Sequence record: NC_025447.1 | From: Escherichia phage 121Q | Length of the DNA: 64,000 nt | Strand: one strand, 5' to 3' | Shown here: in pieces, positions 1-64,000 of the stretch | Layout: the number at the start of each line of letters is the position of its first letter | Numbering within the stretch: the stretch's first letter is position 1 | Notes under the pieces: generated by a model | What the model saw: the letters and a program-made list of their open reading frames with translations, nothing else | Databases searched by the model: none | What the model was told of the DNA's origin: nothing | Translations under genes and position numbers: made by a program

Positions 1-1
1 A

Positions 2-1006
2 AGTAAAGTTAGTAATACTAACGTTGACATTCTTATTGTTGATGAGTGTAGTATGATTTCAGATGAACTATTCCAGCACATACAAGACCAATTGTGGCGT
101 GTCCGTCGAGCAGTTTTATTCATTGGTGATCGTTGTCAATTGCCTCCAGTTGAGTCTGAAGGAACAATGGGCGAGACTAAATTGTCTCCTACGTTTGATG
201 TACCTGTTCAATATGAGTTAACTGAGGTTTTACGACAAGCATTAGATAATCCGATTCTGGCAGTTGCAACTGCTATTCGTGAGTGTATTGGAACTAGTAA
301 AAATCCATTTGATATTATGCACCAAACATATGGTTTAAGCACTATTACACCTATTGATGATGAAGATTTGTTTTTGAATGTTTATCGTGAATTCATTATG
401 GAAAACAAGGGGTCATCTAAAAAAATATTTGATTTCGTAAATGAAAATAAAATCTTAGCATATACTAACTATAGAGTTAATTTGGCTAATATCTACATTA
501 GAAGTCAACTATTTGAAGTACCAGATGAATTTACTAAAGGTGAGCCAATTGTTTTTGAAAGCATAACTGAGAATAGTCCATATGTAGTACAACAAATTAT
601 ACAATGTCCTGAAGTAAAACGTGAAAGTTTCATGGGAATAGATTGTTGGCAATTCCGTTTACCTAATGGTAGTTATATTTTAGGTGTAGGGCCAGAAACA
701 AGAATTGCAATGGACGAAAAACTTGATAAACTTGTTAAGGATATTGAGAAAAAAGAAATAAATCCATTGACAAAGAAACCATATATGTGGCAGGATTACT
801 ATGTAATTAAGAACAAATTACATATCATCAATTATCCTTATGCAACCACTGTTCATAAATCACAAGGAAGTACTTTTGATAACATTTGGTTTGATACTGA
901 TTTTATTGAACGTATTGGTACAAATGATACTAAGTGTAGAATTTTATACACTGCCATGACACGCCCACGCTATAGTGTTATGTTGAGGCAAAATGCACGA
1001 TTCTAA
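2..1006 (+). CDS. dda: Dda-like SF1 DNA helicase, 5'-truncated by window edge
   Basis: Frame stays open upstream of the first ATG to the window edge and encodes ILIVDECSM (Walker B-like motif II); C-terminal TVHKSQGSTFD matches SF1 helicase motifs V/VI. Confidence 0.8.
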   Translation, partial: SKVSNTNVDILIVDECSMISDELFQHIQDQLWRVRRAVLFIGDRCQLPPVESEGTMGETKLSPTFDVPVQYELTEVLRQALDNPILAVATAIRECIGTSKNPFDIMHQTYGLSTITPIDDEDLFLNVYREFIMENKGSSKKIFDFVNENKILAYTNYRVNLANIYIRSQLFEVPDEFTKGEPIVFESITENSPYVVQQIIQCPEVKRESFMGIDCWQFRLPNGSYILGVGPETRIAMDEKLDKLVKDIEKKEINPLTKKPYMWQDYYVIKNKLHIINYPYATTVHKSQGSTFDNIWFDTDFIERIGTNDTKCRILYTAMTRPRYSVMLRQNARF

Positions 1007-1089
1007 AAGACTAAATGTTATACGTAAATATTTTTGATTTTTAATAATAAATAATCAAAAGTGTTTTGTATTATGGAGAAGAATATACA

Positions 1090-1656
1090 ATGAACAATTT
1101 ACTACAAGTATTTAAAATTGAAGTTGCAGGGACGAACCTAGATAATATCCCATATTATATGTATGGTGATTATGATTCATCTTCCCCAACAACCGCACCG
1201 ACTGACCAGCAAACTATTGATAAGTCAATTGCACTTTTGCGTTACCTACAACTTTCTCGTTTGCTTTCAACTTATTCAGTACCAGTTTATAGCAATGTTG
1301 AATTTGCTACACCTGGAACTGCAAAAACTATCCCAACTGGTGCAACAATTACAGTTGGTTATATTAGTTATCAACCGTTTATTAACACACTAAGTGTTGC
1401 TGACCAAGCTGCACTAACTACTGAAGATATGAAAACTGCAAAAGCTGCTGAAATAATTCAAAAACTAATCAATGATTCATTGAAAGGTGACGGTACTAAT
1501 GCTATCGTAAATGAAGAAATAACTGTACAAAAAACCATTCAGAGAATCAAGAACGCACTTACTACAAGTACTGTTGATTTTATTGAATATGAGAACGTGT
1601 ATCTTAATGTTCCTTCAGTTACTGATGCATCAGTAGTATCTTACGTTAAATTATAA
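1090..1656 (+). CDS. hypothetical protein
   Basis: ORF with GGAG upstream of ATG at 1090 (track ORF starts 1066); no recognisable motif. Confidence 0.55.
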   Translation: MNNLLQVFKIEVAGTNLDNIPYYMYGDYDSSSPTTAPTDQQTIDKSIALLRYLQLSRLLSTYSVPVYSNVEFATPGTAKTIPTGATITVGYISYQPFINTLSVADQAALTTEDMKTAKAAEIIQKLINDSLKGDGTNAIVNEEITVQKTIQRIKNALTTSTVDFIEYENVYLNVPSVTDASVVSYVKL

Positions 1657-1679
1657 TTTTATAACATGGAGTTCTTGAC

Positions 1680-1874
1680 ATGACTGACAAAACATTTTAT
1701 GATCGTATTATTGAAGACAAGGGAGTTTTTGATAAGGTAGTTTATGACCTAGAACTTATGATCAAAGACGCACCAAACCCACGTGTGCGAACCCAAGCAG
1801 AATTTGCAAAAACTTATCTTGTTCAAGTTCAAGCAATCTGTGAAGCAATTAAAAAACACAATGATAGTGCTTGA
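1680..1874 (+). CDS. hypothetical small protein
   Basis: 64-aa ORF in same-strand array. Confidence 0.45.
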   Translation: MTDKTFYDRIIEDKGVFDKVVYDLELMIKDAPNPRVRTQAEFAKTYLVQVQAICEAIKKHNDSA

Positions 1875-1899
1875 CAGAACTAATGTTCTATCCTATAAT
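1871..1899 (+). promoter_or_regulatory. sigma70-type early promoter upstream of IF3-like gene
   Basis: TTGACA, 17-nt spacer, TATAAT. Confidence 0.6.
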
Positions 1900-1943
1900 T
1901 ACTATCGAACAAAACATTAAAATCATATTGGAGCTTTTATTAC

Positions 1944-3006
<1,063 letters not shown>

Positions 3007-3022
3007 AATATAGACTTAAAAA

Positions 3023-5183
<2,161 letters not shown>

Positions 5184-5184
<1 letters not shown>

Positions 5185-5975
5185 TGCCAAGTAAAAGTAA
5201 AAGTCAAGCCAAATTCTTTGCCGCAGCAGCACATAATCCAGAATTTGCAAAAAAAGCTGGAATTTCCCAAAGTGCAGCGAAAGAGTGGAATGCCGCTGAT
5301 GAAAAGGAAGGTAATCTTAAAAAAAGTTCTAAACTTCCTAATAAAGTAAAAGAAGCAAGTATGCGTAGTTTAGTTGATATTGTTCAAGATGCAGAATTAG
5401 CTGATACTGAAGACCGAACTTGTGATATAATGGATTCTTGTGAAGACGATAAAGATAAATTGAATGAAATGCCACAACGTTTCGATAGTTTTCAAGGTCA
5501 AAATAGAGATGAGTTTGTTGATAAAACTGCTGAAATGACTGGTAAACACAATATGGTTAAGTTCGCTGAACACAAAGATTATGATGTGTATATGAATAAA
5601 AATGGTACTGGTTTTATTGCTTACGATAAGGCTGGTAAACAGCTTGCTATCGTCAGTGGGCATTTATCTAATGATGCAGTACTTGGAGTTCAAAACGTCT
5701 TCGAGATTGCTGCTACTGCCTCTAAAACAGGCACTAAAGGTATAATTTATAATATCTTTATGGATATGGTATCACATGGTATTAAAGTGCTTAGTGATAG
5801 TCTTCATACTGATGATGCAATTAAATTCTGGACCCGTTTAATTGGTTCACACCAAGTTTATATTGTTGGTGGTGGTGAAGTTCTTGCTAAGGCGAGTCCA
5901 GATAAAGTTCATAAGTACTGGAGTGATGATGAATCAAGTCCGAGTGCTGAACTTCAACTTATGTTAGTAAAATAA
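5184..5975 (+). CDS. hypothetical protein
   Basis: 263-aa ORF, ATGA overlap with upstream gene. Confidence 0.6.
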
Positions 5976-6074
5976 TAATATATCGGGACAAATCGTTCCG
6001 ATATTTTTTTTTGAGACAAACAAAACATTGGTGATACAATGTTTTATGACAAAGAGACATGATAAGGAATTCAA

Positions 6075-8039
6075 ATGGCTAAGAAAGAAAGTGCTGTTCT
6101 ACAGGAACATGATGTTCAACGACTTAATGATTATCAACATGCTCGTTTGCGTACAGAGATGTACCTTGGTTCTCGTTCAGTACATGAAAGTCAAGTACTG
6201 ATTTTTGGCGAATCAGGATATGAGGTTAAGAACGTAGAATGGGTTCCTGCAATTCTTACTGCTACACGTGAAATTATTGATAACAGCTTAGATGAATTTA
6301 AAAAAGCTGGAACTAAAGAACCTGTATTGAAAGTTGATTTCAATGAAGAAGAACTATCATTTGAGATTAGTGATAATGGTCGTGGTATTCCAATTGATTA
6401 TGTACCAGAGTATCAAAAAAACCTATGTACTATGGTAATGACCGAAACAAAAACTGGTCGAAACTTTGATGATTCAAAACGTGATGAAACTATTGGTCAG
6501 AATGGATTGGGTGGTTCAGTTGCGATGATTGTTAGTTCTAAGGCAGAATTGGAAATTCATCGCCAAGGTCGTCCATATAAAACACAAAGCAGTAATGATG
6601 GTTATGATGGGTTTTATAAGTTCAATCAGAAGTTTGAGGAAGGAACTATTATGTTCCCTGAACTTCATGTACATGAGCCTACCATTCGAAAGGTACAAAC
6701 AGATAAGACTGGAACAACAATTCGTTTTACATTGAGTAAAGAAGTTTTTCCAAATAGAAAATTACCTACTGAATTACTTTACAGTATTCTTAAAGAAATG
6801 GCAGCCGCCAACCTAACTTATAAAATATTTTTGAATGGTAAACGTATTGTTATTAAAGGTAACACCGAGAAAGCATTGTTCAATGCATCTAAATTGATGC
6901 AGTTGAATGTTAAAGATGATTCTTTCAATTTTAACAGTACTTTTTATATTGTTCCAAATGCAGTATCTGGAATGAATACAAACTTCCATATGCATGGATT
7001 GGTTAATAATGCTCCTGCATTTGATGGTGGTACACATCTTGACACCTTCAAGAAATTCTTTTCATTGGGTGTAGGAACTGCATTGGAGAAAGAATCGAAG
7101 AAACGTAGGATGAAACCTAATCGTTCTGATATTGAAGAAGGTTTGTTGATTTACAATGTCACAACTATGAAAGCACCTTCATTCAACTCACAGATTAAAT
7201 CTAAACTAACTAATGAAAACGTAATTCGACCAATTCAACAAGCAATGAATACAGAATGGTTTGATGAATTAGTTAAGAAAAACAAAGAATGGGTTGATGA
7301 AATATTTGAACGTTGTGCTGCACGTACCAATAAGAAAGATGCAGAAGAAGACCGTCGCCTCGCTAAGAAACTACTGAAAGGTAAAGTTGCAAAGCTACTT
7401 GATAGTACTGGTACAGACCGTTCACAGTGTATTTTATTGATTGCAGAAGGTGACTCTGCAATTTCCAACATGGCTAGTGCTCGTATACCAAGTATTCATG
7501 GTATTCTACCATTGCGTGGGAAAATTATGAACGTCAGTGGTACTGAGAAAACCAAAGAATTAATGGATTCAATGGCGTTGCATGATATAATGGCTAGTAT
7601 CAACTTAGTTCCAGGTGTTAAAGCAGAACGTTCTGAACTAAACTATGGTAAGCTTTACATCTGTGCTGATGAAGATGAAGATGGGAAGAACATTGGTGCT
7701 CTAGTGTGTAACTTCTTATTTAAATTCTGGCCTGAATTGTTTCAAGACCCAGAAAATCCATTTGTGTATGTATTCAAAACACCATTTATCATTCTTGAGA
7801 AAGGTAAAGAATCAAAATACTACTATGGTCATAATGTGCATGAATATAACCCAGATGATTGGAAAGGCTGGAAAGCAACCCGTGCTAAAGGATTGGGTAC
7901 GTTAGAAAAAGCAAACTTCCGTGATGCATTCACTAACAGTGTTGCAGTAGCGATCACCGATGATGGACGTCTTGGTGAAACTCTTGATTTGATTTTCAAC
8001 AAGAAACGTGCAGATGATCGTAAGAACTGGATGGAATAA
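6075..8039 (+). CDS. 39: DNA topoisomerase II large subunit, ATPase + Toprim (fused gp39/gp60-type)
   Basis: GHKL ATPase motif EIIDNSLDE, GLGG loop, Toprim motif LLIAEGDSA; single 654-aa ORF covers both ATPase and Toprim regions. Confidence 0.85.
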   Translation: MAKKESAVLQEHDVQRLNDYQHARLRTEMYLGSRSVHESQVLIFGESGYEVKNVEWVPAILTATREIIDNSLDEFKKAGTKEPVLKVDFNEEELSFEISDNGRGIPIDYVPEYQKNLCTMVMTETKTGRNFDDSKRDETIGQNGLGGSVAMIVSSKAELEIHRQGRPYKTQSSNDGYDGFYKFNQKFEEGTIMFPELHVHEPTIRKVQTDKTGTTIRFTLSKEVFPNRKLPTELLYSILKEMAAANLTYKIFLNGKRIVIKGNTEKALFNASKLMQLNVKDDSFNFNSTFYIVPNAVSGMNTNFHMHGLVNNAPAFDGGTHLDTFKKFFSLGVGTALEKESKKRRMKPNRSDIEEGLLIYNVTTMKAPSFNSQIKSKLTNENVIRPIQQAMNTEWFDELVKKNKEWVDEIFERCAARTNKKDAEEDRRLAKKLLKGKVAKLLDSTGTDRSQCILLIAEGDSAISNMASARIPSIHGILPLRGKIMNVSGTEKTKELMDSMALHDIMASINLVPGVKAERSELNYGKLYICADEDEDGKNIGALVCNFLFKFWPELFQDPENPFVYVFKTPFIILEKGKESKYYYGHNVHEYNPDDWKGWKATRAKGLGTLEKANFRDAFTNSVAVAITDDGRLGETLDLIFNKKRADDRKNWME

Positions 8040-8050
8040 TATAGACTAAT

Positions 8051-8073
8051 GGGGAACATGGTGTTCCCCTTTT
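8051..8073 (+). terminator. intrinsic terminator
   Basis: GGGGAACATGGTGTTCCCC hairpin followed by TTTT. Confidence 0.6.
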
Positions 8074-8089
8074 ACCAAGAGACAATGGA

Positions 8090-9502
8090 ATGGCTAAAAG
8101 TAAAAAAACAGAAAATCATAATATCGATAACCAAACACTAACTCTACTAGATTATAACAGTTCTGATTATGTGAATACAACATCACTAGAATATTCGATG
8201 TATACACTAGACCGTGCTATTCCTGGAATTGATGGTCTAAAGAGTTCACAACGTAAAGCAATCTTCACATTATCTAAAATTAGTGGGGAAATTAAAACAG
8301 TATCATGTGCTGGAAAAATGATTAGTGATGGAATCTATCTTCATGGGGACACGTCAGCATCTGGAACACTTCAGAATCTAGCATCTCCAGTAGCCAACAA
8401 CTATCCTCTTATTGGAAAACGTGGTGGTTTTGGTACACAAGTAAACAGCACCCCAGCATCTGCTCGTTACACTTATGTTAAAAAGAATAAGAGTACTGAA
8501 ATGCTCGTTTTACGTGATGCTGACATTATCCCAATGAAAGAGAACTATGACGGGACCACATTTGAACCTGTTCACTTTTTACCTATTATCCCACTGTCAT
8601 TATTTGGTAATGATAGTATGTCAGTAGGGTATAAGAGTACAATTCTACCACATAAAATTGAAGATATTATTGATAATTGTATTCGTGCTATTGATAAAAA
8701 ACCACTAAAAGAAATGACACCATATTATGTATCATGTGGGGCAAGTGATGTAGTAACAAAACTAGATGAAAATAAGTATGAGTTTTATGGTAAAGCTGAA
8801 GTAATCGATGCAAGTACGGTTAAGGTGACAGGTTTACCACCTAATTATAGTATTGAGAAATTCATCGAAAAACTCATTAAAATGAGTGATGATGGTGAGA
8901 TTCGTGACTATGACAATGACAGTACTGATGTAATTGATATCACCATTAAACTTCCTCGTGGTACATCAGCTAAATGGTCAGAAATGGATGTTATTGAGTA
9001 TTTTGGTATTAACAAAAAAATGACTCAACATTTAACGGTTCTTGGAGAAAATGGTAAAGTAAAAGTTTACGATACAACAATGGATTTGATTAAAGACTTC
9101 GTTGATTTTCGTTTCAAGTATTACATCAAGCGTTATGAAAAGAAACTTGATGATTGTGCGGCTGAGGTTCGATACAAAATTCTAATCAAGGAATGCTTTG
9201 ATAATGATATGATTGCTAAGGTGAAAGGGTTTGCAAACCGTGCAGAAATGGTGGAATTTGTTAAATCATTAAATGCAGAAATTGAAGCAACTGACGAGAA
9301 TATTCAAAGCATTGTAAACTTCCCATCATATCGCTGGACACAAGATAATTATCAATCAGTACTACAAGATATTCAATATAATCTTGATTTGATGGATAAG
9401 TATAATGAACTATTATCTAATCATGACCTAATTTGGGACATTTATAAATCTGAACTTAAAGAACTAAGAAAGATTGATTTTACTCCTAAATCAGACAATT
9501 GA
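8090..9502 (+). CDS. 52: DNA topoisomerase II medium subunit (GyrA-like, gp52-type)
   Basis: DRAIPGIDGLKSSQRK resembles GyrA/ParC N-terminal breakage-reunion motif; sits directly downstream of the large subunit. Confidence 0.8.
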   Translation: MAKSKKTENHNIDNQTLTLLDYNSSDYVNTTSLEYSMYTLDRAIPGIDGLKSSQRKAIFTLSKISGEIKTVSCAGKMISDGIYLHGDTSASGTLQNLASPVANNYPLIGKRGGFGTQVNSTPASARYTYVKKNKSTEMLVLRDADIIPMKENYDGTTFEPVHFLPIIPLSLFGNDSMSVGYKSTILPHKIEDIIDNCIRAIDKKPLKEMTPYYVSCGASDVVTKLDENKYEFYGKAEVIDASTVKVTGLPPNYSIEKFIEKLIKMSDDGEIRDYDNDSTDVIDITIKLPRGTSAKWSEMDVIEYFGINKKMTQHLTVLGENGKVKVYDTTMDLIKDFVDFRFKYYIKRYEKKLDDCAAEVRYKILIKECFDNDMIAKVKGFANRAEMVEFVKSLNAEIEATDENIQSIVNFPSYRWTQDNYQSVLQDIQYNLDLMDKYNELLSNHDLIWDIYKSELKELRKIDFTPKSDN

Positions 9503-9512
9503 TATATTTTAT

Positions 9513-9544
9513 GGAAGACCTTACTGGGTCTTCCTTGTCCTTTA
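9513..9544 (+). terminator. putative terminator
   Basis: GGAAGACC..GGTCTTCC inverted repeat, weak U tract. Confidence 0.45.
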
Positions 9545-9590
9545 TATAAATAATCTATAGATAATGGCAGCTTGGCTATGGAGAATTATA

Positions 9591-11984
9591 ATGACAACTT
9601 TTACCCCACGTTGGGATATAAAAGCCGATGCTCGATATATACAAGAAGGACAAGACATTCTTGTGCGTTTGAGTATCAATAAAGAAAGCACAACGGATGA
9701 TAGCTATGTATTAAACGAAGATGAATACTTAGAGATGATTCTTAATATACAATGCTTGGATAGTTCAGGTGCTGTATTTGATCCAGAACCACATTATACT
9801 TTTTATGTTGGTAATGACGAAAATAGTTTTATTCCTATTTCAGATGGAACAACTGGTAATAAATTAGTAAATGGTAAGCATAAGTGTAAGATTAGCAAAA
9901 CAGAATTTAACTTATCATCAAGTACTAATACTGAAGATGTTTATTTTATAAAAATTCATTGTAAAAATGACGGAACATATAATAATACTGAAAATATAAA
10001 TTTTTATTTACAAGCAGTAAATGTTATGTATTTTGGGAATATTTCACCAAGTGGAGTTTTAGGATTAACAGATACTTCAATAACATATGATAGTCAGGAA
10101 GTTTGGGTTACACCTGGAGTTGAGATTGGTGATGACAAAAAACTTTATTGTATTGGTGATGTTGAGTATGGTTCAAACAGTACATTGTTTGTTCAAGGGT
10201 TTGGGAGAAGAAGACCTTTTATACTCGGTACTGACATGACTACCGATATTACCCCTCGTGTATTCTTTCCTGCATATCGTTTGATTGACATGGATATATC
10301 TGAAGTTCCAGATAAACATATTACTAATGATTATGCCGTATTTAAACCAGCACAACCAACATGGCCTATTTCTGGCATAAACAAAGAAGTAAAAGTTAAT
10401 ATTCAAAATAGAAATGGTAATTTAATTGATTCAGGTATGGTTTTTAACCCTAATGGACAATTACTACAAACATTTTTATATGATTCAGATGCGTGTGATG
10501 CATATTTCAAAGTTGAAATTGTTGATATATTAAGTACATACACAGAAGAAAGCGAAAGGTTTGCTATCAATCAAAGATATAAGGCATATCAAATGTGGGT
10601 TTGTCCTGAAGATATTGACACTATATATTCTATAGCTGACAAACCACTACCGAATCATTTATATCAATTAAAAGATAACGTTGTATATCCCTATGTGATT
10701 AGTGGTGAGTACGACAATGGGTCAATTAAACCAGTTTATGATAGTAGTGATTGGATTGATTTGGGATATTATGACTCTACTCTTGGTGATAATATCATTG
10801 GTATGCAGAAAATGTTCAGGGTTTTGATTAACGCTGAAGAAGGTAATAATATAAACTTTGTTACTGATAGTGATTTGGGAACTATACATGTTGGTGAATA
10901 TTTTGGAGACAGTACCTATCCTAGAATAGAAACTGATAGTTCAAATCAGGTTTCGTATGTTTTGGATGGTGGTGATGATATTAGGAAGTATGGAATAGAT
11001 TTGACACCTGACGGATATCTTGTTGGAACTGCATATGCCAAAAGTATTGACTTTAGTGAAAACGATGACATTAAACTATCGTTTTATGTTAAAGCATTTA
11101 GTACTGAAGGTGGCGAAGCAAGGAAAATATTTAACCTTAAGATTGTAAGAGGGTTCGGTCAGAATTATTTGAGTGCACATGTACTACCGTCTGTTGCATT
11201 TGAGCGAGAGTGGTTTAAATGTATCAGTACTTCATCATTTACTAATCAACTTTTTTTCCGTCAATCTGATAATAGGTATGGTCTTCAGAAAGTTCCTAGG
11301 ATGTTATTGAAAGAAAACTTTCTAAGTCAAACGTACCCATATACTAATCTTTCGGATATCAAAAAAGTATTACGAAATAGTATCATTAATCCAAATGGCT
11401 CTACTATACCAAATGGAAAATTTAAAATGGTAATGGGTAATTATAAATTGATATCAGCACTTGACAATCAAGGCAATTTGCAATATGATTTATTATATAG
11501 AGAAGTTTTACCTGAAGGTTCTTTAGTATCTGTATCCAAAAATCCTCGTATGTATACTCAAATAGATAATGGTCAGCTTGGTGAACTGTTTGGTCTACGT
11601 CAAAATATCTTTCAAGCTATTGGTGAAGACACAACAAACTTGGTAAAAGATCCAACTGATTTACAAAATCGTGGTCTATACGTTGATGCTATACCAAGTA
11701 TCAGCGATGAAATGCTTGATACCGTTCCAAGATTTATGAATCACCCATACATTGAAGATGGTATACAGAAAAAATTCATGCCTATTATCCCAGTCGCATT
11801 TTGTCAGCCAGGTAAAGGTGAAGCATTTTTCAACACTTTACTTCAGAATAATGAACATGGTACAATGGTAGGTCTAGAGTTTGAAATCACATCTGTCGAA
11901 TTTGGGTACTTTTCACATGAATCAGTAAATTATGTACCAGATACATTTGTGATTACATTGCAAAACAATAACATAGGAGGTTAA
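9591..11984 (+). CDS. large hypothetical protein
   Basis: About 800-aa ORF; start placed at second ATG 9591 with GGAG-like RBS (track ORF 9564); no recognised motif. Confidence 0.6.
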   Translation: MTTFTPRWDIKADARYIQEGQDILVRLSINKESTTDDSYVLNEDEYLEMILNIQCLDSSGAVFDPEPHYTFYVGNDENSFIPISDGTTGNKLVNGKHKCKISKTEFNLSSSTNTEDVYFIKIHCKNDGTYNNTENINFYLQAVNVMYFGNISPSGVLGLTDTSITYDSQEVWVTPGVEIGDDKKLYCIGDVEYGSNSTLFVQGFGRRRPFILGTDMTTDITPRVFFPAYRLIDMDISEVPDKHITNDYAVFKPAQPTWPISGINKEVKVNIQNRNGNLIDSGMVFNPNGQLLQTFLYDSDACDAYFKVEIVDILSTYTEESERFAINQRYKAYQMWVCPEDIDTIYSIADKPLPNHLYQLKDNVVYPYVISGEYDNGSIKPVYDSSDWIDLGYYDSTLGDNIIGMQKMFRVLINAEEGNNINFVTDSDLGTIHVGEYFGDSTYPRIETDSSNQVSYVLDGGDDIRKYGIDLTPDGYLVGTAYAKSIDFSENDDIKLSFYVKAFSTEGGEARKIFNLKIVRGFGQNYLSAHVLPSVAFEREWFKCISTSSFTNQLFFRQSDNRYGLQKVPRMLLKENFLSQTYPYTNLSDIKKVLRNSIINPNGSTIPNGKFKMVMGNYKLISALDNQGNLQYDLLYREVLPEGSLVSVSKNPRMYTQIDNGQLGELFGLRQNIFQAIGEDTTNLVKDPTDLQNRGLYVDAIPSISDEMLDTVPRFMNHPYIEDGIQKKFMPIIPVAFCQPGKGEAFFNTLLQNNEHGTMVGLEFEITSVEFGYFSHESVNYVPDTFVITLQNNNIGG

Positions 11985-11985
11985 T

Positions 11986-12297
11986 ATGTTTAATCCGTTT
12001 TTTGACCCGTCTGGGATGACGGAGAAAGAACTACAGTTGAAAATTAATGAACAGTCAATGCGTATAACTTCAGCCCGTGCCGCTGGTATGAGTGATATGA
12101 TTATTGGTAATATGCAAACTGTGTTAAATCAATGTTATGCTGAACTAGAACTTCGTCAAGGACAAAAAGAAAAATCTGTTTATGATGAAGAAGACTCATG
12201 TATCTTCGACATGGATTCTTATCTAACTGACAATGAAGAGGCCCAGAAAAAGAAAAATGAAAGTACAAGGAAACAGATTTATAAGTCCCAATGGTGA
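11986..12297 (+). CDS. hypothetical protein
   Basis: 103-aa ORF starting 2 nt after upstream stop. Confidence 0.5.
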   Translation: MFNPFFDPSGMTEKELQLKINEQSMRITSARAAGMSDMIIGNMQTVLNQCYAELELRQGQKEKSVYDEEDSCIFDMDSYLTDNEEAQKKKNESTRKQIYKSQW

Positions 12298-12775
12298 TGT
12301 AAAATGTAATCTTAACGCAGTAGTTTATGCAATCAATTGCGGTGCGGATATCCAGTACTTACAATTGCAGGAAATTGATGAACCTGAAAGGTTGAAATTC
12401 AATGATAACTGTAAAAAATTTGGCTTAGAACAACGTATGCTGGATTATACTATCGAGCATGATAAAAATCATGAACTTTGGCGTTATGATCCAGTATACG
12501 ACAATATAAATCTACGTGACTTTTTCTTACAAAAATGTACATCAGATGAAGCACGAAAGCGTGTTGAGTATGAACTAGATTTATATGAATATTATAATAT
12601 GACAAAGCTATTAAGATGTATGATATGGCTTGTTGATTATATGGAAGAAAATGAGATCTTTTGGGGTCTAGGGCGTGGAAGCTCGGTTGCATCATACTGT
12701 TTGTTTTTGATTGGTCTACACATGGTAGATTCATTGAAATACGAACTCGATGTTAATGAATTTTTGAAATGGTAG
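12233..12775 (+). CDS. hypothetical protein
   Basis: ORF overlapping upstream gene; start ambiguous between 12233 and 12257. Confidence 0.5.
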   Translation: MKRPRKRKMKVQGNRFISPNGDVKCNLNAVVYAINCGADIQYLQLQEIDEPERLKFNDNCKKFGLEQRMLDYTIEHDKNHELWRYDPVYDNINLRDFFLQKCTSDEARKRVEYELDLYEYYNMTKLLRCMIWLVDYMEENEIFWGLGRGSSVASYCLFLIGLHMVDSLKYELDVNEFLKW

Positions 12776-12838
12776 CAAAACATGTGATATAATGTTTATT
12801 GTAGGCTTATATCACACATACAATAAAAGGATTTTGAT

Positions 12839-13183
12839 ATGTCTAAACATACAACTTATCGTGGTACAACAATTGACATGGATATGCTCAAGTACCAAAA
12901 TCAACATCAGGTAGCATTGGGTAATGCTAATCTAAACGCACGTGGTGATAAAATTGGTTCAGGTGGAACAATTATCAAAACTCGTGAAGAGTTGATACAA
13001 GAAAAAGAAAGAGAAATGCAAATTCCTGATTATATCCCTGAACACCAACTTCATAGTACTGAACATAGTTCTGAGGAAGTATGGGATGATGAAAGTTTTG
13101 AAGTTAAGCCCGAAGCACAAGAAGCTGAGGTTTCTGAAGAGAAGAAAGCCCCACGTCGAGCAAAAACTAAAGATCAGGAGTAA
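12839..13183 (+). CDS. hypothetical protein
   Basis: 114-aa ORF preceded by a TATAAT-containing promoter-like sequence. Confidence 0.5.
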   Translation: MSKHTTYRGTTIDMDMLKYQNQHQVALGNANLNARGDKIGSGGTIIKTREELIQEKEREMQIPDYIPEHQLHSTEHSSEEVWDDESFEVKPEAQEAEVSEEKKAPRRAKTKDQE

Positions 13184-13191
13184 TGTATTAA

Positions 13192-13518
13192 ATGTCTAAT
13201 AAAGTAATGACTGCATGTAAAGGTAAAGTACTAGTCACTGAACTGGAACATGGTGAACGCAAAACAGCAGGTGGAATCGTTTTAACAAACGATGACGGTA
13301 AAATTAGAGGTATTCGTTCTCGCTGGGCTAAAGTATATTCAGTAGGCGAAGACATTACTGATATTAAAGAAGGTCAATGGATTTTAATTGATCATGGTCG
13401 TTGGTCAAGAACGATTGAGGTTGATGGTATTGAACTAAACCTAGTTGATTACCCTGCCGCTGTTAGTTTAGTATCTGATGAAGACCCACGCACTAAAATG
13501 CTAACCTTTGGACGTTGA
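13192..13518 (+). CDS. 31: GroES-family co-chaperonin (gp31-like)
   Basis: 108 aa; ERKTAGGIVLT and downstream GxxVxxVG / GD pattern typical of Cpn10/GroES. Confidence 0.85.
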   Translation: MSNKVMTACKGKVLVTELEHGERKTAGGIVLTNDDGKIRGIRSRWAKVYSVGEDITDIKEGQWILIDHGRWSRTIEVDGIELNLVDYPAAVSLVSDEDPRTKMLTFGR

Positions 13519-13531
13519 TAAAATATAATTA

Positions 13532-13558
13532 AAGCTCGGATTAATATCTGGGCTTTTT
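13532..13558 (+). terminator. putative terminator
   Basis: AGCTCGG..CTGGGCT stem with G-U pairs followed by TTTTTAT. Confidence 0.4.
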
Positions 13559-13574
13559 ATTTGGACACATTTTG

Positions 13575-13844
13575 ATGATAACGGATGATGGAAAATTTAG
13601 TTTCAAAGATGTAACATTAGTATCAAAAAACGGAAGATTCATGTTTGAAGATAGAAAAAATACAAAATATGTATATGAAGTTTCACATGATATGTTTAAA
13701 GTTTTATTAGTTGCATCGGCCCAAGCTGAAAGTACTGGGATTAAAAATAAGGCAAATTCTTTTAATTTTTTATTAAATCAATTGGAAATGACAGAAGAAC
13801 TTTTCACGGCTTTATTATATAATTCAGCCGATTGGATTCTATAA
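13575..13844 (+). CDS. hypothetical protein
   Basis: ORF; track start 13572 is TTG, first ATG at 13575. Confidence 0.45.
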   Translation: MITDDGKFSFKDVTLVSKNGRFMFEDRKNTKYVYEVSHDMFKVLLVASAQAESTGIKNKANSFNFLLNQLEMTEELFTALLYNSADWIL

Positions 13845-13867
13845 CACGTACACATAAGGAAATAAAA

Positions 13868-14821
13868 ATGACCACACTATGGACTGAAAAATATCGCCCA
13901 CAATCAATGGAAGATTATGTATCAAAAAATGATGCACTACGCCAGAAAATGGAAGAATGGATTAAAACTGGTGACATTCCACATATTGGGTTTTTTGGCC
14001 CAGCAGGAACTGGTAAAACATCTGCGATCAAAGTACTCATTAATGGATTGGTACAGAATGGACACCTTGACCCAAGTGATGTGACTACGCTTAACATGTC
14101 GGATGAGGGTATTGATGCAGTTCGTGATAAAATCGATGCCGCAGCAAAGCTATCATGTTTTGGTAGGTATCGTATCTTTGTTCTTGAAGAAATGGAGCAG
14201 ATGAACCATAAAGCACAAGGTAGTTTGAAACGTGTAATGGAAGACTATCATGAAAATGCTCGCTTTATTTTAACAAGTAACGAACCACATAAAATTCAAA
14301 AACCTATCATTTCTCGTGTTCAAGTTATTACAATCGAAAAGCATGATATGGAACAATTCATGACTCGAATTTATAATATTCTTCTAGCAGAAGGTGTTGA
14401 TTTGAGTAGTGATGATAGTGTTGAACAAGTTCAAAAGTATATCAATGCTTCCTATCCTGATTTCCGTAAAACACTAAACGTATTGCAAAGTTCAGTTGTT
14501 GATGGTAAGCTAGTAAAACTTGAAGATAGTATTGAAAATTCAGCAGGGTATCGTACTGCAATTGTTGAAGCATTAAAGGCAGGAAACATTCGCCAAATGC
14601 GTGAACAAATTGTACAAAATATCCCTGATGATGAGATGGATGCATTCTTTTCTTATCTGTATCGTAATGCTGAAATGTTCAGTACTGATGAAATTACTCT
14701 TATGAAAATCAAGGTTAAGATTCGTGATGCTGTTGTAAAACAAGCAACTGTATCTGACCGTGAAATGAATCTCAGTGCACTTCTGTGCGAGATTGACCTA
14801 ATTTGTTCGGGGAACATGTAA
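13868..14821 (+). CDS. RFC/gp44-like AAA+ clamp-loader ATPase
   Basis: WTEKYRP box, Walker A GPAGTGKTS, sensor-1-like ILTSN, ISRVQ (SRC-like); start placed at ATG 13868 after AAGGAAA RBS, giving 318 aa. Confidence 0.75.
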   Translation: MTTLWTEKYRPQSMEDYVSKNDALRQKMEEWIKTGDIPHIGFFGPAGTGKTSAIKVLINGLVQNGHLDPSDVTTLNMSDEGIDAVRDKIDAAAKLSCFGRYRIFVLEEMEQMNHKAQGSLKRVMEDYHENARFILTSNEPHKIQKPIISRVQVITIEKHDMEQFMTRIYNILLAEGVDLSSDDSVEQVQKYINASYPDFRKTLNVLQSSVVDGKLVKLEDSIENSAGYRTAIVEALKAGNIRQMREQIVQNIPDDEMDAFFSYLYRNAEMFSTDEITLMKIKVKIRDAVVKQATVSDREMNLSALLCEIDLICSGNM

Positions 14822-15447
14822 TGAAACCACGTTGTATAGTTTTTGATTGTGATGAAGTTCTATTGGACCATATGGGTATGCTTTCTGAGTTCGTAAAACA
14901 AACTTATAATATCACACCATCAACACCATACCCATTAGAATATGATTTATCCGATTGGTTGGGTGTCCCCCAACAAGAAGTTAAAAAAATTCTTGAACAA
15001 TTCAACCAACAATCATATTTGTTTGGGTTGTTAAAACCAGTCGAACCTAATACAGTTGATATTGTACAAGAGCTACGTGATCGTTTTCATAAAGAAAAAT
15101 TTGTAGTACTAACAAAATGTGGCAAAAAAGGTTATGGAGAAGTTTTACGTAATGTAAACCTAATGCGTGAATTTGGTGAAAACTGTTTTGATGAGATTAT
15201 TATTATTGAAATGAACGAATCAAAGAAACAAGCACTAGAGGATTTACAGTCTAGATATGATGTAAAACTTATGATTGATGATTATATCAATAATATTGAA
15301 ACTGCAATGGGACTTGGTATTCCGTCAGTTATGATGGGATGTTCTCATAATTCAATGTATAAGAACACTGGTAATTTTGAATACATTGAGAATTGGACAG
15401 ATCTTAGATTGAAAATTTATTCAGTACTAGGTAAATATTACAAATAA
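14821..15447 (+). CDS. HAD-superfamily hydrolase (possible nucleotidase)
   Basis: N-terminal IVFDCDEVL = HAD motif I (DxDx[TV]); TAATG overlap with upstream gene. Confidence 0.6.
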   Translation: MKPRCIVFDCDEVLLDHMGMLSEFVKQTYNITPSTPYPLEYDLSDWLGVPQQEVKKILEQFNQQSYLFGLLKPVEPNTVDIVQELRDRFHKEKFVVLTKCGKKGYGEVLRNVNLMREFGENCFDEIIIIEMNESKKQALEDLQSRYDVKLMIDDYINNIETAMGLGIPSVMMGCSHNSMYKNTGNFEYIENWTDLRLKIYSVLGKYYK

Positions 15448-15459
15448 AACTTTTAAATT

Positions 15460-15496
15460 GGGGGGTTTGAATCAAACCCCTTTTGTTGTTTTTTAA
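15460..15496 (+). terminator. intrinsic terminator
   Basis: GGGGGGTTTGAATCAAACCCC hairpin followed by T-rich tract. Confidence 0.6.
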
Positions 15497-15545
15497 AAGT
15501 AGTAAATAGTATTATATGTGCTAGTTTTTAAGGATAATATAAAAT

Positions 15546-16109
15546 ATGGACGATTTAGATTATACAGATAATGCTATTCAGCAGTTGTATGATAACAGTG
15601 GTATGTTAGATATACTTCTTGCTGTAGAAAAATATTTCGATGATAATGATTTGTATGCGTATAAAGGAATTATTGAGGGTGAGTTGGTAGAGGGACCAAT
15701 TGTAAGTAAGTATTGGTGTACTGTAACATTTAAATACTATCGTGAAAATTTCCCTGATCCTACAGCATTCTCTATTTTGGAGAAGCATGGTACTAAAGTG
15801 TATGTTAAAGCTGATTATGAAATAACTCCTATCAAAGAACCTAATCGACAAGCTGATATGAAAAGTGTTGCGACACAATCAGGATCGGTACGTATACCAA
15901 AAAATGAAAGAATCCCAGTACTATTGGTTAGAGTGCAGATTCCACGAAACTTAATTAATCCAGAAAGTTTTGATGAATATAAACTAATGGCAGCAGAATT
16001 CAATAGTAATCCAATGAATTCACCAGAAAATTTTGAAGAACCTGTAACTGGTGATGATGTAGATTTGGATGTGGAAGTAACGGATGAGACACAAGAAGGT
16101 GGAATGTAA
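15546..16109 (+). CDS. hypothetical acidic protein
   Basis: 187-aa ORF. Confidence 0.55.
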   Translation: MDDLDYTDNAIQQLYDNSGMLDILLAVEKYFDDNDLYAYKGIIEGELVEGPIVSKYWCTVTFKYYRENFPDPTAFSILEKHGTKVYVKADYEITPIKEPNRQADMKSVATQSGSVRIPKNERIPVLLVRVQIPRNLINPESFDEYKLMAAEFNSNPMNSPENFEEPVTGDDVDLDVEVTDETQEGGM

Positions 16110-16789
16110 TGAAAAAGAAATTAAATGAACAAGGCTTACGTCCGCAAGTTCTCAAAGATTTGATTCATCCTATAATTAGTGTTGATGAATATACTCCTAA
16201 AATTGAAGATAGTAATATTGTTATTATGTTTCAGGTTCTTAACAATTTTGATGCAGCATATGATTTATCTTCTTTTATTGAAAAATCACCTATTGATGTA
16301 GTTGATACAGAAGCAGCAGAAACACCAAATTTAGATGGTCGATATCAAGTTTATGTGGAAATGGAACGAAATGCTGAATTCCCTGAAAAACTTTTACGTT
16401 TAATTAAAACTATTGAAAATATTTGTCCAGACCCAGGTTGGAAAATACAACTATATGGTGTTAATGACCCAATCGATGTTGATTTTGAAGAAATACAGCA
16501 GAGAATTGATTTGGGCATTCCTAGTTCAATTAGTGAGTTCCTTGATTATGCTGGTGTTTCAGTAATCAAAGAAGGAAACATGTTGACATTAAAAACAGCA
16601 TATGGTAAATTACACTACAGTACTGGAAGCGGTTTTGTTTCAGAAACATATGTGAAAAAGTTATTAAAGAATGATACACAATTAGACACTTCGCGTCTTA
16701 GTTCCATACTAGGGGAAAGCTATACAGTACTACGAAGTGGTGATCAATATGTAATTGGAAGAAACGGGAAATATTTGGTGTTGCGATGA
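16109..16789 (+). CDS. hypothetical protein
   Basis: 226-aa ORF, start overlaps upstream stop. Confidence 0.55.
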   Translation: MKKKLNEQGLRPQVLKDLIHPIISVDEYTPKIEDSNIVIMFQVLNNFDAAYDLSSFIEKSPIDVVDTEAAETPNLDGRYQVYVEMERNAEFPEKLLRLIKTIENICPDPGWKIQLYGVNDPIDVDFEEIQQRIDLGIPSSISEFLDYAGVSVIKEGNMLTLKTAYGKLHYSTGSGFVSETYVKKLLKNDTQLDTSRLSSILGESYTVLRSGDQYVIGRNGKYLVLR

Positions 16790-17604
16790 GAATTTTAAAT
16801 ATGCTTAAATCTCTTCACGAAACAACCAAATTACATCAGGATGAAAAGTATCGTCGCAGCCTTACTAAAGATTTAGCATGTCGTATGTATATGCGTAGAT
16901 TTGAAATTTCAAGAATTGGTAAAGGCTGGGATGATGTAAATCGTGAAGACATTGATCCAGATGCAATTTTTAAAGCATACATGGCTAGAAAAGTTTTCAT
17001 AAATGAAAAAACTTTTTATATTGATAGTGATAGAGAATTAGAAAATAAATTTACAAAAGGTTTATGGAAGATATGGTGTGTTGAAGTATTCGGTGAAGTA
17101 TTACCTGAGCCACCTGTTCCAGAAACTTATAAAGATTTAAAAAGTATTTTTGATAATGAACATATACATTCAAATTTCTCATTATATGATACTGTGTCAG
17201 AAGCTGTATTTTATGGTGAGTTACATGGTCATAACAAATACTTTGATAGTATGGTTAGTTTTGATTTGTTTTGTCACTTGCCTGGTGTATCAAGTTGGAC
17301 ATGTGACCAACACAGAGCAAGTAAGATTGATAAGCGAAAATTCTCGGCCCAAAGATTTATGCAAGTTGCTATGAGTATGTATAAACTTGATTATCTTGGT
17401 TGTCCAGAACCATATAAACATTTTTGGAAAGAAAGAGCACAAAAATGTTTAAACTATTGTATAATCCGTTTAATGGACACATACATTCTTAAGTTTAGAA
17501 ATGCAACTGTATACGACATGCCTGAACCACCAAAGAATGAAAAATATCCACCTGTCAAGACATTTGTATGGTACAAGGATAAAAGTAACAAAAGGATGCA
17601 CTAA
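16786..17604 (+). CDS. hypothetical protein
   Basis: 272-aa ORF, ATGA overlap. Confidence 0.55.
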   Translation: MRILNMLKSLHETTKLHQDEKYRRSLTKDLACRMYMRRFEISRIGKGWDDVNREDIDPDAIFKAYMARKVFINEKTFYIDSDRELENKFTKGLWKIWCVEVFGEVLPEPPVPETYKDLKSIFDNEHIHSNFSLYDTVSEAVFYGELHGHNKYFDSMVSFDLFCHLPGVSSWTCDQHRASKIDKRKFSAQRFMQVAMSMYKLDYLGCPEPYKHFWKERAQKCLNYCIIRLMDTYILKFRNATVYDMPEPPKNEKYPPVKTFVWYKDKSNKRMH

Positions 17605-17620
17605 GGTGCGTCCTTTTTTT
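17593..17620 (+). terminator. intrinsic terminator
   Basis: GGATGCAC..GTGCGTCC hairpin followed by T7 run. Confidence 0.55.
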
Positions 17621-17631
17621 CTTTTCAGGTG

Positions 17632-17660
17632 TTGACATGTGTAGTCGAAGTATGTACAAT
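17632..17660 (+). promoter_or_regulatory. sigma70-type early promoter
   Basis: TTGACA, 17-nt spacer, TACAAT. Confidence 0.55.
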
Positions 17661-17701
17661 ATCACCATCGCGTAAATTTTAATTGATTATGAGGTTTTAT
17701 A

Positions 17702-18829
17702 ATGAAAGGTAAATATTTTTTCATTGAAAATGGCAAAGAAGTTGAGATTCAAGAATTTAACTATAATTATGTACTGAACTCTTTATTGAAACAATATGAC
17801 CGTTCATCAAACAAAAAATACATTTATAATGTAATTGTTCGCCGCACCTATGACTCATTGGGTAATCCGTTATTTGATGTAAAAACTCTGTCATTAGATG
17901 AAATCTATTTTGATAATAAACGTCTGAAAGTTCTTGATTTAATGAAGGATAAAATTCATTTTAGTAATATTAGAATTGATCCTAACATGCCAGTACCGCC
18001 ATTAGAGCGTGAATATCGTGAATGGAAAGAAGGTCGTGCCAAACCACGTTTAGACTTGGTACAAACATCACCAGATGTACCTGCACCTATTGTTCTTAAG
18101 AAAAAACCTATCAACCCAGACGATAGCAGAATTGATGACATTGAAAGATGGGTTGAATTCCCTAGTACTATTGAAAAGAATTCAGTAAAAGTACTAGACT
18201 GGTTTGTAAACTTACCAGTTTGTGCACAAGAAATTGGAACTAAGATTCAACAAATTTCAGAACGTCAATTGGATCTTAACTCAGCATTACAACAGCATAG
18301 TGATTATATTAGAATGCTTATGAATAACCTTACTGTTGCGTTGGAAACGTTGTTCCCATTGAAGCCGACCTTTACACAGAAATTGTTTGGTAAAACTGAT
18401 ATCAAAGTGCAACCATCAGATTTGCCAAAAGTGATGAAAGCACTAAATGAAGCAGTTAAATATGACACTAATAAGTTTAGTGGTCTTAGTACGATGTTTT
18501 CAGAACTTAGAAACGAAGTTAATGAAATCAAAAATGAACTTGAATATGGTAAGTTGGGTTGTGAATACGCACTACGTTGTGTGGATGATGCGTTTGAATA
18601 TGAATTAACATTAGAACGTATTATGAAAATGGGAATCACCACCTCCATGACTGAAACGAGCATTATTGCAACAAGTAAGCAATATCAAGTTGATATGAAT
18701 CGTATGGTAGATATTCAAACTATTACTATTCCTTTGATTATCAATCGTTTACAATCACAGACAGGTAAAGCCGTAGATGAGAGTACTGTAGAGATTATTC
18801 GTAATCTGGCATATGGTAACAAAGAGTAA
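17702..18829 (+). CDS. hypothetical protein
   Basis: 375-aa ORF. Confidence 0.6.
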   Translation: MKGKYFFIENGKEVEIQEFNYNYVLNSLLKQYDRSSNKKYIYNVIVRRTYDSLGNPLFDVKTLSLDEIYFDNKRLKVLDLMKDKIHFSNIRIDPNMPVPPLEREYREWKEGRAKPRLDLVQTSPDVPAPIVLKKKPINPDDSRIDDIERWVEFPSTIEKNSVKVLDWFVNLPVCAQEIGTKIQQISERQLDLNSALQQHSDYIRMLMNNLTVALETLFPLKPTFTQKLFGKTDIKVQPSDLPKVMKALNEAVKYDTNKFSGLSTMFSELRNEVNEIKNELEYGKLGCEYALRCVDDAFEYELTLERIMKMGITTSMTETSIIATSKQYQVDMNRMVDIQTITIPLIINRLQSQTGKAVDESTVEIIRNLAYGNKE

Positions 18830-18837
18830 AAAAATAC

Positions 18838-18866
18838 TTGACTATCATACGTGCTGCCCGTATAAT
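18838..18866 (+). promoter_or_regulatory. sigma70-type early promoter
   Basis: TTGACT, 17-nt spacer, TATAAT. Confidence 0.6.
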
Positions 18867-18914
18867 GTTTATCACAGAGCAGCACATCATATTAAATTAA
18901 ACGAGGAATACTAA

Positions 18915-20051
18915 ATGTCCGAGAAAGAAATCAATCCTAAAAAAGCATCCACCGCAGCTAAATCAGCAAAACGTACTACTAAAACTGCGACTAAAGGTCA
19001 TACAATTGATGCAAGTGATATTTTTAACCAAACTACAAAATCACTACCAGTACTGAAAGATGTTAAGGGAAATACTATGTCTCTAACAGTTCAAAACATC
19101 AATACTGTTGGTACAACTGCTGGTGCTGCTGTTGGGCGTTTGGCTGATGAAATTATGTCTAAAGTTAATGTAACGGATGACAATACCGAGTTTGGTAAAT
19201 CAATCACCACAATTCTTACGTTGACTCGTGCAGTTGATATTGATAGTCTTCAAGAAGATAAATCAATTGTTGGTCGTATTAAGAAATTCTTTGTTAATGC
19301 TCAACAGAAAGTAGGTGATCAGTACAAAAACAGTAAAGAGCAAATTGACGAAATTATGAAAACTCTTCAAACTGGTATTAATCGCCAGCACGGAGAATGT
19401 GAATGGCTTGATAAAGCATATAATGAAAACAAAGAATATTTGTTTGAATTGCGTGATACATTAGTTGGTTTAGAAGAAGTGACTAAAACACAAGATGCAT
19501 TATTAGTAGAAATGCAAGCAGACAAAAATGTAGACTCTTTTGCTATTCAAGAGCAAAAGATGATTTGTGAAGCACTTTCTAAACAAGAAGATAAGATTCG
19601 TCGTCTTATCATGATGTGCGAGCTAAGTGGTCCACGTTTGATGAGTATGAAAAAAGTAAACTTAAACACTGTTTCTAAGTTTGAAGATTTAAAATCTGTT
19701 GTTATTCCAGCATGGAAGTCTCAATTGGCTGAACAGTTAATTTCCGAGCGTCAACGTAAGGATAATGAACTAGGCAATCTGATTGATAATGAGACAAACC
19801 GTCTTTTGGAAACTAACTCTAAAATGGTTGCAGCAAATATGTTGGACGCAGCAAAGGCAAACAACCGTGGTATTGTGGATATTAAAACCTTGCGTAATGT
19901 ACATAAAACGATGATTGACAGTATTGAAGCAGTTATTGAAGAAGAGAAAAAAGGTAAATTGGAACGTGAACGTGCTAAACAGGAAATTGCACAACTTTCC
20001 TATGAACTGGAAGACACTCTTCGTGAAATTGCCGAAAAAGCTAACAAGTAA
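18915..20051 (+). CDS. hypothetical coiled-coil-rich protein
   Basis: 378-aa ORF after strong promoter and RBS. Confidence 0.6.
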   Translation: MSEKEINPKKASTAAKSAKRTTKTATKGHTIDASDIFNQTTKSLPVLKDVKGNTMSLTVQNINTVGTTAGAAVGRLADEIMSKVNVTDDNTEFGKSITTILTLTRAVDIDSLQEDKSIVGRIKKFFVNAQQKVGDQYKNSKEQIDEIMKTLQTGINRQHGECEWLDKAYNENKEYLFELRDTLVGLEEVTKTQDALLVEMQADKNVDSFAIQEQKMICEALSKQEDKIRRLIMMCELSGPRLMSMKKVNLNTVSKFEDLKSVVIPAWKSQLAEQLISERQRKDNELGNLIDNETNRLLETNSKMVAANMLDAAKANNRGIVDIKTLRNVHKTMIDSIEAVIEEEKKGKLERERAKQEIAQLSYELEDTLREIAEKANK

Positions 20052-20054
20052 TAG

Positions 20055-20083
20055 TTGACATATGAGTGCGTTTTTAATATAAT
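20055..20083 (+). promoter_or_regulatory. sigma70-type early promoter, embedded in terminator hairpin
   Basis: TTGACA, 17-nt spacer, TATAAT. Confidence 0.5.
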
Positions 20084-20106
20084 CTTATTGAAAACGCACT
20101 CTTTTT
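20064..20106 (+). terminator. intrinsic terminator
   Basis: GAGTGCGTTTT...AAAACGCACTC long hairpin followed by TTTTT. Confidence 0.5.
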
Positions 20107-20130
20107 AATGTACAGATAAGGAACTAACTT

Positions 20131-20820
20131 ATGAAACGTCGTCATATTAGTGTTGATATTGAAGCTCTTGGAACACCTGAACTTTCCGGTTATGATATTA
20201 TTATCCCAAATTACGCAGCAGTAGTAGTTCCAAGTAAACCTGAAAATGACATTCGTCAGTTCTTATATATTAAATTACCATACCAGGATCAAGTTGCTAC
20301 TGGTTTAAAATCAGACGCAGGTGCAATGGATTTTTGGATGAATACATGTCAGAAAGAATACCCTAATGCATATTCTGAAGTTGCCAGTACTATGAAACTC
20401 AAAGCACCTGAACTGTATGGACCGAATGGTCAATCACGACGATTTTTTGCATACAGTAGTATTGTTGATTTCTGGAAAGAATTACGTTACAATGATTATG
20501 GTGAAGAAGTTCCTCATTCAGTCTGGGGTAATGGATGTAACTTCGATTGTAGTATTTTACAAGCAAACCATTTAAAACTAATGAACGCTGGTGAGTTGTG
20601 GAAGTATGATGCACCTGAAAATGCACGCACATTGAAACGTTTATTGAATGAAGAAGCTCGTATTGAAATGGATGAAATCGTTTCGGTACAGTTGGATAAA
20701 TTTATCACATATGCAAATACGTGTGGGATTAATGGGTTGGAGTTACATCATCCACTATTTGATGCAGCACGTGAAGCAATCCAGATTTCATTCTGTCTAA
20801 ACAAGCTTAAAATGGATTAA
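20131..20820 (+). CDS. dexA: DexA-like 3'-5' exonuclease (DnaQ-like fold)
   Basis: 229 aa; Exo I-like SVDIEALG near N-terminus and HHPLFDA Exo III-like motif near C-terminus. Confidence 0.75.
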   Translation: MKRRHISVDIEALGTPELSGYDIIIPNYAAVVVPSKPENDIRQFLYIKLPYQDQVATGLKSDAGAMDFWMNTCQKEYPNAYSEVASTMKLKAPELYGPNGQSRRFFAYSSIVDFWKELRYNDYGEEVPHSVWGNGCNFDCSILQANHLKLMNAGELWKYDAPENARTLKRLLNEEARIEMDEIVSVQLDKFITYANTCGINGLELHHPLFDAAREAIQISFCLNKLKMD

Positions 20821-20823
20821 TAC

Positions 20824-21918
20824 ATGAATTTCATTATTCTGTTAATACCTGCTCTTATCGTTGTATTCGTTATGAAATACATGTACGATAAGCATATCAG
20901 TACTAAAGAACTATTGATTCATATTGGTTGTTGTCTGGTTGGTGCGGCTCTTGTTCTTGGTATTTCATACGCAATCAACTATAGCCAGCTTTATGATGTT
21001 GAGATTCTGAATGGTCAAGTAACTTCAAAATACAGCCACAAAGAATATTGCACACAATCTAGTTCATGTAAGCACTATACATGGCATGAGAAGTGCCATA
21101 CGCGATATGATAGTAAAGGTAAATCACATCGTGAGTGTGAATCATATAAGGTTTTTGATTACTCATATGAAGTTGATTGGTATGTGAAAAGTACAGTAGG
21201 TGAGTTTGAGATTGAACGTGTGAACCGTCAAGGTACAATGACACCACCACGATGGCAGCAAGTTATGATTGGTGACTATGCCGCAGCAGAGAGTTCATAT
21301 ATCAACTATCTATTTGCTGATAAGAACTCATTGTTTAGTCCTGAAGAACTACACAACATGTATGATGAAAAGTATCTTAGTACTATTCCAGAATACCCAA
21401 GTGTAGTTGATTATTACAAAACACATCACGTAATTAACACTACAAATTACAACGTTGATGGTTACGATGAATACCTTCGTAATGAGCTAAAAACGATGGG
21501 TGCACGTAAGCAGGTAAACATCCAAGTACTAGTATATGATTACAAAGATGTGGATTTTGTTGATGCTACCCTTGCATCGTGGCGTGGTGGTAAGAAGAAT
21601 GATGTTATTATGTTCTTTGGTATTGACAATGATGGTAACGTTGTTAAATTCAACAGTACATCATTTGCACAAGGAATGAAGAATGAAGATTTACATGCAA
21701 AGATGCGTATTGATGCATTAAATGAAAAATTAACTCTTGACTTACTAGTTAAAGAAGTACATAATATTGACGCACAGTTTGAGAGACTCTCTAATAAAGA
21801 GTTTGAGTACTTGTCAGTAAAAATGGAACCTAGAAAAGATGTTCTTATCGGTGCTTCCATTGTTTTGTTGATTCTGTCTATTTTCATTGGCCTTTATATG
21901 AGGGATAACGATTTATGA
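20824..21918 (+). CDS. membrane protein with N- and C-terminal TM segments
   Basis: Hydrophobic N-terminus MNFIILLIPALIVVFV and C-terminal VLIGASIVLLILSIFIGLYM. Confidence 0.6.
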   Translation: MNFIILLIPALIVVFVMKYMYDKHISTKELLIHIGCCLVGAALVLGISYAINYSQLYDVEILNGQVTSKYSHKEYCTQSSSCKHYTWHEKCHTRYDSKGKSHRECESYKVFDYSYEVDWYVKSTVGEFEIERVNRQGTMTPPRWQQVMIGDYAAAESSYINYLFADKNSLFSPEELHNMYDEKYLSTIPEYPSVVDYYKTHHVINTTNYNVDGYDEYLRNELKTMGARKQVNIQVLVYDYKDVDFVDATLASWRGGKKNDVIMFFGIDNDGNVVKFNSTSFAQGMKNEDLHAKMRIDALNEKLTLDLLVKEVHNIDAQFERLSNKEFEYLSVKMEPRKDVLIGASIVLLILSIFIGLYMRDNDL

Positions 21919-22469
21919 ATGGTAAACTCCTTGCGTTAATTGGTATTTTGGTAGTTATCGTACTAATGGTGTTTGGTTCTATTAGTATGTATGTTGGTAC
22001 ACATGATCGTGCAGTTGAGTTTGAAGGAAACATTAAAAAGTACTATGATGCATCTGAAAGTCAACTTAGCAATTATAATCTTACTATTCAAGATAAGGTT
22101 CAAGTAGCAGATAAGTACAAAGATGCGTTGAAAGAAACGATTGAATCATACTTTAAAGGGCGTGAAGGTGTTGACCAGAAGTTTGTAATGTCACAGATTC
22201 AACAACAGGTTCCAAATCTTGATCCTAAAATTTATCAGGAATTGATGGTGACAATTGAAGCAGGACGTACAAAGTTCAACAATCTTCAGAAAATGAAAAT
22301 TGACCAGTGTACTGATTATGCTAAGTTCCGCAAAGGCTTCTGGAATTCCAAAATTCTTGATTCGAATACGTTTCCAAGTGAAAATATTGAACACCTTTGT
22401 ACAGTAGTATCTGATACGCGTACCAAGAAAGCAATGGATACTGGTATTCAAGAATCAATTAAACTATAA
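21915..22469 (+). CDS. LemA-like membrane-anchored protein
   Basis: N-terminal TM helix; C-terminal R..FNN.....N.....YAKFRKGF resembles LemA-family C-terminal pattern. Confidence 0.45.
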   Translation: MNGKLLALIGILVVIVLMVFGSISMYVGTHDRAVEFEGNIKKYYDASESQLSNYNLTIQDKVQVADKYKDALKETIESYFKGREGVDQKFVMSQIQQQVPNLDPKIYQELMVTIEAGRTKFNNLQKMKIDQCTDYAKFRKGFWNSKILDSNTFPSENIEHLCTVVSDTRTKKAMDTGIQESIKL

Positions 22470-22478
22470 TTAAATGTT

Positions 22479-22502
22479 GGGAGTACTTTGTACTCCCCTT
22501 TT
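22479..22502 (+). terminator. intrinsic terminator
   Basis: GGGAGTAC..GTACTCCC hairpin followed by CTTTT. Confidence 0.55.
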
Positions 22503-22504
22503 CT

Positions 22505-23092
22505 ATGGGGTGTACTATGTTTTTAAAAAATACTTATGAATTAATTAAAATGCTTCAAAATATGAATTCAGGTGGATTGTTTCCCTATTACTCTGAGGAT
22601 GAAACTCATCGTTTAGTCCTTAAATTGGATGAAACTGGACGTATTATATCACTAAGAACAACAGTTCCCAGTGTAGAACCAGTAATTACCAAATCGACTC
22701 AAAATTCAGGAACTGCTGTTCAAACACCACAAATGTACACGATTAGCACTCCACCTATTAAACGAGTTGCTTGTATTGTGAATATAAAAGTATCTAAGGA
22801 CTATCGTGACTTAATATCAGTAGAATGGTCAGAACTAACATCATCATTAGCAGGAAATGGATTTGTAGTATCTAATGGATTTGTTACTACAAATCCAAGT
22901 CCAGCACAAAATGTGAAAGAAGGACAACAGATCATGAGTGCATTGTATCTTAGTAATGGTTGTGTTATCATCAATGGTAAGTTGTATAGCGATTCCGACC
23001 CCACAGCATTCACTGAAGATTTGATTGGTGATAAAGAATACAGCATTCTTGAAATTATGAATTTTAAAAAGGTATATGAAAACCATGACTAG
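22505..23092 (+). CDS. hypothetical protein
   Basis: 195-aa ORF. Confidence 0.55.
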   Translation: MGCTMFLKNTYELIKMLQNMNSGGLFPYYSEDETHRLVLKLDETGRIISLRTTVPSVEPVITKSTQNSGTAVQTPQMYTISTPPIKRVACIVNIKVSKDYRDLISVEWSELTSSLAGNGFVVSNGFVTTNPSPAQNVKEGQQIMSALYLSNGCVIINGKLYSDSDPTAFTEDLIGDKEYSILEIMNFKKVYENHD

Positions 23093-23657
23093 ATTTCATC
23101 AAGATGATTTGCCATTTATACAAGAACTAGAAGAACTGGTGATAAGTATTATGGATGAAATTAGTACTTGGGATATAACAGTTTTTCGAAATGTATATGA
23201 TAAAGTGGTGAATTTTAAAAATGTTAATATTGAAGTAAAACATAATAATTTTTACTTAACAAAACAATTCATTCTAACTCGTCCTGGAACAAAGCCAGTT
23301 AAACGTAATTTGTCATTCGGACACCTGGTTGGTGCAGAAAATGTACATGATGAATGGGTTGATTCAATCTATTCGTATACAAAAGCACTTATTCCTGATA
23401 TTGAGAAAAAATATTATCTTAGTATAACATTAGATGAAAACGGAAATCTTAATGCATATTCAATAAATTCTTCTTCAAATGTTCCATTACATTCAGTGAC
23501 GATTGGTGATAAAAAAATGCTAATAAATTCTGAAACATGGTATAATAGAGAAAATTTCGCAGCAGAATCATTTCAGTACTCAGTATCTGAACCAAAGTCA
23601 CCTTTTGATTTAGTGTTTGTTAATAATATTATTTTACGTTTTGGTGTAGGAGTGTAA
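23076..23657 (+). CDS. hypothetical protein
   Basis: 193-aa ORF. Confidence 0.55.
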   Translation: MKTMTRFHQDDLPFIQELEELVISIMDEISTWDITVFRNVYDKVVNFKNVNIEVKHNNFYLTKQFILTRPGTKPVKRNLSFGHLVGAENVHDEWVDSIYSYTKALIPDIEKKYYLSITLDENGNLNAYSINSSSNVPLHSVTIGDKKMLINSETWYNRENFAAESFQYSVSEPKSPFDLVFVNNIILRFGVGV

Positions 23658-23660
23658 TTT

Positions 23661-24014
23661 ATGCTAATTTATTTAAGTGTTATTGTAATTTCGTTACTGG
23701 TATCATTCGCTGTTCTTAAAATTGTTGCTATTTGTAGAAGTAAGATTGATAGTTCTGAAACTAGATCAGTACTTGACTTGATTATGGATCATCCTAAAAT
23801 CTGTGGTATTATTGTATTATTCGTTGTACTGATTAATACATATATTGTCAGGGAACATTTATATAATATGTATGATTGTAGTGTACGTTCTATTTCACAA
23901 GGTGTTGAAACAGACTATAGTTGGTACTATGAGAAATGTCGATTTAAAAACCAGCATGGTATTTGGGTTGATTTTGATAAACTACGTGGAACTCCTTCAG
24001 GAGAAGAAGAATAA
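23661..24014 (+). CDS. hypothetical membrane protein
   Basis: Two predicted hydrophobic helices in N-terminal half. Confidence 0.55.
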   Translation: MLIYLSVIVISLLVSFAVLKIVAICRSKIDSSETRSVLDLIMDHPKICGIIVLFVVLINTYIVREHLYNMYDCSVRSISQGVETDYSWYYEKCRFKNQHGIWVDFDKLRGTPSGEEE

Positions 24015-24016
24015 TT

Positions 24017-24508
24017 ATGTTTGAATTCCCAGAAGAGTCATTTAACTTCATTGACCCTACTGATGATGGATACCGACATATTAACATTTATAGTAAAGCC
24101 AGAACGAAGTTAGGTAGAGATCTATCTAACTTTTCTTCGCACAGCTTCAAACTTGAACCATATGGATGGTTCCCATCAGTTGAAACATTTTACTTTTGGT
24201 TTTTAACTGGTCAAAAACATGATGACCTTAGAAAAGTATCTGGGGCAGCAGCAAAGGCCGCCGCTAACAAATATATGCATGATCGAATTGAAATGACAGA
24301 TGATTGTATCTCAATAATCCAAGATGCTATTTGTGCTAAGATAATTCAAAATCCAGAGTTAGCCGAAAGATTAAGAAAAAGTAAATTGCCTTTTTACCAT
24401 TACTATGTATATGGTGGTAAAGTTGTAGATGTATCCGACGAACATGATTGGTTTGTTAAAACATTCGAATATATAAGAACGGTGTTAAAGGAAAACTATA
24501 ATGGGTAA
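24017..24508 (+). CDS. hypothetical protein
   Basis: 163-aa ORF. Confidence 0.55.
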   Translation: MFEFPEESFNFIDPTDDGYRHINIYSKARTKLGRDLSNFSSHSFKLEPYGWFPSVETFYFWFLTGQKHDDLRKVSGAAAKAAANKYMHDRIEMTDDCISIIQDAICAKIIQNPELAERLRKSKLPFYHYYVYGGKVVDVSDEHDWFVKTFEYIRTVLKENYNG

Positions 24509-24779
24509 ATGTTGGGTATGTGTCAAGGTGTTTGATGAAGAATATGAAATAATATTAGATGTATTACCACAGCAGTACATGGTGTGTAATGAAAAATACA
24601 AATTGGACACCTACCCGACCCCCATGTACATGGGAATATGTCCTTTGTGTGATTCAAATGGTGTGTCCAATAGTGAGATTTCATTCACTAACCAAGCCAC
24701 AACTAACTGTGTATCTGGGTATATAAGAGAGAATCGAGAATATTTTATTAGGAGATTATATGAACGACAAAATCTTTGA
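24501..24779 (+). CDS. hypothetical Cys-rich small protein
   Basis: CWVC ... CPLC pairs suggest a zinc ribbon. Confidence 0.5.
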   Translation: MGKCWVCVKVFDEEYEIILDVLPQQYMVCNEKYKLDTYPTPMYMGICPLCDSNGVSNSEISFTNQATTNCVSGYIRENREYFIRRLYERQNL

Positions 24780-24990
24780 TACATATGACATCGATACTTT
24801 ACTAACACCATCTGATAACAGTACTGTTAAAATGGACATGTACTGGATTGTCGTTGATAAAAAAGTATTTAGACATAAAATTACTAAAGTTTGGCAATGT
24901 AATAAAAACAAATCTATTGTTGAGGGATTGGCACAATGCATTCCTAATGCAGAGGTTTTATTTTTACCATACGCATATACAAAGGAATAA
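24760..24990 (+). CDS. hypothetical protein
   Basis: 76-aa ORF. Confidence 0.45.
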   Translation: MNDKIFDTYDIDTLLTPSDNSTVKMDMYWIVVDKKVFRHKITKVWQCNKNKSIVEGLAQCIPNAEVLFLPYAYTKE

Positions 24991-24991
24991 A

Positions 24992-25153
24992 ATGAAAAAA
25001 ACTTGGAAAATATTCACAATACCTGCTATAATGTTGTTATTGGCACTTTTCACACCGCAGAGTCATGTATTGTCTCTTAATATTGTGGAAATAATTCTTC
25101 TTGTAATTCACTGTGTCGTGTGTTATAATTATGTAAAAGGTGATAAAGAATGA
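24992..25153 (+). CDS. hypothetical small membrane protein
   Basis: MKKTWKIFTIPAIMLLLALF hydrophobic; starts 1 nt after upstream stop (inner part of track ORF 24848..25153). Confidence 0.45.
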   Translation: MKKTWKIFTIPAIMLLLALFTPQSHVLSLNIVEIILLVIHCVVCYNYVKGDKE

Positions 25154-25572
25154 AGTTCTTTAAAATTCGAATTGGTGTAAGTTCTGGTTTATCTCATTGG
25201 GTATTTTATGATTTACCTGATAGTTATACTATTGATGATGTAATTGATTTATATACCGAAGATCAACAATGGGTGTTAGATACCGAAACACATAGAATTG
25301 ATTGTCAAGAGATTAGTGAAGAAGATTACAAGCACGGAAAGCAAGCCATGAAGTATTTTGAAACAAATATCAAAATGCTGTCTGAAAACGTATTTCCTGT
25401 AAAAGAATGGGCAATTTTACTTGCTAATCCTAAAAAACCTGTTAGAATTGGTTATCCAAATTTTCATATGGTGTATCGTATGAATGATAAGCGAGAGCTT
25501 AACTATCAATACGATTACGATTCATCTAAGTTTGGAGTTCTTAAACAATTTTTAAAGGCTTATCCAGTATGA
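25150..25572 (+). CDS. hypothetical protein
   Basis: 140-aa ORF. Confidence 0.55.
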   Translation: MKFFKIRIGVSSGLSHWVFYDLPDSYTIDDVIDLYTEDQQWVLDTETHRIDCQEISEEDYKHGKQAMKYFETNIKMLSENVFPVKEWAILLANPKKPVRIGYPNFHMVYRMNDKRELNYQYDYDSSKFGVLKQFLKAYPV

Positions 25573-25904
25573 GTGAAGATAGTAAAGAGTATATTTTACG
25601 TTGTTCTTGTGGCGATAAAATGGAGCATTGCGTTCACATTGCACAATTTGACTTGACAGAGGAATATGGAGATGATAAACTTGGTCAATGTCTGATAAGT
25701 ATGCGTTTAAATCCTTTTTTAAAATGGTATAACCGTGTATGGGTTGCAGTAAAGTATGTTTTTGGTGTAAACGACTATCAATATGTAGAAGCAACAATTG
25801 ATGTTGACATTCTAAAAGAAGTTGTGTTACAATTAGAAGATACTAGAACTGATGAGGTTAAAAAAGAACAAAGAGAAAAACGTACTGATGTGAAGGTTTT
25901 ATGA
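25569..25904 (+). CDS. hypothetical Cys-containing protein
   Basis: 111-aa ORF with CSCGDKMEHC. Confidence 0.5.
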   Translation: MSEDSKEYILRCSCGDKMEHCVHIAQFDLTEEYGDDKLGQCLISMRLNPFLKWYNRVWVAVKYVFGVNDYQYVEATIDVDILKEVVLQLEDTRTDEVKKEQREKRTDVKVL

Positions 25905-26095
25905 GTACTGAACTTTATGAAAAAAAGTACTGTACAAATTGCTCAACTGAGTATACAATACAAGGTATGTTGATTTGTACAATATGTCAGTCAAAGAAAT
26001 CAGCAACTTTCATCGTTGATGATAGATTTGGTGATTTGAAACAGTTTAAAGCAAACCGCAATCTTCGTATTTTTAGCAATCTAAATAAGGAATAA
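25901..26095 (+). CDS. hypothetical zinc-ribbon-like small protein
   Basis: CTNC...CTIC four-Cys pattern. Confidence 0.5.
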   Translation: MSTELYEKKYCTNCSTEYTIQGMLICTICQSKKSATFIVDDRFGDLKQFKANRNLRIFSNLNKE

Positions 26096-26098
26096 TAT

Positions 26099-26527
26099 AT
26101 GAATATCGAACAAACTATCCGTGAACATTCTTTCTTCGCTCCAGAAACTGGTCGTGTTATTGAGAGCGTCAAAATCGAAGAACTAATGGTCAATGTTAAA
26201 TACAAAGAACCAAATGATGAGATTAGCAGTACTTTTTGTGCTCTACGTGCACCATTCCGTAATGAAAAAGCTAAGAAACCAGCATATGTTCTTGCCATTG
26301 CACTGGGTTGTGTTGTAAAACTTGCAGTTGATGAAAATCTTCTGAATATTAAAGTTGCACCAAGCAATGACGATGAAAACATTGATTTGAACTTTGATGG
26401 TTCTCTTGATGAAGATGTATTTTTCCAACAGTCACTTGTTTACGACTTCCGTACAGTGACACATTCTCACATCAAGTTCATTAATGAAATGGTTGAGATT
26501 GTTGCTGAATACGAAGAATCTCTCTAA
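26099..26527 (+). CDS. EE-x-FFQ-x-S motif family protein (member 1)
   Basis: C-proximal DEDVFFQQSLVYD. Confidence 0.6.
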   Translation: MNIEQTIREHSFFAPETGRVIESVKIEELMVNVKYKEPNDEISSTFCALRAPFRNEKAKKPAYVLAIALGCVVKLAVDENLLNIKVAPSNDDENIDLNFDGSLDEDVFFQQSLVYDFRTVTHSHIKFINEMVEIVAEYEESL

Positions 26528-26539
26528 GTAAATACAAAA

Positions 26540-26560
26540 GCCTCCATTATGGAGGCTTTT
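26540..26560 (+). terminator. intrinsic terminator
   Basis: GCCTCCATTATGGAGGC hairpin followed by TTTT. Confidence 0.6.
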
Positions 26561-26580
26561 ATCACATAAGGAAATGAAAT

Positions 26581-27132
26581 ATGATAGACCAAATTAAAAT
26601 CCTTACAAAGCAAATCACTGATTTTCTTTCTGATAAAGATGGATTTAATACAGAAGTAAAAATGCACGGTGTTAGTGTTGATGTAATTGCACCAAATGGT
26701 AATGTAACAAGTTACGACATGTATGAATTACTTCTTTATACTCTAGCAGTACGTAAACTAGGTAGTGATATTGAACTCAATATCAATACTGATGAAAGTG
26801 GGAATAAAATTTTTGCAATCAACACCAGTGCTAAATTCGATATCAGTACTGAAATTAAAAAAATAAATGAAAGTTTTATTGGCTTTAAGCATGAATCAAT
26901 TCAAAGTGTTTTTATTGGAAAGCAAACTTCTAATAGTGAATGCCCATATTGTGTAATGACTTTATATAAAGATGGAAACTGGATGCGTCAAGATTTAGTA
27001 TTTGCTGAACTTCTGTATGCATTTACACATGAACTTAAAATCGAATTGGACGATAGTGTTTATTGCTTTAAGAAAATTCGAAATATAACTAAAGATATAC
27101 AAACCCAACTTAAAGAATTAAATGATAAATAA
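26581..27132 (+). CDS. hypothetical protein
   Basis: 183-aa ORF. Confidence 0.55.
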   Translation: MIDQIKILTKQITDFLSDKDGFNTEVKMHGVSVDVIAPNGNVTSYDMYELLLYTLAVRKLGSDIELNINTDESGNKIFAINTSAKFDISTEIKKINESFIGFKHESIQSVFIGKQTSNSECPYCVMTLYKDGNWMRQDLVFAELLYAFTHELKIELDDSVYCFKKIRNITKDIQTQLKELNDK

Positions 27133-27248
27133 ATATACCAGAAATGGTTAACATATCATGTTACTTTCCTCCCTTACATAATAATGATGCGTTATTATAT
27201 TTTCATTTTGTTCTTATTCCCCTTTTGGTACAAAATCATTTTAGTACT

Positions 27249-27271
27249 GCCCCGATCTTCGGGGCATTTTT
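27249..27271 (+). terminator. intrinsic terminator
   Basis: GCCCCGATCTTCGGGGC hairpin followed by ATTTTT. Confidence 0.6.
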
Positions 27272-27292
27272 CTTATCTAAAATTGAGGATAT

Positions 27293-27688
27293 ATGAAGAA
27301 CAATATTGGAACTTCAATAATTAAACCACTTTCTTATTACCTTGAAAAATTTAGAAGCACAAATGGTAATAAATTTAATAATATATTTCAGTTCTCTCAT
27401 AAAGAATATATTACAATTGATCATTTTTCAAAGAAACTAATGTATGTAAATGATAATAGTCATATTATTAAATTATCATTCGATATTGAGTTAGATAAAT
27501 TAACATTTACGGAATACATTAATCAAAAAACTTCTTTTTTATGTCAATACAATAGGAAAGTATATAGTAATATTTCTATGTATCTAAATGATGAATATCA
27601 CTTTCAACAATCTACAATAGAAGAAGTATTGTTCAGTACTGAAGAATTAAAAGAACTATATTACTGGTATAATTATTTCACATCTTGA
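27293..27688 (+). CDS. EE-x-FFQ-x-S motif family protein (member 2)
   Basis: DEYHFQQSTIEE. Confidence 0.55.
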   Translation: MKNNIGTSIIKPLSYYLEKFRSTNGNKFNNIFQFSHKEYITIDHFSKKLMYVNDNSHIIKLSFDIELDKLTFTEYINQKTSFLCQYNRKVYSNISMYLNDEYHFQQSTIEEVLFSTEELKELYYWYNYFTS

Positions 27689-27743
27689 CATTATTGTGGG
27701 TTTATCCTACAATATATGATGATGCTGCATTGAGGATAAATTT

Positions 27744-28154
27744 ATGAGTTTAGATTTACACAATGAACTAAAATATTTTTTAGATTTGGACATATCAGAA
27801 TTGAACCACCACGTCAATCATATGACTAGTACTGTATGGTGGTCTAATGATCAAGACGACCCAATTATCCAACTAAGTGATGAATCGTCAATTATGCGAT
27901 TTTATAAGATTAATTATAAAAAGAACATCAAGATCACATATGTACCATACAAAAACATACTACTAGTCGAAACACTTAATCCAAGTTCTTTATTAAAAAT
28001 CACCGATTTAGATACATTACAAACAAGTGAATCTTTATTCCAACGTTCATTAGTTGATGATCTTGGTGGTATTACTTTTGAAGATATATTACAATTGAAG
28101 AATATGTATAGTGAATTGTTGGAGATTAAAAACACTTTAGTAATGGGGAATTGA
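27744..28154 (+). CDS. EE-x-FFQ-x-S motif family protein (member 3)
   Basis: SESLFQRSLVDDLGGITFEDILQL. Confidence 0.6.
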   Translation: MSLDLHNELKYFLDLDISELNHHVNHMTSTVWWSNDQDDPIIQLSDESSIMRFYKINYKKNIKITYVPYKNILLVETLNPSSLLKITDLDTLQTSESLFQRSLVDDLGGITFEDILQLKNMYSELLEIKNTLVMGN

Positions 28155-28155
28155 T

Positions 28156-28560
28156 ATGGTAAGTTTACTAGATATTGATAATACCAGTTTAGTGCTGGTG
28201 AAAAAAGGTTTAATTCCAAATTCTAAAAAAATTGATTATGCTGTTATTGAAACAAATATTGGAAATATCTGGTACGACTCTGAAAGGGATATTGTGTTTA
28301 GCTGTGTAGACAGTGATCGTTCTGAATGTTGTAGAGTCGGTCATGACGGACAATTTGTTTTTGAATTTCGTTATTGGAAGGACGCAAAATTTCACCAAGA
28401 ACTGGTTGCTTTGTCAAATGAACTATATACAGAAGAATCGTTCTTCATGGCTAGTACTATTAATGATTTTGGTTCAGTTACATTTGAGTACTATAAAAAA
28501 ATATACGCACTATCCAGAGAAGTTATGAAAATTATCAGAACTGCTGAAGGTAAAGAATAA
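28156..28560 (+). CDS. EE-x-FFQ-x-S motif family protein (member 4)
   Basis: EESFFMASTINDFGSVTFEYY. Confidence 0.55.
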   Translation: MVSLLDIDNTSLVLVKKGLIPNSKKIDYAVIETNIGNIWYDSERDIVFSCVDSDRSECCRVGHDGQFVFEFRYWKDAKFHQELVALSNELYTEESFFMASTINDFGSVTFEYYKKIYALSREVMKIIRTAEGKE

Positions 28561-28561
28561 C

Positions 28562-28939
28562 ATGACTACTATATATGATATTTTGGGTGTTCTGAGTAGA
28601 AATATAGATGATGATTTTGTTATTGTTCAAGATACTAGAAATACATTTCAACTACCAATAGGTTCACCAGATAGGTTAATTTTTAATAGATACTCAAATG
28701 AACTAACTTACATCCATGATGGGATTGCAATTGTATCAGTTTCTATAAACGACTATACAATACGATATGTATATGACTTCAACGATTATTGTACAAGAAT
28801 CCACAGTATTGATATTTCCGAAGAGGAACTATTCCAATTGTCATTGATTGAGAAAAATGTAATAGGAATTACAGAAATTGGTATTATTAAAAAAGCATTA
28901 AACTATACAAATATAAGAATTAATGGTGGGTGCAGATGA
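28562..28939 (+). CDS. EE-x-FFQ-x-S motif family protein (member 5)
   Basis: EEELFQLSLIEKNVIGITEIGII. Confidence 0.55.
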   Translation: MTTIYDILGVLSRNIDDDFVIVQDTRNTFQLPIGSPDRLIFNRYSNELTYIHDGIAIVSVSINDYTIRYVYDFNDYCTRIHSIDISEEELFQLSLIEKNVIGITEIGIIKKALNYTNIRINGGCR

Positions 28940-29391
28940 ATGTTGACGAAATAAAAAATCATTTTGAAATTGCAATGTCATGTGAATTTGACACACAACG
29001 TGTTCATGACCCGAAAGAACATATACGCATTTGTTGTGAATTGTCAGATGATTGTAATATTTTTATTGGAAAAACCTATGACATGATCGATCTTTCATGT
29101 ATAGATCCATTGGAAAGAAAAACAAAATATTTATATCTGTACAACACAACATCAGATACGATTGCAATACAACTAATATCAACCACAACATCCCACAGTT
29201 ATTATAACATAACTGAGGTTAGTAGTTTAACGTTAACCGAAGAAGGATTCTTTCAACAATCGCTTATTCGTGAAATTGGTGTTAGTTATGATGAGTTAAA
29301 TGTATTAGTAGATTGTTTCGAAAAATTGAGTACTTTTGTATTATCCCTTTTTAATATACAGTCGCAAAATCCAATGGTGGTGAAATGCTAA
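28936..29391 (+). CDS. EE-x-FFQ-x-S motif family protein (member 6)
   Basis: EEGFFQQSLIREIGVSYDELNVL; ATGA overlap start (track start 28930 is GTG). Confidence 0.6.
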   Translation: MNVDEIKNHFEIAMSCEFDTQRVHDPKEHIRICCELSDDCNIFIGKTYDMIDLSCIDPLERKTKYLYLYNTTSDTIAIQLISTTTSHSYYNITEVSSLTLTEEGFFQQSLIREIGVSYDELNVLVDCFEKLSTFVLSLFNIQSQNPMVVKC

Positions 29392-29825
29392 ATCCAAGTA
29401 AATTTCTCCACTTACTTTCGATAACATCAATACCGGATCTTACCAGTGAAACTAATGAATATCGTGAAGCTGGGGTGGTGTCTATGGAACTCGATACATT
29501 TGACCACAAATGCTATGTGACATATGACCCACCGCGTTATGGTAAAGAACATTCTTCTTTTATTTTTGTATTCGTATACACGGTATATGATAATACAACA
29601 CTTGATGATGTTTGTATTGACACATACGAAATTTGTGATAATATCATAACTGATGACAACAATAACTCATTTGATATGTCACTATATAACACAGAAGAAT
29701 CGTTGTTTCAACTTAGTACTGTTATTGATGCACCATCATTAGAAGATATAAAACAATTTCAAGAACATCTTGACGCAGTTCGTGAGATGTTCTATAATCA
29801 TTATCCAGAAGTAGAGTTCAATTAA
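29385..29825 (+). CDS. EE-x-FFQ-x-S motif family protein (member 7)
   Basis: EESLFQLSTVIDAPSLEDIKQF. Confidence 0.6.
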   Translation: MLNPSKFLHLLSITSIPDLTSETNEYREAGVVSMELDTFDHKCYVTYDPPRYGKEHSSFIFVFVYTVYDNTTLDDVCIDTYEICDNIITDDNNNSFDMSLYNTEESLFQLSTVIDAPSLEDIKQFQEHLDAVREMFYNHYPEVEFN

Positions 29826-29839
29826 CTAAAGGTAATAAG

Positions 29840-30100
29840 ATGACTAAAGTAGTTCGTAAACGCCACATGATGAACATGGATGAATTTCGCACATTTGACA
29901 AATATCGTACTATGTTTCGTATGCTTTCACAGGGCCGTCCAATCGTCATTGTAACAGAGAATTACATGTCACCTGAGATTATGTTTGGTAATTATGAAAA
30001 GGTCTTCATGTTGTACGTGAAGCGTGGATTACTTGCAATCAAGACATTAACTGAAGCAACTGATGAAGATATGGATGGTGATAATACCTTTACCATGTGA
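29840..30100 (+). CDS. hypothetical protein
   Basis: 86-aa ORF. Confidence 0.5.
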   Translation: MTKVVRKRHMMNMDEFRTFDKYRTMFRMLSQGRPIVIVTENYMSPEIMFGNYEKVFMLYVKRGLLAIKTLTEATDEDMDGDNTFTM

Positions 30101-30178
30101 GGAAATATATGTCTGAAAAGCCAAAAGAACCATTAGATCGTGATGATGATTTTTATGACGAACGATATGGAGATGATG

Positions 30179-30430
30179 ATGAGTGAACATAGTGCTGTGC
30201 TTAAAAAGATTTTAAAGGAACTTGATGGTGAGTTTAATGTCACAGAAGAAGAATATCAGCATTGGAAGAAAGGTTTTGAACAACTAACCGAGTATGATAA
30301 AGTGTTCAATATGATTGGCGTAATTAGCCAGTACTTACTCGGTGGAGGACGTGCAAGTGCTTCAATTCTGGCATCTGCAATCATCTGTACATCACGATGG
30401 TGTGATGAAAAAAGTTTGGAAGATTTCTAA
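30179..30430 (+). CDS. hypothetical protein
   Basis: ORF; start among several ATGs after GGAG (track 30140); start uncertain. Confidence 0.45.
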   Translation: MSEHSAVLKKILKELDGEFNVTEEEYQHWKKGFEQLTEYDKVFNMIGVISQYLLGGGRASASILASAIICTSRWCDEKSLEDF

Positions 30431-30482
30431 ATAAGATGCTATAATATATTATAGTACCTTAACAATATAAAAAGGATTTTAT

Positions 30483-31343
30483 ATGAAACCTATCCGAGTA
30501 CTTTCTCTTTTTAATGGAATGAGTGTGGGATATATGGCATTGCAAGATGCTGGTATCCCAGTTGAAAAATATTATTCATCCGAAATTGATAAGTACGCAA
30601 TAGCTGAATCTCAATCTAACTTTCCTGATATTATCCAATTGGGTGATGTAACTAAGTGGAGAGAATGGGATATTGAGTGGGACAAAATAGATTTATTAAT
30701 GGGTGGTTTCCCATGCCAAGCCTGGTCAGTTGCAGGTAAACAGGGTGGTTTAAATGATATACGTGGGCAGTTATTTTTAGTAATGGTTGAAATTTTTGAT
30801 CATATCAAAAGTCTCAATCCTAACTTGAAATTTCTGTTTGAAAATGTTAAAATGAAGGAAGATTTCAAAGAATACATTAATAGTATTTTAGGAATCACGC
30901 CAGTACTGATAAACTCCCAGCATTATACGCCTCACTTCAGGCAGAGATATTACTGGTACAGTACTGATAAGCTTTTTATACCACCTGCATTATCCAATGC
31001 ACCTAAACTTCAAGATATTATTGAAGATGGTTGGTACACTGACAGAACCGCTTCGTACTGTATAGATGCTAACTATTTTAAAGGTGGTGATTGTAACCAG
31101 TACTTTAATAAATCCAGACGACAATTGGTGTTTCGTGATCCAGTGATTAATCGTCAATATCTATTAGAGAATGGCAAAAGAAATATTGACTATAGACACT
31201 TAAGTGTAGTAGAATGTTGTAAATTACAGGGTGTTCCTGAAGATTTCTTTAAAGTGTCTAGTAAGACACAAGCATACAAAATGCTTGGGAATGGATGGAC
31301 TATGCCAGTTATATCACATTTACTAAGAGAGATATTCTTTTGA
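30483..31343 (+). CDS. DNA (cytosine-5)-methyltransferase
   Basis: Motif I LFNGMSVG (FxGxG), motif IV GGFPCQAWSVAGK (PCQ), motif VI ENVK, C-terminal LGNGWTMPV (motif X-like). Confidence 0.8.
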   Translation: MKPIRVLSLFNGMSVGYMALQDAGIPVEKYYSSEIDKYAIAESQSNFPDIIQLGDVTKWREWDIEWDKIDLLMGGFPCQAWSVAGKQGGLNDIRGQLFLVMVEIFDHIKSLNPNLKFLFENVKMKEDFKEYINSILGITPVLINSQHYTPHFRQRYYWYSTDKLFIPPALSNAPKLQDIIEDGWYTDRTASYCIDANYFKGGDCNQYFNKSRRQLVFRDPVINRQYLLENGKRNIDYRHLSVVECCKLQGVPEDFFKVSSKTQAYKMLGNGWTMPVISHLLREIFF

Positions 31344-31825
31344 ACATAAACAAATACCAAACTTATATAAAACGTACAGAAAGTTTCAAACGGCTGGCTG
31401 TAAAATCTGAATTAGAATTTAATTTGTATTATCCTAATATTGGTGATGAGGTATTTTATTGCTCTCATTCAAAGAATGGAACTTTACTTAAATCGGGTAA
31501 AGGAACTATTGTTGATATGACCGCAAATTTCAGAGGTAAACTTAATGTAATGTACAAAGTACAAGATTCAAGTACTGAGTGTATTCATGAAGTGATGCAT
31601 AACATACCTGCATATCCAAAAGATTTTGTTCAGCTAATATCTCGAAGGGAGAAACCTATGTTTTATTGTGGTTATGACAAATTAACCAAACAAATTATTC
31701 CTAATACTATGGGAAAATTTAAAAGTGATGTGAAATCTGAACTTGAAAAGAAATTTGGCACGTCATGGGAAACTGAAAACGAGTTTATCGAAATTCGTTT
31801 AATTGAAATTACTATACTTGAATAA
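31295..31825 (+). CDS. hypothetical protein
   Basis: ORF overlapping the 3' end of the methyltransferase gene; no in-frame ATG downstream of the overlap until far into the ORF. Confidence 0.45.
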   Translation: MDYASYITFTKRDILLNINKYQTYIKRTESFKRLAVKSELEFNLYYPNIGDEVFYCSHSKNGTLLKSGKGTIVDMTANFRGKLNVMYKVQDSSTECIHEVMHNIPAYPKDFVQLISRREKPMFYCGYDKLTKQIIPNTMGKFKSDVKSELEKKFGTSWETENEFIEIRLIEITILE

Positions 31826-31830
31826 TTACA

Positions 31831-31855
31831 AATCCACGCATTGCGTGGATTTTTC
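31831..31855 (+). terminator. intrinsic terminator
   Basis: AATCCACGCATTGCGTGGATT hairpin followed by TTTT. Confidence 0.55.
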
Positions 31856-31867
31856 ATAGGTGCATAT

Positions 31868-32383
31868 ATGCCAATTCCTTATGTTAAAATTATTAATAAT
31901 ATTCTCGATTCATGGGAAGATGTTATTACTGGTAAAAAGCAACCATCACCAGTACATGCTTTATCTGGGAAACTTCAATTCAGAATGTCAAACCAAACTG
32001 AAACATTTAATAATCATGATATTTGCATTACATTAAAAACACCTATTAGTATTGTAATTAAAAAAAATAAAGATGATGAATTGACATTATCTATTGGTCG
32101 TGATAAAATCATTTTAAGTAATTTGTCTGAAGAAGAATTCTTTCAAAGAAGTACTATTATCGATATGAAAGATTTCACATATGAATCATTGGTTGAACTC
32201 AATACACGTTTTAACGATATTCAGGAACGATTGCGACCAATTCTTCGTATCGAAGAAGAAGCCTGGATTGAAAGTATTAGGAAGATGCAAGAAATGTTGA
32301 AAGAAAATATTAACAATCTGGGTAAAGCTACAATGGAATTTGGTAAAACTTTTAAACTGAACTTTTCAAAGGATCGTAAATGA
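31868..32383 (+). CDS. EE-x-FFQ-x-S motif family protein (member 8)
   Basis: EEEFFQRSTIIDMKDFTYESLVEL; track start 31841 is TTG inside the terminator hairpin, first ATG at 31868 with AGGTG RBS. Confidence 0.55.
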   Translation: MPIPYVKIINNILDSWEDVITGKKQPSPVHALSGKLQFRMSNQTETFNNHDICITLKTPISIVIKKNKDDELTLSIGRDKIILSNLSEEEFFQRSTIIDMKDFTYESLVELNTRFNDIQERLRPILRIEEEAWIESIRKMQEMLKENINNLGKATMEFGKTFKLNFSKDRK

Positions 32384-32835
32384 AAATTGATAATTTGATT
32401 CATGTTTTAGGATCTTTACATAAAATATTATCACATCTACATGAGATAAAGAAACTGGGATTTAACATCTCAAATTCAATTGAAACTACATTTAAATATC
32501 AATCAATTACTGGTGATGGTTATTACATAATCGAATATACCTATGAAACCGATCCAGACTTCTATCCTCTTACGTTGAGAATTTATCCAACAAATCCGAG
32601 AGGAATTCACGACATATCATCAATTTCACTTGATCCAGATGGTGAAACGAGTATTGAATACAATAATGATTCAAAACCAGAATTTTACATTGATGATATT
32701 AAAATGATGTTCAACGATGAATATGTGTTCCAGCAAAGTACTGTGCATGATGTTGGAAGTACTAATGGACAATTTTGGAATACATGTTATTATCATATGA
32801 TTGAAATTTGTAAATTACTAAAAGGCGATGATTAA
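32380..32835 (+). CDS. EE-x-FFQ-x-S motif family protein (member 9)
   Basis: DEYVFQQSTVHDVG. Confidence 0.55.
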   Translation: MKIDNLIHVLGSLHKILSHLHEIKKLGFNISNSIETTFKYQSITGDGYYIIEYTYETDPDFYPLTLRIYPTNPRGIHDISSISLDPDGETSIEYNNDSKPEFYIDDIKMMFNDEYVFQQSTVHDVGSTNGQFWNTCYYHMIEICKLLKGDD

Positions 32836-33218
32836 TGAAATACAGCATTGAAGTACATTACACTACAGGGGACACTGAAAATTGTTATGACGTTCTTAAT
32901 ACAATTGATATTCAATGGTCTTCTAAAGAGGAAGCAGTTGCTGCTTTACAGTGCCTAAAAGAGCATTGGGTGTTTTATATGAAGCAAGATAATTGCTATA
33001 CTAAAGAACACGAAACTATCGTTGAAAATGCTAAACAAAAAGAGTGGTTTGACCCAATATCACCAGAATATTCATTCTTGGTTAAAGTTGGCGATGTGAC
33101 AGTTCCATTACGAACACCGTGGAACGGCTACTTTGAAACTCTTCATAATGCACGAGTTGTCGCTGTTGATAATCCTGAGCAAATCGATTTCGATTCATTG
33201 GACTGGAAAAAACTATGA
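32835..33218 (+). CDS. hypothetical protein
   Basis: 127-aa ORF. Confidence 0.55.
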   Translation: MKYSIEVHYTTGDTENCYDVLNTIDIQWSSKEEAVAALQCLKEHWVFYMKQDNCYTKEHETIVENAKQKEWFDPISPEYSFLVKVGDVTVPLRTPWNGYFETLHNARVVAVDNPEQIDFDSLDWKKL

Positions 33219-33658
33219 CAGTACTGCACCAATTGAAGAAGGTTAAGCATCCAGTTGTATACGAGGATTGGAAACGACAGAAATTGATGGGTGATTTTTA
33301 TTTCCCAAAATCTAAAGTTCTTGCGAATTCAAGATGTACATATGTCACACATAATTATAAAGATACAGTATTTGTTGAAATGGGTTTCAATCCATCAAAT
33401 ACAATGTTCAGTACTAACCAGACATTTTACAAATTTCATATCAATAAAGATTCATTTTCTATTATGATTATAAAATTTTTAGTTGAAGATCTGGTATACA
33501 GTGAAGAAAGAGTTCCTTTATCATTAGTGGATATTCCTTATGATAATTTAGAGGAAATGTACTTCCAACAGTTGACAGTGCAAGAAAACTTCGGTATGAT
33601 AGGACTTCAAGAGTTAGAGATGATTAAGCAAATTCGTGATATCTACTTTAAGGAGTAA
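33215..33658 (+). CDS. EE-x-FFQ-x-S motif family protein (member 10)
   Basis: EEMYFQQLTVQENFGMIGLQELEMI. Confidence 0.55.
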   Translation: MTVLHQLKKVKHPVVYEDWKRQKLMGDFYFPKSKVLANSRCTYVTHNYKDTVFVEMGFNPSNTMFSTNQTFYKFHINKDSFSIMIIKFLVEDLVYSEERVPLSLVDIPYDNLEEMYFQQLTVQENFGMIGLQELEMIKQIRDIYFKE

Positions 33659-33660
33659 CT

Positions 33661-33804
33661 ATGCCAGTACGTAACAGTACTTCACGCTTTACGCTTCAAC
33701 AGAAAGCAGATCTTTTGAATATGGCTAACAAAGATTCTAATTTTTACTATCTAGTACTCGGTGGGTCAGTAGAAAAGATTGACCTACGTGAGTGTATGAA
33801 ATAA
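33661..33804 (+). CDS. hypothetical small protein
   Basis: 47-aa ORF with AGGAG RBS, not in the track (below 60 aa). Confidence 0.35.
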   Translation: MPVRNSTSRFTLQQKADLLNMANKDSNFYYLVLGGSVEKIDLRECMK

Positions 33805-33820
33805 CAAAAGGGGACTAAAA

Positions 33821-33991
33821 ATGAGTCTACGTGAATCATGGGAACAATTTAAAGAAGAGATTGGTTATCGTGGTGTTAAGATTGAAAAAATCAATCGAAC
33901 CGAAAGCATCAAAGCCAGTACTAATGGCACTACCTATGATCGTTATGATGAAAAGTATGGTTTGCATTCTAAACCGAAGGATACTGAATAA
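33821..33991 (+). CDS. hypothetical small protein
   Basis: 56-aa ORF with RBS. Confidence 0.35.
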   Translation: MSLRESWEQFKEEIGYRGVKIEKINRTESIKASTNGTTYDRYDEKYGLHSKPKDTE

Positions 33992-34134
33992 TGGTATACA
34001 CTAACATTTTTACTGGTATTATGCGTAAATTTATTAATGGTACTGGATACGTATCTAATGACAACGGTAGTACATGGGTAAAAAATAATACGTCTGAATC
34101 TTTAGTAAAAAGTCTTCCGTATTATAAAGCTTGA
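33991..34134 (+). CDS. hypothetical small protein
   Basis: 47-aa ORF, TAATG overlap. Confidence 0.3.
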   Translation: MVYTNIFTGIMRKFINGTGYVSNDNGSTWVKNNTSESLVKSLPYYKA

Positions 34135-34191
34135 CACATGAAAATGGAGTATATATAATACTCCTATATTAATTAAACGAGGATATACGAA

Positions 34192-34764
34192 ATGGCTGGT
34201 GTTGATAAAATTTGTGAATTCAGTTCAGATTATGAAGGTTACGAGATGTACAAGTCCAAGCGTAATCACATTCAAGTACTGTCAAAGTACCGTAAAGAAT
34301 TCCGAGGCCACAAAGCAACATTGTATGTTTTTGAGAATGGATATTCTGAAGTTTTCACAAGTGGTGGGTACAGTACAGCTAACATGGCACATATCAACCC
34401 AAACCCAACTGAAGATGATTGGAATAGTGGTAACGCTTTTCGTATTTCAATTTTGAATAAAATGAATCGTTACGACCGTTATTGTACATTCTTTGAAAAT
34501 ATTTCAGAATACAAACAAGCATTAAAGAAATATAATCAACGCTTACTAATGAATTATGATTACATTCTTCATGTGCCAACTGTTCCAGGTCAGGTTAATG
34601 GTCTGTATACGAATAGTACACATGATTTAACTGCGGTGAAGCGTCGCCTCAAACGTATGTTGGGTTGTCGTAATTTAACAATCAAGGTTATGCGTAATGA
34701 ATCAATGTATAACTTTTTAGATGTACTACACTACACACTGAAGGATAATAATGGAAACGATTAA
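34192..34764 (+). CDS. hypothetical protein
   Basis: 190-aa ORF with AGGA RBS. Confidence 0.55.
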   Translation: MAGVDKICEFSSDYEGYEMYKSKRNHIQVLSKYRKEFRGHKATLYVFENGYSEVFTSGGYSTANMAHINPNPTEDDWNSGNAFRISILNKMNRYDRYCTFFENISEYKQALKKYNQRLLMNYDYILHVPTVPGQVNGLYTNSTHDLTAVKRRLKRMLGCRNLTIKVMRNESMYNFLDVLHYTLKDNNGND

Positions 34765-34948
34765 GTTTATGTTTGAGGTGTTTGTTGCATTCATCTTATG
34801 TGCTGTGTCTCTTACTATTGCTTTAATCCCAGTAATCGTTTACCAAGTTAATGGTGGGACAGATCCAACAATTGATATTTTACTTCGTTGTTTCGGCTTT
34901 TTTATATGGTTGGCGATGTTTATGTACTACATGCATCTTGAGGATTGA
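34751..34948 (+). CDS. hypothetical small membrane protein
   Basis: Two hydrophobic helices (FVAFILCAVSLTIALIPVIV; FGFFIWLAMFMYY). Confidence 0.5.
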   Translation: METIKFMFEVFVAFILCAVSLTIALIPVIVYQVNGGTDPTIDILLRCFGFFIWLAMFMYYMHLED

Positions 34949-35781
34949 TTATGTCATTAGAAAAAATAATCATTTCTGAATTCCGAAAGTATATCATGGA
35001 TTGTGATAGAGATGTGCAGCGTAAGTTCAATGAGTACCTTGACAAATATCCGTATTTGATGTTTAATCCGTTTGAAACTGATGATGATTTATATCTTGGT
35101 TTTTACATAGGATTTACTCAACGAATTCTTCATAAAGATGAAATGAAACAATCTGAGATTTGGGTAGAAACTGACTCATCAGAGTCTAATGTTTTTTATC
35201 TTTATACATATTATGCCGAAATTGTTAGAGATACGACACCTGATGGTTGTCTATTTATACAATCGTCTGATATTGAAAGAATATATATCGAACCTGTATC
35301 TTTAGATATGGTTGCCCAGCTTCCAACTATCCAACAGTTAGGTGCAGACGAATTAACTTATTCTGTATTTGAATATCTAGGTAGAGATGATTTGACTCAA
35401 GAAATTGATAAAATGGTTTCTAAATATACTTCATCACTTATTTCAAATGGTAAACTTAAATTAGAATTAATTTTTGAAGATACTAGTATTAATCCAGTAA
35501 GAGGGGTAACAATTGGAAAAGTTACCATACGTGTTGTTTACGATAATGAAGTATTAGGATATATTTCAAAACGTGGACATGATTTATGTATAATTAGTAC
35601 ATTCGTTGTTTCTCGTAAAAAATGGAATGATTTAATGCAAAAAATCGTGGACGGTAGTAAAATTCGTGATATAATATGTAATGACATGGTAATTATTAAT
35701 CCTGATGTTGACTGTGATGTATATTTTCCAGTTCCTGGATTTACACGAGAAAACTTTAGTAAATTGAAGGATAAGAAATGA
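34945..35781 (+). CDS. hypothetical protein
   Basis: 278-aa ORF. Confidence 0.55.
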   Translation: MIMSLEKIIISEFRKYIMDCDRDVQRKFNEYLDKYPYLMFNPFETDDDLYLGFYIGFTQRILHKDEMKQSEIWVETDSSESNVFYLYTYYAEIVRDTTPDGCLFIQSSDIERIYIEPVSLDMVAQLPTIQQLGADELTYSVFEYLGRDDLTQEIDKMVSKYTSSLISNGKLKLELIFEDTSINPVRGVTIGKVTIRVVYDNEVLGYISKRGHDLCIISTFVVSRKKWNDLMQKIVDGSKIRDIICNDMVIINPDVDCDVYFPVPGFTRENFSKLKDKK

Positions 35782-36068
35782 AAATTTTAGAAGTCTTGCT
35801 AGAAAAAGATGCATCTGGTACTCTTTATGTTGGTAATGAGTTCAGTCCAGATCCAATTGATATGTTACAGAGAATCCAAACACTGACTCAAAACATCTCG
35901 GTTAAAAAACCGTTTCAGAAAGAATTGGAAATCTTTTGTGATAAAGATATTGAACAGCATGATAATGTGATTTCAGATATTAAAAGTCTATTGACAAAAA
36001 ATGGTTATGTAGAGTATAATCCTCCTATCGTAATCGTTATTCCAGACTTCATGAAAGGAACAATTTAA
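35778..36068 (+). CDS. hypothetical protein
   Basis: 96-aa ORF. Confidence 0.5.
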   Translation: MKILEVLLEKDASGTLYVGNEFSPDPIDMLQRIQTLTQNISVKKPFQKELEIFCDKDIEQHDNVISDIKSLLTKNGYVEYNPPIVIVIPDFMKGTI

Positions 36069-36337
36069 TGACTAAAGAAGAAATGAAATCTCGCTTAAGC
36101 GAACTGAAGAAAGAACGTAAACTAGTACGTTTAGACTGGGATATCCTTAACAGGAAAGATGAGCAATCATATGCTAACTGGAGTTCTGATAAAGTACGAA
36201 ATGACCGTTCTAAAGAAGATGCAAAGCAATTCATGGCATTATCGAAGCGACTATCATCTTTGAACAGTGAAATTACTGGCCTTCAGAAAGAGATTATTTC
36301 CATTCTTAAAGCGGAGATTGAATCACTCTATGAATAA
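36068..36337 (+). CDS. hypothetical coiled-coil protein
   Basis: 89-aa ORF. Confidence 0.5.
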   Translation: MTKEEMKSRLSELKKERKLVRLDWDILNRKDEQSYANWSSDKVRNDRSKEDAKQFMALSKRLSSLNSEITGLQKEIISILKAEIESLYE

Positions 36338-36626
36338 ACATGAAGTAATTCATTTTGATGATAAGATCTATATTCCAAATATTGATAGTACTGAAACATA
36401 TTACCTAATCAATAAGATTATGGCTGAAACAAATACGTGTTGTCGTCAACAGCCAGGAAAATATGAGTTCAGTCAGACTATTGGTTATTACCGATATGAT
36501 ATGTTAGAATCATTTACAATTGATAAGTCTAAAGTTATTGACATTCTTGTACAGAATGGATATAATGAACAACGTGTAAATAATACAGATTTACCAGTTT
36601 CAAAAATTGTTCTTTCTAATAATTAA
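36330..36626 (+). CDS. hypothetical protein
   Basis: ORF; start placed at ATG 36330 overlapping upstream stop (track 36267). Confidence 0.45.
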   Translation: MNKHEVIHFDDKIYIPNIDSTETYYLINKIMAETNTCCRQQPGKYEFSQTIGYYRYDMLESFTIDKSKVIDILVQNGYNEQRVNNTDLPVSKIVLSNN

Positions 36627-36629
36627 AAA

Positions 36630-36658
36630 TTGGACAAGAACAGATATTGTGATATAAT
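36630..36658 (+). promoter_or_regulatory. sigma70-type promoter
   Basis: TTGGAC, 17-nt spacer, TATAAT with TG-like extended -10. Confidence 0.45.
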
Positions 36659-36741
36659 GTTTGTTATCGGCAGATATTAAAATGCAAACCATTCCTCAAT
36701 GATGAGGGTTTTTCATAAAAAAGAAATAAAAGGGTATTAAA

Positions 36742-36951
36742 ATGGCTAAAGAAACTAACGCACAAGTACTAGATATCACCGACTTCGACCGCACTGTGAA
36801 CTACATTCAATTCCAGATTCATCAAGCAGAAGAAGCTCTAGCAGTATTCCACGGTACTGGTGCAAGGCCAATCCGTTTTGCTCACTTGATTGCATGGAAG
36901 AAAAGTCTTCAAGAAGAACTATCTGAACTGCGTAAAGCAAATCGTAAGTAA
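36742..36951 (+). CDS. hypothetical small protein
   Basis: 69-aa ORF. Confidence 0.5.
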   Translation: MAKETNAQVLDITDFDRTVNYIQFQIHQAEEALAVFHGTGARPIRFAHLIAWKKSLQEELSELRKANRK

Positions 36952-37016
36952 TTTATCTTACCGCCTCATCATTTTTGATGGGGCATTTTAATCATATAAA
37001 GTAAGAGGATTTATAA

Positions 37017-37523
37017 ATGAGTGTTGAATATTGGTTTTTGTTTGTGTGTATTGGTACACTTGCATTAATCACCATTGGATTGATTTTCAATACCATGATT
37101 AGTGGAAGTAAGTACTTTAAGACATTCCAACTTTTAATGTCTGCTATGCCATATAGTGCTGATGCCGAAAAAACAATTTCTCTAATTTTAGATAAGTTCG
37201 ATGCAAATCTTTTGGTGGCTAAAATTTCAGCATGTGATACAAATATTTCATTTTACACTGTAGAGACAGAACAGAATGGGATTGATACACAATACTCAAA
37301 TCCAGTAGTTGCTGAAATTTTCATTGGTTCAAAATATTATGCCTATGGATATGTAAGAAAATATTATTCAGAAGCAAAAGCTGAGTTGACGAAGAAGCGA
37401 CCATCAATAAAAACTTTAAAACGCATCATTGCGTTGGAAAAATCACTTCGTGGTCAAACAAGCGTTAATGAGCCACCATCAGTGATTAAATCCAAAAAAA
37501 GTAATGTTGTGGAGTTGGAGTAA
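37017..37523 (+). CDS. hypothetical membrane-anchored protein
   Basis: N-terminal TM WFLFVCIGTLALITIGLIF. Confidence 0.55.
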   Translation: MSVEYWFLFVCIGTLALITIGLIFNTMISGSKYFKTFQLLMSAMPYSADAEKTISLILDKFDANLLVAKISACDTNISFYTVETEQNGIDTQYSNPVVAEIFIGSKYYAYGYVRKYYSEAKAELTKKRPSIKTLKRIIALEKSLRGQTSVNEPPSVIKSKKSNVVELE

Positions 37524-37813
37524 TGGAACCAGAAAAATCAAGAAAAATTCTTATTGATGTCCAAACTAAATTATTAGATATTATGGAAATCATCAATGAG
37601 TTACCACAGGGTTATCAGTACAAAGTTCGTGAAATGTTATCTTGTGCCGAAACCGTTGTTTCTATGTACGATGATATTCAACATGGTATTATCCCTGATA
37701 TTCTCAAAGATGACGTAAATATTAACACTGAGGTAAAAGAAACTAAATTAGAATCAGAAACAGTATCTAATAAAAAAGTTCTAGACCTTAGTGGTATAAA
37801 AATTAATATCTAA
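37523..37813 (+). CDS. hypothetical protein
   Basis: 96-aa ORF. Confidence 0.5.
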   Translation: MEPEKSRKILIDVQTKLLDIMEIINELPQGYQYKVREMLSCAETVVSMYDDIQHGIIPDILKDDVNINTEVKETKLESETVSNKKVLDLSGIKINI

Positions 37814-37835
37814 AAAACATCCAATAGGAGAAGTA

Positions 37836-37985
37836 ATGAGTAATCAAAAAATCGACTTAGTAGTAAAACTTCAAGAGATTCAAGCACTAGCTAAAGACCT
37901 TGATAACACACGTGCATCAGTAGTTGATTCACTATGTGCAACAATCCTGACTGTTTTTACAGATTACGAAAAGAAATCTGATTAA
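37836..37985 (+). CDS. hypothetical small protein
   Basis: 49-aa ORF with AGGAG RBS. Confidence 0.35.
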   Translation: MSNQKIDLVVKLQEIQALAKDLDNTRASVVDSLCATILTVFTDYEKKSD

Positions 37986-38039
37986 ACGTTACTTTGTAAA
38001 TACCCAGTCAAGTACTGGGTATTTTTTTAAGGAAATAAA

Positions 38040-38432
38040 ATGACTGAATCAGAACTACACGAAATGATAGATTTCATTTATGAAATGGTGCAAGATAAAA
38101 ATAACATCAATACAATTACTACTGGACCAAGACAAATTGGTAACCAAATGACCTATTCGTTGTCTTTATGGTTACACCCGAACTTCAAGGTTGATTGTTT
38201 GTATTTCCGTCCTGATATTGATGCTTATTATTTTGTAAATCATGATGCATTAATGAAACCAAATAAGCGTACAGTTGATGATACCTTTGTGACACACCCA
38301 TTTTACCTGGCTGATTCCGAAGAAGATGAGTTTCAAAAGAACACAACGTTAAACCTAGGTGAAATTTGCATCCCTCACGAACTTAAAGATAAAATGAATC
38401 ACATCACAGAAGTTATGAAAACATGCTTGTAA
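38040..38432 (+). CDS. EE-x-FFQ-x-S motif family protein (member 11, divergent)
   Basis: EEDEFQKNTTLNLGEI. Confidence 0.5.
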   Translation: MTESELHEMIDFIYEMVQDKNNINTITTGPRQIGNQMTYSLSLWLHPNFKVDCLYFRPDIDAYYFVNHDALMKPNKRTVDDTFVTHPFYLADSEEDEFQKNTTLNLGEICIPHELKDKMNHITEVMKTCL

Positions 38433-38480
38433 GTGCAATGAATCTCTAGTATAATACTATGACTTTTTTAAGGAGAACAT

Positions 38481-39050
38481 ATGAACTTTATTAAATTCAA
38501 CACATCTGAGTTAGAAGCATACTTTAATACAAATAATAAATTCAATATTATTCTTAAAGACGGAACAACTGTTATCGGAGTATCATTGCTTTCATTTGAT
38601 GGCGAAAAACTCAAAACTGTTTATAAATTCACCAATCTTGATGGTGATTACTGGGATACATCAGATGTATCTAAAATTTGTACACATTATGTATTTGAAT
38701 CAATTGAAGTTGGTGATGGATGGGCATTGACCTGTAATGGTAATAAAGTATTTTCTGGTAACATATTTGGGGTAATTTCAAGTAAAGAAATCGTAGACCA
38801 TCATCTTCATGTTCTCAATAATAACGCCAACACTTATACACCTGATAATATCAAAATTCACGATATTGTAACATATACTGATTATAATGGTTTCAGTCAT
38901 AAAGCAATCGTAACTGAAGTTAAAAAACCAAAAAATTATTTCGACCACGGTTTAATTGAAGTATATATGGTAGGTGGCGACACACAATACTTTGAACATT
39001 TCACTTATACTGGTTGGGATAGATTTCTAACCGTTATTGAGGAATACTAA
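38481..39050 (+). CDS. hypothetical protein
   Basis: 189-aa ORF with AAGGAG RBS. Confidence 0.55.
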   Translation: MNFIKFNTSELEAYFNTNNKFNIILKDGTTVIGVSLLSFDGEKLKTVYKFTNLDGDYWDTSDVSKICTHYVFESIEVGDGWALTCNGNKVFSGNIFGVISSKEIVDHHLHVLNNNANTYTPDNIKIHDIVTYTDYNGFSHKAIVTEVKKPKNYFDHGLIEVYMVGGDTQYFEHFTYTGWDRFLTVIEEY

Positions 39051-39051
39051 C

Positions 39052-39540
39052 ATGCCTATTCGTGGTGTACCAGAGCCATTAAATGAAGTATTAAAATATG
39101 TTAATATTGAACTGCGAGATGTAAATCTTCGAAGAAATAATATATATTACTTTAAATCAACTGAAATGTGTTCAGTGCAAGTAATTATAGGTACATCTGT
39201 TAAGATAACTCGTGTACTTGATGGTAGTACAGATTTCGTCGAATACAACGTACTTACTAACAAAGTAACACACACATATAAATGGAGTGGGTATAAAACT
39301 ATTAAGTATGAGTTTGATGTTGCTAGAACTGAAGAAGAACGATTTATGTTAAGTACTATCAATCCAGCAAACTACCCTGAACTTGATACATTTTTGCTAA
39401 TTTTAAAACTGTATAATGAAGCAAATGGGAAAGCTAAGGAGTATGATAGAATTATGTATGAACGCAAAAAAGAACGTGCTCAGAAAAGTTATGATCTTTA
39501 TGATAACCCATATGTAAAATATAATAAGGGGAGAAAATGA
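39052..39540 (+). CDS. EE-x-FFQ-x-S motif family protein (member 12, divergent)
   Basis: EEERFMLSTINPANYPELDTF; start at ATG 39052 (track 39037). Confidence 0.5.
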   Translation: MPIRGVPEPLNEVLKYVNIELRDVNLRRNNIYYFKSTEMCSVQVIIGTSVKITRVLDGSTDFVEYNVLTNKVTHTYKWSGYKTIKYEFDVARTEEERFMLSTINPANYPELDTFLLILKLYNEANGKAKEYDRIMYERKKERAQKSYDLYDNPYVKYNKGRK

Positions 39541-39941
39541 ATAACGAAGTTGAAATTATCATAACTCCACCTATACAAAGTCTTGATGTATCTATTAGTG
39601 ATTTTTTAGAAAAATATTATGAATGGTTTAATAATGATAATATCATTTATAATCATACATTACCAGATGGTTTCGTGGAGCTTATAGAATTAAATTCAAA
39701 ATCACTATACTTCTGTGTTGAATACAATGATTATATGACAGATGAAGCTTATCGTTTTCGTTGTACATTGTATCCGAATTATTTTTCAATAGGTTATAAA
39801 GACTACCAGTACTGCACCACTAACTACAGTGTAGAGGAAGAATTTCAGTACAATTTACTTTATCCAGATTTAGATTATACTATTGCAGTACTGTTATCTA
39901 AAATTATGGATTTTTATAAAGGTAAATACAGTGCAGCCTAA
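39537..39941 (+). CDS. EE-x-FFQ-x-S motif family protein (member 13, divergent)
   Basis: VEEEFQYNLLYPDLDYT. Confidence 0.45.
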   Translation: MNNEVEIIITPPIQSLDVSISDFLEKYYEWFNNDNIIYNHTLPDGFVELIELNSKSLYFCVEYNDYMTDEAYRFRCTLYPNYFSIGYKDYQYCTTNYSVEEEFQYNLLYPDLDYTIAVLLSKIMDFYKGKYSAA

Positions 39942-40116
39942 AACATTTGACGAGTGGTATCAAATGCATTACAATATAAATGCAGGTGATGTATACTTCT
40001 TTAAGTTGGAGTTGTTTTTATTGTTAAATGATCCCGAATCGTACTATAACAATATCATTTATTGTGATGATTTTAGTACATATTTTAGTATTGCAGTTAT
40101 GGATATAAAAAGATGA
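39883..40116 (+). CDS. small protein, possible divergent MTHEEW-family member
   Basis: Contains QPKTFDEWYQMHY; likely starts at in-frame GTG near 39931; start uncertain. Confidence 0.35.
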   Translation: MQYCYLKLWIFIKVNTVQPKTFDEWYQMHYNINAGDVYFFKLELFLLLNDPESYYNNIIYCDDFSTYFSIAVMDIKR

Positions 40117-40175
40117 CACATGAAGAATGGTTGGTACAAACTGAACACTTGGTTATAGCAAGTATGAAATTTTGA
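40113..40175 (+). pseudogene. truncated MTHEEW-family copy
   Basis: ATGACACATGAAGAATGG start identical to full-length paralogs but stop after 20 codons. Confidence 0.35.
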
Positions 40176-40476
40176 AATGAACAGTTGATGCACTTGGTAA
40201 GTAATAAAGCGTATTACGATGCATTCTTTGGGAAAAATGCTACAATTGAGGTTCATGTGTATTATGCTATTACATTTGGTGATTAATTTATGAAATATGA
40301 ACATTTAAAATACTATGCTGATAGAATAAATTATTATCCCTTTTATATAAGATTAGATGCATTAATATCAAAAAAAGTTGTATATAAACGTTCTCAAGCT
40401 GATCTAACCAATATAGCATTCATTCTTGCAGTACTGTCTAAAATGGGATAATATTAAATTAAGATGGATATTAAGA

Positions 40477-40653
40477 GATGACACATGAAGAATGGTTAGA
40501 TGAACTAAAATTCAAACATAATCCTTTTGGTTTTGGTATACGCCAAGGTCATTATGATGTGTTAAAAGATAAACAACTTTTCAAATCATTTGTACTTGAT
40601 GCGGATAGCAACCACTGGTTCATCTATGAGCTTGCAATTAGAGACAAAAAATA
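40477..40653 (+). CDS. MTHEEW-family small protein
   Basis: 58 aa MTHEEWLDEL...HWFIYELAIRDKK; below track cutoff. Confidence 0.5.
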
Positions 40654-40659
40654 GTAAGA

Positions 40660-40995
<336 letters not shown>

Positions 40996-40996
40996 A

Positions 40997-41179
40997 ATGA
41001 CACACGAAGAATGGATGTACAAACAGCATAAAGAACATGACTGCTTTGGGAATGGTATTCGTCAGGTACATTATGATATTCTCAAAGATATAAATTTATT
41101 CATAAAATATGTTTTGGATGAAAATAAACATTGGTTTATATATGAGATTGCATATAGAAACTCAAATAAACAAAAATAA
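40997..41179 (+). CDS. MTHEEW-family small protein
   Basis: MTHEEWMYKQ...HWFIYEIAYRN; paralog of 40477..40653. Confidence 0.5.
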   Translation: MTHEEWMYKQHKEHDCFGNGIRQVHYDILKDINLFIKYVLDENKHWFIYEIAYRNSNKQK

Positions 41180-41193
41180 ATAAGGAATATATT

Positions 41194-41412
41194 ATGGAAA
41201 CAACGTTATTTGAAGTTATTCAAGCATTAAAAACTGGTGATGACATTCAAGTATTGCTACATGGTTATCGTTTAAAAGGCACTGTGGTTTTAGTTAATGA
41301 CACAACGTTAGTTATTGCCGAAACAAATCCATATGATAGTAATCAAGTTGCTAATATCCATATTGATATTAAAAGCATTATTGGTGTAGGCGTAAATAAA
41401 AATCAAGAATAA
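41194..41412 (+). CDS. hypothetical small protein
   Basis: 72-aa ORF. Confidence 0.45.
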   Translation: METTLFEVIQALKTGDDIQVLLHGYRLKGTVVLVNDTTLVIAETNPYDSNQVANIHIDIKSIIGVGVNKNQE

Positions 41413-41490
41413 CAAATGTTTTTGAAAAAAACCAGAAAATGAATGATTTTTTTGGACAACTCAAAAATATATGATATAATAATTAGTACA

Positions 41491-41580
<90 letters not shown>

Positions 41581-41584
41581 ATAT

Positions 41585-41680
<96 letters not shown>

Positions 41681-41689
41681 CTAAAAACC

Positions 41690-41854
41690 ATGACGCATGA
41701 AGAATGGATGAATGATATTAATTTTAGATATTCGGGTATCGGTAGTTGGCGAAAATATCATTGGGAAATTATTTCAGACCCAGCAGAATACGATAAACTT
41801 ATAAACCATGAAGTATATCCGTGGTTCTTTATTGAAATAATGGTACGAATATGA
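41690..41854 (+). CDS. MTHEEW-family small protein
   Basis: MTHEEWMNDINFRYSGIGSW...; 54 aa. Confidence 0.5.
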   Translation: MTHEEWMNDINFRYSGIGSWRKYHWEIISDPAEYDKLINHEVYPWFFIEIMVRI

Positions 41855-42011
41855 CGCATGAAGAATGGATGAATGACATTAATTTTAGATATTCGGGTAT
41901 CGGTAAATGGCTAAAGTATCATTGGGAATTCATTTCAGAGCCACATATGTATGATAAACTTATCAACGATCCAGCATATGAAATGTACTTAATTGAACTA
42001 CTGGTACGAAT

Positions 42012-42015
<4 letters not shown>
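41851..42015 (+). CDS. MTHEEW-family small protein
   Basis: MTHEEWMNDINFRYSGIGKW...; near-duplicate of 41690 copy; ATGA overlap. Confidence 0.5.
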
Positions 42016-42177
<162 letters not shown>

Positions 42178-42185
42178 AAAAAAAG

Positions 42186-42595
<410 letters not shown>

Positions 42596-42599
<4 letters not shown>

Positions 42600-42630
42600 C
42601 TAAATAATTCAGTACTGAGGATATTAATAT
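42596..42630 (+). promoter_or_regulatory. degenerate copy of promoter cassette (copy 2)
   Basis: TTGACTAAATAATTCAGTACTGAGGATATTAATAT; -35 and spacer conserved, -10 degraded. Confidence 0.35.
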
Positions 42631-42656
42631 GTTTAAAGATGAACGTCCAGATTTGT

Positions 42657-42694
<38 letters not shown>

Positions 42695-42699
42695 GAATT

Positions 42700-43050
42700 C
42701 CACAATCAGACGTATATGGTGTAAGCTACGTCGATGCAATCCAGAACAAGATCTCTGGTACTCTAGGAAGTGGTGAATGTTAACCTAGACGGGTTTGATA
42801 ATTGGACGATAGGCAATTATTACTTGACTAGCAGGTTGAAACTAGAGGTGACAGTCCTTCACCAAACTGGAAAACCGGATGGACTTTTATTTAAAAGGGT
42901 AAGGCGTGGAAATATGTTTACAGAAGTTGCTTTTAGTAGCCTGTACGCCCCACGACAAGGTAGCCGAAAGGTAAGTTAAAACGGGTGGTTATAAAGCTGA
43001 ATTAACAGCGGCGTTTAAAAGCGTCACCATCCATTTTTTTAATTAAAGTT
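42700..43050 (+). ncRNA. candidate structured non-coding RNA downstream of early promoter
   Basis: About 350 nt between a consensus promoter and the next RBS with no convincing ORF, locally GC-richer, several hairpins including GGTGACAGTCCTTCACC and a GAAA-loop stem. Confidence 0.3.
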
Positions 43051-43056
43051 GGCGAT

Positions 43057-43809
<753 letters not shown>

Positions 43810-43826
43810 TTCACATGATATAGGGA

Positions 43827-44088
<262 letters not shown>

Positions 44089-44096
44089 GAATCTTC

Positions 44097-44498
44097 ATGA
44101 AAAAGAATGACTTGATCAAAATGCTCCAAGAGATTGACGGCAATCCAGAGATTGTTATTTGGAATGGCTATGTCGATGATTATATGAACATCGAAAAAGG
44201 CTTGACTAAAATCACACTAGTCAAAGAAACTGAACAGTTCCTTCTGAACGCATTAGAGCATGAATGGTGCGAACGTAACAAGACATTCGACATTCCAGAA
44301 GACCAACGAACTAAGATTGCAGAACGTGCTAAAGAACTTCATAAGAAGCGTGAATACGATTTCCAGAACCCATATGTTACTGAAGAAGAATTCAATCGCT
44401 GGTACGGAAAAAGAAAGTTGACAAAGTATGTTCTTTCACCTAAACTACGTGGTAAGACTTCTCTTGGTGTATTCAATGCATCTGACTTAGATTACTAA
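44097..44498 (+). CDS. hypothetical protein (paralog pair with 45138..45353)
   Basis: N-terminus MKKNDLIKMLQEIDGNPEIVIW resembles MKAKDLISILQKNPEADILIH. Confidence 0.55.
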   Translation: MKKNDLIKMLQEIDGNPEIVIWNGYVDDYMNIEKGLTKITLVKETEQFLLNALEHEWCERNKTFDIPEDQRTKIAERAKELHKKREYDFQNPYVTEEEFNRWYGKRKLTKYVLSPKLRGKTSLGVFNASDLDY

Positions 44499-44508
44499 GG
44501 AAAACAAA

Positions 44509-44829
44509 ATGATGTGGTATTCAAATGTACCGTGTGAACCTAAATATATTCAGATTTCACATAATGCACTGAAAGCGTTCTGTGATAATTGCAGTACTAA
44601 AGATTATCACTTCGAAGACTTCAGAACGTTGATTTATGACCATCACTGTCAGCCAGCAACCAAAGATGGTATGTTTGTAATTGAACAATTCTTTCATGGT
44701 AAGGTATTGCAAATTGTTGCTGATTATCTGAAAGCAATGGGATATATTATCAAAGATGATTATCTTGATTTAGAAGGTGAATGCATTGTTGATGGTTATG
44801 ATGGTGTACTGATGAATTGGACATGGTGA
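44509..44829 (+). CDS. hypothetical protein
   Basis: 106-aa ORF. Confidence 0.5.
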   Translation: MMWYSNVPCEPKYIQISHNALKAFCDNCSTKDYHFEDFRTLIYDHHCQPATKDGMFVIEQFFHGKVLQIVADYLKAMGYIIKDDYLDLEGECIVDGYDGVLMNWTW

Positions 44830-44833
44830 TGAA

Positions 44834-45136
44834 ATGATTGCAACAATGATGATTGTACTTATCCCAATAGTACTAGTAATTCTAGTGACTTCATATGGTG
44901 CAACCACAACTATTGAAGATCTAAAAACACATTACGCTATCGTCTTTAGTGAAGCACATGAAGACTTTGGTACAGTACTGACCGATAAGACTTATATTGC
45001 AACTAAATGTAAGTACTACCGATTCTGGGAACGTTCTGACAAATACCACTACAGAGATGAGAAAGGCGTGAATCAGTACTTAGACGTACTGGATGCATTC
45101 TTGAAACCTTACTATACAGTAACCGAGGTAAAATAA
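44834..45136 (+). CDS. hypothetical membrane-anchored protein
   Basis: N-terminal TM MIATMMIVLIPIVLVILV. Confidence 0.5.
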   Translation: MIATMMIVLIPIVLVILVTSYGATTTIEDLKTHYAIVFSEAHEDFGTVLTDKTYIATKCKYYRFWERSDKYHYRDEKGVNQYLDVLDAFLKPYYTVTEVK

Positions 45137-45137
45137 C

Positions 45138-45353
45138 GTGAAAGCTAAAGATTTGATTTCAATTTTACAGAAAAACCCAGAAGCAGATATTCTTATTCAT
45201 GCTTCGCCTTATGATGACTATGCGATTGGTAGTTGCGAAACTGCTCATTCATATCAAGCAGGGGACACCGCTGTTGAAGAGTCTGGTGAAGATTTTTCGG
45301 AATCATTTGATGAAGATGGAAAACTCTTAGTACCAGTCATCATTCTCTCATAA
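45138..45353 (+). CDS. hypothetical protein (paralog pair with 44097..44498)
   Basis: GTG start in track; N-terminal similarity to 44097 ORF. Confidence 0.45.
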   Translation: MKAKDLISILQKNPEADILIHASPYDDYAIGSCETAHSYQAGDTAVEESGEDFSESFDEDGKLLVPVIILS

Positions 45354-45360
45354 AAGAACG

Positions 45361-45543
<183 letters not shown>

Positions 45544-45562
45544 AGAGGTACTTCGAGTATGC

Positions 45563-45629
<67 letters not shown>

Positions 45630-45632
45630 TAA

Positions 45633-45661
45633 TTGACATAACTTTGAATGGAGTGTATTAT
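45633..45661 (+). promoter_or_regulatory. sigma70-type promoter
   Basis: TTGACA, 17-nt spacer, TATTAT. Confidence 0.5.
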
Positions 45662-45704
45662 GTTCCAAGAAGAAAACTGGGGTTTTTAACATAACGGGGA
45701 ATGT

Positions 45705-45837
<133 letters not shown>

Positions 45838-45838
45838 G

Positions 45839-45889
<51 letters not shown>

Positions 45890-45895
45890 TAATTA

Positions 45896-45968
45896 GCCGA
45901 CTTAGCTCAGTAGGTAGAGCGTTCCTCTTGTAAGGGAAATGTCACCAGTTCAATTCCGGTAGTCGGCA
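45896..45968 (+). tRNA. tRNA-Thr (anticodon UGU)
   Basis: Perfect acceptor GCCGACT/AGTCGGC, D-arm GCTCAGTAGGTAGAGC, anticodon loop CTTGTAA, T-loop TTCAATT; CCA not encoded. Confidence 0.65.
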
Positions 45969-45980
45969 CAAAATAAAGGT

Positions 45981-46421
<441 letters not shown>

Positions 46422-46429
<8 letters not shown>

Positions 46430-46787
46430 TCTAATAGTACGTATAATGCAAGATGTTTGTAATAACCTTTATACAGGCAATTTTGACGATCCGAACATAA
46501 AAATATTATGTTATGATGGTTTTACAATGGTACATCCAGCCTATTCAAATAATATCTACGTAGCATATACAGGTGAAAATCTATTGTATCAATTTGATAT
46601 ATATAGTACAATGACAAAGATAATTTTGGATGCATCTAAACCAGCAATCTTTATTGCTTCTCATGATTACCATTACACGGAAGAATCACTATTTCAGTAC
46701 TCAATGATTAATGACATTGGTGGGTTGACATTGGATGAGGTTAATGCTATACTAGCTGTCTCACGTTTGGTTAAAACCCACAATTAG
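46422..46787 (+). CDS. EE-x-FFQ-x-S motif family protein (member 17)
   Basis: EESLFQYSMINDIGGLTLDEVNAI. Confidence 0.6.
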
Positions 46788-46796
46788 GAGATTCAT

Positions 46797-46988
46797 ATGT
46801 TCTGGAATTTATTATGCTTGTTTGGTCGCACATTAGTACTTGCAATTATTCATACACCTGGCATTCGTAATTATGTTTCTTATGAATTTAAGAAAGATTA
46901 TCACAACGGTACTGAAGTACGTGCCACTAAAATGTGCAAAGACTTCAATGTATCCGTTCCTCCATTTAAGAAGTACGAGGATGAATAA
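46797..46988 (+). CDS. hypothetical small protein
   Basis: 63-aa ORF with GGAG RBS, hydrophobic N-terminus. Confidence 0.45.
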   Translation: MFWNLLCLFGRTLVLAIIHTPGIRNYVSYEFKKDYHNGTEVRATKMCKDFNVSVPPFKKYEDE

Positions 46989-47272
46989 TGGAATTCATTG
47001 TTGCACCTGATGAACTTAAAACATTCACGTTCAGAGATAATAATAATTATCCTTATACAAATCATTCATTGAATTCATTACATGTTATTTCAATCATTGC
47101 ATCTGAATATAGAGATAATCCATGTATTGATTTTAAAACCACTGATGGTGAATATACATGGGTGATCCCAAAAGATAAATATAGTTATCAAGGGGCAGTA
47201 GATATTCGTGACTCGATTCTAAAACAAATCGAAGATGGAAATACTCATCCTAAACTAAAAACTCAGTACTGA
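46988..47272 (+). CDS. hypothetical protein
   Basis: 94-aa ORF. Confidence 0.5.
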   Translation: MEFIVAPDELKTFTFRDNNNYPYTNHSLNSLHVISIIASEYRDNPCIDFKTTDGEYTWVIPKDKYSYQGAVDIRDSILKQIEDGNTHPKLKTQY

Positions 47273-47285
47273 AATCGTTTAACCC

Positions 47286-47340
47286 GATAGCTTCTAGTCA
47301 GTACTGATTCCTCCTTATGTATAGAAGCTATCACTTTTTA
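47286..47340 (+). terminator. intrinsic terminator
   Basis: 11-bp stem GATAGCTTCTA...TAGAAGCTATC followed by ACTTTTTTA. Confidence 0.55.
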
Positions 47341-47505
47341 CGTATAATGATATTACCCTCAAATTCATTATATTCGTTACCCTCTAACAGTATCTTTTTA
47401 TTCCTCTTGGATGCTGTAATTTAGAAGTTGACATTTTAACTTCTTATATGTTATACTTAAGGCTGATTCAATGAATCGGCCTTTTTTCTTATATAGGTGA
47501 ATGCA

Positions 47506-47925
47506 ATGAGTTATTTGTTTACTTTAATTGATAAGTATGTTGACATTGTATACCGTCAAGTTTGTAGTGATACGTTTGAAACAAAAAACCCAATTAGAGA
47601 TGGAATTTTTGATGTTGCCGTTGGATCATTTTTGAATGGGTACACCGAGTCATTATACAACAGTAATAATATTTTTATTTCAGTTCAATCAAGGCATACA
47701 TCAGACTATGCTGTTAGCATTGATATTTGGGAAAATAATATAGAAATAGACATAACGGAACATACTAACATTTGTGTTGATGATACATTTAATCAATTAA
47801 CTGAAGAAATGTACTTGCAGTTGAATTTTGTACATGATCTTACAAATATCAGTTATGATACATTAAGGAAAATATGTTTTCTTAGTGGGGTGATTCGTAG
47901 TAATATGAGTAAGTATGGGAAGTGA
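47506..47925 (+). CDS. EE-x-FFQ-x-S motif family protein (member 18, divergent)
   Basis: TEEMYLQLNFVHDLTNISYDTLRKI; first ATG at 47506 (track start 47497 is GTG). Confidence 0.5.
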   Translation: MSYLFTLIDKYVDIVYRQVCSDTFETKNPIRDGIFDVAVGSFLNGYTESLYNSNNIFISVQSRHTSDYAVSIDIWENNIEIDITEHTNICVDDTFNQLTEEMYLQLNFVHDLTNISYDTLRKICFLSGVIRSNMSKYGK

Positions 47926-48343
47926 AATGTTAAAAATTCCACCTAAGTCGTTAACACATCTTATTGAATGTGGTGTAATATTTTCCGAAGGTGATACCTC
48001 ATCATACACATCGGTCGATGAACCTTATAATTTTTCATACCAATCTTATAAAAATAATTCTAAAATTTCTTGTAGAGAGGCTGAAAACATATTAATAGAT
48101 GTTTCGTTACATAATGTTCCGAAATTTTACATTGATATCTTTGGTGATTCTTTGACAATTCGAACATATGATTATTTTATTAACAAAGACCTCTTGAATC
48201 TTCCAATTGAACATGATAGTATAGATTCAGAACTTTTCTTTCAACTATCAACTGTTTATGATTTACAGGGTTTAACTGTTGAACAGTTGAATGGTATTTT
48301 TGAGATTTCACGAAACATACGAAGCAGGAACACAAATGTCTAA
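47915..48343 (+). CDS. EE-x-FFQ-x-S motif family protein (member 19)
   Basis: DSELFFQLSTVYDLQGLTVEQLNGI. Confidence 0.6.
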   Translation: MGSEMLKIPPKSLTHLIECGVIFSEGDTSSYTSVDEPYNFSYQSYKNNSKISCREAENILIDVSLHNVPKFYIDIFGDSLTIRTYDYFINKDLLNLPIEHDSIDSELFFQLSTVYDLQGLTVEQLNGIFEISRNIRSRNTNV

Positions 48344-48746
48344 TATTTTAAATGAAAAAACAGTTGATGTTGCTATTGGCGTTCTTAACACCGCAACTTC
48401 ATTTCAGAAGAAACACAGTGTTGTATACTTTGGTGAAGATTGTTGGCTGAACTATACTAATAATTCGTTTATAATTCGTGTAGAGGCTGATGATATTGGA
48501 TTAACCGTTCAGGTAGGATATACCAAAACTGGTAAACAAATCACTGTCATTGTCGATAAACTTACGTCTTCTTTTTATGATAGTATAAATGATTGTGAAC
48601 ACTATAGTTCAACATTTTATGATACCGAAGAAGAACATTTTATGGATAGTACTGTTAAAGAGTTAGCTATTCCATATAATCTAATGAAAGCCGTGAGTGA
48701 TTTAATTTTAAAATATAAAAAAATAGGAGTTACTAATGCAATTTAA
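48335..48746 (+). CDS. EE-x-FFQ-x-S motif family protein (member 20, divergent)
   Basis: EEEHFMDSTVKEL; start placed at ATG 48335 (MSNILNEK) overlapping upstream stop; track ORF 48291. Confidence 0.5.
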
Positions 48747-49182
48747 TGGTAAAGTTTCCAAAGTAGGTTTGGTTTTTGAAAACTGTGAATTTGTTGATAT
48801 TGATGTAAAGAATGTTTTATGGATGCATATTGCTGATGAGAAGACTCTTTGTAGCCGTTTTTCAAACGGACTGACAATTAGTACTGTTATCGGTGAGTTT
48901 GGTATTGCTTTACGCAGCAATACACCATCTGATTTCATGGATAACTCTACATTGTTGGAACGTTTGAAAATGCGTGACGTGACACACGTTTATCTTTATG
49001 ATACTAACGGTGTTATTCAACGTTATGTAGTCGAATGGGCTGATTACAACCTTAATGGGCAATATTCAGTTAACCAGCGTGTTCAACTAACGCCCGGTGG
49101 AAATATTGTGTTTGTTAGTTCAACTGGCAAATTAATCAGTGTAGATGATAAAAACATTGACCTATTCACAGCATATAACTAA
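48736..49182 (+). CDS. hypothetical protein
   Basis: 148-aa ORF. Confidence 0.55.
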   Translation: MQFNGKVSKVGLVFENCEFVDIDVKNVLWMHIADEKTLCSRFSNGLTISTVIGEFGIALRSNTPSDFMDNSTLLERLKMRDVTHVYLYDTNGVIQRYVVEWADYNLNGQYSVNQRVQLTPGGNIVFVSSTGKLISVDDKNIDLFTAYN

Positions 49183-49193
49183 TACGAGCTTCT

Positions 49194-49613
49194 ATGAAAA
49201 CAATCAAAATTCATTTCAAAGACACTTGGACAGAAGTAAGTACTGGTAATATTCAGGATATTTTATATAGTACTGAAACTATTCATGTTTATGATGAAGA
49301 AACTGGTGCCGAGCAGTTAAAAGTTTTGCATCGTAGTGTTGGTGAGCACACTGAATATGGAATTAAACATACTCGTGAATTACTTAATACTAATCACATT
49401 GAAACCCGTAAAGCAAACTTATCAAAAGAAGAAATGTTTGATTTCATCCTGAACCATAAAGTTCATATTGAACCTGATGGGTCGATATGGGAGAACACTG
49501 CTGGACAAAAAGTGCTGAAAAAATATCATGTTTCTATTGATAATGTAAAAATGTCAGGGTATGATTTGGAAGATGCAATTAATGAATATGTATCTAGGCA
49601 GAGGGCAAATTGA
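49194..49613 (+). CDS. hypothetical protein
   Basis: 139-aa ORF. Confidence 0.55.
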   Translation: MKTIKIHFKDTWTEVSTGNIQDILYSTETIHVYDEETGAEQLKVLHRSVGEHTEYGIKHTRELLNTNHIETRKANLSKEEMFDFILNHKVHIEPDGSIWENTAGQKVLKKYHVSIDNVKMSGYDLEDAINEYVSRQRAN

Positions 49614-49984
49614 TGAGCTTGATCACATTTACAATTATTTGTTGCATTACTATTGTACTTTGTCGCCTGATTCATGTATACTCATATCATAAAGCGTTGC
49701 GAATCGAACAAGAGATTTACAACGAAAACCGAGAACCAGAACCAGTCAAGAAGCCACCTTCCCCTTATGGGTTGAAACGTGAGATGCATTCTCAAAGTAA
49801 AAAGTGGGGTTATGCAATTACTAAAAATGGCTACATCTACACTGCAAGTAATGGTTATTTTCAAATTCACCACGAATTAGAAGTGGCAGTTCAAATTTTG
49901 TGGGAGATGGAGGACATTGGTGGTTATGAGCGTACTAAGTTTGAATTCATATCAAATGATCCAGGAACTTCACGAGAAACATGA
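49610..49984 (+). CDS. hypothetical membrane-anchored protein
   Basis: N-terminal TM LITFTIICCITIVLC. Confidence 0.5.
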   Translation: MMSLITFTIICCITIVLCRLIHVYSYHKALRIEQEIYNENREPEPVKKPPSPYGLKREMHSQSKKWGYAITKNGYIYTASNGYFQIHHELEVAVQILWEMEDIGGYERTKFEFISNDPGTSRET

Positions 49985-50129
49985 TATAATTGTTGATGTG
50001 GAGAAGAAGGAAGTCGTTATGAAAACGCAAGCATATAGAATTTTAGAAGACTTCCATCTAAAAGCATTTATAATGAAGTTCTGTACAGATGAACATCTTA
50101 CCGGACGAGTAATACGTAAGGAGTTGTAA
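49956..50129 (+). CDS. hypothetical small protein
   Basis: In-frame ATG inside track ORF 49917..50129; start uncertain. Confidence 0.35.
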   Translation: MIQELHEKHDIIVDVEKKEVVMKTQAYRILEDFHLKAFIMKFCTDEHLTGRVIRKEL

Positions 50130-50471
50130 ATGAACTTAAGTTCAACAATTCAGTACTTGAGCAGTAACTTCGAGAAAATTATTTCTCGCGGTGGGATGAT
50201 TGTACACCCAGAAACAGAGGAAATGTACATCATTGGATTTGATAAAAATTCTTATGATCAAGTACTTGTAATTTCCAAGTTAGAAAGTTATAATGAAGTT
50301 GTTCAGTTTTGCTGTACCGAATTTGGTATCTATATTAAAGACGCTGAAACTAATACAATTTCGCATTATTTTTACCACACACTGATGGGTACTAAAGATT
50401 TCGGATTGAAGTTCAATGATTTAGTACAATGTCACTATATGTTTAAAACCTTCCCAGCTAGTGGGCACTAA
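50130..50471 (+). CDS. hypothetical protein
   Basis: 113-aa ORF. Confidence 0.5.
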   Translation: MNLSSTIQYLSSNFEKIISRGGMIVHPETEEMYIIGFDKNSYDQVLVISKLESYNEVVQFCCTEFGIYIKDAETNTISHYFYHTLMGTKDFGLKFNDLVQCHYMFKTFPASGH

Positions 50472-50484
50472 GGAGTATATCAAT

Positions 50485-51273
50485 ATGAGCAACATTTTCT
50501 TCAAAACTATTTCTTTCAAAAAAGCATCTTACTCCTACGCCTACGTTGATGGTAAAGTGCTTAATATTGTACTGGATGGTGTTGATGTACCAGTTGAATT
50601 TAAAACACATGAAGAAGCAGTTGAAGGTGCTAAAGAATTGAATTCAATTCTTAATGGTGAAGTAAGTCAAAAACAAAATGTAAAATCTGATTTAGATGTA
50701 CTTTTGGAAAAAATCAAAACTGGTGAAGTATTAGAAATTTTAGACAACTGTAATGAAAAACTTCGTAATGTAGTTAATAATGTTCGTGACCAGATTCAAG
50801 AAAAAGCACTAGAGCAAGCATTCAAACATGTATCCAAGAATGCTGAATCTCGTATTGATGGTATGGTTAAAAATCTTGATGATGTACTATCCCATCTCTT
50901 TACTAAAGAATACGAACAAGAAGTTGAAGAAGAACCAGTAAAAGAAACCAAAAAAGAAAAACGTAGCTTTGGTTCAGGTGATGATGTGTTTGGCTTTACG
51001 AATGTCCGAACAAGTGCAGATGAACCAAAAGAAATTAGTGAGATGCTCATTGGTGACATGACAACTAAGCAGCTTCGTAATGAAATTGACAAGTTTGTAA
51101 CTAGTTGTATCAAATCAGAACGTGCACAAAGTATGTTTAAAAGCATTAGTGAGAACTTTGGTCCAGAAGCAACTGAGCAGGCACTAACTGCATTTAAAGA
51201 ATTGATTTATAATGTAGCCATTAGCAATCCAGATAAAACACTTGAAGAAGTTCTACGTGACAATTTCAAATAA
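50485..51273 (+). CDS. hypothetical protein
   Basis: ORF; start placed at ATG 50485 after AAGGAG RBS (track 50461). Confidence 0.55.
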   Translation: MSNIFFKTISFKKASYSYAYVDGKVLNIVLDGVDVPVEFKTHEEAVEGAKELNSILNGEVSQKQNVKSDLDVLLEKIKTGEVLEILDNCNEKLRNVVNNVRDQIQEKALEQAFKHVSKNAESRIDGMVKNLDDVLSHLFTKEYEQEVEEEPVKETKKEKRSFGSGDDVFGFTNVRTSADEPKEISEMLIGDMTTKQLRNEIDKFVTSCIKSERAQSMFKSISENFGPEATEQALTAFKELIYNVAISNPDKTLEEVLRDNFK

Positions 51274-51278
51274 TTAGA

Positions 51279-51304
51279 TAAAATTAAAGCCACTACAATG
51301 TAGT
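51279..51304. terminator. bidirectional intrinsic terminator between convergent genes
   Basis: GCCACTACAATGTAGTGGC hairpin flanked by A-run upstream and T7 run downstream. Confidence 0.6.
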
Positions 51305-51315
51305 GGCTTTTTTTA

Positions 51316-52470
51316 TTATGCGTTGTAACCAACTATTACGACTGAGCAGTCAAGCGGTTCTACTACTTTTAAAATCACATTATCATCTTCATCCACTTGT
51401 ATTTCGCTATGAACTACATGATTGTCTGAAGAATATAATTGAACTTGTGGTAGTGCTTTACCATGTTCAGTTACTGGAACTGAGATAGAGTACATAGAGT
51501 CTTCACCGAGAACCCACTCACTTAAAGTATATTCTTTATGGAAAGGAGTAGTATGCAGTGTTTTTCCGATTATACTCAAAGAAACAGGTAAATTATCAGT
51601 TTGATACACAGTAATATTACCTTCTGCGTCTACAGAAAGATCTACACCAACTTGATATAAGTCACCACTGTATGCTTGAAGTGCTAAGTACTGTCCACGA
51701 TCATGAACATCAAATGGAACAACCGCAGAAAATACACCTTCCGAAACAGGTTCAAATTGGGATAGAAGAACTGATGTAACAAAATCAATATCCTCACCAC
51801 TTTCAAGAACATCAAATTCCACCACTTTAGTGTTATAATATGGAGAAGTGAGCGTAGCAGTACCTTTCCCTGATTGTGTGATAACATCAACTGGAATTGT
51901 AAATGCATCATTAACAAATTGGGTAGTAAAGTATTCTGTCCCGTCTGGTAATACGATTGTTATTACCATACCGTTAGTATCAATTTCTGAACCAGTGTTG
52001 AATAATTTACCACTAATTGAGTCATTACCAACAAATACTGGTGAAATGAGAATATTATCTATATCACGATCTATAATACCACATTCAGGTGTATACATAT
52101 GATACAAGGTTTGTGAACTACCTAAAATTGTTTTATGTAGCATGAATTTATATACAAATCCAGTATCAGTTTCTTGTGGCTCTTCGGAATATCCACGAAC
52201 AAAGAAACAATTTTTATTAATTTCACTTAATAGTTGGTCATTAGTTTTATTGTAATTTAATAGATAACCTTTATTATCTTTAGTTGTTATTTGTACTTTA
52301 CGATATATTATATTAGTTCTGGGATCAACTAAATCATATAATCTATGGCTTCTTTGGCGATAGATTCTAATATTTTTTAGTCTAGTTCCATCGTTGAGGA
52401 TTGCACCATCAACAACATAACCACATTCACCAAACTTATAGCGTCCAGCCGCAGCAATTGACCTTGACAT
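51316..52470 (-). CDS. hypothetical protein (only long minus-strand gene; beta-rich composition, possibly structural or surface protein)
   Basis: 384-aa ORF on minus strand with GGAGGG RBS 5-6 nt upstream of ATG; convergent with upstream + gene across a bidirectional terminator. Confidence 0.65.
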   Translation of the reverse strand: MSRSIAAAGRYKFGECGYVVDGAILNDGTRLKNIRIYRQRSHRLYDLVDPRTNIIYRKVQITTKDNKGYLLNYNKTNDQLLSEINKNCFFVRGYSEEPQETDTGFVYKFMLHKTILGSSQTLYHMYTPECGIIDRDIDNILISPVFVGNDSISGKLFNTGSEIDTNGMVITIVLPDGTEYFTTQFVNDAFTIPVDVITQSGKGTATLTSPYYNTKVVEFDVLESGEDIDFVTSVLLSQFEPVSEGVFSAVVPFDVHDRGQYLALQAYSGDLYQVGVDLSVDAEGNITVYQTDNLPVSLSIIGKTLHTTPFHKEYTLSEWVLGEDSMYSISVPVTEHGKALPQVQLYSSDNHVVHSEIQVDEDDNVILKVVEPLDCSVVIVGYNA

Positions 52471-52586
52471 TTATCCCTCCATTGGTATAATTATTATAAC
52501 GTATTTATTATGCATATCCAAAAAATGAGCTTGACTGGTGTATGATTTGGTGTTATCATGTAGTGAATGAATAATGAGGTGTTTTT

Positions 52587-53171
52587 ATGAATGTTATTGA
52601 TAATAGATTAGTACTGAAAAATGGAAAAATGACTGTTAAGTTATATAAAGATGAAGCAGATTCTTTCATGGCAAAAGCGATTGAAAAATCAGAACGATAT
52701 AAACTTTTGGCTCCAGCCAGTAAATCGCCATATGGTTTTAATCATGCACATAGTCATTTTGTTGGTATGGTATGTGAGCACGCATCTTTAGTACTTTTTA
52801 ATGAAATTGAAAACAATACTGGTATTAAACTTAATATCGATCCAGCATTCCAAAATGAAGCACGTGACGGTGAATGTGATATTAAGGTAAACAACCTTCG
52901 TATTGAAGTAAAAGGTATCAAGTATAAATCATGGACTGACTTTGGACCATGTGTTAGTACTCGACAGTTAAAAAATATCCAGAAAAAAGCTGACGTAATA
53001 CTATGGGTATTGTATAATGAGAAAAAACAAGAGTTCACGTTTGAGGGATTCAACTATGTAAAAGATATTAGTTCTATCCCAGTTATCCTCACTGGTGTAC
53101 CAGGGCGACCAATGATTGAAAATCACCCAGTACTCGGTATTATGAAACCACTACAGGAGTTACCATTGTGA
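52587..53171 (+). CDS. hypothetical protein, possible PD-(D/E)xK nuclease fold
   Basis: GECDIKV ... RIEVKG resembles D...(D/E)xK catalytic arrangement; tentative. Confidence 0.5.
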   Translation: MNVIDNRLVLKNGKMTVKLYKDEADSFMAKAIEKSERYKLLAPASKSPYGFNHAHSHFVGMVCEHASLVLFNEIENNTGIKLNIDPAFQNEARDGECDIKVNNLRIEVKGIKYKSWTDFGPCVSTRQLKNIQKKADVILWVLYNEKKQEFTFEGFNYVKDISSIPVILTGVPGRPMIENHPVLGIMKPLQELPL

Positions 53172-53395
53172 TTACTGCAACTGTATATCAAGATATCAAT
53201 GAAGAATTTCATTCTAAAATTGCGTTCTTATCATTTCCTGTACTCCCAGCAGTTGGGTCAACGTTGAATCTTACCATTTGTGGTTTTGAGAAATATTATA
53301 AAGTACTAGATATTGAGTACTGTGCTGATGTATATTCATGTAATAGTGAAATTGCAATTCCAGTATCAATCGATATTATTGTAAAAGAGGTTTGA
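53168..53395 (+). CDS. hypothetical small protein
   Basis: GTG start in track, 75 aa. Confidence 0.4.
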   Translation: MITATVYQDINEEFHSKIAFLSFPVLPAVGSTLNLTICGFEKYYKVLDIEYCADVYSCNSEIAIPVSIDIIVKEV

Positions 53396-53397
53396 TT

Positions 53398-53853
53398 ATG
53401 TTTAAGAATTTTATGGTTATCGTAGCAGTACTGTTTGGTACATCATGTTTCATTTCCCCAGTACACGCAGAAGAACAACGTCAAACTATTAAAACTATTG
53501 GGACTGGTAAAACTCCCCCTAAACGTACTGCTGAAGAATACATGCCTGAAATGCGTGAACGTTATCGTCAGACATACAGGGAAAAACATGCTAATGATAA
53601 ACCCATCAAGAAGCATAAATGGGAAGTTGTTAAATCTCCTTCATTTTGTGCTGGATATGCTAAAGTAAAGATTGAGCAGCACAAAAACCAGTACTATAAA
53701 GATATGTATTCCTTCTATGACTCCAGAATTTCTGACACAGATATGATGGCAGGGAAGGTTGATAAAGAAGAATTTCTACAAGGCTATGATATGATGGACG
53801 ATGACAAAATCATGGAATGCGTTGAAGTGTATGAAAAATACAGAGGCTTCTGA
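53398..53853 (+). CDS. secreted/periplasmic protein with signal peptide
   Basis: MFKNFMVIVAVLFGTSCFISPVHA-EEQ signal peptide-like N-terminus; ATG at 53398 after AGAGG RBS (track start 53392 is TTG). Confidence 0.55.
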   Translation: MFKNFMVIVAVLFGTSCFISPVHAEEQRQTIKTIGTGKTPPKRTAEEYMPEMRERYRQTYREKHANDKPIKKHKWEVVKSPSFCAGYAKVKIEQHKNQYYKDMYSFYDSRISDTDMMAGKVDKEEFLQGYDMMDDDKIMECVEVYEKYRGF

Positions 53854-54329
53854 TGTTAACAATAGTGTTGTTGGTTAGTCCATTTGTGTATTTTGTGCTG
53901 TATAATATTTTTAGTAATGCTAATCATTTTAAATATGCACAAACAATTGCAAAGCATGAAGGTTTTTGGAATTTTTTCCCAGCATTACTATGCTCATATC
54001 TATACCATGAACGCTATTTCATTTTTCCTGAATATAAAAATTATGGTTATGATTCTAAAGTAAATGGTATAATTGAGTACTGTATAAGAAATTATATTAA
54101 TAATAATGATAACGTCCAAGTAAGAATAGGAAATGGTAATATATCAAGAATAGTTTTCATACCTGATATACAAGACCCAATATACTTATATCCATATGAT
54201 TATAGTATTAGTGTAGGTTGTTCGATACATGGTAGTAAATCTATGTACGATTATTTTATCTTACCACCAACACAAATTAGATTAATAGAAAAATATTTGA
54301 GGGAAAAGTTTGACAACAAAGATTCTTAG
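53853..54329 (+). CDS. hypothetical membrane protein
   Basis: N-terminal TM MLTIVLLVSPFVYFVLYNIF. Confidence 0.5.
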   Translation: MLTIVLLVSPFVYFVLYNIFSNANHFKYAQTIAKHEGFWNFFPALLCSYLYHERYFIFPEYKNYGYDSKVNGIIEYCIRNYINNNDNVQVRIGNGNISRIVFIPDIQDPIYLYPYDYSISVGCSIHGSKSMYDYFILPPTQIRLIEKYLREKFDNKDS

Positions 54330-54370
54330 TATTATAATTAACACACCAAGTAACCCAAGGGGGATGGAAA

Positions 54371-54829
54371 ATGGATGTATTAGCTACAAATTTCAAACGT
54401 AACACAGAAGAGCGTGAAGGTTATTTGAGTATTAGTGAAGTTGTCGATGACAATTTTAAACAATACATTTTTAATAGTGCAATTAAATTAAAATGCACAA
54501 AAGATTCACCTGATCGTAGCTTTACTAAATGGATTGCGTATTGGGAAGATTCACCAGTTGCAATTGAAATGACTGTGATTACAACAGTACTTGAAACAGG
54601 TTACATCAAAGCCATTATAGTTGATAAGAAAGTCCGTACTCTTGATGAAATTAATCCATATACAGCCCGAAATTCTAAAGTTTTTGGTGTGTTGGTTGAT
54701 GGTAAATTTATGATAGAAAAAGATGCAAAGGAATATGTAATTAATAAACTTCAAACTACATCAGAAAAAAAGGAAGTAGTGGACCAAAACTCTGTTGATG
54801 CAATCAAAAAAGCATGGGGACTAAAGTAA
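54371..54829 (+). CDS. hypothetical protein
   Basis: 152-aa ORF with GGGGGA RBS. Confidence 0.55.
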   Translation: MDVLATNFKRNTEEREGYLSISEVVDDNFKQYIFNSAIKLKCTKDSPDRSFTKWIAYWEDSPVAIEMTVITTVLETGYIKAIIVDKKVRTLDEINPYTARNSKVFGVLVDGKFMIEKDAKEYVINKLQTTSEKKEVVDQNSVDAIKKAWGLK

Positions 54830-54830
54830 T

Positions 54831-55253
54831 ATGTTCACACTAAGTAATGCAAAATATCTTTTTCTTATTAGTATTATTGGTTGGGTTATGGCTCCAGTGC
54901 TAAATGCACTGGGGTTTTCCGATGAACATAAACTTTTAAATGTTTCAGGTTTAATTCAGGGTATTTCATGGTATACATTAATTATATTTTCAGTGTGCAT
55001 CAATACATTTGCCCGTGATTATCGACGTTTGTTATATCTGAAAGTATTTGGAACTACACGATATAGTTTTGTTTACACTTTCATTTTAGTACCGTGTATG
55101 TTATATGCATTTGTATTTGATTACTATACATATCTATGGGTATGTGGAACTATGTTTGTTATGTTGGAATACATCAGAACTGTTCAAAACTCATATGCCG
55201 ATGAGTTTCATGATCTAGAAGTTAAACGAAAATTAACGGAGCTAAACAAATGA
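54831..55253 (+). CDS. multi-pass membrane protein
   Basis: Several hydrophobic segments. Confidence 0.5.
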   Translation: MFTLSNAKYLFLISIIGWVMAPVLNALGFSDEHKLLNVSGLIQGISWYTLIIFSVCINTFARDYRRLLYLKVFGTTRYSFVYTFILVPCMLYAFVFDYYTYLWVCGTMFVMLEYIRTVQNSYADEFHDLEVKRKLTELNK

Positions 55254-55675
55254 GAGGCTATAATAAGATTTGTATTTTTGTATTTTTAGTTTGTGCATTC
55301 AATTCGTTTGGTTACTACTGTACAGAAAATAATATTTCATATGGTTTAAATCCTTTGTGGTTTACAATTTCCAATGTAGCACAAATTGGTATTGCTCTTA
55401 TGTCTGCACTTATGTTCTGTCCAATTGTCACTATGGATACTGATCATGAAAGGCTTGGATTTCTCCGTGATACTGGAGACGAACCTTACAGTAGATTGAT
55501 TGTGTTGTATCCATTTATTGTTATTTTAGGTACTAACATCCAACTTGGGTCATTATCTAATAGTGTTACATCAGCAGCTATTGCTATATTTGCATTCACA
55601 TTTTTTATGGTACACAAATCAGTACTTAATTGGTATATCACAAAAATGGCAGAAGAAGGTACTAAAAATACTTGA
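55250..55675 (+). CDS. multi-pass membrane protein
   Basis: Several hydrophobic segments; ATGA overlap. Confidence 0.5.
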   Translation: MRGYNKICIFVFLVCAFNSFGYYCTENNISYGLNPLWFTISNVAQIGIALMSALMFCPIVTMDTDHERLGFLRDTGDEPYSRLIVLYPFIVILGTNIQLGSLSNSVTSAAIAIFAFTFFMVHKSVLNWYITKMAEEGTKNT

Positions 55676-55700
55676 CATAATTTAGTATGTTATATATAAT
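55672..55700 (+). promoter_or_regulatory. sigma70-type promoter
   Basis: TTGACA, 17-nt spacer, TATAAT. Confidence 0.5.
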
Positions 55701-55734
55701 TATTTTGTTAAAAACAAATTAGAGTAAGGAACTT

Positions 55735-55986
55735 ATGAACATCGATAAGGTCAAAGAACTTAGTGCTGCACTAATTAAGAATGAAGAAGTTTGTGAAGAA
55801 CTTCGCAGTACTATCAAAGTTGAGTACGCACGACTCCAAGGTATGCTTCAAGAATCAGAATGGGTAGTAACTAAATCTATCGAAGCAATCTATAAGGATA
55901 TCGAATCCCTTTTCAACAAGAAAAGTAAGATTGAATCTGATTCATATAACAAACGTAAAGAGTTATCTACTGCACTTGGTATCTAA
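55735..55986 (+). CDS. hypothetical protein
   Basis: 83-aa ORF. Confidence 0.5.
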   Translation: MNIDKVKELSAALIKNEEVCEELRSTIKVEYARLQGMLQESEWVVTKSIEAIYKDIESLFNKKSKIESDSYNKRKELSTALGI

Positions 55987-55992
55987 AAGTAT

Positions 55993-56021
55993 TTGACATA
56001 ACAAATAATATGGAGTACAAT
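55993..56021 (+). promoter_or_regulatory. sigma70-type promoter
   Basis: TTGACA, 17-nt spacer, TACAAT. Confidence 0.5.
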
Positions 56022-56060
56022 GTGCTCCTAATTTAATTATCAGCTAAAAAGGAAAACATT

Positions 56061-56321
56061 ATGAAATCTATTCTCGTTGCAGTTAACCTGGTTGCTTCCC
56101 CATCTTTCAACTTCAAACAAGTTGTTGCTGATAATCTGAAGAAGATCTGTCCAAACGCTGAATTGACTTTCTGTGTATTTGATTCAGAAAAAGTAACTAA
56201 AGTTGATCTAAACTATCTTTTGAACGAAGTACAAAGCGTTTCTGGTGAAAGTAACTTAAAAGTTCTTCATGAGATTGCAGAAGATTATGATGACACTCTA
56301 GTAATTTCGGAGAAATTCTAA
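56061..56321 (+). CDS. hypothetical protein
   Basis: 86-aa ORF. Confidence 0.5.
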   Translation: MKSILVAVNLVASPSFNFKQVVADNLKKICPNAELTFCVFDSEKVTKVDLNYLLNEVQSVSGESNLKVLHEIAEDYDDTLVISEKF

Positions 56322-56326
56322 ATCAA

Positions 56327-56746
56327 ATGATTACATTCATTCAGTACTTAATCATTAAATTTTTTGGCTATTATACGATTGAGGGCAAAGCTACGCTTGC
56401 ACATAAAATCTTTGTAGCATTATGTACGGGTGATTATGACGTATTGAATAAGTACTGTAAATCTAAAGAATGTATTGATATAATGGCACTTCGTATCTAT
56501 GAGTGCCGATCCAATAGATACAATTTTTACCAGTACAGATTTGATAAAGAAGAATTTGATAGCATCAAAATGCTAAAGAATTTATGTAACAATAAAAAGA
56601 ATATGCATATATCAGAATTTGTTGCTTTGTATTTTTATTTAAAAAGTTCATTGTATATGAACACGATGCAAAGATTCGATACTAGAATTAATGTATTCAC
56701 CGATAAAGAATTTTATATATACGATAAATTCTTAGATAAGGTTTAA
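56327..56746 (+). CDS. hypothetical protein
   Basis: 139-aa ORF. Confidence 0.5.
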   Translation: MITFIQYLIIKFFGYYTIEGKATLAHKIFVALCTGDYDVLNKYCKSKECIDIMALRIYECRSNRYNFYQYRFDKEEFDSIKMLKNLCNNKKNMHISEFVALYFYLKSSLYMNTMQRFDTRINVFTDKEFYIYDKFLDKV

Positions 56747-56747
56747 T

Positions 56748-57245
56748 ATGACAACTGTTTATATTGATAAACGATTAAATTTATTGATTACCGATTCTAG
56801 AGTTACGTCAACTATACCACGAAACTTATTTGGTTTTTTCCCACTAAGACCAAAATATCAATATGGAGTTGTTAATCAAAAAACTTTATATGTACATGAC
56901 CGTTTATTCAGTGCTAGTGGGTCAGTAAGTGAAATTGATAAAGTACTGGATTGGTTAATTAATAAAGTACCAGTTATACCTGACAGAAAGTTAAGTTGCC
57001 ATTGTGTGCTTCTTTCTAAAGATTATGTTATTCATATGATTTTAACTAAAGGAAAGTTTATTAAAAAACTTGAATATCTACATGAAGACTACACTTTCTT
57101 TATGGGAAGTGGTGGAGAATACATGGTAGATGCTGCTATTCATGAAGAACATACAACTTTATATGATAAAGTGTTTAGTACTTTCATGGATGTGCATAAC
57201 CATGATTGCTTCACAGATGATAATATTAATGTATATCGATTTTGA
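56748..57245 (+). CDS. HslV/proteasome beta-like Ntn-hydrolase peptidase (putative)
   Basis: Starts MTTVYIDKR (Thr directly after Met, cf. HslV MTTIVSVRR); FFMGSGGEYMVDAA matches HslV IAIGSGGPYAQAA; Gly/Ser-rich FSASGSVSE at the position of HslV GFAGGTADAF; 165 aa. Confidence 0.5.
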   Translation: MTTVYIDKRLNLLITDSRVTSTIPRNLFGFFPLRPKYQYGVVNQKTLYVHDRLFSASGSVSEIDKVLDWLINKVPVIPDRKLSCHCVLLSKDYVIHMILTKGKFIKKLEYLHEDYTFFMGSGGEYMVDAAIHEEHTTLYDKVFSTFMDVHNHDCFTDDNINVYRF

Positions 57246-57266
57246 TTTCGTCATTAGGAGATGTAA

Positions 57267-58232
57267 GTGAAAAAGCTTGATTTAAATACAATTGCCGAAG
57301 AAGTTCTGGATGAATGTTTTTCTAATGAAGAAGTCAACACACTAGAAGCCTTAGATTTCGTTGAAGATAAAGATGAAAATGAAGGTAAAGTACAAAGCAG
57401 TTTCAAATATAATATTACACTTAAGCGACCACCAAATGTTTCCAATGAAGATCTAATTCGTGATATTCAAGCTGGTATCAATGTAAAGAAAAACACTGAA
57501 CTGTTAGTTCGTTACAATTATGGACTTATTATTGATGTAGCAAGTAAATGTACTTGTTATATCCCATTTGAAGATAAGATTTCATATGGTGTTGAGGGGT
57601 TCATGAGAGCACTAAAAACCTTTGATCTTAATAAGAATGTGAAGTTCATTACCTATGCTTCTTCTAGTATTTACATGACAGTTTATAACGAAAGTTCTGA
57701 CGCTAACTATATGGTACACTTCCCACGTTATATGAGTGTTCATAAGATCAAAGTAAAAAGATTCTGTCAGGAATATATGCGTAAACATGGTGTTCGCCCA
57801 ACTCCTGAAATAATCTCAGAGGGTACTGGGATTGAGATTCAGCATGTTAATAACTGTTTGTTATTTCAAAGCGAATACACTTCTCTGGATGCACCATTAG
57901 ACGGTGTTACCGATGGTACACTAGGTGACATTATTCATTCACCTGCTTCTGATTTTAACCTCAATGTTGATAGTATTCGTGCACCTTTACGTTATGCTAT
58001 CAATGAACTGACTAACGAATTGAGTACTAAAGAACGTGAGATTATCCAGCGTGTTCATGGTCTAGGTGAATATGAACCTGAAACGCTTCGTGAGATTGCT
58101 GATAATGGTTTTGTTGATGATAATGGAAAATATGTTAAATCCCGTTCATCAATACATCGAAAGTACAGTGAAGCTATGCAAAAGCTTAAGAAGCTAGTAC
58201 TTGCAAAAGGGTACGAATACGAAGATTTCTAA
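57267..58232 (+). CDS. sigma-70 family RNA polymerase sigma factor (regions 2 and 4)
   Basis: Region 2-like LVRYNYGLIIDVASK...GVEGFMRALKTFD...KFITYASSSIYMTV; region 4 HTH-like EREIIQRVHGL...ETLREIADNGF...SRSSIHRKYSEAMQKLKK; GTG start after AGGAG. Confidence 0.7.
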   Translation: MKKLDLNTIAEEVLDECFSNEEVNTLEALDFVEDKDENEGKVQSSFKYNITLKRPPNVSNEDLIRDIQAGINVKKNTELLVRYNYGLIIDVASKCTCYIPFEDKISYGVEGFMRALKTFDLNKNVKFITYASSSIYMTVYNESSDANYMVHFPRYMSVHKIKVKRFCQEYMRKHGVRPTPEIISEGTGIEIQHVNNCLLFQSEYTSLDAPLDGVTDGTLGDIIHSPASDFNLNVDSIRAPLRYAINELTNELSTKEREIIQRVHGLGEYEPETLREIADNGFVDDNGKYVKSRSSIHRKYSEAMQKLKKLVLAKGYEYEDF

Positions 58233-58240
58233 AGAAAAAA

Positions 58241-58265
58241 GGTTGGCTTATGCCAACCTTTTTTT
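58241..58265 (+). terminator. intrinsic terminator
   Basis: GGTTGGCTTATGCCAACC hairpin followed by T7 run. Confidence 0.65.
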
Positions 58266-58269
58266 ATGG

Positions 58270-58790
58270 GATGAAGTAAAAGTTTGTGATATAATTATCT
58301 TGTACAATTCTGTTGGCATGATATTCATGTACCTGATCCACTCGAAAACGTAGAGGGCAGTTGAGCAGTCCGACAGTGCGAACAGCAAAAGAAACCCGTT
58401 AGATGTGGGCATAGTTTGAACCCCTCACGGCAATGCGGCTGTATAAAGAACCACGTTAGGATAGCTGGTGGTTCCTTGATAGACATATAAGGATAACACC
58501 TTACGAATTATCTAAGGGAGAGTTATCAAATTTTGTACAGGAAAGTTGCGTCCAGAATTTGAGTACTCACATTAAGTATTTGATTGCATAGATACTTAAT
58601 GAAGATACACTATGTTTAAAAGTGTAGACCGTCATATGAAACTGAAGTAGAGAGAAACAGGATGACCCGCTTTCGCACTCGTTATGAGTAATCTTCAATG
58701 CAATAGCTCTGATACCATCAGCGTCAAATTTCCCTCCTTGTGGGGGGAAGAAAAATCCCTTCCTCAAATCCCGTCAATATTAAAAGTCCT
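58270..58790 (+). other. GC-richer non-coding region (candidate structured RNA or gene remnant)
   Basis: About 520 nt without a convincing ORF between terminator and next promoter; visibly higher GC than flanks. Confidence 0.3.
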
Positions 58791-58818
58791 TGACAGTTAT
58801 TAATCATTCGCGTAGAAT
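58790..58818 (+). promoter_or_regulatory. sigma70-type promoter
   Basis: TTGACA, 17-nt spacer, TAGAAT. Confidence 0.5.
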
Positions 58819-58882
58819 ACGTAGTATTAGAAGCGAACAGACATCTCGAAGAGATGGATGATTAACCATTAAGGAATATCCA

Positions 58883-59092
58883 ATGAATTCAGTAATCTTT
58901 TTAGTAGTCGCTTTCTCTGTTAATTCCGGTATACAAATAACCCCAATGAATTCCATGAATCAATGCATAGCAGTACGTGATAGTACATACGAACAAGTAA
59001 ACAAAGATATTTGGATTACAGTTAATAAAGAACAAATGTGGTGTTACAATAGTAATACTAACACAAAGCTTATTGTAGGACAAACTCAATGA
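58883..59092 (+). CDS. hypothetical small protein with N-terminal hydrophobic segment
   Basis: 69-aa ORF with AAGGAA RBS. Confidence 0.5.
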   Translation: MNSVIFLVVAFSVNSGIQITPMNSMNQCIAVRDSTYEQVNKDIWITVNKEQMWCYNSNTNTKLIVGQTQ

Positions 59093-59319
59093 GTTATGGT
59101 GTTCGTTTTGAGATTCGTTCTATTGTCATCGATGCAGAGAAACAAGTATCGTTAGATGGTGATATACGTGAAATTTATCTATCATGTATCCGTGCGAAAT
59201 CTGAAGCAGATGCCTTAGTACAAATGTATAGTTTTAACTTTTCAAATGGATTCTATTTGGTACGAGTTGTTGAAGTTAAAAAAGTAATTCTTGGTTGTTG
59301 CATAGAAGGAATAATGTAA
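59089..59319 (+). CDS. hypothetical protein
   Basis: 76-aa ORF, ATGA overlap. Confidence 0.5.
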   Translation: MSYGVRFEIRSIVIDAEKQVSLDGDIREIYLSCIRAKSEADALVQMYSFNFSNGFYLVRVVEVKKVILGCCIEGIM

Positions 59320-60108
59320 ATGAGCACTATCGATGAACTGATTCAACGGAATTCAAAATATTACCAACCATCAGAAATTGTGGATAACATTACTAAATCT
59401 GAGTTTGGACCGAACACACGCAAACTCATTCATGTAATGTCACGTGATGGCTTTAAATGTGATTGTTGTGGTGAATCAAATGTAGTATTCACTTTACACA
59501 AGCACAGTACTAAAGAACGTTATAAATTCAGACCTTATGTACTTAAAGGGAAACGCCTTGTACGCATGACGTTAGACCATAATGTACTGGACTGTCTTCA
59601 GGGCGGTAATGATAAAGAGAACATGACTGCATTGTGTGAAGATTGTAACGCATTACGCCAGCATAAGTTTGCTGAGTACAGTGAGTTTAAACACTGGTAT
59701 CATAACGCGGATCGTTCAATCGAGCCTGACGTTAACTACTGCTTCATTGAGTACATTAAGAATGCCAAAGATACATACATTCTTAAATCAATGTCACCTA
59801 TTACCGTGTTTCCTGAGAACCTATTCACTACATTAAAGAATAGTTTTATTGTCGGTGATATTGATGCATTCAAGTATTTTGACAAAGGTGCAAAACATTT
59901 TGAAATTCAATGTCTTAGTACTGCACTATGTAAACTCATTAAAATTTACATAAAAGAGTATTTGGGTATTGACAATGTACGTGTACCAGAGTATACTTTT
60001 TCTATTGAATTCGATTGTGAATCAATTAAAGAGTTTGGAATTCTTTTCAATAAACAAATAGAACTTGCAATTCAAAACGAAATCAAGTACTATACTACTA
60101 ACATTTAA
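59320..60108 (+). CDS. HNH endonuclease (free-standing, homing-endonuclease-like)
   Basis: CDCCGESN ... MTLDHNVLDCLQGGNDKENMTALCEDCNALRQH: Cys pairs plus H-N-H catalytic pattern. Confidence 0.75.
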   Translation: MSTIDELIQRNSKYYQPSEIVDNITKSEFGPNTRKLIHVMSRDGFKCDCCGESNVVFTLHKHSTKERYKFRPYVLKGKRLVRMTLDHNVLDCLQGGNDKENMTALCEDCNALRQHKFAEYSEFKHWYHNADRSIEPDVNYCFIEYIKNAKDTYILKSMSPITVFPENLFTTLKNSFIVGDIDAFKYFDKGAKHFEIQCLSTALCKLIKIYIKEYLGIDNVRVPEYTFSIEFDCESIKEFGILFNKQIELAIQNEIKYYTTNI

Positions 60109-60123
60109 TCAGAGGAAATTATC

Positions 60124-60306
60124 ATGCAAATTATCATTCTTATCGTTGGCATCATGCTGGGTGTTTACGGTCACTCCTGGATGAACGAGAAGTTTCCTAA
60201 TACGCGTCCTGAGTATTGCAGTACTAATGTATTCCAGAATGGTGAGAAACCAAAGGAAAGTATTGGTAAAAAGCTGGACAAAGTACTTGATGTGATCAAT
60301 GAATAA
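60124..60306 (+). CDS. hypothetical small membrane protein
   Basis: MQIIILIVGIMLGVYG hydrophobic N-terminus. Confidence 0.45.
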   Translation: MQIIILIVGIMLGVYGHSWMNEKFPNTRPEYCSTNVFQNGEKPKESIGKKLDKVLDVINE

Positions 60307-60517
60307 GGGCCATAAAATGTTTAAACCGAATTCCAATGTTGGAAAGAAAGTTCAATTACTTGAGGATGTATCCACTCTGAGTGGAATTTTCCCAAGAGGT
60401 CACATCATGACTATTATTGCCGAAACATCCCGTGGTTGGGACTTGGAAGATGCTGATGGTAATCGCATCCTTGAAGCTGGCTTCTATGGTCATCGTGAAT
60501 ATAAAATTATCGATTAA
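60299..60517 (+). CDS. hypothetical protein
   Basis: 72-aa ORF; start may be at 60317. Confidence 0.45.
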   Translation: MNKGHKMFKPNSNVGKKVQLLEDVSTLSGIFPRGHIMTIIAETSRGWDLEDADGNRILEAGFYGHREYKIID

Positions 60518-60614
60518 GGATATAAAATGATGTTAGAGGCTATCGTTGGTATTGTTAGTTTTAGTCATCTGTGTTGCTTGCTTTGGGTATATGATGATTT
60601 TTGGTGATTAATAC

Positions 60615-60642
60615 TTGACAGAAGATATCAGTACTGTATAAT
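60615..60642 (+). promoter_or_regulatory. sigma70-type early promoter
   Basis: TTGACA, 16-nt spacer containing CAGTACTG, TATAAT. Confidence 0.6.
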
Positions 60643-60687
60643 GTTTATATCAAACGAAATCCACTTTAACAAATGATAGGAAATATT

Positions 60688-60966
60688 ATGTCTTTTTCTA
60701 AAGAAGAACGTGACCTTATTAAAAAAGCAATTTGGTTTTATGCTAATGAAGGGAAGTGCGATGAAGAAAAAGCACGTGAACTGTGTAATATCCTTGAGAA
60801 GAAACAAGAACTGAAAGTGTATCGTATCCGTGATTTGGATGAAGGGGATCGTATTGTCCTAGCTGAAACAAAAGAAGAAGCAGAACAAATCTTCACTGAT
60901 AAAAACGAAAATCCACATTGGATGGAAGAAGTCTGTGATGTTAAAAAAGGTACTTATATCGATTGA
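60688..60966 (+). CDS. hypothetical protein
   Basis: ORF; ATG at 60688 after AGGAAA (track 60673). Confidence 0.5.
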   Translation: MSFSKEERDLIKKAIWFYANEGKCDEEKARELCNILEKKQELKVYRIRDLDEGDRIVLAETKEEAEQIFTDKNENPHWMEEVCDVKKGTYID

Positions 60967-60991
60967 CAGTACTGAATAATAGCAGTATAAT
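60963..60991 (+). promoter_or_regulatory. sigma70-type early promoter
   Basis: TTGACA GTACTGAATAATAGCAG TATAAT. Confidence 0.6.
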
Positions 60992-61084
60992 GTTTATATC
61001 AAAGGGAATGCAGTGAAAGGAAAGACAGCATAATCGTACTCGTCACTGCGTTCCCGCCCTTTTAAATTAAATGAGGAATTAACT

Positions 61085-61393
61085 ATGTTTCAAACTAACA
61101 CTCAAGGTTTTGTAATCATCGATTTGAATCAAAACAGCGGTTATTGGATGAAACCTACTGACGCATGTATGCAGTTTGATTTCTTAGGTTACAGAATTAG
61201 TGTAAGTACTGGTGCTTCTGTACTGAGAGGTGGTTGTATCGTTGAACATCTGGTAACTGATCCAGAAGGTCGTGAGTATGAAATCGCAGGTTCAGTACAA
61301 GATGCCATTATGTTTGTATGTCAGCGTGAAATGAATGGTTCGAACTCAAATGCACTGACTCATGCTCTTTCTCAAGAAGTGGAGGTTCGTTAA
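61085..61393 (+). CDS. hypothetical protein
   Basis: 102-aa ORF with GAGGAA RBS. Confidence 0.55.
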   Translation: MFQTNTQGFVIIDLNQNSGYWMKPTDACMQFDFLGYRISVSTGASVLRGGCIVEHLVTDPEGREYEIAGSVQDAIMFVCQREMNGSNSNALTHALSQEVEVR

Positions 61394-61644
61394 TGAAATA
61401 CATTGTAGCAGTACTCGTCGCATTTTTACTCACTGCATGTGATGCTTCAACCAAAGAACGCACAAGTGATTTTGAACTCCCTACTGAATTAAAAGAAGCA
61501 GGATGTAAGATTTATCGTATGCAACAGGAAGGTGCTGGTGCAACGTTGTATACAGTTTATTGTCCTAATGCAAACACCAGTACTGGATACACTAGCGGAA
61601 AAACACGAATCAACACTTCAGTGATTAATGGAGTACAACAATGA
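61393..61644 (+). CDS. putative lipoprotein
   Basis: MKYIVAVLVAFLLTAC: signal peptide with lipobox L-T-A-C. Confidence 0.6.
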   Translation: MKYIVAVLVAFLLTACDASTKERTSDFELPTELKEAGCKIYRMQQEGAGATLYTVYCPNANTSTGYTSGKTRINTSVINGVQQ

Positions 61645-62009
61645 GCCTTGATACAACCCGTGCAACAGATTTATTCACTCGTCTGAATGATGAAGAATAT
61701 CTTGCTGAAATAAAGTACAAGCTTGAAAAACTGGCTCGAAGTGCTGAAGTAATTGAAGTTAAAGGTCATTTACCAATGGATCAATTCCATACGTTCAAAG
61801 AAGATATGGTTTATTATCCAAATGAAATTTGGATTGAGTGGGAACATTGGACTAACAAAACTCTACGCATTGAAGGTTATTGTGTGAATTATGAATCTGA
61901 ACCTGGTGATGTTACAAAAACTCTCTCCATTTGGTGTACAAAAACACATGAACTAGTTGAGGTGAATTTGAATTATATGAAAGGTTTCCGTTGGGGTGAT
62001 ATTCAATGA
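61641..62009 (+). CDS. hypothetical protein
   Basis: 122-aa ORF. Confidence 0.5.
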   Translation: MSLDTTRATDLFTRLNDEEYLAEIKYKLEKLARSAEVIEVKGHLPMDQFHTFKEDMVYYPNEIWIEWEHWTNKTLRIEGYCVNYESEPGDVTKTLSIWCTKTHELVEVNLNYMKGFRWGDIQ

Positions 62010-62281
62010 TTAAAAAACTATTGACAGTTGTCTTTGTATTCTGTACAATGTTTCTTACAGCATGTAATGATGACGGCAGGTTTAGTGCAAAAGACTTAGT
62101 TCGTCAGGATTGTACATTCACAGGCAAGTCTTTTATTAACGAGTATGAAATATGTACACAATCAGGTCGTATCTGTGGTGGTTGGGAAAAACGTCAGGAG
62201 CGATTGTATGTATATGAATGCCCTGGACATCACAACAAAGTACTAAGCACACACAAACTTGTTTATGATAAGGTTGAATAA
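62006..62281 (+). CDS. putative lipoprotein
   Basis: MIKKLLTVVFVFCTMFLTAC: signal peptide with lipobox L-T-A-C; Cys-rich mature part. Confidence 0.6.
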   Translation: MIKKLLTVVFVFCTMFLTACNDDGRFSAKDLVRQDCTFTGKSFINEYEICTQSGRICGGWEKRQERLYVYECPGHHNKVLSTHKLVYDKVE

Positions 62282-62496
62282 TGACTACCAATGAAATGAT
62301 GCAGGTTATTTGGGATAAAGGTTGTGATATTAAAATCACCAGTACTGAAGTTCGTGTATTCAAAACAGAATATATGGAGTACTTGGACCTTGATACTTAT
62401 AATAATATTGTATCAATTGAACACAAAGGTGCAGTACTGGAAACGATTGATGTAGTTCTCAAGAAAGCTACCGACCTATTAGGAGTGGTAGTGTGA
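62281..62496 (+). CDS. hypothetical protein
   Basis: 71-aa ORF. Confidence 0.5.
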   Translation: MTTNEMMQVIWDKGCDIKITSTEVRVFKTEYMEYLDLDTYNNIVSIEHKGAVLETIDVVLKKATDLLGVVV

Positions 62497-62647
62497 ATAA
62501 CAAAGAGTGGGAAGATTACCGCAAGAAGTGCCGAGAGTTTGATAAAGAACTCACAGGTGCAGTGAACGCGGTAATGTGGGTATCTGCAATTATTGCAGTA
62601 CTTGGTTTGGGTGCTATTATTATTAATAAATTATTCTAAGGACTAAT

Positions 62648-62848
62648 ATGTTTACTTTATATCTTGCAGTAGTACTAACTAATGGTGAAATCACTCGCAC
62701 CGTTGGTGAAGGTGTATATAAAACACCTGATCAGTGTTACTCTGCAACTCATTGGCCTCGTGATGCTGGTGATGAAACTCGCACTGAATACAAATGTATG
62801 AAGGTTAAAGGTGACTTTGTAAATCTAAAGGTTATTGAGACTAAGTAA
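62648..62848 (+). CDS. hypothetical small protein with N-terminal hydrophobic segment
   Basis: 66-aa ORF. Confidence 0.45.
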   Translation: MFTLYLAVVLTNGEITRTVGEGVYKTPDQCYSATHWPRDAGDETRTEYKCMKVKGDFVNLKVIETK

Positions 62849-63366
62849 TGGATATTAATGAGTTGTTGAAATTAGTGTTTAATCGTGAACGCCGCGATAC
62901 AAGACCAATTGAATATCAAGATGTGATACGCATTGAAACTGATTTCTGTTATGGTAAAACAACTCATGATCTTTTGAATCTCTCTGGAAAACGCTATGCT
63001 GATGTTTGTTTTTCAGAGAGAAGTGATGGTTCAGAAATAACAAGTACTGATATTGTTTGTTACGCACGCAGTGCTGATAAATCTTATGAAATAGAACTTA
63101 TATATTCCCCTAGTTCTAAAACAAATCATCACCGCCATATTTTATATGATGTTTACACACCACCTGGTATTGCTGAATATTTTGTTATTGATTATAGTAC
63201 TGAAGAAAATGTGTTTCAACAAAGTTTGATTCATAACTTTGAGGTGAATGATCCATTAGTACCAAAGTTGTTCAAACTACTTGACACCATCGATGTTGAC
63301 TTTGAATTTGTTATGTGCATTAGAACTTCTTTATTCAATGAATTCATGGAACTTTTTAATATATGA
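62848..63366 (+). CDS. EE-x-FFQ-x-S motif family protein (member 21, distal copy)
   Basis: EENVFQQSLIHNFEV. Confidence 0.55.
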   Translation: MDINELLKLVFNRERRDTRPIEYQDVIRIETDFCYGKTTHDLLNLSGKRYADVCFSERSDGSEITSTDIVCYARSADKSYEIELIYSPSSKTNHHRHILYDVYTPPGIAEYFVIDYSTEENVFQQSLIHNFEVNDPLVPKLFKLLDTIDVDFEFVMCIRTSLFNEFMELFNI

Positions 63367-63584
63367 ATAGATACTATGTTGTGTATGAACACGTCTCTGA
63401 ATTTAATAACATACGCGGGTTTTCCAGAGTAGTCACCAAGATGGATGTATTCATTCGTGCTCTTAGTGAAGTAGATGCACTGTTTAAATTGTTTGATGAA
63501 ATTACAAAGTATAACACACCCAAAACACACCGCTATGTGGAAACTGTACATAGCATTATGCTAACTGAAAGTGATGAGGAATGA
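63363..63584 (+). CDS. hypothetical protein
   Basis: 73-aa ORF. Confidence 0.5.
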   Translation: MNRYYVVYEHVSEFNNIRGFSRVVTKMDVFIRALSEVDALFKLFDEITKYNTPKTHRYVETVHSIMLTESDEE

Positions 63585-63587
63585 TAA

Positions 63588-63806
63588 ATGAATTTATATC
63601 TAGTTGAAGGTTTAGTACAAGTCTATAAACCAGAAGGTGAAGGTCAACGTTTTTCACACGTAGAAGAATTTAAGTACGTTGTACAGGCTGATGGTCAGTA
63701 CGATGCGGAAATTCAAGTAGATGAATCATTCCGTAAGAAAAATGAAATTGGTAAATTTCAATACCAGAACTTACAATACAAAGTATGGCCTAGCATAAAT
63801 GACTAA
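63588..63806 (+). CDS. hypothetical protein
   Basis: 72-aa ORF. Confidence 0.5.
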   Translation: MNLYLVEGLVQVYKPEGEGQRFSHVEEFKYVVQADGQYDAEIQVDESFRKKNEIGKFQYQNLQYKVWPSIND

Positions 63807-63807
63807 G

Positions 63808-64000
63808 ATGTGGTGGTGTCATGGTGTATATAACGTGTATGTAAATGGTAGATATAAAATGTCTAGTACCTATGCAAGACGTGTTAATGCGAACAACCAA
63901 GTTGATGCTGCCTGTGAGATCATTGAGTGGTATGCTGAGTTCAATGCACCTGACTATATGTACGAAATAGTTACAATAAATGTTGTACAAATAGATACAT
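63808..64000 (+). CDS. hypothetical protein, 3'-truncated by window edge
   Basis: ORF from ATG 63808 runs open to the window end. Confidence 0.35.
   Translation, partial: MWWCHGVYNVYVNGRYKMSSTYARRVNANNQVDAACEIIEWYAEFNAPDYMYEIVTINVVQIDT

What the first reader, a model, noticed from the sequence alone, without database searches (positions are those of the whole stretch)
6075..9502. Topoisomerase II large subunit encoded as one fused ORF (no split or bypass element)
In T4 the ATPase/Toprim subunit is split into genes 39 and 60, the latter with a translational bypass. Here a single 654-aa ORF spans the GHKL ATPase and Toprim (EGDSA) regions and is followed directly by the GyrA-like subunit, a more ancestral arrangement useful for placing this phage among T4-like lineages.
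Basis: partly seen in the sequence, partly recalled or inferred. Interest (0 to 1): 0.35.

Follow-up and report, generated by a model that had tools for sequence, protein, structure and literature searches.

The report
Ordinary unsplit phage topoisomerase II genes
The window carries the two adjacent genes of a jumbo coliphage's own type II DNA topoisomerase. The large subunit is a single unsplit gene, which is the normal state in phages (T4's split gene is the exception), and the genes are already annotated in close relatives, so the finding is real but ordinary.

Summary
A 654-aa ORF (6075-8039, +) contains GHKL ATPase, transducer, Toprim (EGDSA at aa 458-462) and TOPRIM_C domains. After 50 nt comes a 470-aa GyrA/ParC-type cleavage-core ORF (8090-9502) that lacks the gyrase C-terminal domain. 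Residues 11-517 align with T4 gp39 3-473 and residues 520-653 with T4 gp60 29-158. The second ORF aligns with gp52. There is no split, no homing-endonuclease ORF, no coding gap and no relic of T4-type extensions.

The unsplit gene is the parental state, but it is nearly universal: 1865 of 2031 phage records with a homologue carry at least 80% of it in one piece, including T2. It therefore cannot place a phage among lineages.

The phage is not T4-like in the taxonomic sense. It is an Asteriusvirus (PBECO4/UB/phAPEC6 group, about 350 kb). This locus is 94-95% identical in DNA to those phages and is already annotated there as topoisomerase II large and medium subunits. Identity to T-even gp39 is only 25-28%.

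The genes look functional: all catalytic motifs are intact, and 156 codon changes versus phage UB are synonymous against 12 non-synonymous. Minor extras are an intragenic recombination mosaic and the flanking virion-protein genes.

The parts
5980..6004 (+). Terminator-like hairpin plus T-run ending the upstream virion-protein genes. It marks the 5' edge of the topoisomerase unit.
   Evidence: 10-bp stem, followed by TTTTTTTTT; fold -12.4 kcal/mol, z -2.96.
6011..6040 (+). Sigma-70-like promoter candidate (TTGAGA, 18 nt, TACAAT, with TG), 35 nt upstream of the start codon. An AAGGA ribosome-binding site lies at about 6065-6069.
   Evidence: 10 of 12 matches, the joint-best score in the region; the number of sites in the region is not above shuffles, so this is only a candidate. 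Sequence read.
6075..8039 (+). Topoisomerase II large subunit gene, unsplit (654 aa). Domains: GHKL ATPase aa 62-220 (nt 6258-6734), transducer aa 305-427 (nt 6987-7355), Toprim aa 454-549 (nt 7434-7721), TOPRIM_C aa 567-654 (nt 7773-8036).
   Evidence: Motifs: EIIDNSLDE 66-74, DNGRGIP 100-106, GQNGLGGS 141-148, SQIKSK 372-377, EGDSA 458-462, PLRGK 479-483, DEDEDG 532-537.
7623..7688 (+). The stretch equivalent to T4's disruption. The T4 gp39/gp60 junction maps between aa 517 and 520 (nt 7623-7634). The T4 50-nt coding gap (after gp60 Gly46) maps between Gly537 (GGG) and Lys538 (AAG), nt 7683-7688. Here the reading frame is continuous, with no stop, no insert and no CTE/NTE-like relic.
8051..8069 (+). 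Short G+C-rich hairpin (GGGGAACA-TGG-TGTTCCCC) followed by TTTT in the 50-nt spacer between the two genes. It could be a weak attenuator or an RNA-stability element. A 'terminator' feature is annotated under the match in phage G17.
   Evidence: -14.1 kcal/mol, z only -1.73, so weak. G17 feature list.
8090..9502 (+). Topoisomerase II medium subunit gene (470 aa). It is the gp52/GyrA/ParC-type DNA breakage-reunion core (WHD, tower, coiled coil). Arg126-Tyr127 lie in the ARYT motif (Tyr codon nt 8468-8470). There is no beta-pinwheel C-terminal domain.
9513..9534 (+). Terminator-like hairpin 11 nt after the medium-subunit stop codon. It marks the 3' edge of the two-gene unit.
   Evidence: 9-bp stem, 5 G-C pairs.: -15.9 kcal/mol, z -4.49, 0 of 200 shuffles as stable.

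Best explanation
These are the two genes of the phage's own ATP-dependent type IIA DNA topoisomerase, of the two-subunit phage kind typified by T2/T6 gp39 + gp52. They belong to an Asteriusvirus (PBECO4-like) jumbo coliphage.

Inferred mechanism, by homology to solved T6/T4, bacterial and eukaryotic enzymes:
- Two large subunits (GHKL ATPase, transducer, Toprim) and two medium subunits (winged-helix domain with the catalytic tyrosine, tower, coiled-coil C-gate) form an A2B2 enzyme.
- ATP-driven dimerisation of the GHKL domains captures one duplex.
- Tyr127 of each medium subunit, together with the Mg2+-binding Toprim acidic residues (E458, D532, D534, D536), cleaves the other duplex.
- The captured duplex is passed through the break, which is then resealed.

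The medium subunit has no GyrA-type C-terminal DNA-wrapping domain. The enzyme should therefore relax and decatenate DNA, helping replication and segregation of a ~350-kb genome, rather than introduce negative supercoils.

The two genes appear to form one unit bracketed by hairpin terminators, with a sigma-70-like promoter candidate upstream. The unsplit large-subunit gene is simply the normal state, never invaded by the MobA/bypass cassette that split T4 gene 39 into 39 and 60.

Shown here: ORFs, domains, motifs, colinearity with gp39+gp60 and gp52, conservation and purifying selection. Inferred: subunit stoichiometry, activity and transcription signals.
For: - ORFs.
- Pfam: four ordered large-subunit domains and a full-length DNA_topoisoIV match, all above gathering scores.
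- PHROGs: phrog_543 'DNA topoisomerase II large subunit' E 3e-184; phrog_551 'DNA topoisomerase II' E 3e-143.
- Solved structures: the best hit for both subunits is the T6/T4 topo II (8ylu_C E 2.5e-45; 8ylu_A E 1.5e-35), followed by GyrB and eukaryotic Topo II.
- Colinearity with T4 gp39 then gp60, and with unsplit T2 gp39.
- All catalytic motifs present.
- Purifying selection: 40 synonymous vs 5 non-synonymous (large) and 116 vs 7 (medium) codon changes against phage UB.
- Existing annotation: the same two genes, in the same order, are annotated as topoisomerase II large and medium subunits in UB, PBECO4 and others at 94-95% nt identity.
- No gyrase features: no DNA_gyraseA_C or GyrB C-terminal Pfam match. 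NCBIfam gyrA/gyrB/parC/parE equivalog scores (50-200 bits) are far below their cut-offs (629-900 bits).
- No intron or other RNA family in the locus.
Against: - No biochemical data exist for this protein or any Asteriusvirus homologue, so activity, stoichiometry and the absence of supercoiling activity rest on homology.
- The promoter candidate is one of 16 consensus matches, where 16.6 are expected by chance.
- The inter-gene hairpin is weak (z -1.73).
- Several database records call the genes gyrB/gyrA.
- The large subunit scores almost as well against E. coli GyrB as against T6 gp39, so assignment to the 'T4-type' branch rather than merely to 'type IIA' rests mainly on the medium subunit, the TOPRIM_C domain and the PHROG families.
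Confidence: 0.93

Rival explanations
1. The pair is a true DNA gyrase (GyrB + GyrA), as several GenBank records label it. It would wrap DNA and introduce negative supercoils into the phage genome.
For: Some records annotate the homologues as gyrB/gyrA (slurp01, Sharanji, SP27). The best NCBIfam hits by E-value are gyrase B and gyrase A models. E. coli GyrB is a strong PDB hit (E 5e-42).
Against: - The 470-aa subunit ends with the coiled-coil core. It has no GyrA C-terminal beta-pinwheel or GyrA-box, which is needed for wrapping (Pfam DNA_topoisoIV only).
- NCBIfam scores are 100 bits against a cut-off of 877 for gyrA, and 200 against 882 for gyrB.
- The large-subunit tail matches TOPRIM_C, a family separate from the bacterial GyrB C-terminal domain, which gave no match.
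- The medium subunit is closer to gp52 and eukaryotic Topo II (E 1e-35 to 1e-32) than to GyrA (E 1e-19).
- The T6 enzyme of the same architecture is described as lacking the CTD and as a relaxing enzyme (PMC11461880).
Confidence: 0.04
2. One reading: the unsplit large-subunit gene plus the adjacent medium-subunit gene is an informative ancestral character that helps place this phage among T4-like lineages.
For: The unsplit form is indeed the parental state of T4's split gene. Direct adjacency of the two genes was seen only in this group and in Xanthomonas phage XaC1. It was not seen in T4, T2, the Schizotequatrovirus R11Z or Agrobacterium phage OLIVR6.
Against: - The unsplit state occurs in 1865 of 2031 phage records.
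- The split occurs sporadically by independent MobA insertions, even between genomes 96-99% identical in this gene. Presence or absence therefore says nothing about deep relationships.
- The phage is classified in Asteriusvirus, outside Straboviridae, with only 25-28% aa identity to T-even gp39.
- Gene-order polarity (ancestral or derived) cannot be inferred from the five outgroups inspected.
Confidence: 0.05
3. The genes are decaying remnants or a non-catalytic derivative (for example a structural or virion protein that has lost enzymatic function), given that they sit among virion-protein genes.
For: The flanking ORFs match PHROG 'virion structural protein' families. The phAPEC6 homologue of the medium subunit was detected in purified virions (2 peptides, 8.1% coverage; PMC7247149).
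Against: - Every catalytic motif of both subunits is intact.
- Both ORFs are full length and colinear with the active T6 enzyme.
- Substitutions against UB are overwhelmingly synonymous (156 vs 12 codons).
- The large subunit is at least 99% identical in protein across 20 records, although the DNA differs by about 5%.
Confidence: 0.02

Closest known systems
Topoisomerase II large and medium subunit genes of Asteriusvirus phages (PBECO4 gp453/gp452, UB AXC36707/AXC36706, phAPEC6, SP27, G17 and others)
   Same: Same two genes with the same lengths (1965 and 1413 nt) and the same 50-nt spacer. The flanking virion-protein genes are also the same. Locus DNA identity is 94-95%, and 20 records match the large subunit at 99% protein identity or more.
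   Different: The window is a mosaic relative to sequenced relatives. Positions 6075-7424 are nearly identical to UB and 7425-8324 nearly identical to PBECO4. The last ~1100 nt of the medium-subunit gene are at most 92.6% identical to anything in the phage collection.
T2/T6 topoisomerase II (unsplit gp39 + gp52; PDB 8ylu and related entries)
   Same: A two-subunit type IIA enzyme. The large subunit is GHKL-transducer-Toprim. The medium subunit is WHD-tower-coiled coil without a C-terminal wrapping domain. These are the best solved-structure matches for both subunits.
   Different: Identity is only about 25-28%. The large subunit here is about 50 aa longer, with lineage-specific insertions in the GHKL domain (about aa 177-205) that are shared with XaC1. 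In T-even phages the two genes are several kb apart; here they are adjacent.
T4 topoisomerase II (gp39 + gp60 + gp52, with the MobA element and 50-nt translational bypass)
   Same: Homologous throughout. Aa 11-517 correspond to gp39 3-473, aa 520-653 to gp60 29-158, and the second ORF to gp52.
   Different: Here there is no split, no HNH endonuclease ORF and no 50-nt gap. There are also none of the insert-derived extensions: the last ~43 aa of gp39 and the first ~28 aa of gp60 have no counterpart.
Bacterial GyrB/GyrA and ParE/ParC
   Same: The enzyme is divided into a B subunit (ATPase + Toprim) and an A subunit (cleavage core). All catalytic motifs are shared. E. coli GyrB matches at E 5e-42.
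   Different: No GyrA/ParC C-terminal domain. The tail matches TOPRIM_C, not the GyrB C-terminal family. NCBIfam equivalog cut-offs are missed by a factor of 4-9.
Eukaryotic topoisomerase II
   Same: It has the TOPRIM_C domain and lacks the beta-pinwheel. The medium subunit is closer to eukaryotic Topo II (E 1e-34 to 1e-28) than to bacterial GyrA (E 1e-19).
   Different: Here there are two polypeptides instead of one chain, and no eukaryotic C-terminal regulatory region.

Membership tests
Type IIA DNA topoisomerase, B-type (ATPase + Toprim) subunit | GHKL ATP-binding fold with an N-box (E..N), a G1 box (DxGxG) and a G2 glycine loop | tested here: met
   HATPase_c 37.1 bits against a cut-off of 26.4. 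Motifs EIIDNSLDE 66-74, DNGRGIP 100-106, GQNGLGGS 141-148. They align with the GyrB and T6 gp39 motifs.
Type IIA DNA topoisomerase, B-type (ATPase + Toprim) subunit | Transducer domain with the Q-x-K loop lysine that contacts the ATP gamma-phosphate | tested here: met
   DNA_gyraseB 61.7 bits against a cut-off of 27. SQIKSK 372-377 aligns with the 'SQTKDK' of GyrB and the 'SQTKER' of T6/T2.
Type IIA DNA topoisomerase, B-type (ATPase + Toprim) subunit | Toprim domain with the conserved Glu (EGDSA) and the DxDxD metal-binding motif | tested here: met
   Toprim 35.1 bits against a cut-off of 23.1. E458 lies in EGDSA. D532/D534/D536 lie in DEDEDG. D536 and G537 are invariant in alignment A1.
Type IIA DNA topoisomerase, A-type (breakage-reunion) subunit | Winged-helix domain with the catalytic Tyr preceded by Arg, plus tower and coiled-coil C-gate | tested here: met
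   DNA_topoisoIV 212.9 bits, profile positions 1-432 of 432. ARYT at 125-128 aligns with gp52 'SRY'.
Type IIA DNA topoisomerase (whole enzyme) | ATP-dependent double-strand passage activity of an A2B2 complex | not testable with these tools
   Requires purified proteins and relaxation/decatenation assays.
Phage two-subunit topoisomerase II (T2/T6 gp39 + gp52 type) | An unsplit large subunit colinear with gp39(+gp60), a short medium subunit without a C-terminal wrapping domain, and phage-family profile membership | tested here: met
   phrog_543 E 3e-184 over aa 2-654; phrog_551 E 3e-143. The best PDB hits are the T6/T4 subunits. Colinear alignment with T2 gp39. No DNA_gyraseA_C match. Identity to T-even proteins is low (25-28%).
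T4-type split large subunit with MobA/translational-bypass cassette (genes 39 / mobA / 60) | Large-subunit ORF interrupted within Toprim, with insert-derived C- and N-terminal extensions | tested here: not met
   A single 654-aa ORF. The alignment is continuous across the T4 junction at aa 517-520, with no extra residues.
T4-type split large subunit with MobA/translational-bypass cassette (genes 39 / mobA / 60) | A 50-nt untranslated gap after the Gly codon of the D-x-D-x-D-G motif, and an HNH (MobA) endonuclease ORF | tested here: not met
   Gly537 (GGG) is followed directly by Lys538 (AAG). There is no HNH or other endonuclease domain in either ORF or in the neighbouring ORFs.
DNA gyrase (GyrB/GyrA) | GyrA C-terminal beta-pinwheel with GyrA-box; scores reaching the gyrA/gyrB equivalog models | tested here: not met
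   The protein ends at aa 470 with no C-terminal-domain match. TIGR01063 gyrA scores 100.1 bits against a cut-off of 877. TIGR01059 gyrB scores 199.9 against 882.4.
T4-like phages (Straboviridae) as host genome of the locus | Genome-level relatedness to Straboviridae | tested here: not met
   The nearest genomes are all Asteriusvirus (Caudoviricetes, no family assigned), ~350-kb jumbo phages at about 96% identity over 25 kb. Straboviridae homologues are 25-29% identical in protein.

The most novel reading that the evidence does not exclude
The topoisomerase, or at least its medium subunit, may be packaged in the virion and delivered with the ~350-kb genome to act on it immediately after injection.

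Two observations make this worth stating. The two genes sit as their own terminator-bracketed unit inside a run of virion-protein genes. The phAPEC6 homologue of the medium subunit was detected by mass spectrometry in purified particles.

My evidence neither supports nor excludes it. It rests on 2 peptides in one published proteome of a relative, and this window offers no way to test it.
Probability: 0.12. Interest if true: 0.4.

Novelty: already known. Interest (0 to 1): 0.08.

Why it matters
It matters little. The result confirms that this jumbo coliphage, like most large myoviruses, carries its own two-subunit type II topoisomerase, with the large subunit in the usual unsplit form. It also corrects two misconceptions. 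First, the unsplit form is the rule in phages and T4's split with bypass is the exception. Second, the phage is an Asteriusvirus, not a T4-like phage. A practical by-product is that the 'gyrB/gyrA', 'clamp loader subunit' and 'hypothetical protein' labels on these genes in several GenBank records should read topoisomerase II large/medium subunit.

Tried and rejected
- **Hidden interruptions.** An Rfam scan of the whole window found only tRNAs, with no group I/II intron in the locus. Pfam and PHROGs found no HNH, GIY-YIG, LAGLIDADG or Hint/intein domain in either subunit or the neighbouring ORFs.
- **'Hit-and-run' relics of a MobA insertion** (CTE/NTE-like extra residues, as reported for Aeromonas phages). 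The alignment is gap-free across the junction.
- **Repeats around the locus.** Only short, low-identity chance matches were found.
- **Link between the recombination breakpoint and the T4 MobA target site.** The breakpoint at ~7425 lies about 200 nt upstream of the junction equivalent (7623-7688). Similar ~99%/~90% identity blocks occur all along the first 15 kb of the window. I therefore treat it as general mosaicism, not endonuclease-driven conversion.
- **Gyrase reading.** Considered and rejected (see rivals).
- **Searches not run.** I did not run the large protein-database searches, the structure prediction or the fold searches. Sequence-level matches to solved structures at E 1e-35 to 1e-45, together with existing annotation, already settle the identity.
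- **Technical note.** The first script failed because the T4 loci were not available to the script machine. The T4 proteins were instead obtained with the translate tool.
Full report
**1. What is in the sequence**

Pfam results, all above the curated cut-offs:

| Protein | Family | Residues |
|---|---|---|
| 654 aa | HATPase_c | 62-220 |
| 654 aa | DNA_gyraseB (transducer) | 305-427 |
| 654 aa | Toprim | 454-549 |
| 654 aa | TOPRIM_C | 567-654 |
| 470 aa | DNA_topoisoIV (profile 1-432 of 432, E 1e-62) | 42-457 |

The 470-aa protein has nothing beyond the breakage-reunion core. The quoted EGDSA motif is at aa 458-462.

**2. Correspondence with T4 gp39, gp60 and gp52**

I took the T4 genes from NC_000866 and translated them. 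gp60 was joined across its annotated 50-nt bypass gap.

BLASTP results:

| Window protein | T4 protein | Identity | E-value |
|---|---|---|---|
| 654 aa, residues 11-517 | gp39 3-473 | 25% | 4e-20 |
| 654 aa, residues 520-653 | gp60 29-158 | 33% | 1e-16 |
| 470 aa, residues 28-389 | gp52 12-380 | 28% | 2e-37 |

- The last ~43 residues of gp39 and the first ~28 of gp60 have no counterpart here. The literature assigns these to the inserted mobile element.
- In the multiple alignment with unsplit T2 gp39 and three other phage homologues, the window protein runs without a gap across the T4 junction.
- The T4 coding gap follows the Gly of the D-x-D-x-D-G motif. Here Gly537 (GGG) is followed directly by Lys538 (AAG), at nt 7683-7688.
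- PHROG 7229, a 172-position 'DNA topoisomerase II' profile, also matches aa 493-654.

The C-terminal part does correspond to gp60.

**3. Which phage this is**

Megablast of the locus and of the first 25 kb finds only ~350-kb jumbo phages of the genus Asteriusvirus: UB, PBECO4, phAPEC6, SP27, G17, CRJP21 and others. Identity is 94-96%, with the same gene order.

Their records already annotate these two genes as 'topoisomerase II large subunit' and 'topoisomerase II medium subunit'. Some records use 'gyrB/gyrA', 'hypothetical protein' or plainly wrong names.

The taxonomy line is Caudoviricetes; Asteriusvirus, not Straboviridae. Large-subunit identity falls off as follows:

| Phage | Large-subunit protein identity |
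|---|---|
| Xanthomonas jumbo phage XaC1 | 67% |
| Agrobacterium phage OLIVR6 | 38-40% |
| T4-like phages | 25-29% |

Against solved structures, the large subunit scores about equally against three enzymes:
- T6 gp39: E 2.5e-45.
- E. coli GyrB: E 5e-42.
- Human Topo II alpha: E 6e-39.

The medium subunit is closest to gp52 (1.5e-35) and eukaryotic Topo II (1e-34 to 1e-28), and much further from GyrA (1e-19).

**4. Is the unsplit gene informative?**

No.
- tblastn of the 654-aa protein against 50,697 phage records finds homologues in 2031. In 1865 of these, at least 80% of the protein is matched in one contiguous place. These include T2 and hundreds of Straboviridae.
- Manning and Atkins (bioRxiv 10.1101/2022.08.31.505936) show that the T4 split is caused by a ~1.1-kb MobA element. 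It has inserted independently in several myovirus clades. In each clade, uninserted sister genomes are 96-99% identical in the topoisomerase gene.
- The T4/T6 structural paper (PMC11461880) states that T2 and T6 have the two-subunit enzyme and that T4's three-subunit form is unique among known type IIA enzymes.
[quoted passage not shown] (PMC7824862).

'Ancestral relative to T4' is therefore right, but the character is shared by nearly everything and cannot place a lineage.

Direct adjacency of the two genes is less common:
- Adjacent in XaC1.
- Separated by three small ORFs in OLIVR6.
- No annotated medium-subunit gene within the 4 kb (R11Z) or the ~2.4 kb to the record end (T2) inspected downstream.
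- About 7.5 kb apart across the T4 map origin.

With so few comparisons, the polarity of this character is undetermined.

**5. Function and mechanism**

All catalytic elements are present:
- GHKL N-box (EIIDNSLDE), G1 box (DNGRGIP) and G2 loop (GQNGLGGS).
- Q-x-K loop (SQIKSK, K375).
- Toprim E458 and D532/D534/D536.
- The medium subunit's Arg126-Tyr127.

Against phage UB, the large-subunit gene has 40 synonymous and 5 non-synonymous codon changes. The medium-subunit gene has 116 and 7. This is strong purifying selection.

By homology, the enzyme is an A2B2 ATP-dependent strand-passage topoisomerase. There is no GyrA C-terminal domain. NCBIfam gyrase and topo IV equivalog scores are 4-9 times below their cut-offs. 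It should therefore relax and decatenate DNA rather than supercoil it, as reported for the T6 enzyme of the same architecture.

The activity is inferred, not shown.

**6. Local signals**

- A hairpin with a T-run at 5980-6004 closes the upstream genes.
- A sigma-70-like match (TTGAGA, 18 nt, TACAAT) lies at 6011-6040, and an AAGGA ribosome-binding site precedes the ATG.
- A short G+C hairpin followed by TTTT sits in the inter-gene spacer at 8051-8069. It is weak (z -1.73).
- A strong hairpin at 9513-9534 follows the second gene (z -4.49, 0 of 200 shuffles as stable).

The two genes thus look like a self-contained unit. The promoter call is only a consensus match and is not above chance for the region.

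**7. Other things seen**

- *Mosaic.* The window is a mosaic of Asteriusvirus alleles.
  - Positions 6075-7424 differ from UB at 3 positions but from PBECO4 at 94.
  - Positions 7425-8324 are nearly identical to PBECO4 and about 9% from UB.
  - From ~8325 onward the divergence from both rises to about 8-10%.
  - The best match in the collection for 8400-9502 is 92.6%.
  - One breakpoint therefore lies inside the large-subunit gene, at about aa 450, just before Toprim.
  - Similar alternating blocks occur across the first 15 kb, so this is general homologous recombination.
- *Virion-protein neighbours.* The genes on both sides belong to PHROG 'virion structural protein' families. In phAPEC6 the homologues of these neighbours were found in virions by mass spectrometry, as was the medium subunit weakly (2 peptides) (PMC7247149).

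**8. Verdict**

The homology reading is correct. The evolutionary usefulness is overstated, and the phage is not T4-like. The feature is already known and annotated. Interest is low.

Noticed in passing
window 6075-9502 (breakpoints near 7425 and 8325-8475): Recombination mosaic inside the topoisomerase locus. Positions 6075-7424 are almost identical to phage UB (3 differences) but differ from PBECO4 at 94 positions. Positions 7425-8324 are almost identical to PBECO4 and about 9% from UB. From ~8325 the divergence from both rises to about 8-10%, and the best database match for 8400-9502 is 92.6%. One breakpoint falls inside the large-subunit gene, just before the Toprim domain.
   Followed up: partly
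window 3595-5975 and 9564-11984: The topoisomerase genes are sandwiched between genes of PHROG 'virion structural protein' families (529-aa, 263-aa and 806-aa ORFs). In phAPEC6 the homologues of these neighbours, and weakly the medium topoisomerase subunit (2 peptides), were detected in virions.
   Followed up: partly
window 9545-9552: TATAAATA, which is the T4 late-promoter consensus (from my own knowledge), lies between the terminator at 9513-9534 and the start of the 806-aa virion-protein gene. The octamer is strongly under-represented in the window: 3 matches against 12.05 +/- 3.2 expected, and every one of 100 shuffles had at least 3. That would fit a functional signal avoided elsewhere.
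   Followed up: partly
window 40682-45969: Cluster of six tRNA genes called by ARAGORN: Gly-TCC, Ser-TGA, Ser-ACT, Met-CAT, Asn-GTT and Thr-TGT. The Ser gene with anticodon ACT is unusual. The Gly-TCC call at 40682-40754 is not confirmed by Rfam at gathering score.
   Followed up: no
window about 6600-6690 (aa ~177-205 of the large subunit): An insertion of roughly 25-30 aa in the GHKL ATPase domain relative to T-even gp39 and E. coli GyrB. It is shared with Xanthomonas phage XaC1 and is largely absent from OLIVR6. Its function is unknown.
   Followed up: no
window about 1945-3620 (by correspondence with UB locus L001 1871-3550): Upstream neighbours are annotated in relatives as an IF-3-like translation initiation factor, a ClpS-like protease adaptor and a DnaJ-like/KTSC-domain protein. 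These are host-like translation and proteostasis genes in a phage genome.
   Followed up: no
GenBank records of relatives (one search hits H3, H4, H5, H13, H16-H19): Annotation of this locus is inconsistent across relatives. Labels include 'clamp loader subunit' over the medium subunit in CRJP21, 'gyrB/gyrA' in slurp01 and Sharanji, and 'hypothetical protein' in the Salmonella SD phages.
   Followed up: no
window 9564 vs 9591: The 806-aa ORF has two in-frame ATG codons 27 nt apart. Relatives annotate a 2394-nt gene that fits the second ATG.
   Followed up: no

What the first reader, a model, noticed from the sequence alone, without database searches (positions are those of the whole stretch)
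13868..15447. RFC/gp44-like clamp-loader ATPase located away from any clamp or polymerase genes, paired with a HAD hydrolase
The ATPase has the RFC box (WTEKYRP), Walker A and SRC-like motifs typical of clamp-loader large subunits, yet its neighbours are a GroES-like co-chaperonin and a HAD-family hydrolase rather than sliding clamp, gp62-like subunit or DNA polymerase. Either the replication module is rearranged relative to T4 or this is a second, diverged clamp-loader-like ATPase with another role.
Basis: partly seen in the sequence, partly recalled or inferred. Interest (0 to 1): 0.4.

Follow-up and report, generated by a model that had tools for sequence, protein, structure and literature searches.

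The report
Phage clamp loader with distant partners
The gene is the ordinary ATPase subunit of a T4-type sliding-clamp loader in a known giant coliphage. It only looks orphaned because its clamp and small-subunit genes are very diverged and lie 34-49 kb away, outside the window.

Summary
Window 13868-14821 encodes a 317-aa RFC/gp44-type AAA+ protein with all catalytic motifs intact. Its stop overlaps (TAATG) the start of an NT5C-type HAD 5'-nucleotidase at 14821-15447.

The window is about 96% identical to Asteriusvirus (Rak2-like) jumbo coliphages. There the gene is already annotated as a clamp loader, and the RaK2 and CBB papers state that gp45 and gp62 homologs are missing.

I found one RFC-like gene per genome, so it is not a second paralog. 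The two best positional candidates for hidden partners, the 187-aa and 226-aa ORFs downstream, are virion proteins by predicted structure and are not clamp or gp62.

The real partners lie elsewhere:
- A 243-aa "hypothetical protein" about 550 nt downstream of the family-B polymerase is a divergent gp45-type clamp (profile-profile probability 97.9%, E 4.9e-13).
- A 281-aa protein in the UvsW/primase/helicase cluster is the probable gp62-like small subunit. This rests on reciprocal HMM hits, and two GenBank records carry the same annotation.

The T4 45-44-62 operon is therefore scattered over three loci. The "rearranged replication module" reading is right and the "other role" reading is not supported. 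This is an ordinary, already known gene, with a modest correction to the literature.

The parts
13868..14821 (+). gp44/RFC-small-subunit-type AAA+ ATPase, the large subunit of the phage clamp loader (317 aa)
   Evidence: PHROG_168 E 1e-78 full length. Pfam DNA_pol3_delta2, AAA, Rad17 and Gp44_lid. PDB: RFC small subunits E 4e-31, T4 gp44 E 4e-19, E. coli gamma/tau E 2e-11. Walker A, the Walker B Glu, sensor 1, the SRx arginine finger and the sensor 2 Arg are invariant across 13 homologs of 27-76% identity.
14821..15447 (+). NT5C-type HAD 5'(3')-deoxyribonucleotidase-like phosphatase (208 aa). It is translationally coupled to the ATPase and is not a clamp-loader component.
   Evidence: Pfam NT5C E 2.6e-7 (31.1 bits, cutoff 24.8), plus Hydrolase and HAD_2. 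Motif I is DCDEV. TAATG overlap with the ATPase stop. Homologs lie within 10 kb of the ATPase in only 19 of about 73 related loci.
13575..13844 (+). Small ORF (89-90 aa) of unknown function, first gene of the three-gene unit. Not gp62-like.
   Evidence: ORF; annotated as a CDS in relatives. PHROG_16539, unknown function. Homologs found in only 4 related loci. hhalign against gp62: probability 0.2%.
13531..13556 (+). Terminator-like hairpin upstream of the unit
   Evidence: Consensus scan: 11-bp stem followed by a T-run. Sequence read.
15460..15482 (+). Terminator-like hairpin directly after the HAD gene, closing the unit
   Evidence: Consensus scan: 10-bp stem with 5 GC pairs followed by a T-run. 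Sequence read. The G17 record annotates two terminators in this stretch.
12233..12775 (+). Context: N-terminal half of a split minimal DNA polymerase III alpha (DnaE-like), 1.1 kb upstream. It is linked to the ATPase gene in 71 related loci.
   Evidence: Pfam DNA_pol3_alpha E 2e-9. NCBIfam DnaE models. Aligns to E. coli alpha residues 321-392 and ends just before the catalytic Asp segment. Split enzyme described by Iyer et al. 2021, PMC7824862. Synteny.
13192..13518 (+). Context: Cpn10/GroES-like (T4 gp31-like) protein, 108 aa
   Evidence: Pfam Cpn10 E 2.2e-5. PHROG_931 'head morphogenesis' E 1e-20. Conserved in 71 related loci.

Best explanation
Window 13868-14821 encodes the ATPase (gp44-type, 'large') subunit of a conventional T4/RFC-type sliding-clamp loader of an Asteriusvirus (Rak2-like) jumbo phage.

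By homology with the solved T4 gp44/62-gp45 and RFC-PCNA complexes (inferred, not shown here), the mechanism would be as follows:
1. Four copies of the ATPase assemble through their C-terminal collar domains with one small subunit.
2. The complex binds ATP and opens a trimeric gp45-type ring.
3. It places the ring on a primer-template junction.
4. It hydrolyses ATP, using the trans-acting arginine of the S-R-x motif, and releases the ring.
5. The family-B DNA polymerase is then tethered to the ring through its C-terminal aromatic tail.

The partners are encoded by the phage, but at other loci and in very diverged form:
- The clamp is the 243-aa protein about 550 nt downstream of the PolB gene (JP4_CDS0715; G17 157,713-158,441). 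It lies about 49 kb upstream of the ATPase gene.
- The probable gp62-type small subunit is the 281-aa protein JP4_CDS0734 (G17 142,618-143,460). It lies about 34 kb upstream, between the UvsW helicase and the primase/DnaB genes.

The T4 45-44-62 operon has therefore been scattered. The HAD gene is a co-transcribed NT5C-type nucleotidase of nucleotide metabolism, not part of the loader.
For: Shown here:

1. Identity of the ATPase.
- Full-length matches to clamp-loader families.
- The 42 best matches among solved structures are RFC, gp44 or gamma/tau subunits.
- The catalytic residues are invariant across homologs of 27-76% identity.

2. Single copy.
- The 745-feature annotation of the 96%-identical phage JP4 has one clamp loader.
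- The extra 'RFC' hits from jackhmmer are ClpA/B and PhoH.

3. The clamp.
- The JP4_CDS0715 family has 366 representatives, all about 240-250 aa.
- It matches the gp45 family profile-to-profile with probability 97.9%, E 4.9e-13, over 204 collinear columns (92.5% in an independent run).
- Its HMM, run against 7,590 ORFs, picks exactly the 8 gp45 genes of T4-type loci (E 4e-15 to 4e-12; next hit 0.035).
- RB69 gp45 is the only PDB sequence hit (E 0.16).
- It sits next to PolB here and in a distant relative.
- Three GenBank records already call it a sliding clamp.

4. The small subunit.
- A gp62 HMM finds JP4_CDS0734 as the top hit of 2,397 ORFs (E 4.7e-4). The match is in two collinear pieces and includes the motif K-x-F-T-P-Y-x-V-x-R-W-x-S.
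- The reciprocal HMM ranks all 10 gp62 genes first among 7,590 ORFs.
- Phages Turkey3 and Turkey5 annotate it 'sliding-clamp-loader small subunit'.
- It is embedded in the UvsX-UvsY-DnaQ-UvsW ... primase-DnaB cluster in relatives of 37-43% identity.

5. The PolB C-terminal tail.
- The PolB of Rak2-like phages keeps a conserved C-terminal tail...EKS[TS]xExN[TS]GFFxW. It is of the same style as the clamp-binding tail of T4 gp43...EEKASLDFLFG.

6. Phylogeny.
- A neighbour-joining tree places the ATPase in a monophyletic clade. That clade is sister to T4-type phage loaders that have canonical adjacent gp45 and gp62 genes.
Against: - The RaK2 and CBB papers state that gp45 and gp62 homologs are absent.
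- Pfam, PHROG-based annotation and a gp45 HMM with all filters off do not detect the clamp candidate directly. Its assignment rests on profile-profile and deep-profile searches.
- The gp62-like assignment is statistically modest: hhalign probability is only 56%, over 21 columns. The protein is about 100-130 residues longer than known gp62 proteins (281 aa against 143-187 aa).
- Walker B reads LEE instead of the canonical DE in the Rak2 clade. This is conservative but untested.
- Stoichiometry, clamp trimer formation and loading activity are all inferred.
Confidence: 0.85

Rival explanations
1. True orphan loader. The phage encodes no clamp of its own, and the ATPase loads the host beta clamp (or acts without a ring), as the published statements that gp45 and gp62 are missing would imply.
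For: The RaK2 and CBB papers report no gp45 or gp62 homolog. Iyer et al. note other phage groups with an RFC-like loader and no detectable clamp. No standard family model detects a clamp in the genome. The phage also carries PolIII-alpha-like and DnaQ-like genes that are of bacterial type.
Against: A gp45-type clamp family member is encoded next to PolB, with probability 97.9% and E 4.9e-13, plus specific HMM hits to all 8 gp45 genes in the test set. It is independently annotated as a clamp in three GenBank records. The ATPase is of RFC/gp44 type, not DnaX type.
Confidence: 0.04
2. The ATPase is a diverged clamp-loader-like AAA+ protein that has taken on another job (for example RarA-like fork remodelling or a checkpoint-type role). 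Its operon partner, the HAD nucleotidase, would point to a nucleotide-linked function.
For: The gene is separated from all partner genes and is translationally coupled to a nucleotidase. Walker B has D->E in this clade.
Against: It is the only RFC-like gene in a genome that encodes a clamp and a gp62-like protein, both of which would otherwise lack an ATPase. It matches clamp-loader subunits over its full length, including the collar domain; RarA is a much weaker hit at E 9e-7. It is sister to loaders with canonical partners. HAD linkage is not conserved: 19 of about 73 loci.
Confidence: 0.04
3. The ATPase does load the phage clamp, but as a homo-oligomer or with an unidentified fifth subunit. 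On this reading the 281-aa protein JP4_CDS0734 is not a gp62 equivalent.
For: The gp62 similarity is confined to two short segments: hmmsearch E 4.7e-4, hhalign probability 56% over 21 columns. The protein is about 100-130 residues longer than known gp62 proteins (281 aa against 143-187 aa). Pfam finds nothing in it.
Against: Forward and reciprocal searches are both specific: it is the top hit of 2,397 ORFs, and all 10 gp62 genes rank first of 7,590 ORFs. It has a conserved position inside the replication/recombination cluster. Phages Turkey3 and Turkey5 independently annotate it as the small subunit.
Confidence: 0.07

Closest known systems
Bacteriophage T4 clamp loader gp44/gp62 with clamp gp45 (PDB 3U5Z/3U60/8UNF)
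   Same: Same three-component system. The AAA+ subunit has an RFC box, Walker A/B, sensor 1, an SRx arginine finger, sensor 2 and a collar domain (27% identity to gp44). The clamp is a two-domain gp45-type protein of about 240 aa. A small subunit shares the gp62 signature motif. The PolB has a C-terminal aromatic tail.
   Different: The genes are not in a 45-44-62 operon next to gene 43. They are scattered over three loci 34-49 kb apart. The clamp and small subunit are so diverged that Pfam and PHROG models miss them. The small subunit is about 100-130 residues longer than known gp62 proteins (281 aa against 143-187 aa). Walker B reads LEE rather than IDE. The ATPase scores higher against archaeal/eukaryotic RFC small subunits (112 bits) than against gp44 (72 bits).
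Archaeal/eukaryotic replication factor C small subunits (e.g. A. fulgidus RFC-S 2CHQ, yeast Rfc2-5)
   Same: Best sequence matches (E 4e-31 to 1e-19). Alignment to the RFC small-subunit model covers the full length (residues 2-311 against model positions 5-316 of 322).
   Different: Below the NCBIfam equivalog cutoff (165 bits against 303). The partner clamp is gp45-type, not PCNA proper. It is a phage lineage sister to the T4-type loaders.
Bacterial DnaX (gamma/tau), the name given to this gene in the Sharanji and slurp01 GenBank records
   Same: Same AAA+ clamp-loader clade (E 2e-11 to E. coli gamma).
   Different: TIGR02397 dnaX_nterm scores 78.6 bits against a cutoff of 250. There are no tau C-terminal domains, and RFC and gp44 models score far higher. 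The 'dnaX/tau' label is a misnomer.
Sphingomonas phage PAU clamp (gp109), as described by Kazlauskas et al. 2016
   Same: Precedent for the same situation. A loader was recognised first, and the clamp next to the polymerase was found only with unfiltered HMM and HHsearch after adding homologs.
   Different: A different phage lineage. In PAU a gp62 homolog was readily found.

Membership tests
Clamp-loader AAA+ clade, gp44 / RFC small-subunit type | N-terminal RFC box (x-W-x-E-K-Y-R-P) | tested here: met
   LWTEKYRP at residues 4-11. W5, K8, Y9 and R10 are nearly invariant and P11 is invariant in alignment A1.
Clamp-loader AAA+ clade, gp44 / RFC small-subunit type | Walker A P-loop GxxGxGK[T/S] | tested here: met
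   GPAGTGKT. G47, G49 and K50 are invariant.
Clamp-loader AAA+ clade, gp44 / RFC small-subunit type | Walker B hhhhDE with a catalytic Glu | tested here: met
   FVLEE. The catalytic E108 is invariant. The preceding Asp is Glu in the Rak2 clade, but Asp in the 40%-identity clade and in T4. The effect of this D->E change is untested.
Clamp-loader AAA+ clade, gp44 / RFC small-subunit type | Sensor 1, the S-R-C-type arginine finger and the sensor 2 arginine | tested here: met
   T136/N138, S149-R150 (SRV here; SRC in T4 and the more distant clade) and P197-D198-x-R200 are all invariant.
Clamp-loader AAA+ clade, gp44 / RFC small-subunit type | C-terminal helical collar domain for pentamer assembly | tested here: met
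   NCBIfam RFC small-subunit model aligned over residues 2-311 (model positions 5-316 of 322). PHROG_168 aligned over residues 3-314. The alignment to T4 gp44 runs to the C-terminus. This is sequence-level evidence only.
Clamp-loader AAA+ clade, gp44 / RFC small-subunit type | A cognate sliding clamp encoded in the same genome | tested here: met
   JP4_CDS0715 family against the gp45 family: hhalign probability 97.9%, E 4.9e-13. Specific HMM hits to 8 of 8 gp45 genes. No predicted structure.
T4-type loader (gp44/gp62) | A non-AAA+ small subunit (gp62) | tested here: met
   JP4_CDS0734: gp62 HMM E 4.7e-4, top hit of 2,397 ORFs. The reciprocal HMM ranks 10 of 10 gp62 genes first. Turkey3 and Turkey5 annotate it as the small subunit. 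Statistical strength is modest (hhalign 56%).
T4-type loader (gp44/gp62) | Genes 45, 44 and 62 contiguous and next to the polymerase gene | tested here: not met
   The clamp gene lies about 49 kb and the gp62-like gene about 34 kb from the ATPase gene (G17 coordinates; JP4 map). This is a difference in gene order, not in the proteins.
Clamp-loader AAA+ clade, gp44 / RFC small-subunit type | ATP-dependent opening and loading of the clamp on primed DNA | not testable with these tools
   Requires biochemistry.
Archaeal RFC small subunit (NCBIfam NF001679 equivalog) | Score above the curated equivalog cutoff | tested here: not met
   165.4 bits against a cutoff of 303. It is a relative, not an equivalog.
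Bacterial DnaX gamma/tau (TIGR02397) | Score above the curated cutoff | tested here: not met
   78.6 bits against a cutoff of 250.
HAD superfamily, NT5C 5'(3')-deoxyribonucleotidase family (the neighbouring gene) | Pfam NT5C score above the gathering threshold, and motif I DxDx[T/V] | tested here: met
   31.1 bits against 24.8. FDCDEV near the N-terminus. Substrate not testable.

The most novel reading that the evidence does not exclude
The way the loader genes are scattered may not be random. The ATPase gene sits 1.1 kb downstream of the N-terminal half of the split minimal Pol III alpha. The gp62-like gene sits about 1 kb upstream of its C-terminal half. The clamp gene sits beside PolB. These adjacencies hold in relatives down to 37-40% identity. 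The most novel reading not excluded is that this large clade of jumbo phages runs a hybrid two-polymerase replisome. In it, one RFC/gp44-type loader and one gp45-type clamp would serve both a family-B polymerase and a two-piece bacterial-type Pol III alpha (with a DnaQ-like proofreader). The loader subunits would be physically coupled to the Pol III halves, as tau is coupled to alpha in bacteria.
Probability: 0.12. Interest if true: 0.6.

Novelty: already known. Interest (0 to 1): 0.2.

Why it matters
For the finding itself, little. It is a correctly recognisable clamp-loader gene of a published phage genus, and its odd neighbourhood reflects the dispersed replication genes of these jumbo phages.

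The follow-up has modest value:
- It corrects a statement repeated since 2013 that Rak2-like phages lack gp45 and gp62.
- It shows that a family of several hundred divergent clamps (about 243 aa, next to PolB) is invisible to Pfam and is labelled 'hypothetical protein' in nearly all deposited genomes.
- It supports the rule that viral clamp loaders always come with their own clamp.
- It shows that 'orphan' loaders reported in other phage groups should be re-examined with deep profiles before unusual biology is proposed.

Tried and rejected
1. Downstream ORFs as hidden gp62 and clamp.
- The 187-aa (15546-16109) and 226-aa (16109-16789) ORFs looked promising. Their sizes match T4 gp62 (187 aa) and gp45 (228 aa), and the 226-aa protein has pI 4.86 against 4.89 for gp45. 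They are linked to the ATPase in 63 loci, and they are absent exactly where gp45 and gp62 are recognisable.
- Both proteins were detected in phAPEC6 virions by mass spectrometry. hhalign against gp45 and gp62 gave probabilities below 1%.
- This used both structure-prediction jobs, so the real clamp candidate could not be modelled.

2. A second RFC paralog near the gene. The jackhmmer 'RFC' hits of about 760 aa and about 250 aa are ClpA/B-type AAA+ and PhoH proteins.

3. Direct detection of a clamp. All of the following were negative:
- gp45 HMM of 116 sequences with filters off against all six-frame ORFs (best E 0.65).
- E. coli DnaN by phmmer (best E 0.35).
- Pfam on 10 replication-region hypothetical proteins at E <= 1.
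- A shallow profile of the clamp candidate against the PDB and against gp45 (probability 2.5%), plus domain-wise hhalign.
Only a deep profile from the 1.84-billion-protein search made the relationship significant.

4. Other conserved neighbours as gp62 or clamp. The 103-aa, 114-aa, Cpn10-like, 90-aa and 272-aa proteins and the HAD protein, plus the small ORFs between PolB and the clamp, gave no signal.

5. Supplements. The supplementary files of Iyer 2021 and Kazlauskas 2016, which might list a Rak2 clamp, are not held.

6. Promoters. A sigma-70 promoter scan of the region was no better than shuffled sequence, with 32 sites against an expected 30.7.
Full report
**What the window is.** A 3-kb stretch around the finding is 96.4% identical at the DNA level to Escherichia phages vB_EcoM_G17, Sharanji and JP4. 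It is 94.8% identical to PBECO4, phAPEC6 and SP27. These are Asteriusvirus, or 'Rak2-like', jumbo myophages of about 350 kb. An IMG/VR contig of 348,532 bp (IMGVR_UViG_2706795820_000001) carries a 100% identical copy of the ATPase. In these records the gene is already named 'clamp loader of DNA polymerase', 'DNA polymerase accessory protein', 'rfc: ATPase AAA' or, wrongly, 'dnaX: DNA polymerase III subunit tau'.

**Checking the observation.** The ORFs are real.
- The ATPase runs from ATG 13868, preceded by AAGGA at 13857-13861, to TAA at 14819-14821 (317 aa).
- The HAD gene starts at ATG 14821, overlapping that stop in the sequence TAATG, and ends at 15447 (208 aa).
- Terminator-like hairpins at 13531-13556 and 15460-15482 bracket a three-gene unit: a small ORF at 13575-13844, the ATPase, and the HAD gene.

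The ATPase matches clamp-loader families at every level tested:
- PHROG_168 'clamp loader of DNA polymerase': E 1e-78 over its full length.
- Pfam DNA_pol3_delta2, AAA, Rad17 and Gp44_lid.
- NCBIfam RFC small subunit: E 1.7e-48 over residues 2-311, below the equivalog cutoff.

Among solved structures its 42 best matches are all clamp-loader subunits. Archaeal RFC-S scores E 4e-31, yeast and human RFC2-5 score 1e-30 to 1e-19, T4 gp44 scores 4e-19, and E. coli gamma/tau score 2e-11. The first protein outside the clamp-loader group is RarA at 9e-7.

An alignment with 12 homologs of 27-76% identity, including T4 gp44, shows the following residues invariant or nearly so:
- the RFC box;
- Walker A (G47, G49, K50);
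- the Walker B glutamate (E108);
- sensor 1 (T136, N138);
- the arginine finger (S149-R150; the motif reads SRV here);
- sensor 2 (P197-D198-x-R200).

The one deviation is Walker B LEE instead of DE in the Rak2 clade. The HAD protein passes the Pfam NT5C threshold and has the catalytic DCDEV motif.

[quoted passage not shown] Genome papers from 2020 to 2026 simply list 'a clamp loader'. Iyer et al. 2021 (PMC7824862) describe a split minimal Pol III alpha alongside the family-B polymerase in their group 2.2 jumbo phages. Kazlauskas et al. [quoted passage not shown] They also describe finding the hidden clamp of phage PAU next to its polymerase.

**Is it a second copy?** I read the complete 745-feature annotation of phage JP4. 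It has one clamp loader, and no annotated clamp or small subunit. Replication genes are spread over about 55 kb and interspersed with virion genes, in this order:
- PolB;
- SSB, UvsX, UvsY, a DnaQ-like exonuclease and UvsW;
- a 212-aa 'DNA polymerase';
- primase and DnaB;
- ribonucleotide reductase and DHFR;
- RNase H and Dda;
- topoisomerase II;
- the Pol III alpha fragment;
- a Cpn10-like gene;
- the ATPase.

Additional 'RFC' hits that appeared in iterative searches of related loci are ClpA/B-type and PhoH proteins. The 'second, diverged ATPase' reading therefore fails.

**Relatives and synteny.** The protein has more than 2,700 database relatives. I fetched 80 viral loci around relatives, plus three more from metagenome contigs.

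In about 73 of them the ATPase lies in a conserved block: a large He_PIG-like virion protein, a 103-aa protein, the Pol III alpha N-fragment, a 114-aa protein, the Cpn10-like protein, the ATPase, and then a 187-aa/226-aa gene pair.

Ten other loci have the canonical T4 order gp45-gp44-gp62 and lack that block entirely. A neighbour-joining tree (no bootstrap) places T4 gp44 basal. The T4-type environmental loaders form one clade, and the block-bearing loaders form its monophyletic sister. A HAD homolog lies within 10 kb in only 19 loci, so the HAD pairing is local.

Both were detected in purified phAPEC6 virions. They are virion proteins. The complementary distribution reflects genome architecture that differs between the two clades.

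**Finding the clamp.** Direct searches failed:
- a gp45 HMM with filters off (best E 0.65);
- E. coli DnaN by phmmer;
- Pfam on ten candidates.

Reading those candidates, the 243-aa protein about 550 nt downstream of PolB (JP4_CDS0715, pI 5.5) showed, by eye, clamp-like domain-start patterns twice. Shallow profiles still gave nothing. A profile of 13 orthologs searched against 1.84 billion representative proteins then returned 366 relatives, nearly all 240-250 aa.

With that depth the relationship became clear:
- hhalign of the family against the gp45 family gave probability 92.5% in my own run.
- With curated alignments A5 and A6 it gave 97.9%, E 4.9e-13, over 204 collinear columns (9-239 against 16-222).
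- The family HMM, run against 7,590 ORFs from the ATPase loci, hit exactly the eight gp45 genes of the T4-type loci (E 4e-15 to 4e-12) and nothing else (next E 0.035).
- RB69 gp45 is the only PDB sequence within E <= 10 (E 0.16).

No Pfam clamp model hits any of 139 family members. The gene follows PolB in a distant relative too.

In GenBank it is 'hypothetical protein' in nearly all of the 60 records listed, including RaK2, GAP32, CBB, PBECO4, G17, phAPEC6, Sharanji and JP4. It is called 'sliding clamp' in phages Turkey3 and Turkey5, and 'DNA polymerase III sliding clamp beta' in Sinorhizobium phage Phosso.

The PolB of Rak2-like phages also keeps a conserved C-terminal tail...EKS[TS]xExN[TS]GFFxW. 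It is in the style of the T4 gp43 clamp-binding tail...EEKASLDFLFG.

**Finding the small subunit.** A gp62 HMM (T4 plus ten environmental homologs), run with filters off against all 2,397 ORFs, gave one hit. This was JP4_CDS0734 (281 aa) at E 4.7e-4. The match is in two collinear pieces and includes K-E-F-T-P-Y-T-V-L-R-W-V-S-S aligned to the gp62 consensus k-k-F-s-p-f-i-v-n-r-w-l-S.
- Reciprocally, an HMM of 75 CDS0734 relatives ranked all ten gp62 genes first among 7,590 ORFs (E 2e-6 to 0.03).
- hhalign probability is only 56%, over 21 columns, so this assignment is weaker than the clamp's.
- Turkey3 and Turkey5 independently label the ortholog 'sliding-clamp-loader small subunit'.
- In relatives of 37-43% identity it keeps its place in the cluster UvsX, UvsY, DnaQ-like, UvsW, two small ORFs, gp62-like, two ORFs, Pol III alpha C-fragment, primase and DnaB.

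**Where the partners are.** In G17 coordinates the ATPase region is at 106,908-109,906, the gp62-like gene at 142,618-143,460 and the clamp gene at 157,713-158,441. All three are on the same strand. They therefore lie about 34 and about 49 kb upstream of the ATPase, beyond the start of the window. Neither family HMM finds anything in the window itself (best E 0.31 and 0.81).

**How it most likely works.** Three things are shown: the identity and intact catalytic apparatus of the ATPase, the existence of a gp45-type clamp, and the existence of a probable gp62-type subunit in the same genome. The mechanism is inferred from the T4 and RFC structures. On that basis a 4:1 pentamer binds ATP, opens the trimeric ring, places it on primed DNA, and releases it on hydrolysis, which depends on the arginine finger. 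PolB is then tethered by its C-terminal tail. The HAD gene is a co-transcribed NT5C-type nucleotidase. It most likely adjusts deoxynucleotide pools, like the many other nucleotide-metabolism genes of these phages. Nothing indicates that it is part of the loader.

**What remains open.**
- The D->E change in Walker B is untested.
- One curious regularity is unexplained. The ATPase gene adjoins the N-half of the split Pol III alpha (which aligns to E. coli alpha 321-392 and ends just before the catalytic aspartates). The gp62-like gene adjoins the C-half (which starts with a conserved KARTDIDID). The clamp gene adjoins PolB. This may simply reflect conserved genome order, or it may hint that the loader and clamp serve both polymerases.

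**Verdict.** The feature is real and ordinary, and the gene is already annotated as a clamp loader. The by-product is a correction to the published claim that Rak2-like phages lack gp45 and gp62. Two recent GenBank annotations partly anticipate that correction.

Noticed in passing
window 12233-12775 (+); partner gene outside the window (JP4 PQ330092 369771-370409 = L005:48772-49410): N-terminal half of a split minimal DNA polymerase III alpha. It aligns to E. coli DnaE residues 321-392 and stops just before the catalytic Asp motif. The 212-aa C-half begins with a conserved KARTDIDID and lies about 1 kb downstream of the gp62-like gene. Each loader-subunit gene therefore adjoins one half of the split polymerase. 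These adjacencies persist in relatives of 37-40% identity.
   Followed up: partly
window 15546-16109 and 16109-16789 (+): An overlapping gene pair (187 aa and 226 aa) conserved in 63 related loci and detected in phAPEC6 virions. Confident AlphaFold models have no strong structural neighbour. The 187-aa protein weakly resembles tail-terminator/neck proteins. The 226-aa protein has an N-terminal alpha/beta sandwich and a C-terminal beta-rich domain. Their sizes and pI mimic gp62 and gp45, which is a trap for annotation by size and position.
   Followed up: yes
window 13192-13518 (+); second copy outside the window (JP4 353954-354253): There are two Cpn10-like genes in the genome. A weak one (Pfam E 2e-5, gp31-like PHROG) lies two genes upstream of the ATPase. 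A clear GroES (Pfam E 6.5e-17) lies two genes downstream of the clamp gene. So both the loader gene and the clamp gene have a co-chaperonin-like near neighbour. No explanation.
   Followed up: no
window 40682-45969 (+): A cluster of six tRNA genes: Gly-tcc, Ser-tga, Ser-act, Met-cat, Asn-gtt and Thr-tgt. The tRNA called Ser with anticodon ACT is unusual (unmodified A34) and may be a miscall or a modified or atypical tRNA.
   Followed up: no
window 13868-14821, as annotated in OR545507 (Sharanji) and LT603033 (slurp01): The gene is labelled 'dnaX: DNA polymerase III subunit tau' in these records. It scores 78.6 bits against a cutoff of 250 for the DnaX model, and far better against RFC and gp44 models, so the label is a misannotation.
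   Followed up: yes
outside the window: PolB C-terminus (JP4 349393-352398; loci L096-L113): The last ~14 residues of PolB, ...EKS[TS]xExN[TS]GFFxW, are conserved across Rak2-like phages of 71-100% identity. The tail resembles the clamp-binding tail of T4 gp43.
   Followed up: partly
window 18915-20051 (+) and 17702-18829 (+): A TelA-like (toxic anion resistance family) protein, preceded by a 375-aa protein of unknown function that is conserved only in close relatives. Iyer et al. suggest that standalone TelA in these phages acts in superinfection exclusion.
   Followed up: no
window 9564-11984 (+): An 806-aa acidic virion protein (phAPEC6 gp158c, 9 peptides). Its homologs in related loci carry He_PIG Ig-like domain hits and vary from about 590 to 1,500 aa. 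It sits between the topoisomerase II genes and the Pol III alpha fragment, showing how structural and replication genes are interleaved here.
   Followed up: no

What the first reader, a model, noticed from the sequence alone, without database searches (positions are those of the whole stretch)
20055..20106. Promoter embedded in a terminator hairpin
The terminator after the 378-aa coiled-coil gene (GAGTGCGTTTT...AAAACGCACTC + TTTTT) overlaps a near-consensus TTGACA-17-TATAAT promoter for the dexA-like gene, so termination and re-initiation are coupled in about 50 bp. A similar arrangement occurs at 31831-31868, where the only long-ORF start is a TTG inside the hairpin.
Basis: seen in the sequence. 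Interest (0 to 1): 0.3.

Follow-up and report, generated by a model that had tools for sequence, protein, structure and literature searches.

The report
Promoter interleaved with a terminator hairpin
In this giant E. coli phage, a perfect host-type promoter is built into the stop signal of the preceding gene; this space-saving design is already known from T4-like phages as "PeSL" elements, so it is real but not a new kind of thing.

Summary
The window comes from an Asteriusvirus jumbo coliphage (PBECO4/G17 clade, 99.5% identity). The main observation holds. A perfect TTGACA-17-TATAAT (20055-20083) is interleaved with a 16-bp hairpin (20064-20101, -22 kcal/mol, z = -6.8) followed by T5 (20102-20106). 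It lies between a TelA-like gene and a 3'-5' exonuclease gene.

Both elements look functional. Consensus promoters are 13-fold enriched and 25 of 26 lie on the coding strand. The hexamers are unchanged in 13 Asteriusvirus genomes. The stem is kept through compensatory changes in JNE01 and was remodelled in phage A4. All 14 distant relatives have a plain terminator at this position and no promoter.

The predicted start (~20090) lies in the 3' arm. Upstream transcripts would carry the whole hairpin and stop; transcripts from the embedded promoter would lack the 5' arm and read on.

The "similar" site at 31831-31868 is only an ordinary terminator. It has no promoter, and an in-frame ATG at 31868 is the annotated start. 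The real second case is 47428-47487.

This design matches the PeSL composite promoter-terminators of T4-like phages. Just past the window, PBECO4 carries 10 copies of a KVP40-type PeSL cassette.

No transcript data exist. Verdict: a new member of a known kind, of modest interest.

The parts
18915..20051 (+). Upstream gene, TelA-like toxic-anion-resistance protein (378 aa). The hairpin would end its transcript.
   Evidence: ORF. Pfam PF05816, E = 1.8e-37. PHROG 5890 'tellurite resistance'.
18838..18866 (+). Promoter-like site TTGACT-17-TATAAT in front of the TelA-like gene. It is the likely source of the transcripts that meet the hairpin.
   Evidence: 11/12 match. It is intergenic, between ORF end 18829 and ATG 18915.
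20055..20060 (+). -35 hexamer TTGACA, 3 nt after the stop codon and 3 nt before the stem.
   Evidence: Unchanged in 13 Asteriusvirus genomes.
20078..20083 (+). -10 hexamer TATAAT. Its first two bases close the top of the stem and its last four lie in the loop.
   Evidence: Unchanged in 13 genomes.
20064..20101 (+). Terminator hairpin with a 16-bp stem and a 6-nt loop. The 5' arm (20064-79) fills most of the promoter spacer. The 3' arm (20086-20101) covers the predicted transcription start.
   Evidence: MFE -22.1 kcal/mol, z = -6.83. The same hairpin is annotated as an ARNOLD terminator in G17. 96% of cells pair, against 30-57% when the partner columns are slid, and 2 pairs show changes on both sides.
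20102..20106 (+). T5 tract, the expected RNA release site for transcripts coming from upstream.
   Evidence: A T-run is retained in all 13 Asteriusvirus variants.
20090..20091 (+). Predicted transcription start, 7-8 nt after the -10 hexamer (inferred, not measured). It lies inside the 3' arm.
   Evidence: Inferred from standard sigma70 spacing. RNA starting at 20090 has no terminator hairpin; the only predicted structure is a -2.6 kcal/mol element near the ribosome-binding site.
20131..20820 (+). Downstream gene, a 3'-5' exonuclease (229 aa) with Shine-Dalgarno AAGGA at 20118-22. It is the first gene of the unit driven by the embedded promoter.
   Evidence: ORF. PF16473, E = 1.5e-8. PHROG 255 'exonuclease', E = 5e-33.
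31832..31854 (+). It is an ordinary intrinsic terminator (ATCCACGC-ATT-GCGTGGAT plus a T-run) with no embedded promoter. The next gene starts at ATG 31868.
   Evidence: G17 annotates a terminator here and a coding sequence starting 43 nt after the upstream stop, which corresponds to window 31868.
47428..47487 (+). The genuine second composite in the window. TTGACA (47428-33), 18-nt spacer, TGt-TATACT (-10 at 47452-57), then hairpin AAGGCTGATTC-AAT-GAATCGGCCTT (47459-83) and a T-run (47482-87). The predicted start (~47464) lies inside the 5' arm.
   Evidence: z = -5.47. Conserved in 6 divergent genomes, with a compensatory swap in JNE01. RNA from the predicted start no longer forms the hairpin.
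17590..17660 (+). Comparator showing the ordinary tandem layout: terminator 17590-17617, a 14-nt gap, then promoter TTGACA-17-TACAAT at 17632-60.

Best explanation
This is a composite promoter-terminator, the same design as a PeSL, at the boundary between two early transcription units of an Asteriusvirus jumbo phage.

Host sigma70 RNA polymerase transcribing the TelA-like gene, probably from the promoter at 18838, would copy the whole inverted repeat 20064-20101. The RNA folds into a 16-bp hairpin directly followed by U5, and transcription would terminate at about 20102-20106.

The same DNA carries a perfect TTGACA-17-TATAAT. The -35 lies just upstream of the stem, the 5' arm fills the spacer, the -10 sits at the top of the stem and in the loop, and the predicted start (~20090) is in the 3' arm. 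RNA made from this promoter would therefore contain only the 3' arm, could not form the hairpin, and would read through the T-tract into the exonuclease operon (20131 onward, to the next terminator at 22479-97).

The net effect would be a one-way reset. Expression of the downstream genes would depend on their own promoter and not on upstream read-through, at a cost of only about 11-15 extra bases compared with relatives that have a terminator alone.

What is shown: both motifs are present, they exceed chance, and they are conserved. What is inferred: actual termination, the exact start site, and the immunity of the promoter's own transcripts.
For: Promoter.
- It is a 12/12 match, in a window where consensus promoters occur 26 times against 2.0 expected, 25 of them on the coding strand.
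- Counting spacers of 16-18 nt, there are 33 strong promoters on the + strand and 2 on the - strand.
- Both hexamers are unchanged in 13 Asteriusvirus genomes, including JNE01/Turkey5, whose flanking region is only 74% identical to the window, while the spacer and loop vary.

Terminator.
- The fold is -22.1 kcal/mol with z = -6.83.
- G17 annotates the hairpin as a terminator.
- JNE01/Turkey5 change two stem-base pairs on both sides (GAGTGCG/CGCACTC to AAGGTGCG/CGCACCTT). ph0011 has an A-to-G change that keeps a G.U pair. Turkey3 turns a U.G pair into C-G.
- Phage A4 has a remodelled hairpin (ATGTGCCCATT-GTAT-AATGGGCACAT plus ATTTTATT) that still sits inside an intact TTGACA-17-TATAAT.
- All 14 distant TelA loci (RaK2, CBB/GAP32-like and IMG/VR contigs, 44-52% amino-acid identity) have a canonical terminator in the same spacer and no promoter scoring 10/12 or better.

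Immunity of the promoter's own transcripts.
- RNA from 20090 has no terminator hairpin.

Same design elsewhere.
- Site 47428-47487 is conserved and shows covariation.
- Ten copies of the cassette AAAAGGGTTGAC-TTCG-GTCAGCCC-TTTTTGC-TATAAT lie in the 50 kb of PBECO4 that continue past the window.
- That cassette is 81.6% identical over 49 nt to a KVP40 element. PeSLs were described in the KVP40/nt-1 pair (PMC4122927).
- PeSL promoter and terminator activities were shown with reporter constructs in RB49/phi1 (PMC2839356).
Against: - There are no transcript 5' or 3' end data for any Asteriusvirus. The literature searches found none.
- The covariation rests on few independent events: one lineage with two compensatory pairs, plus A4. 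Only 2 of 15 pairs change on both sides, and 38 of 500 shuffles reach that count.
- The stem is long and its upper half is A/U-rich, which is atypical compared with the short GC-rich terminators of relatives.
- Upstream polymerases still cross the whole promoter before they terminate, so the layout does not protect the promoter from occlusion.
- As a class, strong promoters in the window are not significantly more structured than random 60-nt windows (Mann-Whitney p = 0.065). The overlap is therefore not a general property of these promoters.
Confidence: 0.75

Rival explanations
1. The inverted repeat is a DNA operator. A dimeric phage or host repressor binds the two arms that flank the -10 hexamer and switches the exonuclease promoter off. 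The T-run is incidental.
For: The arms bracket the -10 and the start site, as operators often do. The repeat is perfect over 11 bp.
Against: - The arm sequence occurs nowhere else in the 64-kb window beyond chance (20 matches at up to 2 mismatches against 15.3 expected; the only exact copies are the two arms themselves).
- In JNE01 the arms change by compensatory substitution rather than being conserved in sequence. ph0011 has a G.U-compatible change that breaks the DNA symmetry. A4 replaces the arms altogether while keeping the pairing and the T-run.
- Distant relatives have unrelated hairpins plus T-runs at the same place and no promoter.
- The arm centres are about 27 bp apart, which is awkward for a dimer binding one face of the helix.
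Confidence: 0.06
2. The hairpin is an RNA processing or stability element, for example an RNase III target or a block to 3' exonucleases at the end of the TelA-like mRNA. It is not a site where the polymerase terminates.
For: The 16-bp stem is longer than typical terminators. The PBECO4 record annotates a T7-like protein kinase said to regulate RNase III positively (gp319).
Against: The stem is followed immediately by a T-run that is kept in all 13 variants, including the remodelled A4 version. Positional homologues in 14 distant phages are textbook terminators. 16 bp is short for RNase III. A hairpin that terminates transcription would also stabilise the 3' end, so the two roles do not exclude each other.
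Confidence: 0.1
3. The promoter match is non-functional, either a chance match or a relic. The element is just a terminator, and the exonuclease gene is expressed by read-through.
For: No start-site data exist. The region upstream of the -35 is coding sequence, not the A-rich tract seen before many other promoters in the window.
Against: The match is 12/12 with the optimal 17-nt spacer, where about 2 matches at up to 1 mismatch are expected in 128 kb of both strands. The strand bias is 25:1. The hexamers are unchanged in 13 genomes while 10 of 17 spacer positions, the loop and the stem base vary. Spacing stays at 17-18 nt except in the unverified CMSTMSU record. With an efficient terminator directly upstream, the three downstream genes would otherwise have no promoter.
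Confidence: 0.05
4. True mechanistic coupling. After intrinsic termination at 20102-06, host RNA polymerase stays on the DNA ('recycling termination'), slides the roughly 15-50 bp back to the embedded promoter, rebinds sigma70 and re-initiates. Upstream transcription would then feed the downstream promoter.
For: Single-molecule work reports that bacterial RNA polymerase can remain on the DNA after termination and re-initiate at the nearest promoter (PMC11347151). Here the release site and a consensus promoter lie within 50 bp. The overlap is kept across the genus.
Against: Nothing in the sequence tests this. The ordinary tandem layout (17590-17660) exists alongside the overlapped one. Genome compaction alone explains the overlap.
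Confidence: 0.15

Closest known systems
PeSLs (promoter-early stem-loops), the composite promoter-terminator motifs of T4-like phages RB49/phi1, T4/PST and KVP40/nt-1 (Arbiol et al. 2010, PMC2839356; Comeau et al. 2014, PMC4122927)
   Same: [quoted passage not shown]
- It has a near-perfect sigma70 TTGACA-N17-TATAAT.
- A stable stem-loop overlaps the promoter. 'Overlapping the -10 box' is one of the two commonest PeSL layouts.
- The proposed role is the same: stop upstream transcription and restart it.
- In RB49/phi1, reporter assays showed strong promoter activity, and termination comparable to rrnB T1.
- The same phage genome carries a repeated cassette, 10 copies in 50 kb, that is 81.6% identical over 49 nt to a KVP40 element.
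   Different: - The element at 20055-20106 is unique in sequence. Its arms are not repeated and share nothing with the repeated cassette or with site 47428.
- It separates two conserved genes (TelA-like and exonuclease) rather than flanking variable orphan genes, and no insertion or deletion is associated with it among Asteriusvirus genomes.
- It has no A/T-rich tract before the -35.
- The host phage is a RaK2-like jumbo phage (Asteriusvirus), not a member of Straboviridae.
- The recombination and mini-circle behaviour of PeSLs was not tested here.
Ordinary tandem arrangement of an intrinsic terminator followed by a promoter at operon boundaries
   Same: It has the same two functions and the same order of events. 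A textbook example lies 2.4 kb upstream in the same window (17590-17617, then 17632-60).
   Different: Here the two signals share the same 52 bp. The terminator's release site lies downstream of the promoter's start site, so which RNA gets terminated depends on where that RNA began.
Terminators following the TelA-like gene in RaK2, GAP32/CBB-like jumbo phages
   Same: They occupy the same position, directly after the homologous gene. All are hairpins followed by a T-run.
   Different: They are short GC-rich stems flanked by A and T tracts, and they contain no sigma70 consensus. By parsimony, the promoter is an addition specific to Asteriusvirus.

Membership tests
Intrinsic (Rho-independent) terminator | A stable G+C-containing RNA hairpin directly followed by a U-tract on the transcribed strand, downstream of a stop codon | tested here: met
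   16-bp stem with 5 G-C pairs at its base, -22.1 kcal/mol, z = -6.83, and T5 starting at the next base. It begins 13 nt after the TelA-like stop codon.
Intrinsic (Rho-independent) terminator | Base pairing, rather than sequence, is conserved among relatives | tested here: met
   96% of cells pair, against 30-57% in the slid controls. Two pairs change on both sides, and there are G.U and U.G-to-C-G changes. A4 has a remodelled stem. The number of independent events is small.
Intrinsic (Rho-independent) terminator | RNA 3' ends and polymerase release at the U-tract | not testable with these tools
   No transcript data were found for this phage group.
Sigma70-dependent (phage early) promoter | -35 TTGACA and -10 TATAAT separated by 17 +/- 1 bp, on the strand of the downstream gene | tested here: met
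   12/12 match with a 17-nt spacer, 48 nt upstream of the ATG.
Sigma70-dependent (phage early) promoter | The motif class exceeds chance and is conserved | tested here: met
   26 matches against 2.0 expected, 25 on the + strand. The hexamers are unchanged in 13 genomes.
Sigma70-dependent (phage early) promoter | A mapped primary 5' end 6-8 nt downstream of the -10 | not testable with these tools
   The start at 20090/91 is inferred from spacing rules only.
PeSL (promoter-early stem-loop cassette) | A sigma70 consensus promoter and a stable stem-loop combined in one intergenic element bounded by a stop codon and a Shine-Dalgarno/ATG | tested here: met
   The layout matches the published subclass 'stem-loop overlapping the -10 box'.
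PeSL (promoter-early stem-loop cassette) | A repeated motif family: many copies sharing sequence over about 100 bp and a consensus stem-loop | tested here: not met
   For this element the arms are unique in the window. Only 2 of 33 strong promoters carry a strong hairpin, and those two hairpins are unrelated in sequence. A different cassette in the same genome does meet the criterion (10 copies in L038).
PeSL (promoter-early stem-loop cassette) | An A/T-rich tract containing the stop codon upstream of the -35 | tested here: inconclusive
   The stop codons TAA and TAG abut the -35, but the preceding bases are coding sequence (GCTAACAAGTAATAG). The A-runs seen before other promoters in the window are absent.
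PeSL (promoter-early stem-loop cassette) | Location in hyperplastic regions, flanking orphan genes that differ between close relatives, with recombination between copies (mini-circles) | tested here: not met
   Both flanking genes are conserved across Asteriusvirus and as far as RaK2 and CBB. No insertion or deletion occurs at this spacer within the genus. Mini-circle formation cannot be tested here. At site 47428, homology to relatives does break next to the element.

The most novel reading that the evidence does not exclude
The overlap may do more than save space. Because E. coli RNA polymerase can stay on the DNA after intrinsic termination and re-initiate at the nearest promoter (PMC11347151), a consensus promoter placed within 50 bp of the release site could capture terminating polymerases. 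Upstream transcription would then drive, rather than merely be insulated from, downstream initiation.

A second element supports a broader reading. Asteriusvirus and RaK2-like jumbo phages carry an unreported set of PeSL-type cassettes, one of them about 82% identical to a KVP40 (Straboviridae) element. Together these would point to composite promoter-terminators as a regulatory module that spreads between phage families.
Probability: 0.15. Interest if true: 0.5.

Novelty: new member of a known kind. Interest (0 to 1): 0.3.

Why it matters
The element gives a compact, testable example of a start-site-dependent terminator. The same 52 bp would stop RNA that began upstream and pass RNA that began inside it.

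It extends the PeSL concept from T4-like phages to Asteriusvirus. Hits to the repeated cassette in RaK2-like and GAP32/CBB-like records suggest it may reach those jumbo phages too, though those hits were not inspected. No promoter, start-site or PeSL description for Asteriusvirus was found in the searched literature.

In practice it helps define transcription units in phages that are about 80% 'hypothetical protein'. It also offers a natural 50-bp insulator-plus-promoter part for synthetic biology.

It does not reveal a new mechanism.

Tried and rejected
- **Shared operator.** I searched for the arm sequence elsewhere in the window and found only chance-level matches. Rejected.
- **Known RNA family.** An Rfam scan of 19800-20400 at E up to 1 found nothing.
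- **Hairpins as a general feature of these promoters.** MFE z-scores of 33 strong promoters against 150 random windows gave p = 0.065. Only 20055 and 47428 stand out. This is not a class-wide feature in the window.
- **Transcript data.** The phAPEC6 paper contains no promoter, terminator or RNA-seq content. The search 'Asteriusvirus + transcriptom*' returned nothing relevant.
- **Locus search with a single protein.** The first related-loci run with the TelA-like protein returned only the phage itself. An alignment query was needed to reach relatives.
- **Mycoplasma transcriptome paper (PMC4245973).** I checked it for promoter-in-terminator cases and found nothing relevant.
- **Source of the A4 hairpin.** I looked for a copy elsewhere in the window as a possible recombination donor and found none.
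Rejected as an analogue: it has no promoter, and an ATG start is available and annotated.
- **Terminator on the minus strand.** The reverse strand of the hairpin is followed by ATATGT, not a T-run (read), so the terminator is not bidirectional.

Full report
**Identity of the window.** Bases 19000-21500 match 20 Asteriusvirus jumbo coliphages at 99.3% identity or better, including PBECO4, G17, phAPEC6, slurp01 and SP27. More distant members of the genus match at 74-94%. Nearly all genes in the region lie on the + strand.

**The observation at 20055-20106.**
- The sequence reads TAA(stop)-TAG-TTGACA-TATGAGTGCGTTTTTAA-TATAAT-CTTATTGAAAACGCACTC-TTTTT.
- As RNA the hairpin folds at -22.1 kcal/mol, z = -6.83, and none of 200 dinucleotide-preserving shuffles folds as well.
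- The -35 hexamer lies 3 nt upstream of the stem. The 5' arm fills the spacer. The -10 hexamer straddles the top of the stem and the loop.
- The T5 tract follows the stem immediately.
- G17's depositors annotated the same 38 nt as an ARNOLD-predicted terminator, but annotated no promoter.

**Is the promoter more than chance?**
- TTGACA-N17-TATAAT with up to 1 mismatch occurs 26 times in the window against 2.0 expected, and 25 of the 26 are on the + strand. Seven are perfect matches, including this one.
- Allowing spacers of 16-18 nt gives 33 strong sites on the + strand and 2 on the - strand.
- Sigma70-type early promoters are therefore a real class here, as reported for the related phage CBB (PMC5259590).

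**Flanking genes.** The upstream gene is TelA-like (PF05816, E = 1.8e-37; PHROG 'tellurite resistance'). The downstream gene is an Rv2179c-like 3'-5' exonuclease (PF16473; PHROG 255 'exonuclease').

The local transcription map reads as follows:
- terminator 17590-17617
- promoter 17632, then a 375-aa ORF
- promoter 18838, then the TelA-like gene
- the composite element at 20055-20106
- the exonuclease gene and two further ORFs
- terminator 22479-97

**Comparative evidence within the genus.** I extracted the spacer between the TelA-like and exonuclease genes from 12 further Asteriusvirus genomes and aligned all 13.
- TTGACA and TATAAT are present in all 13. The spacer is 17 nt, except 18 nt in ph0011 and 15 nt in CMSTMSU, a record flagged UNVERIFIED_ORG.
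- The T-run is always present.
- JNE01 and Turkey5 change two stem-base pairs on both sides (G-C to A-U and A-U to G-C).
- ph0011 has an A-to-G change that leaves a G.U pair.
- The Turkey3 group converts a U.G pair to C-G, with a matching one-base shortening of both arms.
- On the consensus structure 96% of cells pair, against 30-57% when the 3' partner columns are slid. Only 2 of 15 pairs show changes on both sides and the independent events are few, so the covariation signal is real but modest.
- Phage A4 is the most telling case. Its spacer is TTGACA-TATAAATGTGCCCATTG-TATAAT-GGGCACAT-ATTTTATT. This is a shorter, largely different hairpin (ATGTGCCCATT / AATGGGCACAT) that again lies inside an intact promoter, with its 3' arm now overlapping the -10.

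**Comparative evidence outside the genus.** An alignment-based locus search recovered 14 loci whose TelA C-terminal halves are 44-52% identical to the window's: RaK2, CBB and GAP32-like IMG/VR contigs. Every one has a canonical GC-rich hairpin plus T-run in the spacer after the gene. None has a sigma70 match of 10/12 or better. The terminator is therefore ancestral at this position. By parsimony, the promoter was added in Asteriusvirus. The spacer grew only from about 66-68 nt (RaK2, CBB) to 79 nt.

**Mechanism (inferred).**
- A sigma70 start 7-8 nt after the -10 falls at 20090/91, inside the 3' arm.
- RNA from upstream contains both arms and folds at -22.7 kcal/mol.
- RNA beginning at 20090 has no hairpin. 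Its only predicted structure is a -2.6 kcal/mol element near the ribosome-binding site.
- The terminator should therefore act on upstream transcripts and be invisible to the embedded promoter's own transcripts.
- Upstream polymerases still cross the promoter before release, so the layout insulates the downstream genes without shielding the promoter from occlusion.
Bacterial 'recycling termination' makes it conceivable (PMC11347151).

**Rival explanations.**
- An operator for a DNA-binding protein is unlikely. The arms are unique in the window. They evolve by compensatory and G.U-compatible changes. They are replaced in A4. Distant relatives have unrelated hairpins in the same place.
- An RNA processing or stability role cannot be excluded. 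It is compatible with termination rather than an alternative to it.
- No Rfam family matches the region.

At 31830-31854 there is a good terminator (ATCCACGC-ATT-GCGTGGAT plus a T-run). No promoter-like match of at least 9/12 overlaps it. The ORF lister reports TTG 31841 only because it takes the first possible start codon. ATG 31868 is in the same frame, follows AGGTG, and is the start annotated in G17. This site is an ordinary terminator followed by a ribosome-binding site and an ATG.

**A genuine second case in the window.** Of 18 terminator-like hairpins on the + strand, three lie within 60 bp of a strong promoter:
- 17590/17632, the ordinary tandem layout with a 14-nt gap;
- the element under study;
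- 47428-47487.

At the third site the layout is TTGACA-18-(TGt)TATACT, followed 1 nt later by AAGGCTGATTC-AAT-GAATCGGCCTT and a T-run (z = -5.47). The predicted start (~47464) lies in the 5' arm, and RNA from there no longer forms the hairpin. The -10, hairpin and T-run are conserved in six divergent genomes. JNE01 carries a GATTC/GAATC to GAATC/GATTC swap. Homology to relatives breaks off close to this element.

As a class, however, promoters in the window are not significantly more structured than random windows (p = 0.065).

**Comparison with what is known.** Arbiol et al. 2010 and Comeau et al. 2014 described PeSLs in T4-like phages. These are intergenic cassettes that combine a near-consensus sigma70 promoter with a stem-loop. 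The stem-loop most often lies between the -35 and -10 or overlaps the -10. It acts as a terminator for upstream transcription. Reporter assays demonstrated both activities. The element here works like a PeSL of the '-10 overlap' subclass.

It fails two defining features of the PeSL family. It is not a repeated sequence family, and it is not associated with variable orphan genes. I therefore do not file it as a PeSL family member.

**PeSL-type cassettes in the same genome.** I fetched the 50 kb of PBECO4 that continue past the window's 3' end (L038).
- It holds 10 copies of stop-codon-AAAA(G)GGTTGAC-TTCG-GTCAGCC(C)-TTTTTG(C/T)-TATAAT...SD...ATG.
- In this cassette the -35 sits in the 5' arm of a UUCG-loop terminator and the T-run lies in the spacer.
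- Most copies lie in a stretch of short annotated ORFs (roughly 40-200 aa).
- blastn with the 52-nt cassette finds 703 places in 182 phage records. These include all the Asteriusvirus genomes listed (6-9 places per complete genome), RaK2-like and GAP32/CBB-like phages, Aeromonas phages and KVP40-like vibriophages.
- The KVP40 copy reads AAAAGGGTTGAC-TGCG-GTCAGCCC-TTTCGCG-TATTAT, between two ORFs. It fits the published KVP40/nt-1 PeSL consensus A3-4G3-loop-C3T3-4.
- No paper in the searchable library mentions PeSLs in Asteriusvirus or RaK2-like phages.

**Verdict.** The cited analogue site is wrong, and a better one exists at 47428. The element is a new member of a known kind, a PeSL-like composite promoter-terminator. 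All functional claims remain inferences until transcript ends are mapped.

Noticed in passing
window, 30 sites (e.g. 42201, 42680, 43439, 47264, 47299, 60629, 60967); also L038: The 8-bp palindrome CAGTACTG occurs 30 times against 0.68 expected, and 46 times in the adjacent 50 kb. Its core AGTACT occurs 145 times against 21.5 expected in the window, and 213 against 17 in L038. 21 of the 30 window copies lie inside ORFs. Several fill promoter spacers just before the -10 or overlap the -35, and one sits in a conserved hairpin loop. Its role is unknown; a regulator site, a modification target or a recombination signal are possibilities. A Dcm-like methylase gene lies at about 30483-31343.
   Followed up: partly
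window 47428-47487: A second promoter-terminator composite. The terminator hairpin starts 1 nt after the -10, so the predicted start site falls inside the 5' arm. It is conserved in six divergent Asteriusvirus genomes with a compensatory swap in JNE01.
   Followed up: yes
L038 (PBECO4 NC_027364.1 138700-188690, reverse strand; continues the window past 64000); copies at reverse-complement positions 1567, 4809, 4992, 6569, 7658, 11856, 12780, 14570, 45650, 49270: A repeated PeSL-type cassette, AAAAGGGTTGAC-TTCG-GTCAGCCC-TTTTTGC-TATAAT, has 10 copies in 50 kb, each lying between ORFs (several directly after a visible stop codon), mostly in a stretch of short ORFs. Related copies occur in 182 phage records, including KVP40-like vibriophages. 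There is none inside the window.
   Followed up: partly
window 42187-42214, 42666-42694, 43425-43453 (and a partial copy near 42596-42617): A near-identical promoter module, (A)GTACTTGACTAAATAGTTCAGTACTG(A)TATAAT, is repeated three to four times in the tRNA cluster. One copy ends 10 nt before tRNA-Ser (43464). The module contains an imperfect stem-loop over the -35 and the CAGTACTG palindrome.
   Followed up: no
window 47287-47330: A conserved long hairpin, GATAGCTTCTAG...CTAGAAGCTATC, with CAGTACTG in its loop, followed by CACTTTTT and a TATAAT-like box. It lies in the same 225-bp spacer as the 47428 composite. It is present in 5 of 6 relatives, deleted in ph0011, and followed by an 85-nt insertion in A4.
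   Followed up: no
window 47150-47750 compared with relatives: Homology to the BF17/Turkey3 group ends about 30 nt into the gene downstream of the 47428 composite. In JNE01 and Turkey5 only the spacer itself (window 47257-47497) is alignable. This suggests gene replacement bounded by the regulatory spacer, as proposed for PeSLs.
   Followed up: no
window 18838-18885: The promoter of the TelA-like gene (TTGACT-17-TATAAT) is also spanned by a weaker stem, GTGCTGC...GCAGCAC, with the -10 in the loop but no T-run (z = -2.05).
   Followed up: no
L038 19142-31401 (PBECO4 gp286-gp296): Ten of the eleven consecutive genes in this stretch are annotated 'regulator of chromosome condensation' (RCC1-like). 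They lie on the opposite strand to their neighbours.
   Followed up: no

What the first reader, a model, noticed from the sequence alone, without database searches (positions are those of the whole stretch)
20824..22469. LemA-like protein paired with a bitopic membrane protein
A 364-aa protein with TM helices at both termini is followed, with ATGA overlap, by a 184-aa protein with an N-terminal TM helix and LemA-like C-terminal pattern. LemA family genes are often paired with a membrane-associated partner in bacteria; such a pair in a phage accessory region may act at the host envelope.
Basis: inference. Interest (0 to 1): 0.35.

Follow-up and report, generated by a model that had tools for sequence, protein, structure and literature searches.

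The report
Phage LemA-like and TPM-like membrane pair
Two overlapping genes of a jumbo E. coli phage encode diverged copies of the bacterial LemA and TPM membrane proteins, a pair of unknown function that is conserved in about 480 large phages and probably acts on the periplasmic side of the host inner membrane.

Summary
Both ORFs are real and lie at the stated coordinates: 20824-21918 (364 aa) and 21915-22469 (184 aa), with an ATGA overlap. The window is an Asteriusvirus jumbo coliphage similar to PBECO4 and phAPEC6.

The 184-aa protein has no Pfam LemA hit on its own. Its family profile does match LemA: hhalign 96.6%, E 6e-10; PDB LemA 2ETD is the top hit at E 4e-6; 13 of 80 relatives hit PF04011.

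The locus is therefore a phage version of the bacterial LemA-TPM gene pair. Both globular domains are predicted to face the periplasm.

The two genes are adjacent and in the same order in about 480 sequenced large virulent phages of Gram-negative hosts. They are nearly absent from cellular genomes. In the window they form an early-type sigma-70 operon with an exonuclease gene.

The function is unknown. My best guess is a module that assembles or maintains complexes at the inner membrane. The database label "virion structural protein" is probably wrong. This is a new variant of a known but uncharacterised kind, of moderate interest.

The parts
20055..20083 (+). sigma-70-type promoter-like site (TTGACA-17 nt-TATAAT, 12/12) upstream of the three-gene unit
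   Evidence: both hexamers conserved in phages ph0011, phAPEC6 and JP4. Function inferred, not shown.
20064..20101 (+). terminator-like hairpin after the TelA gene, overlapping the promoter-like site
   Evidence: 16-pair stem followed by a T run; conserved
20131..20820 (+). Rv2179c-like 3'-5' exonuclease gene, first gene of the unit; it ends 3 nt before the next start codon
   Evidence: Pfam PF16473 E 1.5e-8; PHROG 255 exonuclease E 5e-33; spacing. The linkage is seen only in the Asteriusvirus lineage.
20824..21918 (+). 364-aa three-TM membrane protein with a periplasmic Cys-rich beta domain and a TPM-fold domain (PHROG 2087)
20827..20985 (+). N-terminal TM hairpin (helices at residues 2-20 and 27-54) with a short K/R-rich cytoplasmic loop
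   Evidence: K+R counts across the family
20992..21303 (+). Cys-rich beta domain (residues 57-160), with no match to any solved structure or Pfam family
   Evidence: strands in the model; conserved Cys76, Cys82, Cys91 and Cys105; no specific hits
21430..21783 (+). TPM-fold alpha/beta domain (residues ~203-320) with the W-x-G-G-K-K-N-D motif
21835..21906 (+). C-terminal TM helix (residues 338-361) followed by a short cytoplasmic tail
21915..22469 (+). 184-aa LemA-like protein (PHROG 1383) with an N-terminal TM anchor (residues 5-23); start overlaps the upstream stop (ATGA)
21990..22397 (+). LemA-homologous helical domain (residues ~26-161)
   Evidence: hhalign aligned range 26-161 against LemA 17-172; 2ETD residues 9-156
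22479..22497 (+). terminator-like hairpin 10 nt after the LemA-like gene
   Evidence: stem invariant and loop variable in relatives

Best explanation
The locus is a phage-borne, strongly diverged version of the bacterial LemA-TPM membrane gene pair. The 364-aa protein inserts in the inner membrane with a two-helix N-terminal hairpin and a C-terminal helix. It displays a Cys-rich beta domain and a TPM-fold domain in the periplasm. The 184-aa protein is anchored by one N-terminal helix (N-terminus inside) and displays a LemA-type helical domain in the periplasm. The two genes are translationally coupled and almost certainly work together as a complex (inferred). In this phage they are transcribed with an exonuclease gene from a consensus sigma-70 promoter, which points to early expression by host RNA polymerase (inferred). 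Most likely function (inferred by analogy, not shown): a non-enzymatic scaffold or chaperone at the periplasmic face of the inner membrane. It would keep host membrane complexes and envelope integrity working, or assemble a phage-specific membrane complex, during the long infection cycle of large virulent phages. My confidence in the identity and topology is about 0.85. My confidence in the functional reading is about 0.3-0.35.
For: LemA homology. hhalign of the family against bona fide LemA gives 93.5% (E 2.3e-7) and 96.6% (E 5.7e-10). Controls score <=17.8 against 51.2. PDB LemA 2ETD is the top hit at E 3.9e-6, colinear over residues 30-160. 13 of 80 relatives hit PF04011.

Topology. K+R residues are enriched in the TM1-2 loop (1.8), the C-terminal tail (3.8) and the N-terminus of the LemA-like protein (1.4). 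The ectodomain of the larger protein has 4-7 conserved Cys. Cys132 and Cys162 of the LemA-like protein are both present (25 sequences) or both absent (54), with one exception, as expected for a periplasmic disulfide. A natural 553-aa fusion is topologically consistent.

Pairing. The families occur in 482 and 481 phage records. All 12 records that appear in both listings have the two genes adjacent and in the same order. Gaps range from -14 to +61 nt in 12 loci from very different phage lineages.

Bacterial parallels. I saw LemA next to TPM proteins in E. coli and Bacteroides. lemA and a TPM gene are co-induced under membrane stress in Flavobacterium (PMC13236525). TPM has been proposed as a chaperone-like factor for membrane complexes (PMC11237479; bioRxiv 10.1101/2025.01.14.632903).

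Early operon. A 12/12 sigma-70 promoter and a downstream terminator are conserved in relatives.
Against: The window proteins themselves do not reach any Pfam threshold.

The fold search with the LemA-like model is unspecific: 2ETD ranks 40th and the model has pLDDT 75.7.

The second TPM signature, GxGLE, is not conserved. The LemA motifs RRxDLIPN and HE are missing.

No experiment bears on function, and even bacterial LemA has no established function.

The promoter is only a consensus match. No comparably strong site lies immediately upstream of the pair in Vi01.

Several database records label the small protein 'virion structural protein'.

The Lak megaphage has a LemA-like gene with no partner nearby.
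Confidence: 0.5

Rival explanations
1. Superinfection exclusion or injection block. An early-made inner-membrane complex with periplasmic domains stops DNA entry or cell-wall penetration by secondary phages, like T4 Imm and Sp.
For: The operon looks early, with a consensus sigma-70 promoter. Both proteins are inner-membrane proteins with periplasm-facing domains. The family is almost exclusive to phages: only 21 loci in 100,044 species genomes, mostly MAG contigs.
Against: The pair keeps 30-40% identity and many invariant residues across phages with unrelated tails and injection machinery: Ackermannviridae, Straboviridae, Demerecviridae, jumbo phages and ICP1. Exclusion proteins are usually lineage-specific and evolve fast. 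Both proteins descend from housekeeping-type bacterial families. There is no match to any known exclusion or defence family.
Confidence: 0.15
2. Lysis control. The pair acts as a holin, antiholin or lysis-timing sensor in the inner membrane. The Vi01 homologue of the large protein carries the gene name 'host lysis protein'.
For: Vi01_203 is labelled 'host lysis protein'. Both are membrane proteins with periplasmic domains, as are T4 holin T and antiholin RI (my own knowledge). One of 32 relatives has a weak LydA-holin hit at E 0.007.
Against: The operon looks early and is not next to an endolysin or spanin gene in any of the loci inspected. The architecture, with TPM and LemA domains, is unlike any holin class. 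The label in Vi01 comes with no supporting evidence in the record.
Confidence: 0.07
3. Virion component or membrane-bound assembly factor. The small protein is packaged in, or attached to, the particle, as the PHROG 1383 label 'virion structural protein' says.
For: The PHROG 1383 annotation and the labels in the Vi01, RAY, Deimos-Minion, K64-1 and JSF10 records.
Against: In phAPEC6, whose homologue is 98% identical, the published table of 62 virion proteins found by ESI-MS/MS contains neither gp143 nor gp144. The same preparations carried host-membrane patches, an obvious source of contaminating membrane proteins (PMC7247149). The pair also has an early-type promoter, sits among replication genes, carries TM anchors, and descends from bacterial membrane families.
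Confidence: 0.08
4. The LemA and TPM resemblance is spurious, reflecting helical-bundle and Rossmann-like convergence, and the two proteins form an unrelated phage-specific membrane pair.
For: There are no Pfam hits for the window proteins. Foldseek with the LemA-like model returns generic helical bundles. hhalign against TPM gives only 43% probability.
Against: Several lines of evidence, not all independent, point to the same two families, and those two families are genomic partners in bacteria. The alignments are colinear and begin right after the TM anchor. Controls score far lower.
Confidence: 0.05

Closest known systems
Bacterial LemA-TPM (YgcG-type) operons, e.g. E. coli KE47 (L011: LemA lipoprotein plus two TPM proteins) and Bacteroides finegoldii (L012: TPM protein then LemA)
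   Same: Adjacent genes on the same strand encode a LemA-family protein of about 185-200 aa with an N-terminal anchor and a membrane-anchored TPM-domain protein. The extracytoplasmic orientation is the same: the E. coli LemA has a lipobox and its TPM partners have signal peptides. The order TPM then LemA matches Bacteroides.
   Different: The phage proteins fall below Pfam thresholds. The phage TPM protein has an extra N-terminal two-helix hairpin and a Cys-rich beta domain, lacks the Gly-rich C-terminal tail, and lacks the GxGLE motif. The family is essentially restricted to phages. The function of the bacterial pairs is itself unknown.
LemA protein TM0961 of Thermotoga maritima (PDB 2ETD; Pfam PF04011)
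   Same: It is the best PDB sequence match of the family profile: E 3.9e-6, colinear over about 130 residues. Shared motifs are E-x-(Y/N)-P-x-L and a C-terminal aromatic-Pro motif.
   Different: Identity is about 13-15%. The LemA motifs RRxDLIPN and Y..HE are absent. The phage family has a C-terminal extension, and many members have a Cys pair. The fold comparison is inconclusive.
TPM-domain proteins with solved structures: AtTLP18.3 (3PW9/3PVH), Psb32 (8C7I), BA41/BA42 (5ANP, 2MPB), Rhom172_1776 (7TBR), PG_0361 (2KW7), cg2496 (2KPT), LMTP1 (9H70), and the DUF5130 subunit of the mycobacterial CIII2CIV2 supercomplex (6ADQ_J)
   Different: Sequence identity is 10-14%. The second signature motif is not conserved. 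Any phosphatase or nucleotidase activity, already disputed for the family, cannot be assumed here.
B. subtilis YdjH (TPM) in the pspA-like ydjFGHL operon
   Same: A membrane-associated TPM protein encoded with envelope-stress components and proposed to act as a chaperone for membrane complexes (PMC11237479). This is the functional analogy used here.
   Different: The phage locus has no PspA or band-7 partner. In this phage lineage only, a TelA-family gene lies just upstream in its own transcription unit.
T4 Imm and Sp (superinfection exclusion)
   Same: Early-expressed phage proteins of the inner membrane and periplasm (my own knowledge). This is a functional analogy only.
   Different: No sequence or fold relationship was detected. 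Those proteins are small and lineage-specific, whereas this pair is conserved across phage families.

Membership tests
LemA family (Pfam PF04011) | Match to the Pfam LemA HMM at or above the gathering score | tested here: not met
   The window protein has no PF04011 hit even at E<=10. 13 of 80 family members hit PF04011 individually, best E 6.5e-6.
LemA family (Pfam PF04011) | Detectable homology to bona fide LemA proteins by profile methods | tested here: met
   hhalign 93.5% at E 2.3e-7 and 96.6% at E 5.7e-10. Shuffled and reversed controls score <=17.8 against 51.2. Family profile against PDB: 2ETD is top at E 3.9e-6.
LemA family (Pfam PF04011) | Architecture: one N-terminal membrane anchor followed by an all-helical domain of about 150 aa, total about 180-200 aa | tested here: met
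   TM at residues 5-23. The model is all-helical. Length is 184 aa, against 186-200 aa for the LemA proteins fetched.
LemA family (Pfam PF04011) | LemA helical-bundle fold as in PDB 2ETD | tested here: inconclusive
   Foldseek ranks 2ETD 40th (TM 0.44 on the target, prob 0.44) among generic helical bundles. The model has pLDDT 75.7.
LemA family (Pfam PF04011) | Conserved LemA sequence motifs (RRxDLIPN, Y..HE, E.YP.LK, FP near the C-terminus) | tested here: inconclusive
   E-x-x-P-x-L and the C-terminal aromatic-Pro motif align. RRxDLIPN and HE are absent.
LemA family (Pfam PF04011) | Gene neighbourhood with a TPM, DUF2207 or HtpX membrane partner | tested here: met
   The partner has a TPM fold. 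Bacterial examples were seen here: TPM, DUF2207, HtpX.
TPM domain (Pfam PF04536, formerly DUF477) | Match to the Pfam TPM_phosphatase HMM at or above the gathering score | tested here: not met
   The window protein has no hit. 7 of 32 relatives hit weakly, best E 0.0019.
TPM domain (Pfam PF04536, formerly DUF477) | TPM alpha/beta fold | tested here: met
TPM domain (Pfam PF04536, formerly DUF477) | First signature loop, W-x-G-x-K-x(2,4)-(D/N)-(D/N/G) | tested here: met
   W253-R-G-G-K-K-N-D260 is invariant or nearly so in 32 relatives. It aligns with WKPGDKDHDDG of YgcG-type proteins (E 2.5e-4 against controls >=0.088).
TPM domain (Pfam PF04536, formerly DUF477) | Second signature, G-x-G-L-E | tested here: not met
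   The bacterial proteins have IGYGLEG. The phage family has S-F-A-x-G-x-x-N at the corresponding place.
TPM domain (Pfam PF04536, formerly DUF477) | Phosphatase or nucleotidase activity claimed for some members | not testable with these tools
   The activity is disputed in the literature.
Virion structural proteins (label of PHROG 1383) | Presence in purified virions | tested here: not met
   Literature check for the closest relative: the phAPEC6 structural proteome table (62 proteins) lists neither gp143 nor gp144 (PMC7247149). The origin of the label in other records could not be traced.
Known anti-phage defence or exclusion families (PADLOC-DB) | HMM match | tested here: not met
   No hit for either protein or for the three upstream proteins.

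The most novel reading that the evidence does not exclude
The pair is a dedicated envelope-homeostasis system of large phages. It would be a LemA/TPM complex that, from early in infection, stabilises or rebuilds host inner-membrane complexes (respiratory chain, membrane-protein quality control), or seals the membrane after genome injection, so that the cell stays energised for a long replication cycle. It would be comparable to cyanophage psbA supporting photosystem II. If so, tractable phages such as ICP1 or CBA120 would give the first genetic handle on the function of the widespread but uncharacterised bacterial LemA and TPM families.
Probability: 0.25. Interest if true: 0.6.

Novelty: new variant of a known kind. 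Interest (0 to 1): 0.4.

Why it matters
LemA and TPM are very common bacterial membrane protein families that often sit side by side, and neither has an established function. This work shows that a diverged, architecturally distinct copy of that pair is a conserved two-gene module in roughly 1% of sequenced phage genomes. The carriers include Ackermannviridae, Rak2- and PBECO4-type jumbo phages, Agricanvirus, ICP1, T5-like vibriophages and some T4-like Aeromonas phages. The LemA-like family alone has about 1,300 50%-identity clusters in metagenomes.

Three things follow. First, many records call the small protein a "virion structural protein" and the large one "hypothetical"; both annotations need correcting. 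Second, large virulent phages appear to invest in a periplasm-facing inner-membrane complex made early in infection. Third, phage genetics could be used to uncover what LemA-TPM systems do. The locus is not a new mechanism in itself, and the function remains inferred.

Tried and rejected
- Single-sequence Pfam, NCBIfam and PDB searches of both proteins gave only noise: Spore_III_AF, DUF753, a ParM fusion.
- Foldseek with the LemA-like model was unspecific, returning generic helical bundles.
- The afdb50 fold library was not available.
- I compared the Cys-rich beta domain with two other LemA partners: DUF2207 (Sulfitobacter) and the 429-aa membrane protein next to Vibrio LemA. Neither showed meaningful similarity (prob 1.1% and 0.1%). 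No PDB match is specific to this domain.
- I tested whether TelA is part of the conserved module. It is not. TelA adjacency is limited to the Asteriusvirus group, and other lineages have unrelated neighbours: poly(A)-polymerase-like, ADDT, PinA-like, NAD salvage genes.
- I tested whether the 375-aa upstream protein is a TelA paralogue. BLASTP found no similarity.
- PADLOC defence models gave no hits.
- Literature searches for a LemA function, a phage TPM protein, or virion proteomics naming these proteins found no dedicated study.
- I tried to extend the early-promoter inference to other lineages. ICP1 has an 11/12 sigma-70-like site at the head of the gene cluster that contains the pair. Vi01 has nothing strong. 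The result is inconclusive.
- A first hhalign against a three-sequence TPM alignment was weak (10%, E 0.003). It improved only to 43%, E 2.5e-4, with 21 TPM sequences. The TPM assignment therefore rests mainly on the fold.

Full report
**Observation**

One is 20824-21918 (+, 364 aa). The other is 21915-22469 (+, 184 aa). The stop of the first gene overlaps the start of the second as ATGA.

Hydropathy gives segments at residues 3-21, 30-48 and 340-358 in the large protein and 5-23 in the small one. The large protein therefore has three predicted TM helices and is not bitopic. The AlphaFold model agrees, with helices at 2-20, 27-54 and 338-361.

The window is a jumbo coliphage of the genus Asteriusvirus. 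Positions 17700-24600 are 97-98% identical to JP4, UB, phAPEC6, PBECO4 and others.

**Is the small protein LemA-like?**

By itself, no. Pfam, NCBIfam and PDB sequence searches give only noise. None of 14 relatives hit PF04011.

At family level, yes.
- A 14-sequence alignment (A1) has the LemA crystal structure 2ETD as its best PDB match (E 0.0097).
- I built a small alignment of genuine LemA proteins from E. coli, Bacteroides, Sulfitobacter, Listeria, Vibrio and Thermotoga. hhalign of A1 against it gives 93.5% probability and E 2.3e-7 over 136 colinear columns that start right after the TM helix.
- Twenty column-shuffled templates and one reversed template score at most 17.8 against 51.2.
- An exhaustive HMMER search found 1,303 50%-identity clusters of the family. 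With 80 of them (A6), hhalign rises to 96.6% and E 5.7e-10.
- 2ETD then becomes the top PDB hit at E 3.9e-6, with the next hit at 0.24.
- 13 of 80 members hit Pfam LemA individually, best E 6.5e-6. LemA is by far the most frequently hit family.

Fold comparison is uninformative, because the model has pLDDT 75.7 and Foldseek returns generic helical bundles.

I conclude that the protein is a diverged member of the LemA superfamily lying outside the current Pfam model. It retains the E-x-x-P-x-L and C-terminal aromatic-Pro motifs. It lacks RRxDLIPN and HE.

**What is the large protein?**

No Pfam or PDB sequence hit exists for it.

A 32-sequence alignment (A4) gave a very confident model with pLDDT 92.7 and pTM 0.80. 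Its layout is a TM hairpin, a beta-rich domain (57-160), an alpha/beta domain (about 203-320), two short helices and a C-terminal TM helix.

Sequence evidence is weaker but points the same way.
- 7 of 32 relatives hit PF04536. It is the only family hit by more than one member.
- hhalign against 21 YgcG-type TPM domains gives E 2.5e-4. Controls are >=0.088.
- That alignment places the nearly invariant W-x-G-G-K-K-N-D loop on the W-x-x-G-x-K...D-D-G loop of TPM.
- The second TPM signature (GxGLE) is not kept.

The beta domain carries 4-7 conserved cysteines and matches nothing I could search.

**Topology (inferred)**

Across the family, K+R residues concentrate in three places: the 7-residue TM1-TM2 loop (mean 1.8), the C-terminal tail (3.8) and the 7-residue N-terminus of the LemA-like protein (1.4, with almost no acidic residues). 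The N-terminus of the large protein has 0.17. By the positive-inside rule, both globular parts face the periplasm.

Cys132 and Cys162 of the LemA-like protein are present together in 25 sequences, absent together in 54 and unpaired in 1. That is the pattern of a disulfide, which fits an oxidising compartment.

A 553-aa protein from a metagenomic contig fuses both proteins in the order TPM-like, TM, short linker, TM, LemA-like. This fusion is only possible if both domains lie on the same side. It is a single observation.

The E. coli LemA I fetched is a lipoprotein and its two TPM partners have signal peptides. The bacterial pair is therefore extracytoplasmic too.

**The pair as a unit**

tblastn finds the small protein in 481 and the large protein in 482 of 50,697 phage records, with the same genus distribution. 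All 12 records that appear in both printed lists have the two genes adjacent, on the same strand and in the same order.

I inspected 12 loci: ph0011, Vi01, phiAS5, ICP1, RAY, BUDD, JSF10, Aci01-1, FLC9, phiN3, an Achromobacter chromosome and the window. In these, the gap between the genes ranges from -14 to +61 nt.

Hosts are all Gram-negative and the genomes are all large (>100 kb where complete).

The flanking genes differ between lineages. The conserved unit is therefore just these two genes. The neighbouring TelA gene (Pfam E 1.8e-37) is not part of it.

One exception was seen: the Lak-B4 megaphage has a LemA-like ORF with no partner within 3 kb.

A scan of one genome per 100,044 prokaryotic species found only 21 loci. 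Nearly all are on MAG contigs, many binned as CPR bacteria and probably phage. One clear chromosomal copy lies next to recA in Achromobacter anxifer.

**Expression context in the window**

A perfect sigma-70 consensus (TTGACA-17-TATAAT) lies at 20055-20083, upstream of the exonuclease gene (20131-20820). That gene ends 3 nt before the TPM-like gene. A GC-rich hairpin with a T run follows the LemA-like gene at 22479-22497. Both signals are conserved in ph0011 (86% identity), phAPEC6 and JP4. The terminator loop varies while the stem is kept.

The surrounding genes are replication-type: topoisomerase II, clamp loader. I infer an early three-gene operon read by host RNA polymerase. This is a consensus-based inference.

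**The 'virion structural protein' label**

PHROG 1383 and several records carry this label. For phAPEC6, whose homologue is 98% identical, the published ESI-MS/MS table of 62 virion proteins mentions neither gp143 nor gp144. The same paper notes pieces of host membrane stuck to particles (PMC7247149).

The proteins also have TM anchors, the operon looks early, and both families are of bacterial origin. I therefore regard the label as probably a carry-over from membrane contamination. I could not trace its origin.

**Mechanism**

Shown by computation: homology to LemA, a TPM fold, tight gene coupling, and restriction to phages.

Inferred: periplasmic orientation, complex formation and early expression.

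By analogy only: the function. TPM proteins are found on the extracytoplasmic side of energy-transducing membranes as repair, assembly or auxiliary factors (TLP18.3 and Psb32, a supercomplex subunit). Comparative genomics has proposed a chaperone-like role in assembling membrane-linked complexes rather than phosphatase activity (PMC11237479; bioRxiv 10.1101/2025.01.14.632903).

Bacterial lemA sits next to TPM, DUF2207 or htpX genes. lemA and a TPM gene rise together when signal-peptide clearance fails in Flavobacterium (PMC13236525).

I therefore favour a phage-encoded scaffold or chaperone at the periplasmic face of the inner membrane. It would preserve envelope and membrane-complex function, or build a phage-specific membrane complex, during infection. 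My confidence in that function is about one in three. The rivals are superinfection exclusion (0.15), lysis control (0.07) and a virion or assembly role (0.08).

**Novelty and verdict**

A few GenBank records already call the small protein 'LEMA protein' (Serratia phage BF, ph0011, Turkey3). The LemA idea is therefore not new.

I found three things in no record or paper. The first is the TPM assignment of the partner, which is labelled hypothetical in every annotated record I looked at. The second is its unusual architecture. The third is the recognition that the two form a conserved, phage-restricted LemA-TPM module.

This is a new variant of a known but functionally uncharacterised kind. It is useful for annotation and is a reasonable experimental target, but not a surprising new mechanism. 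Interest 0.4.

Noticed in passing
window 18915-20051 (+), promoter-like site 18838-18866: A TelA-family (toxic anion resistance) gene lies in its own transcription unit with an 11/12 sigma-70-like promoter (Pfam E 1.8e-37). It is adjacent to the pair only in Asteriusvirus-type phages.
   Followed up: partly
window 17702-18829 (+), promoter-like 17632-17660, terminator-like 17590-17617: A 375-aa protein of unknown function (PHROG 13312) is labelled 'S-layer domain-containing' in phAPEC6. It has no Pfam hit and no BLASTP similarity to the TelA protein next to it.
   Followed up: partly
window 20055-20101: A perfect sigma-70 consensus promoter is embedded in the stem-loop of the terminator-like hairpin that follows the TelA gene, with the -10 hexamer in the loop region. 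The arrangement is conserved in relatives, including one with a 4-nt insertion.
   Followed up: partly
L023 3956-5687 (Achromobacter anxifer LMG 26857, contig NZ_CAHLAR010000005.1): A bacterial chromosome carries the phage-type pair (PHROG 2087 at E 1.5e-108, PHROG 1383 at E 1.1e-58) immediately downstream of recA. The flanking genes have no phage hits. This may be a rare capture of the module by a cell.
   Followed up: partly
L039 2839-3378 (Prevotella phage Lak-B4): The megaphage has a solo LemA-like ORF (179 aa) downstream of a ClpX-like gene, with no TPM-like partner within 3 kb. Lak phages use an alternative genetic code, so nearby ORF calls made with table 11 may be broken.
   Followed up: no
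P0249 / L017 1012-2673 (JGI metagenome contig Ga0181608_113487): A single 553-aa ORF fuses the TPM-like and LemA-like proteins. There is one contig from one sample, so an assembly or sequencing artefact cannot be excluded.
   Followed up: partly
window 21049-21168 (residues 76-115 of the 364-aa protein): Most relatives carry a C-x-H-S-Y-x-C-N-C ... C-x-T-C-Y-E-H motif with 5 or 7 Cys in the ectodomain. This may bind a metal. The Asteriusvirus version has lost the CxxCYEH part and keeps 4 Cys.
   Followed up: partly
window 23661-24508 (+): Two downstream genes were not examined further. The 117-aa membrane protein is annotated 'WWE domain-containing' in ph0011. The 163-aa protein (PHROG 652) appears to correspond to the 'NADAR domain-containing protein' listed for phage Turkey3.
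   Followed up: no
L007 and L008 (Xanthomonas phage BUDD, Vibrio phage JSF10): In these phages the pair sits among NAD+ salvage and synthesis genes: nicotinamide phosphoribosyltransferase, NMN adenylyltransferase and NAD synthase.
   Followed up: no
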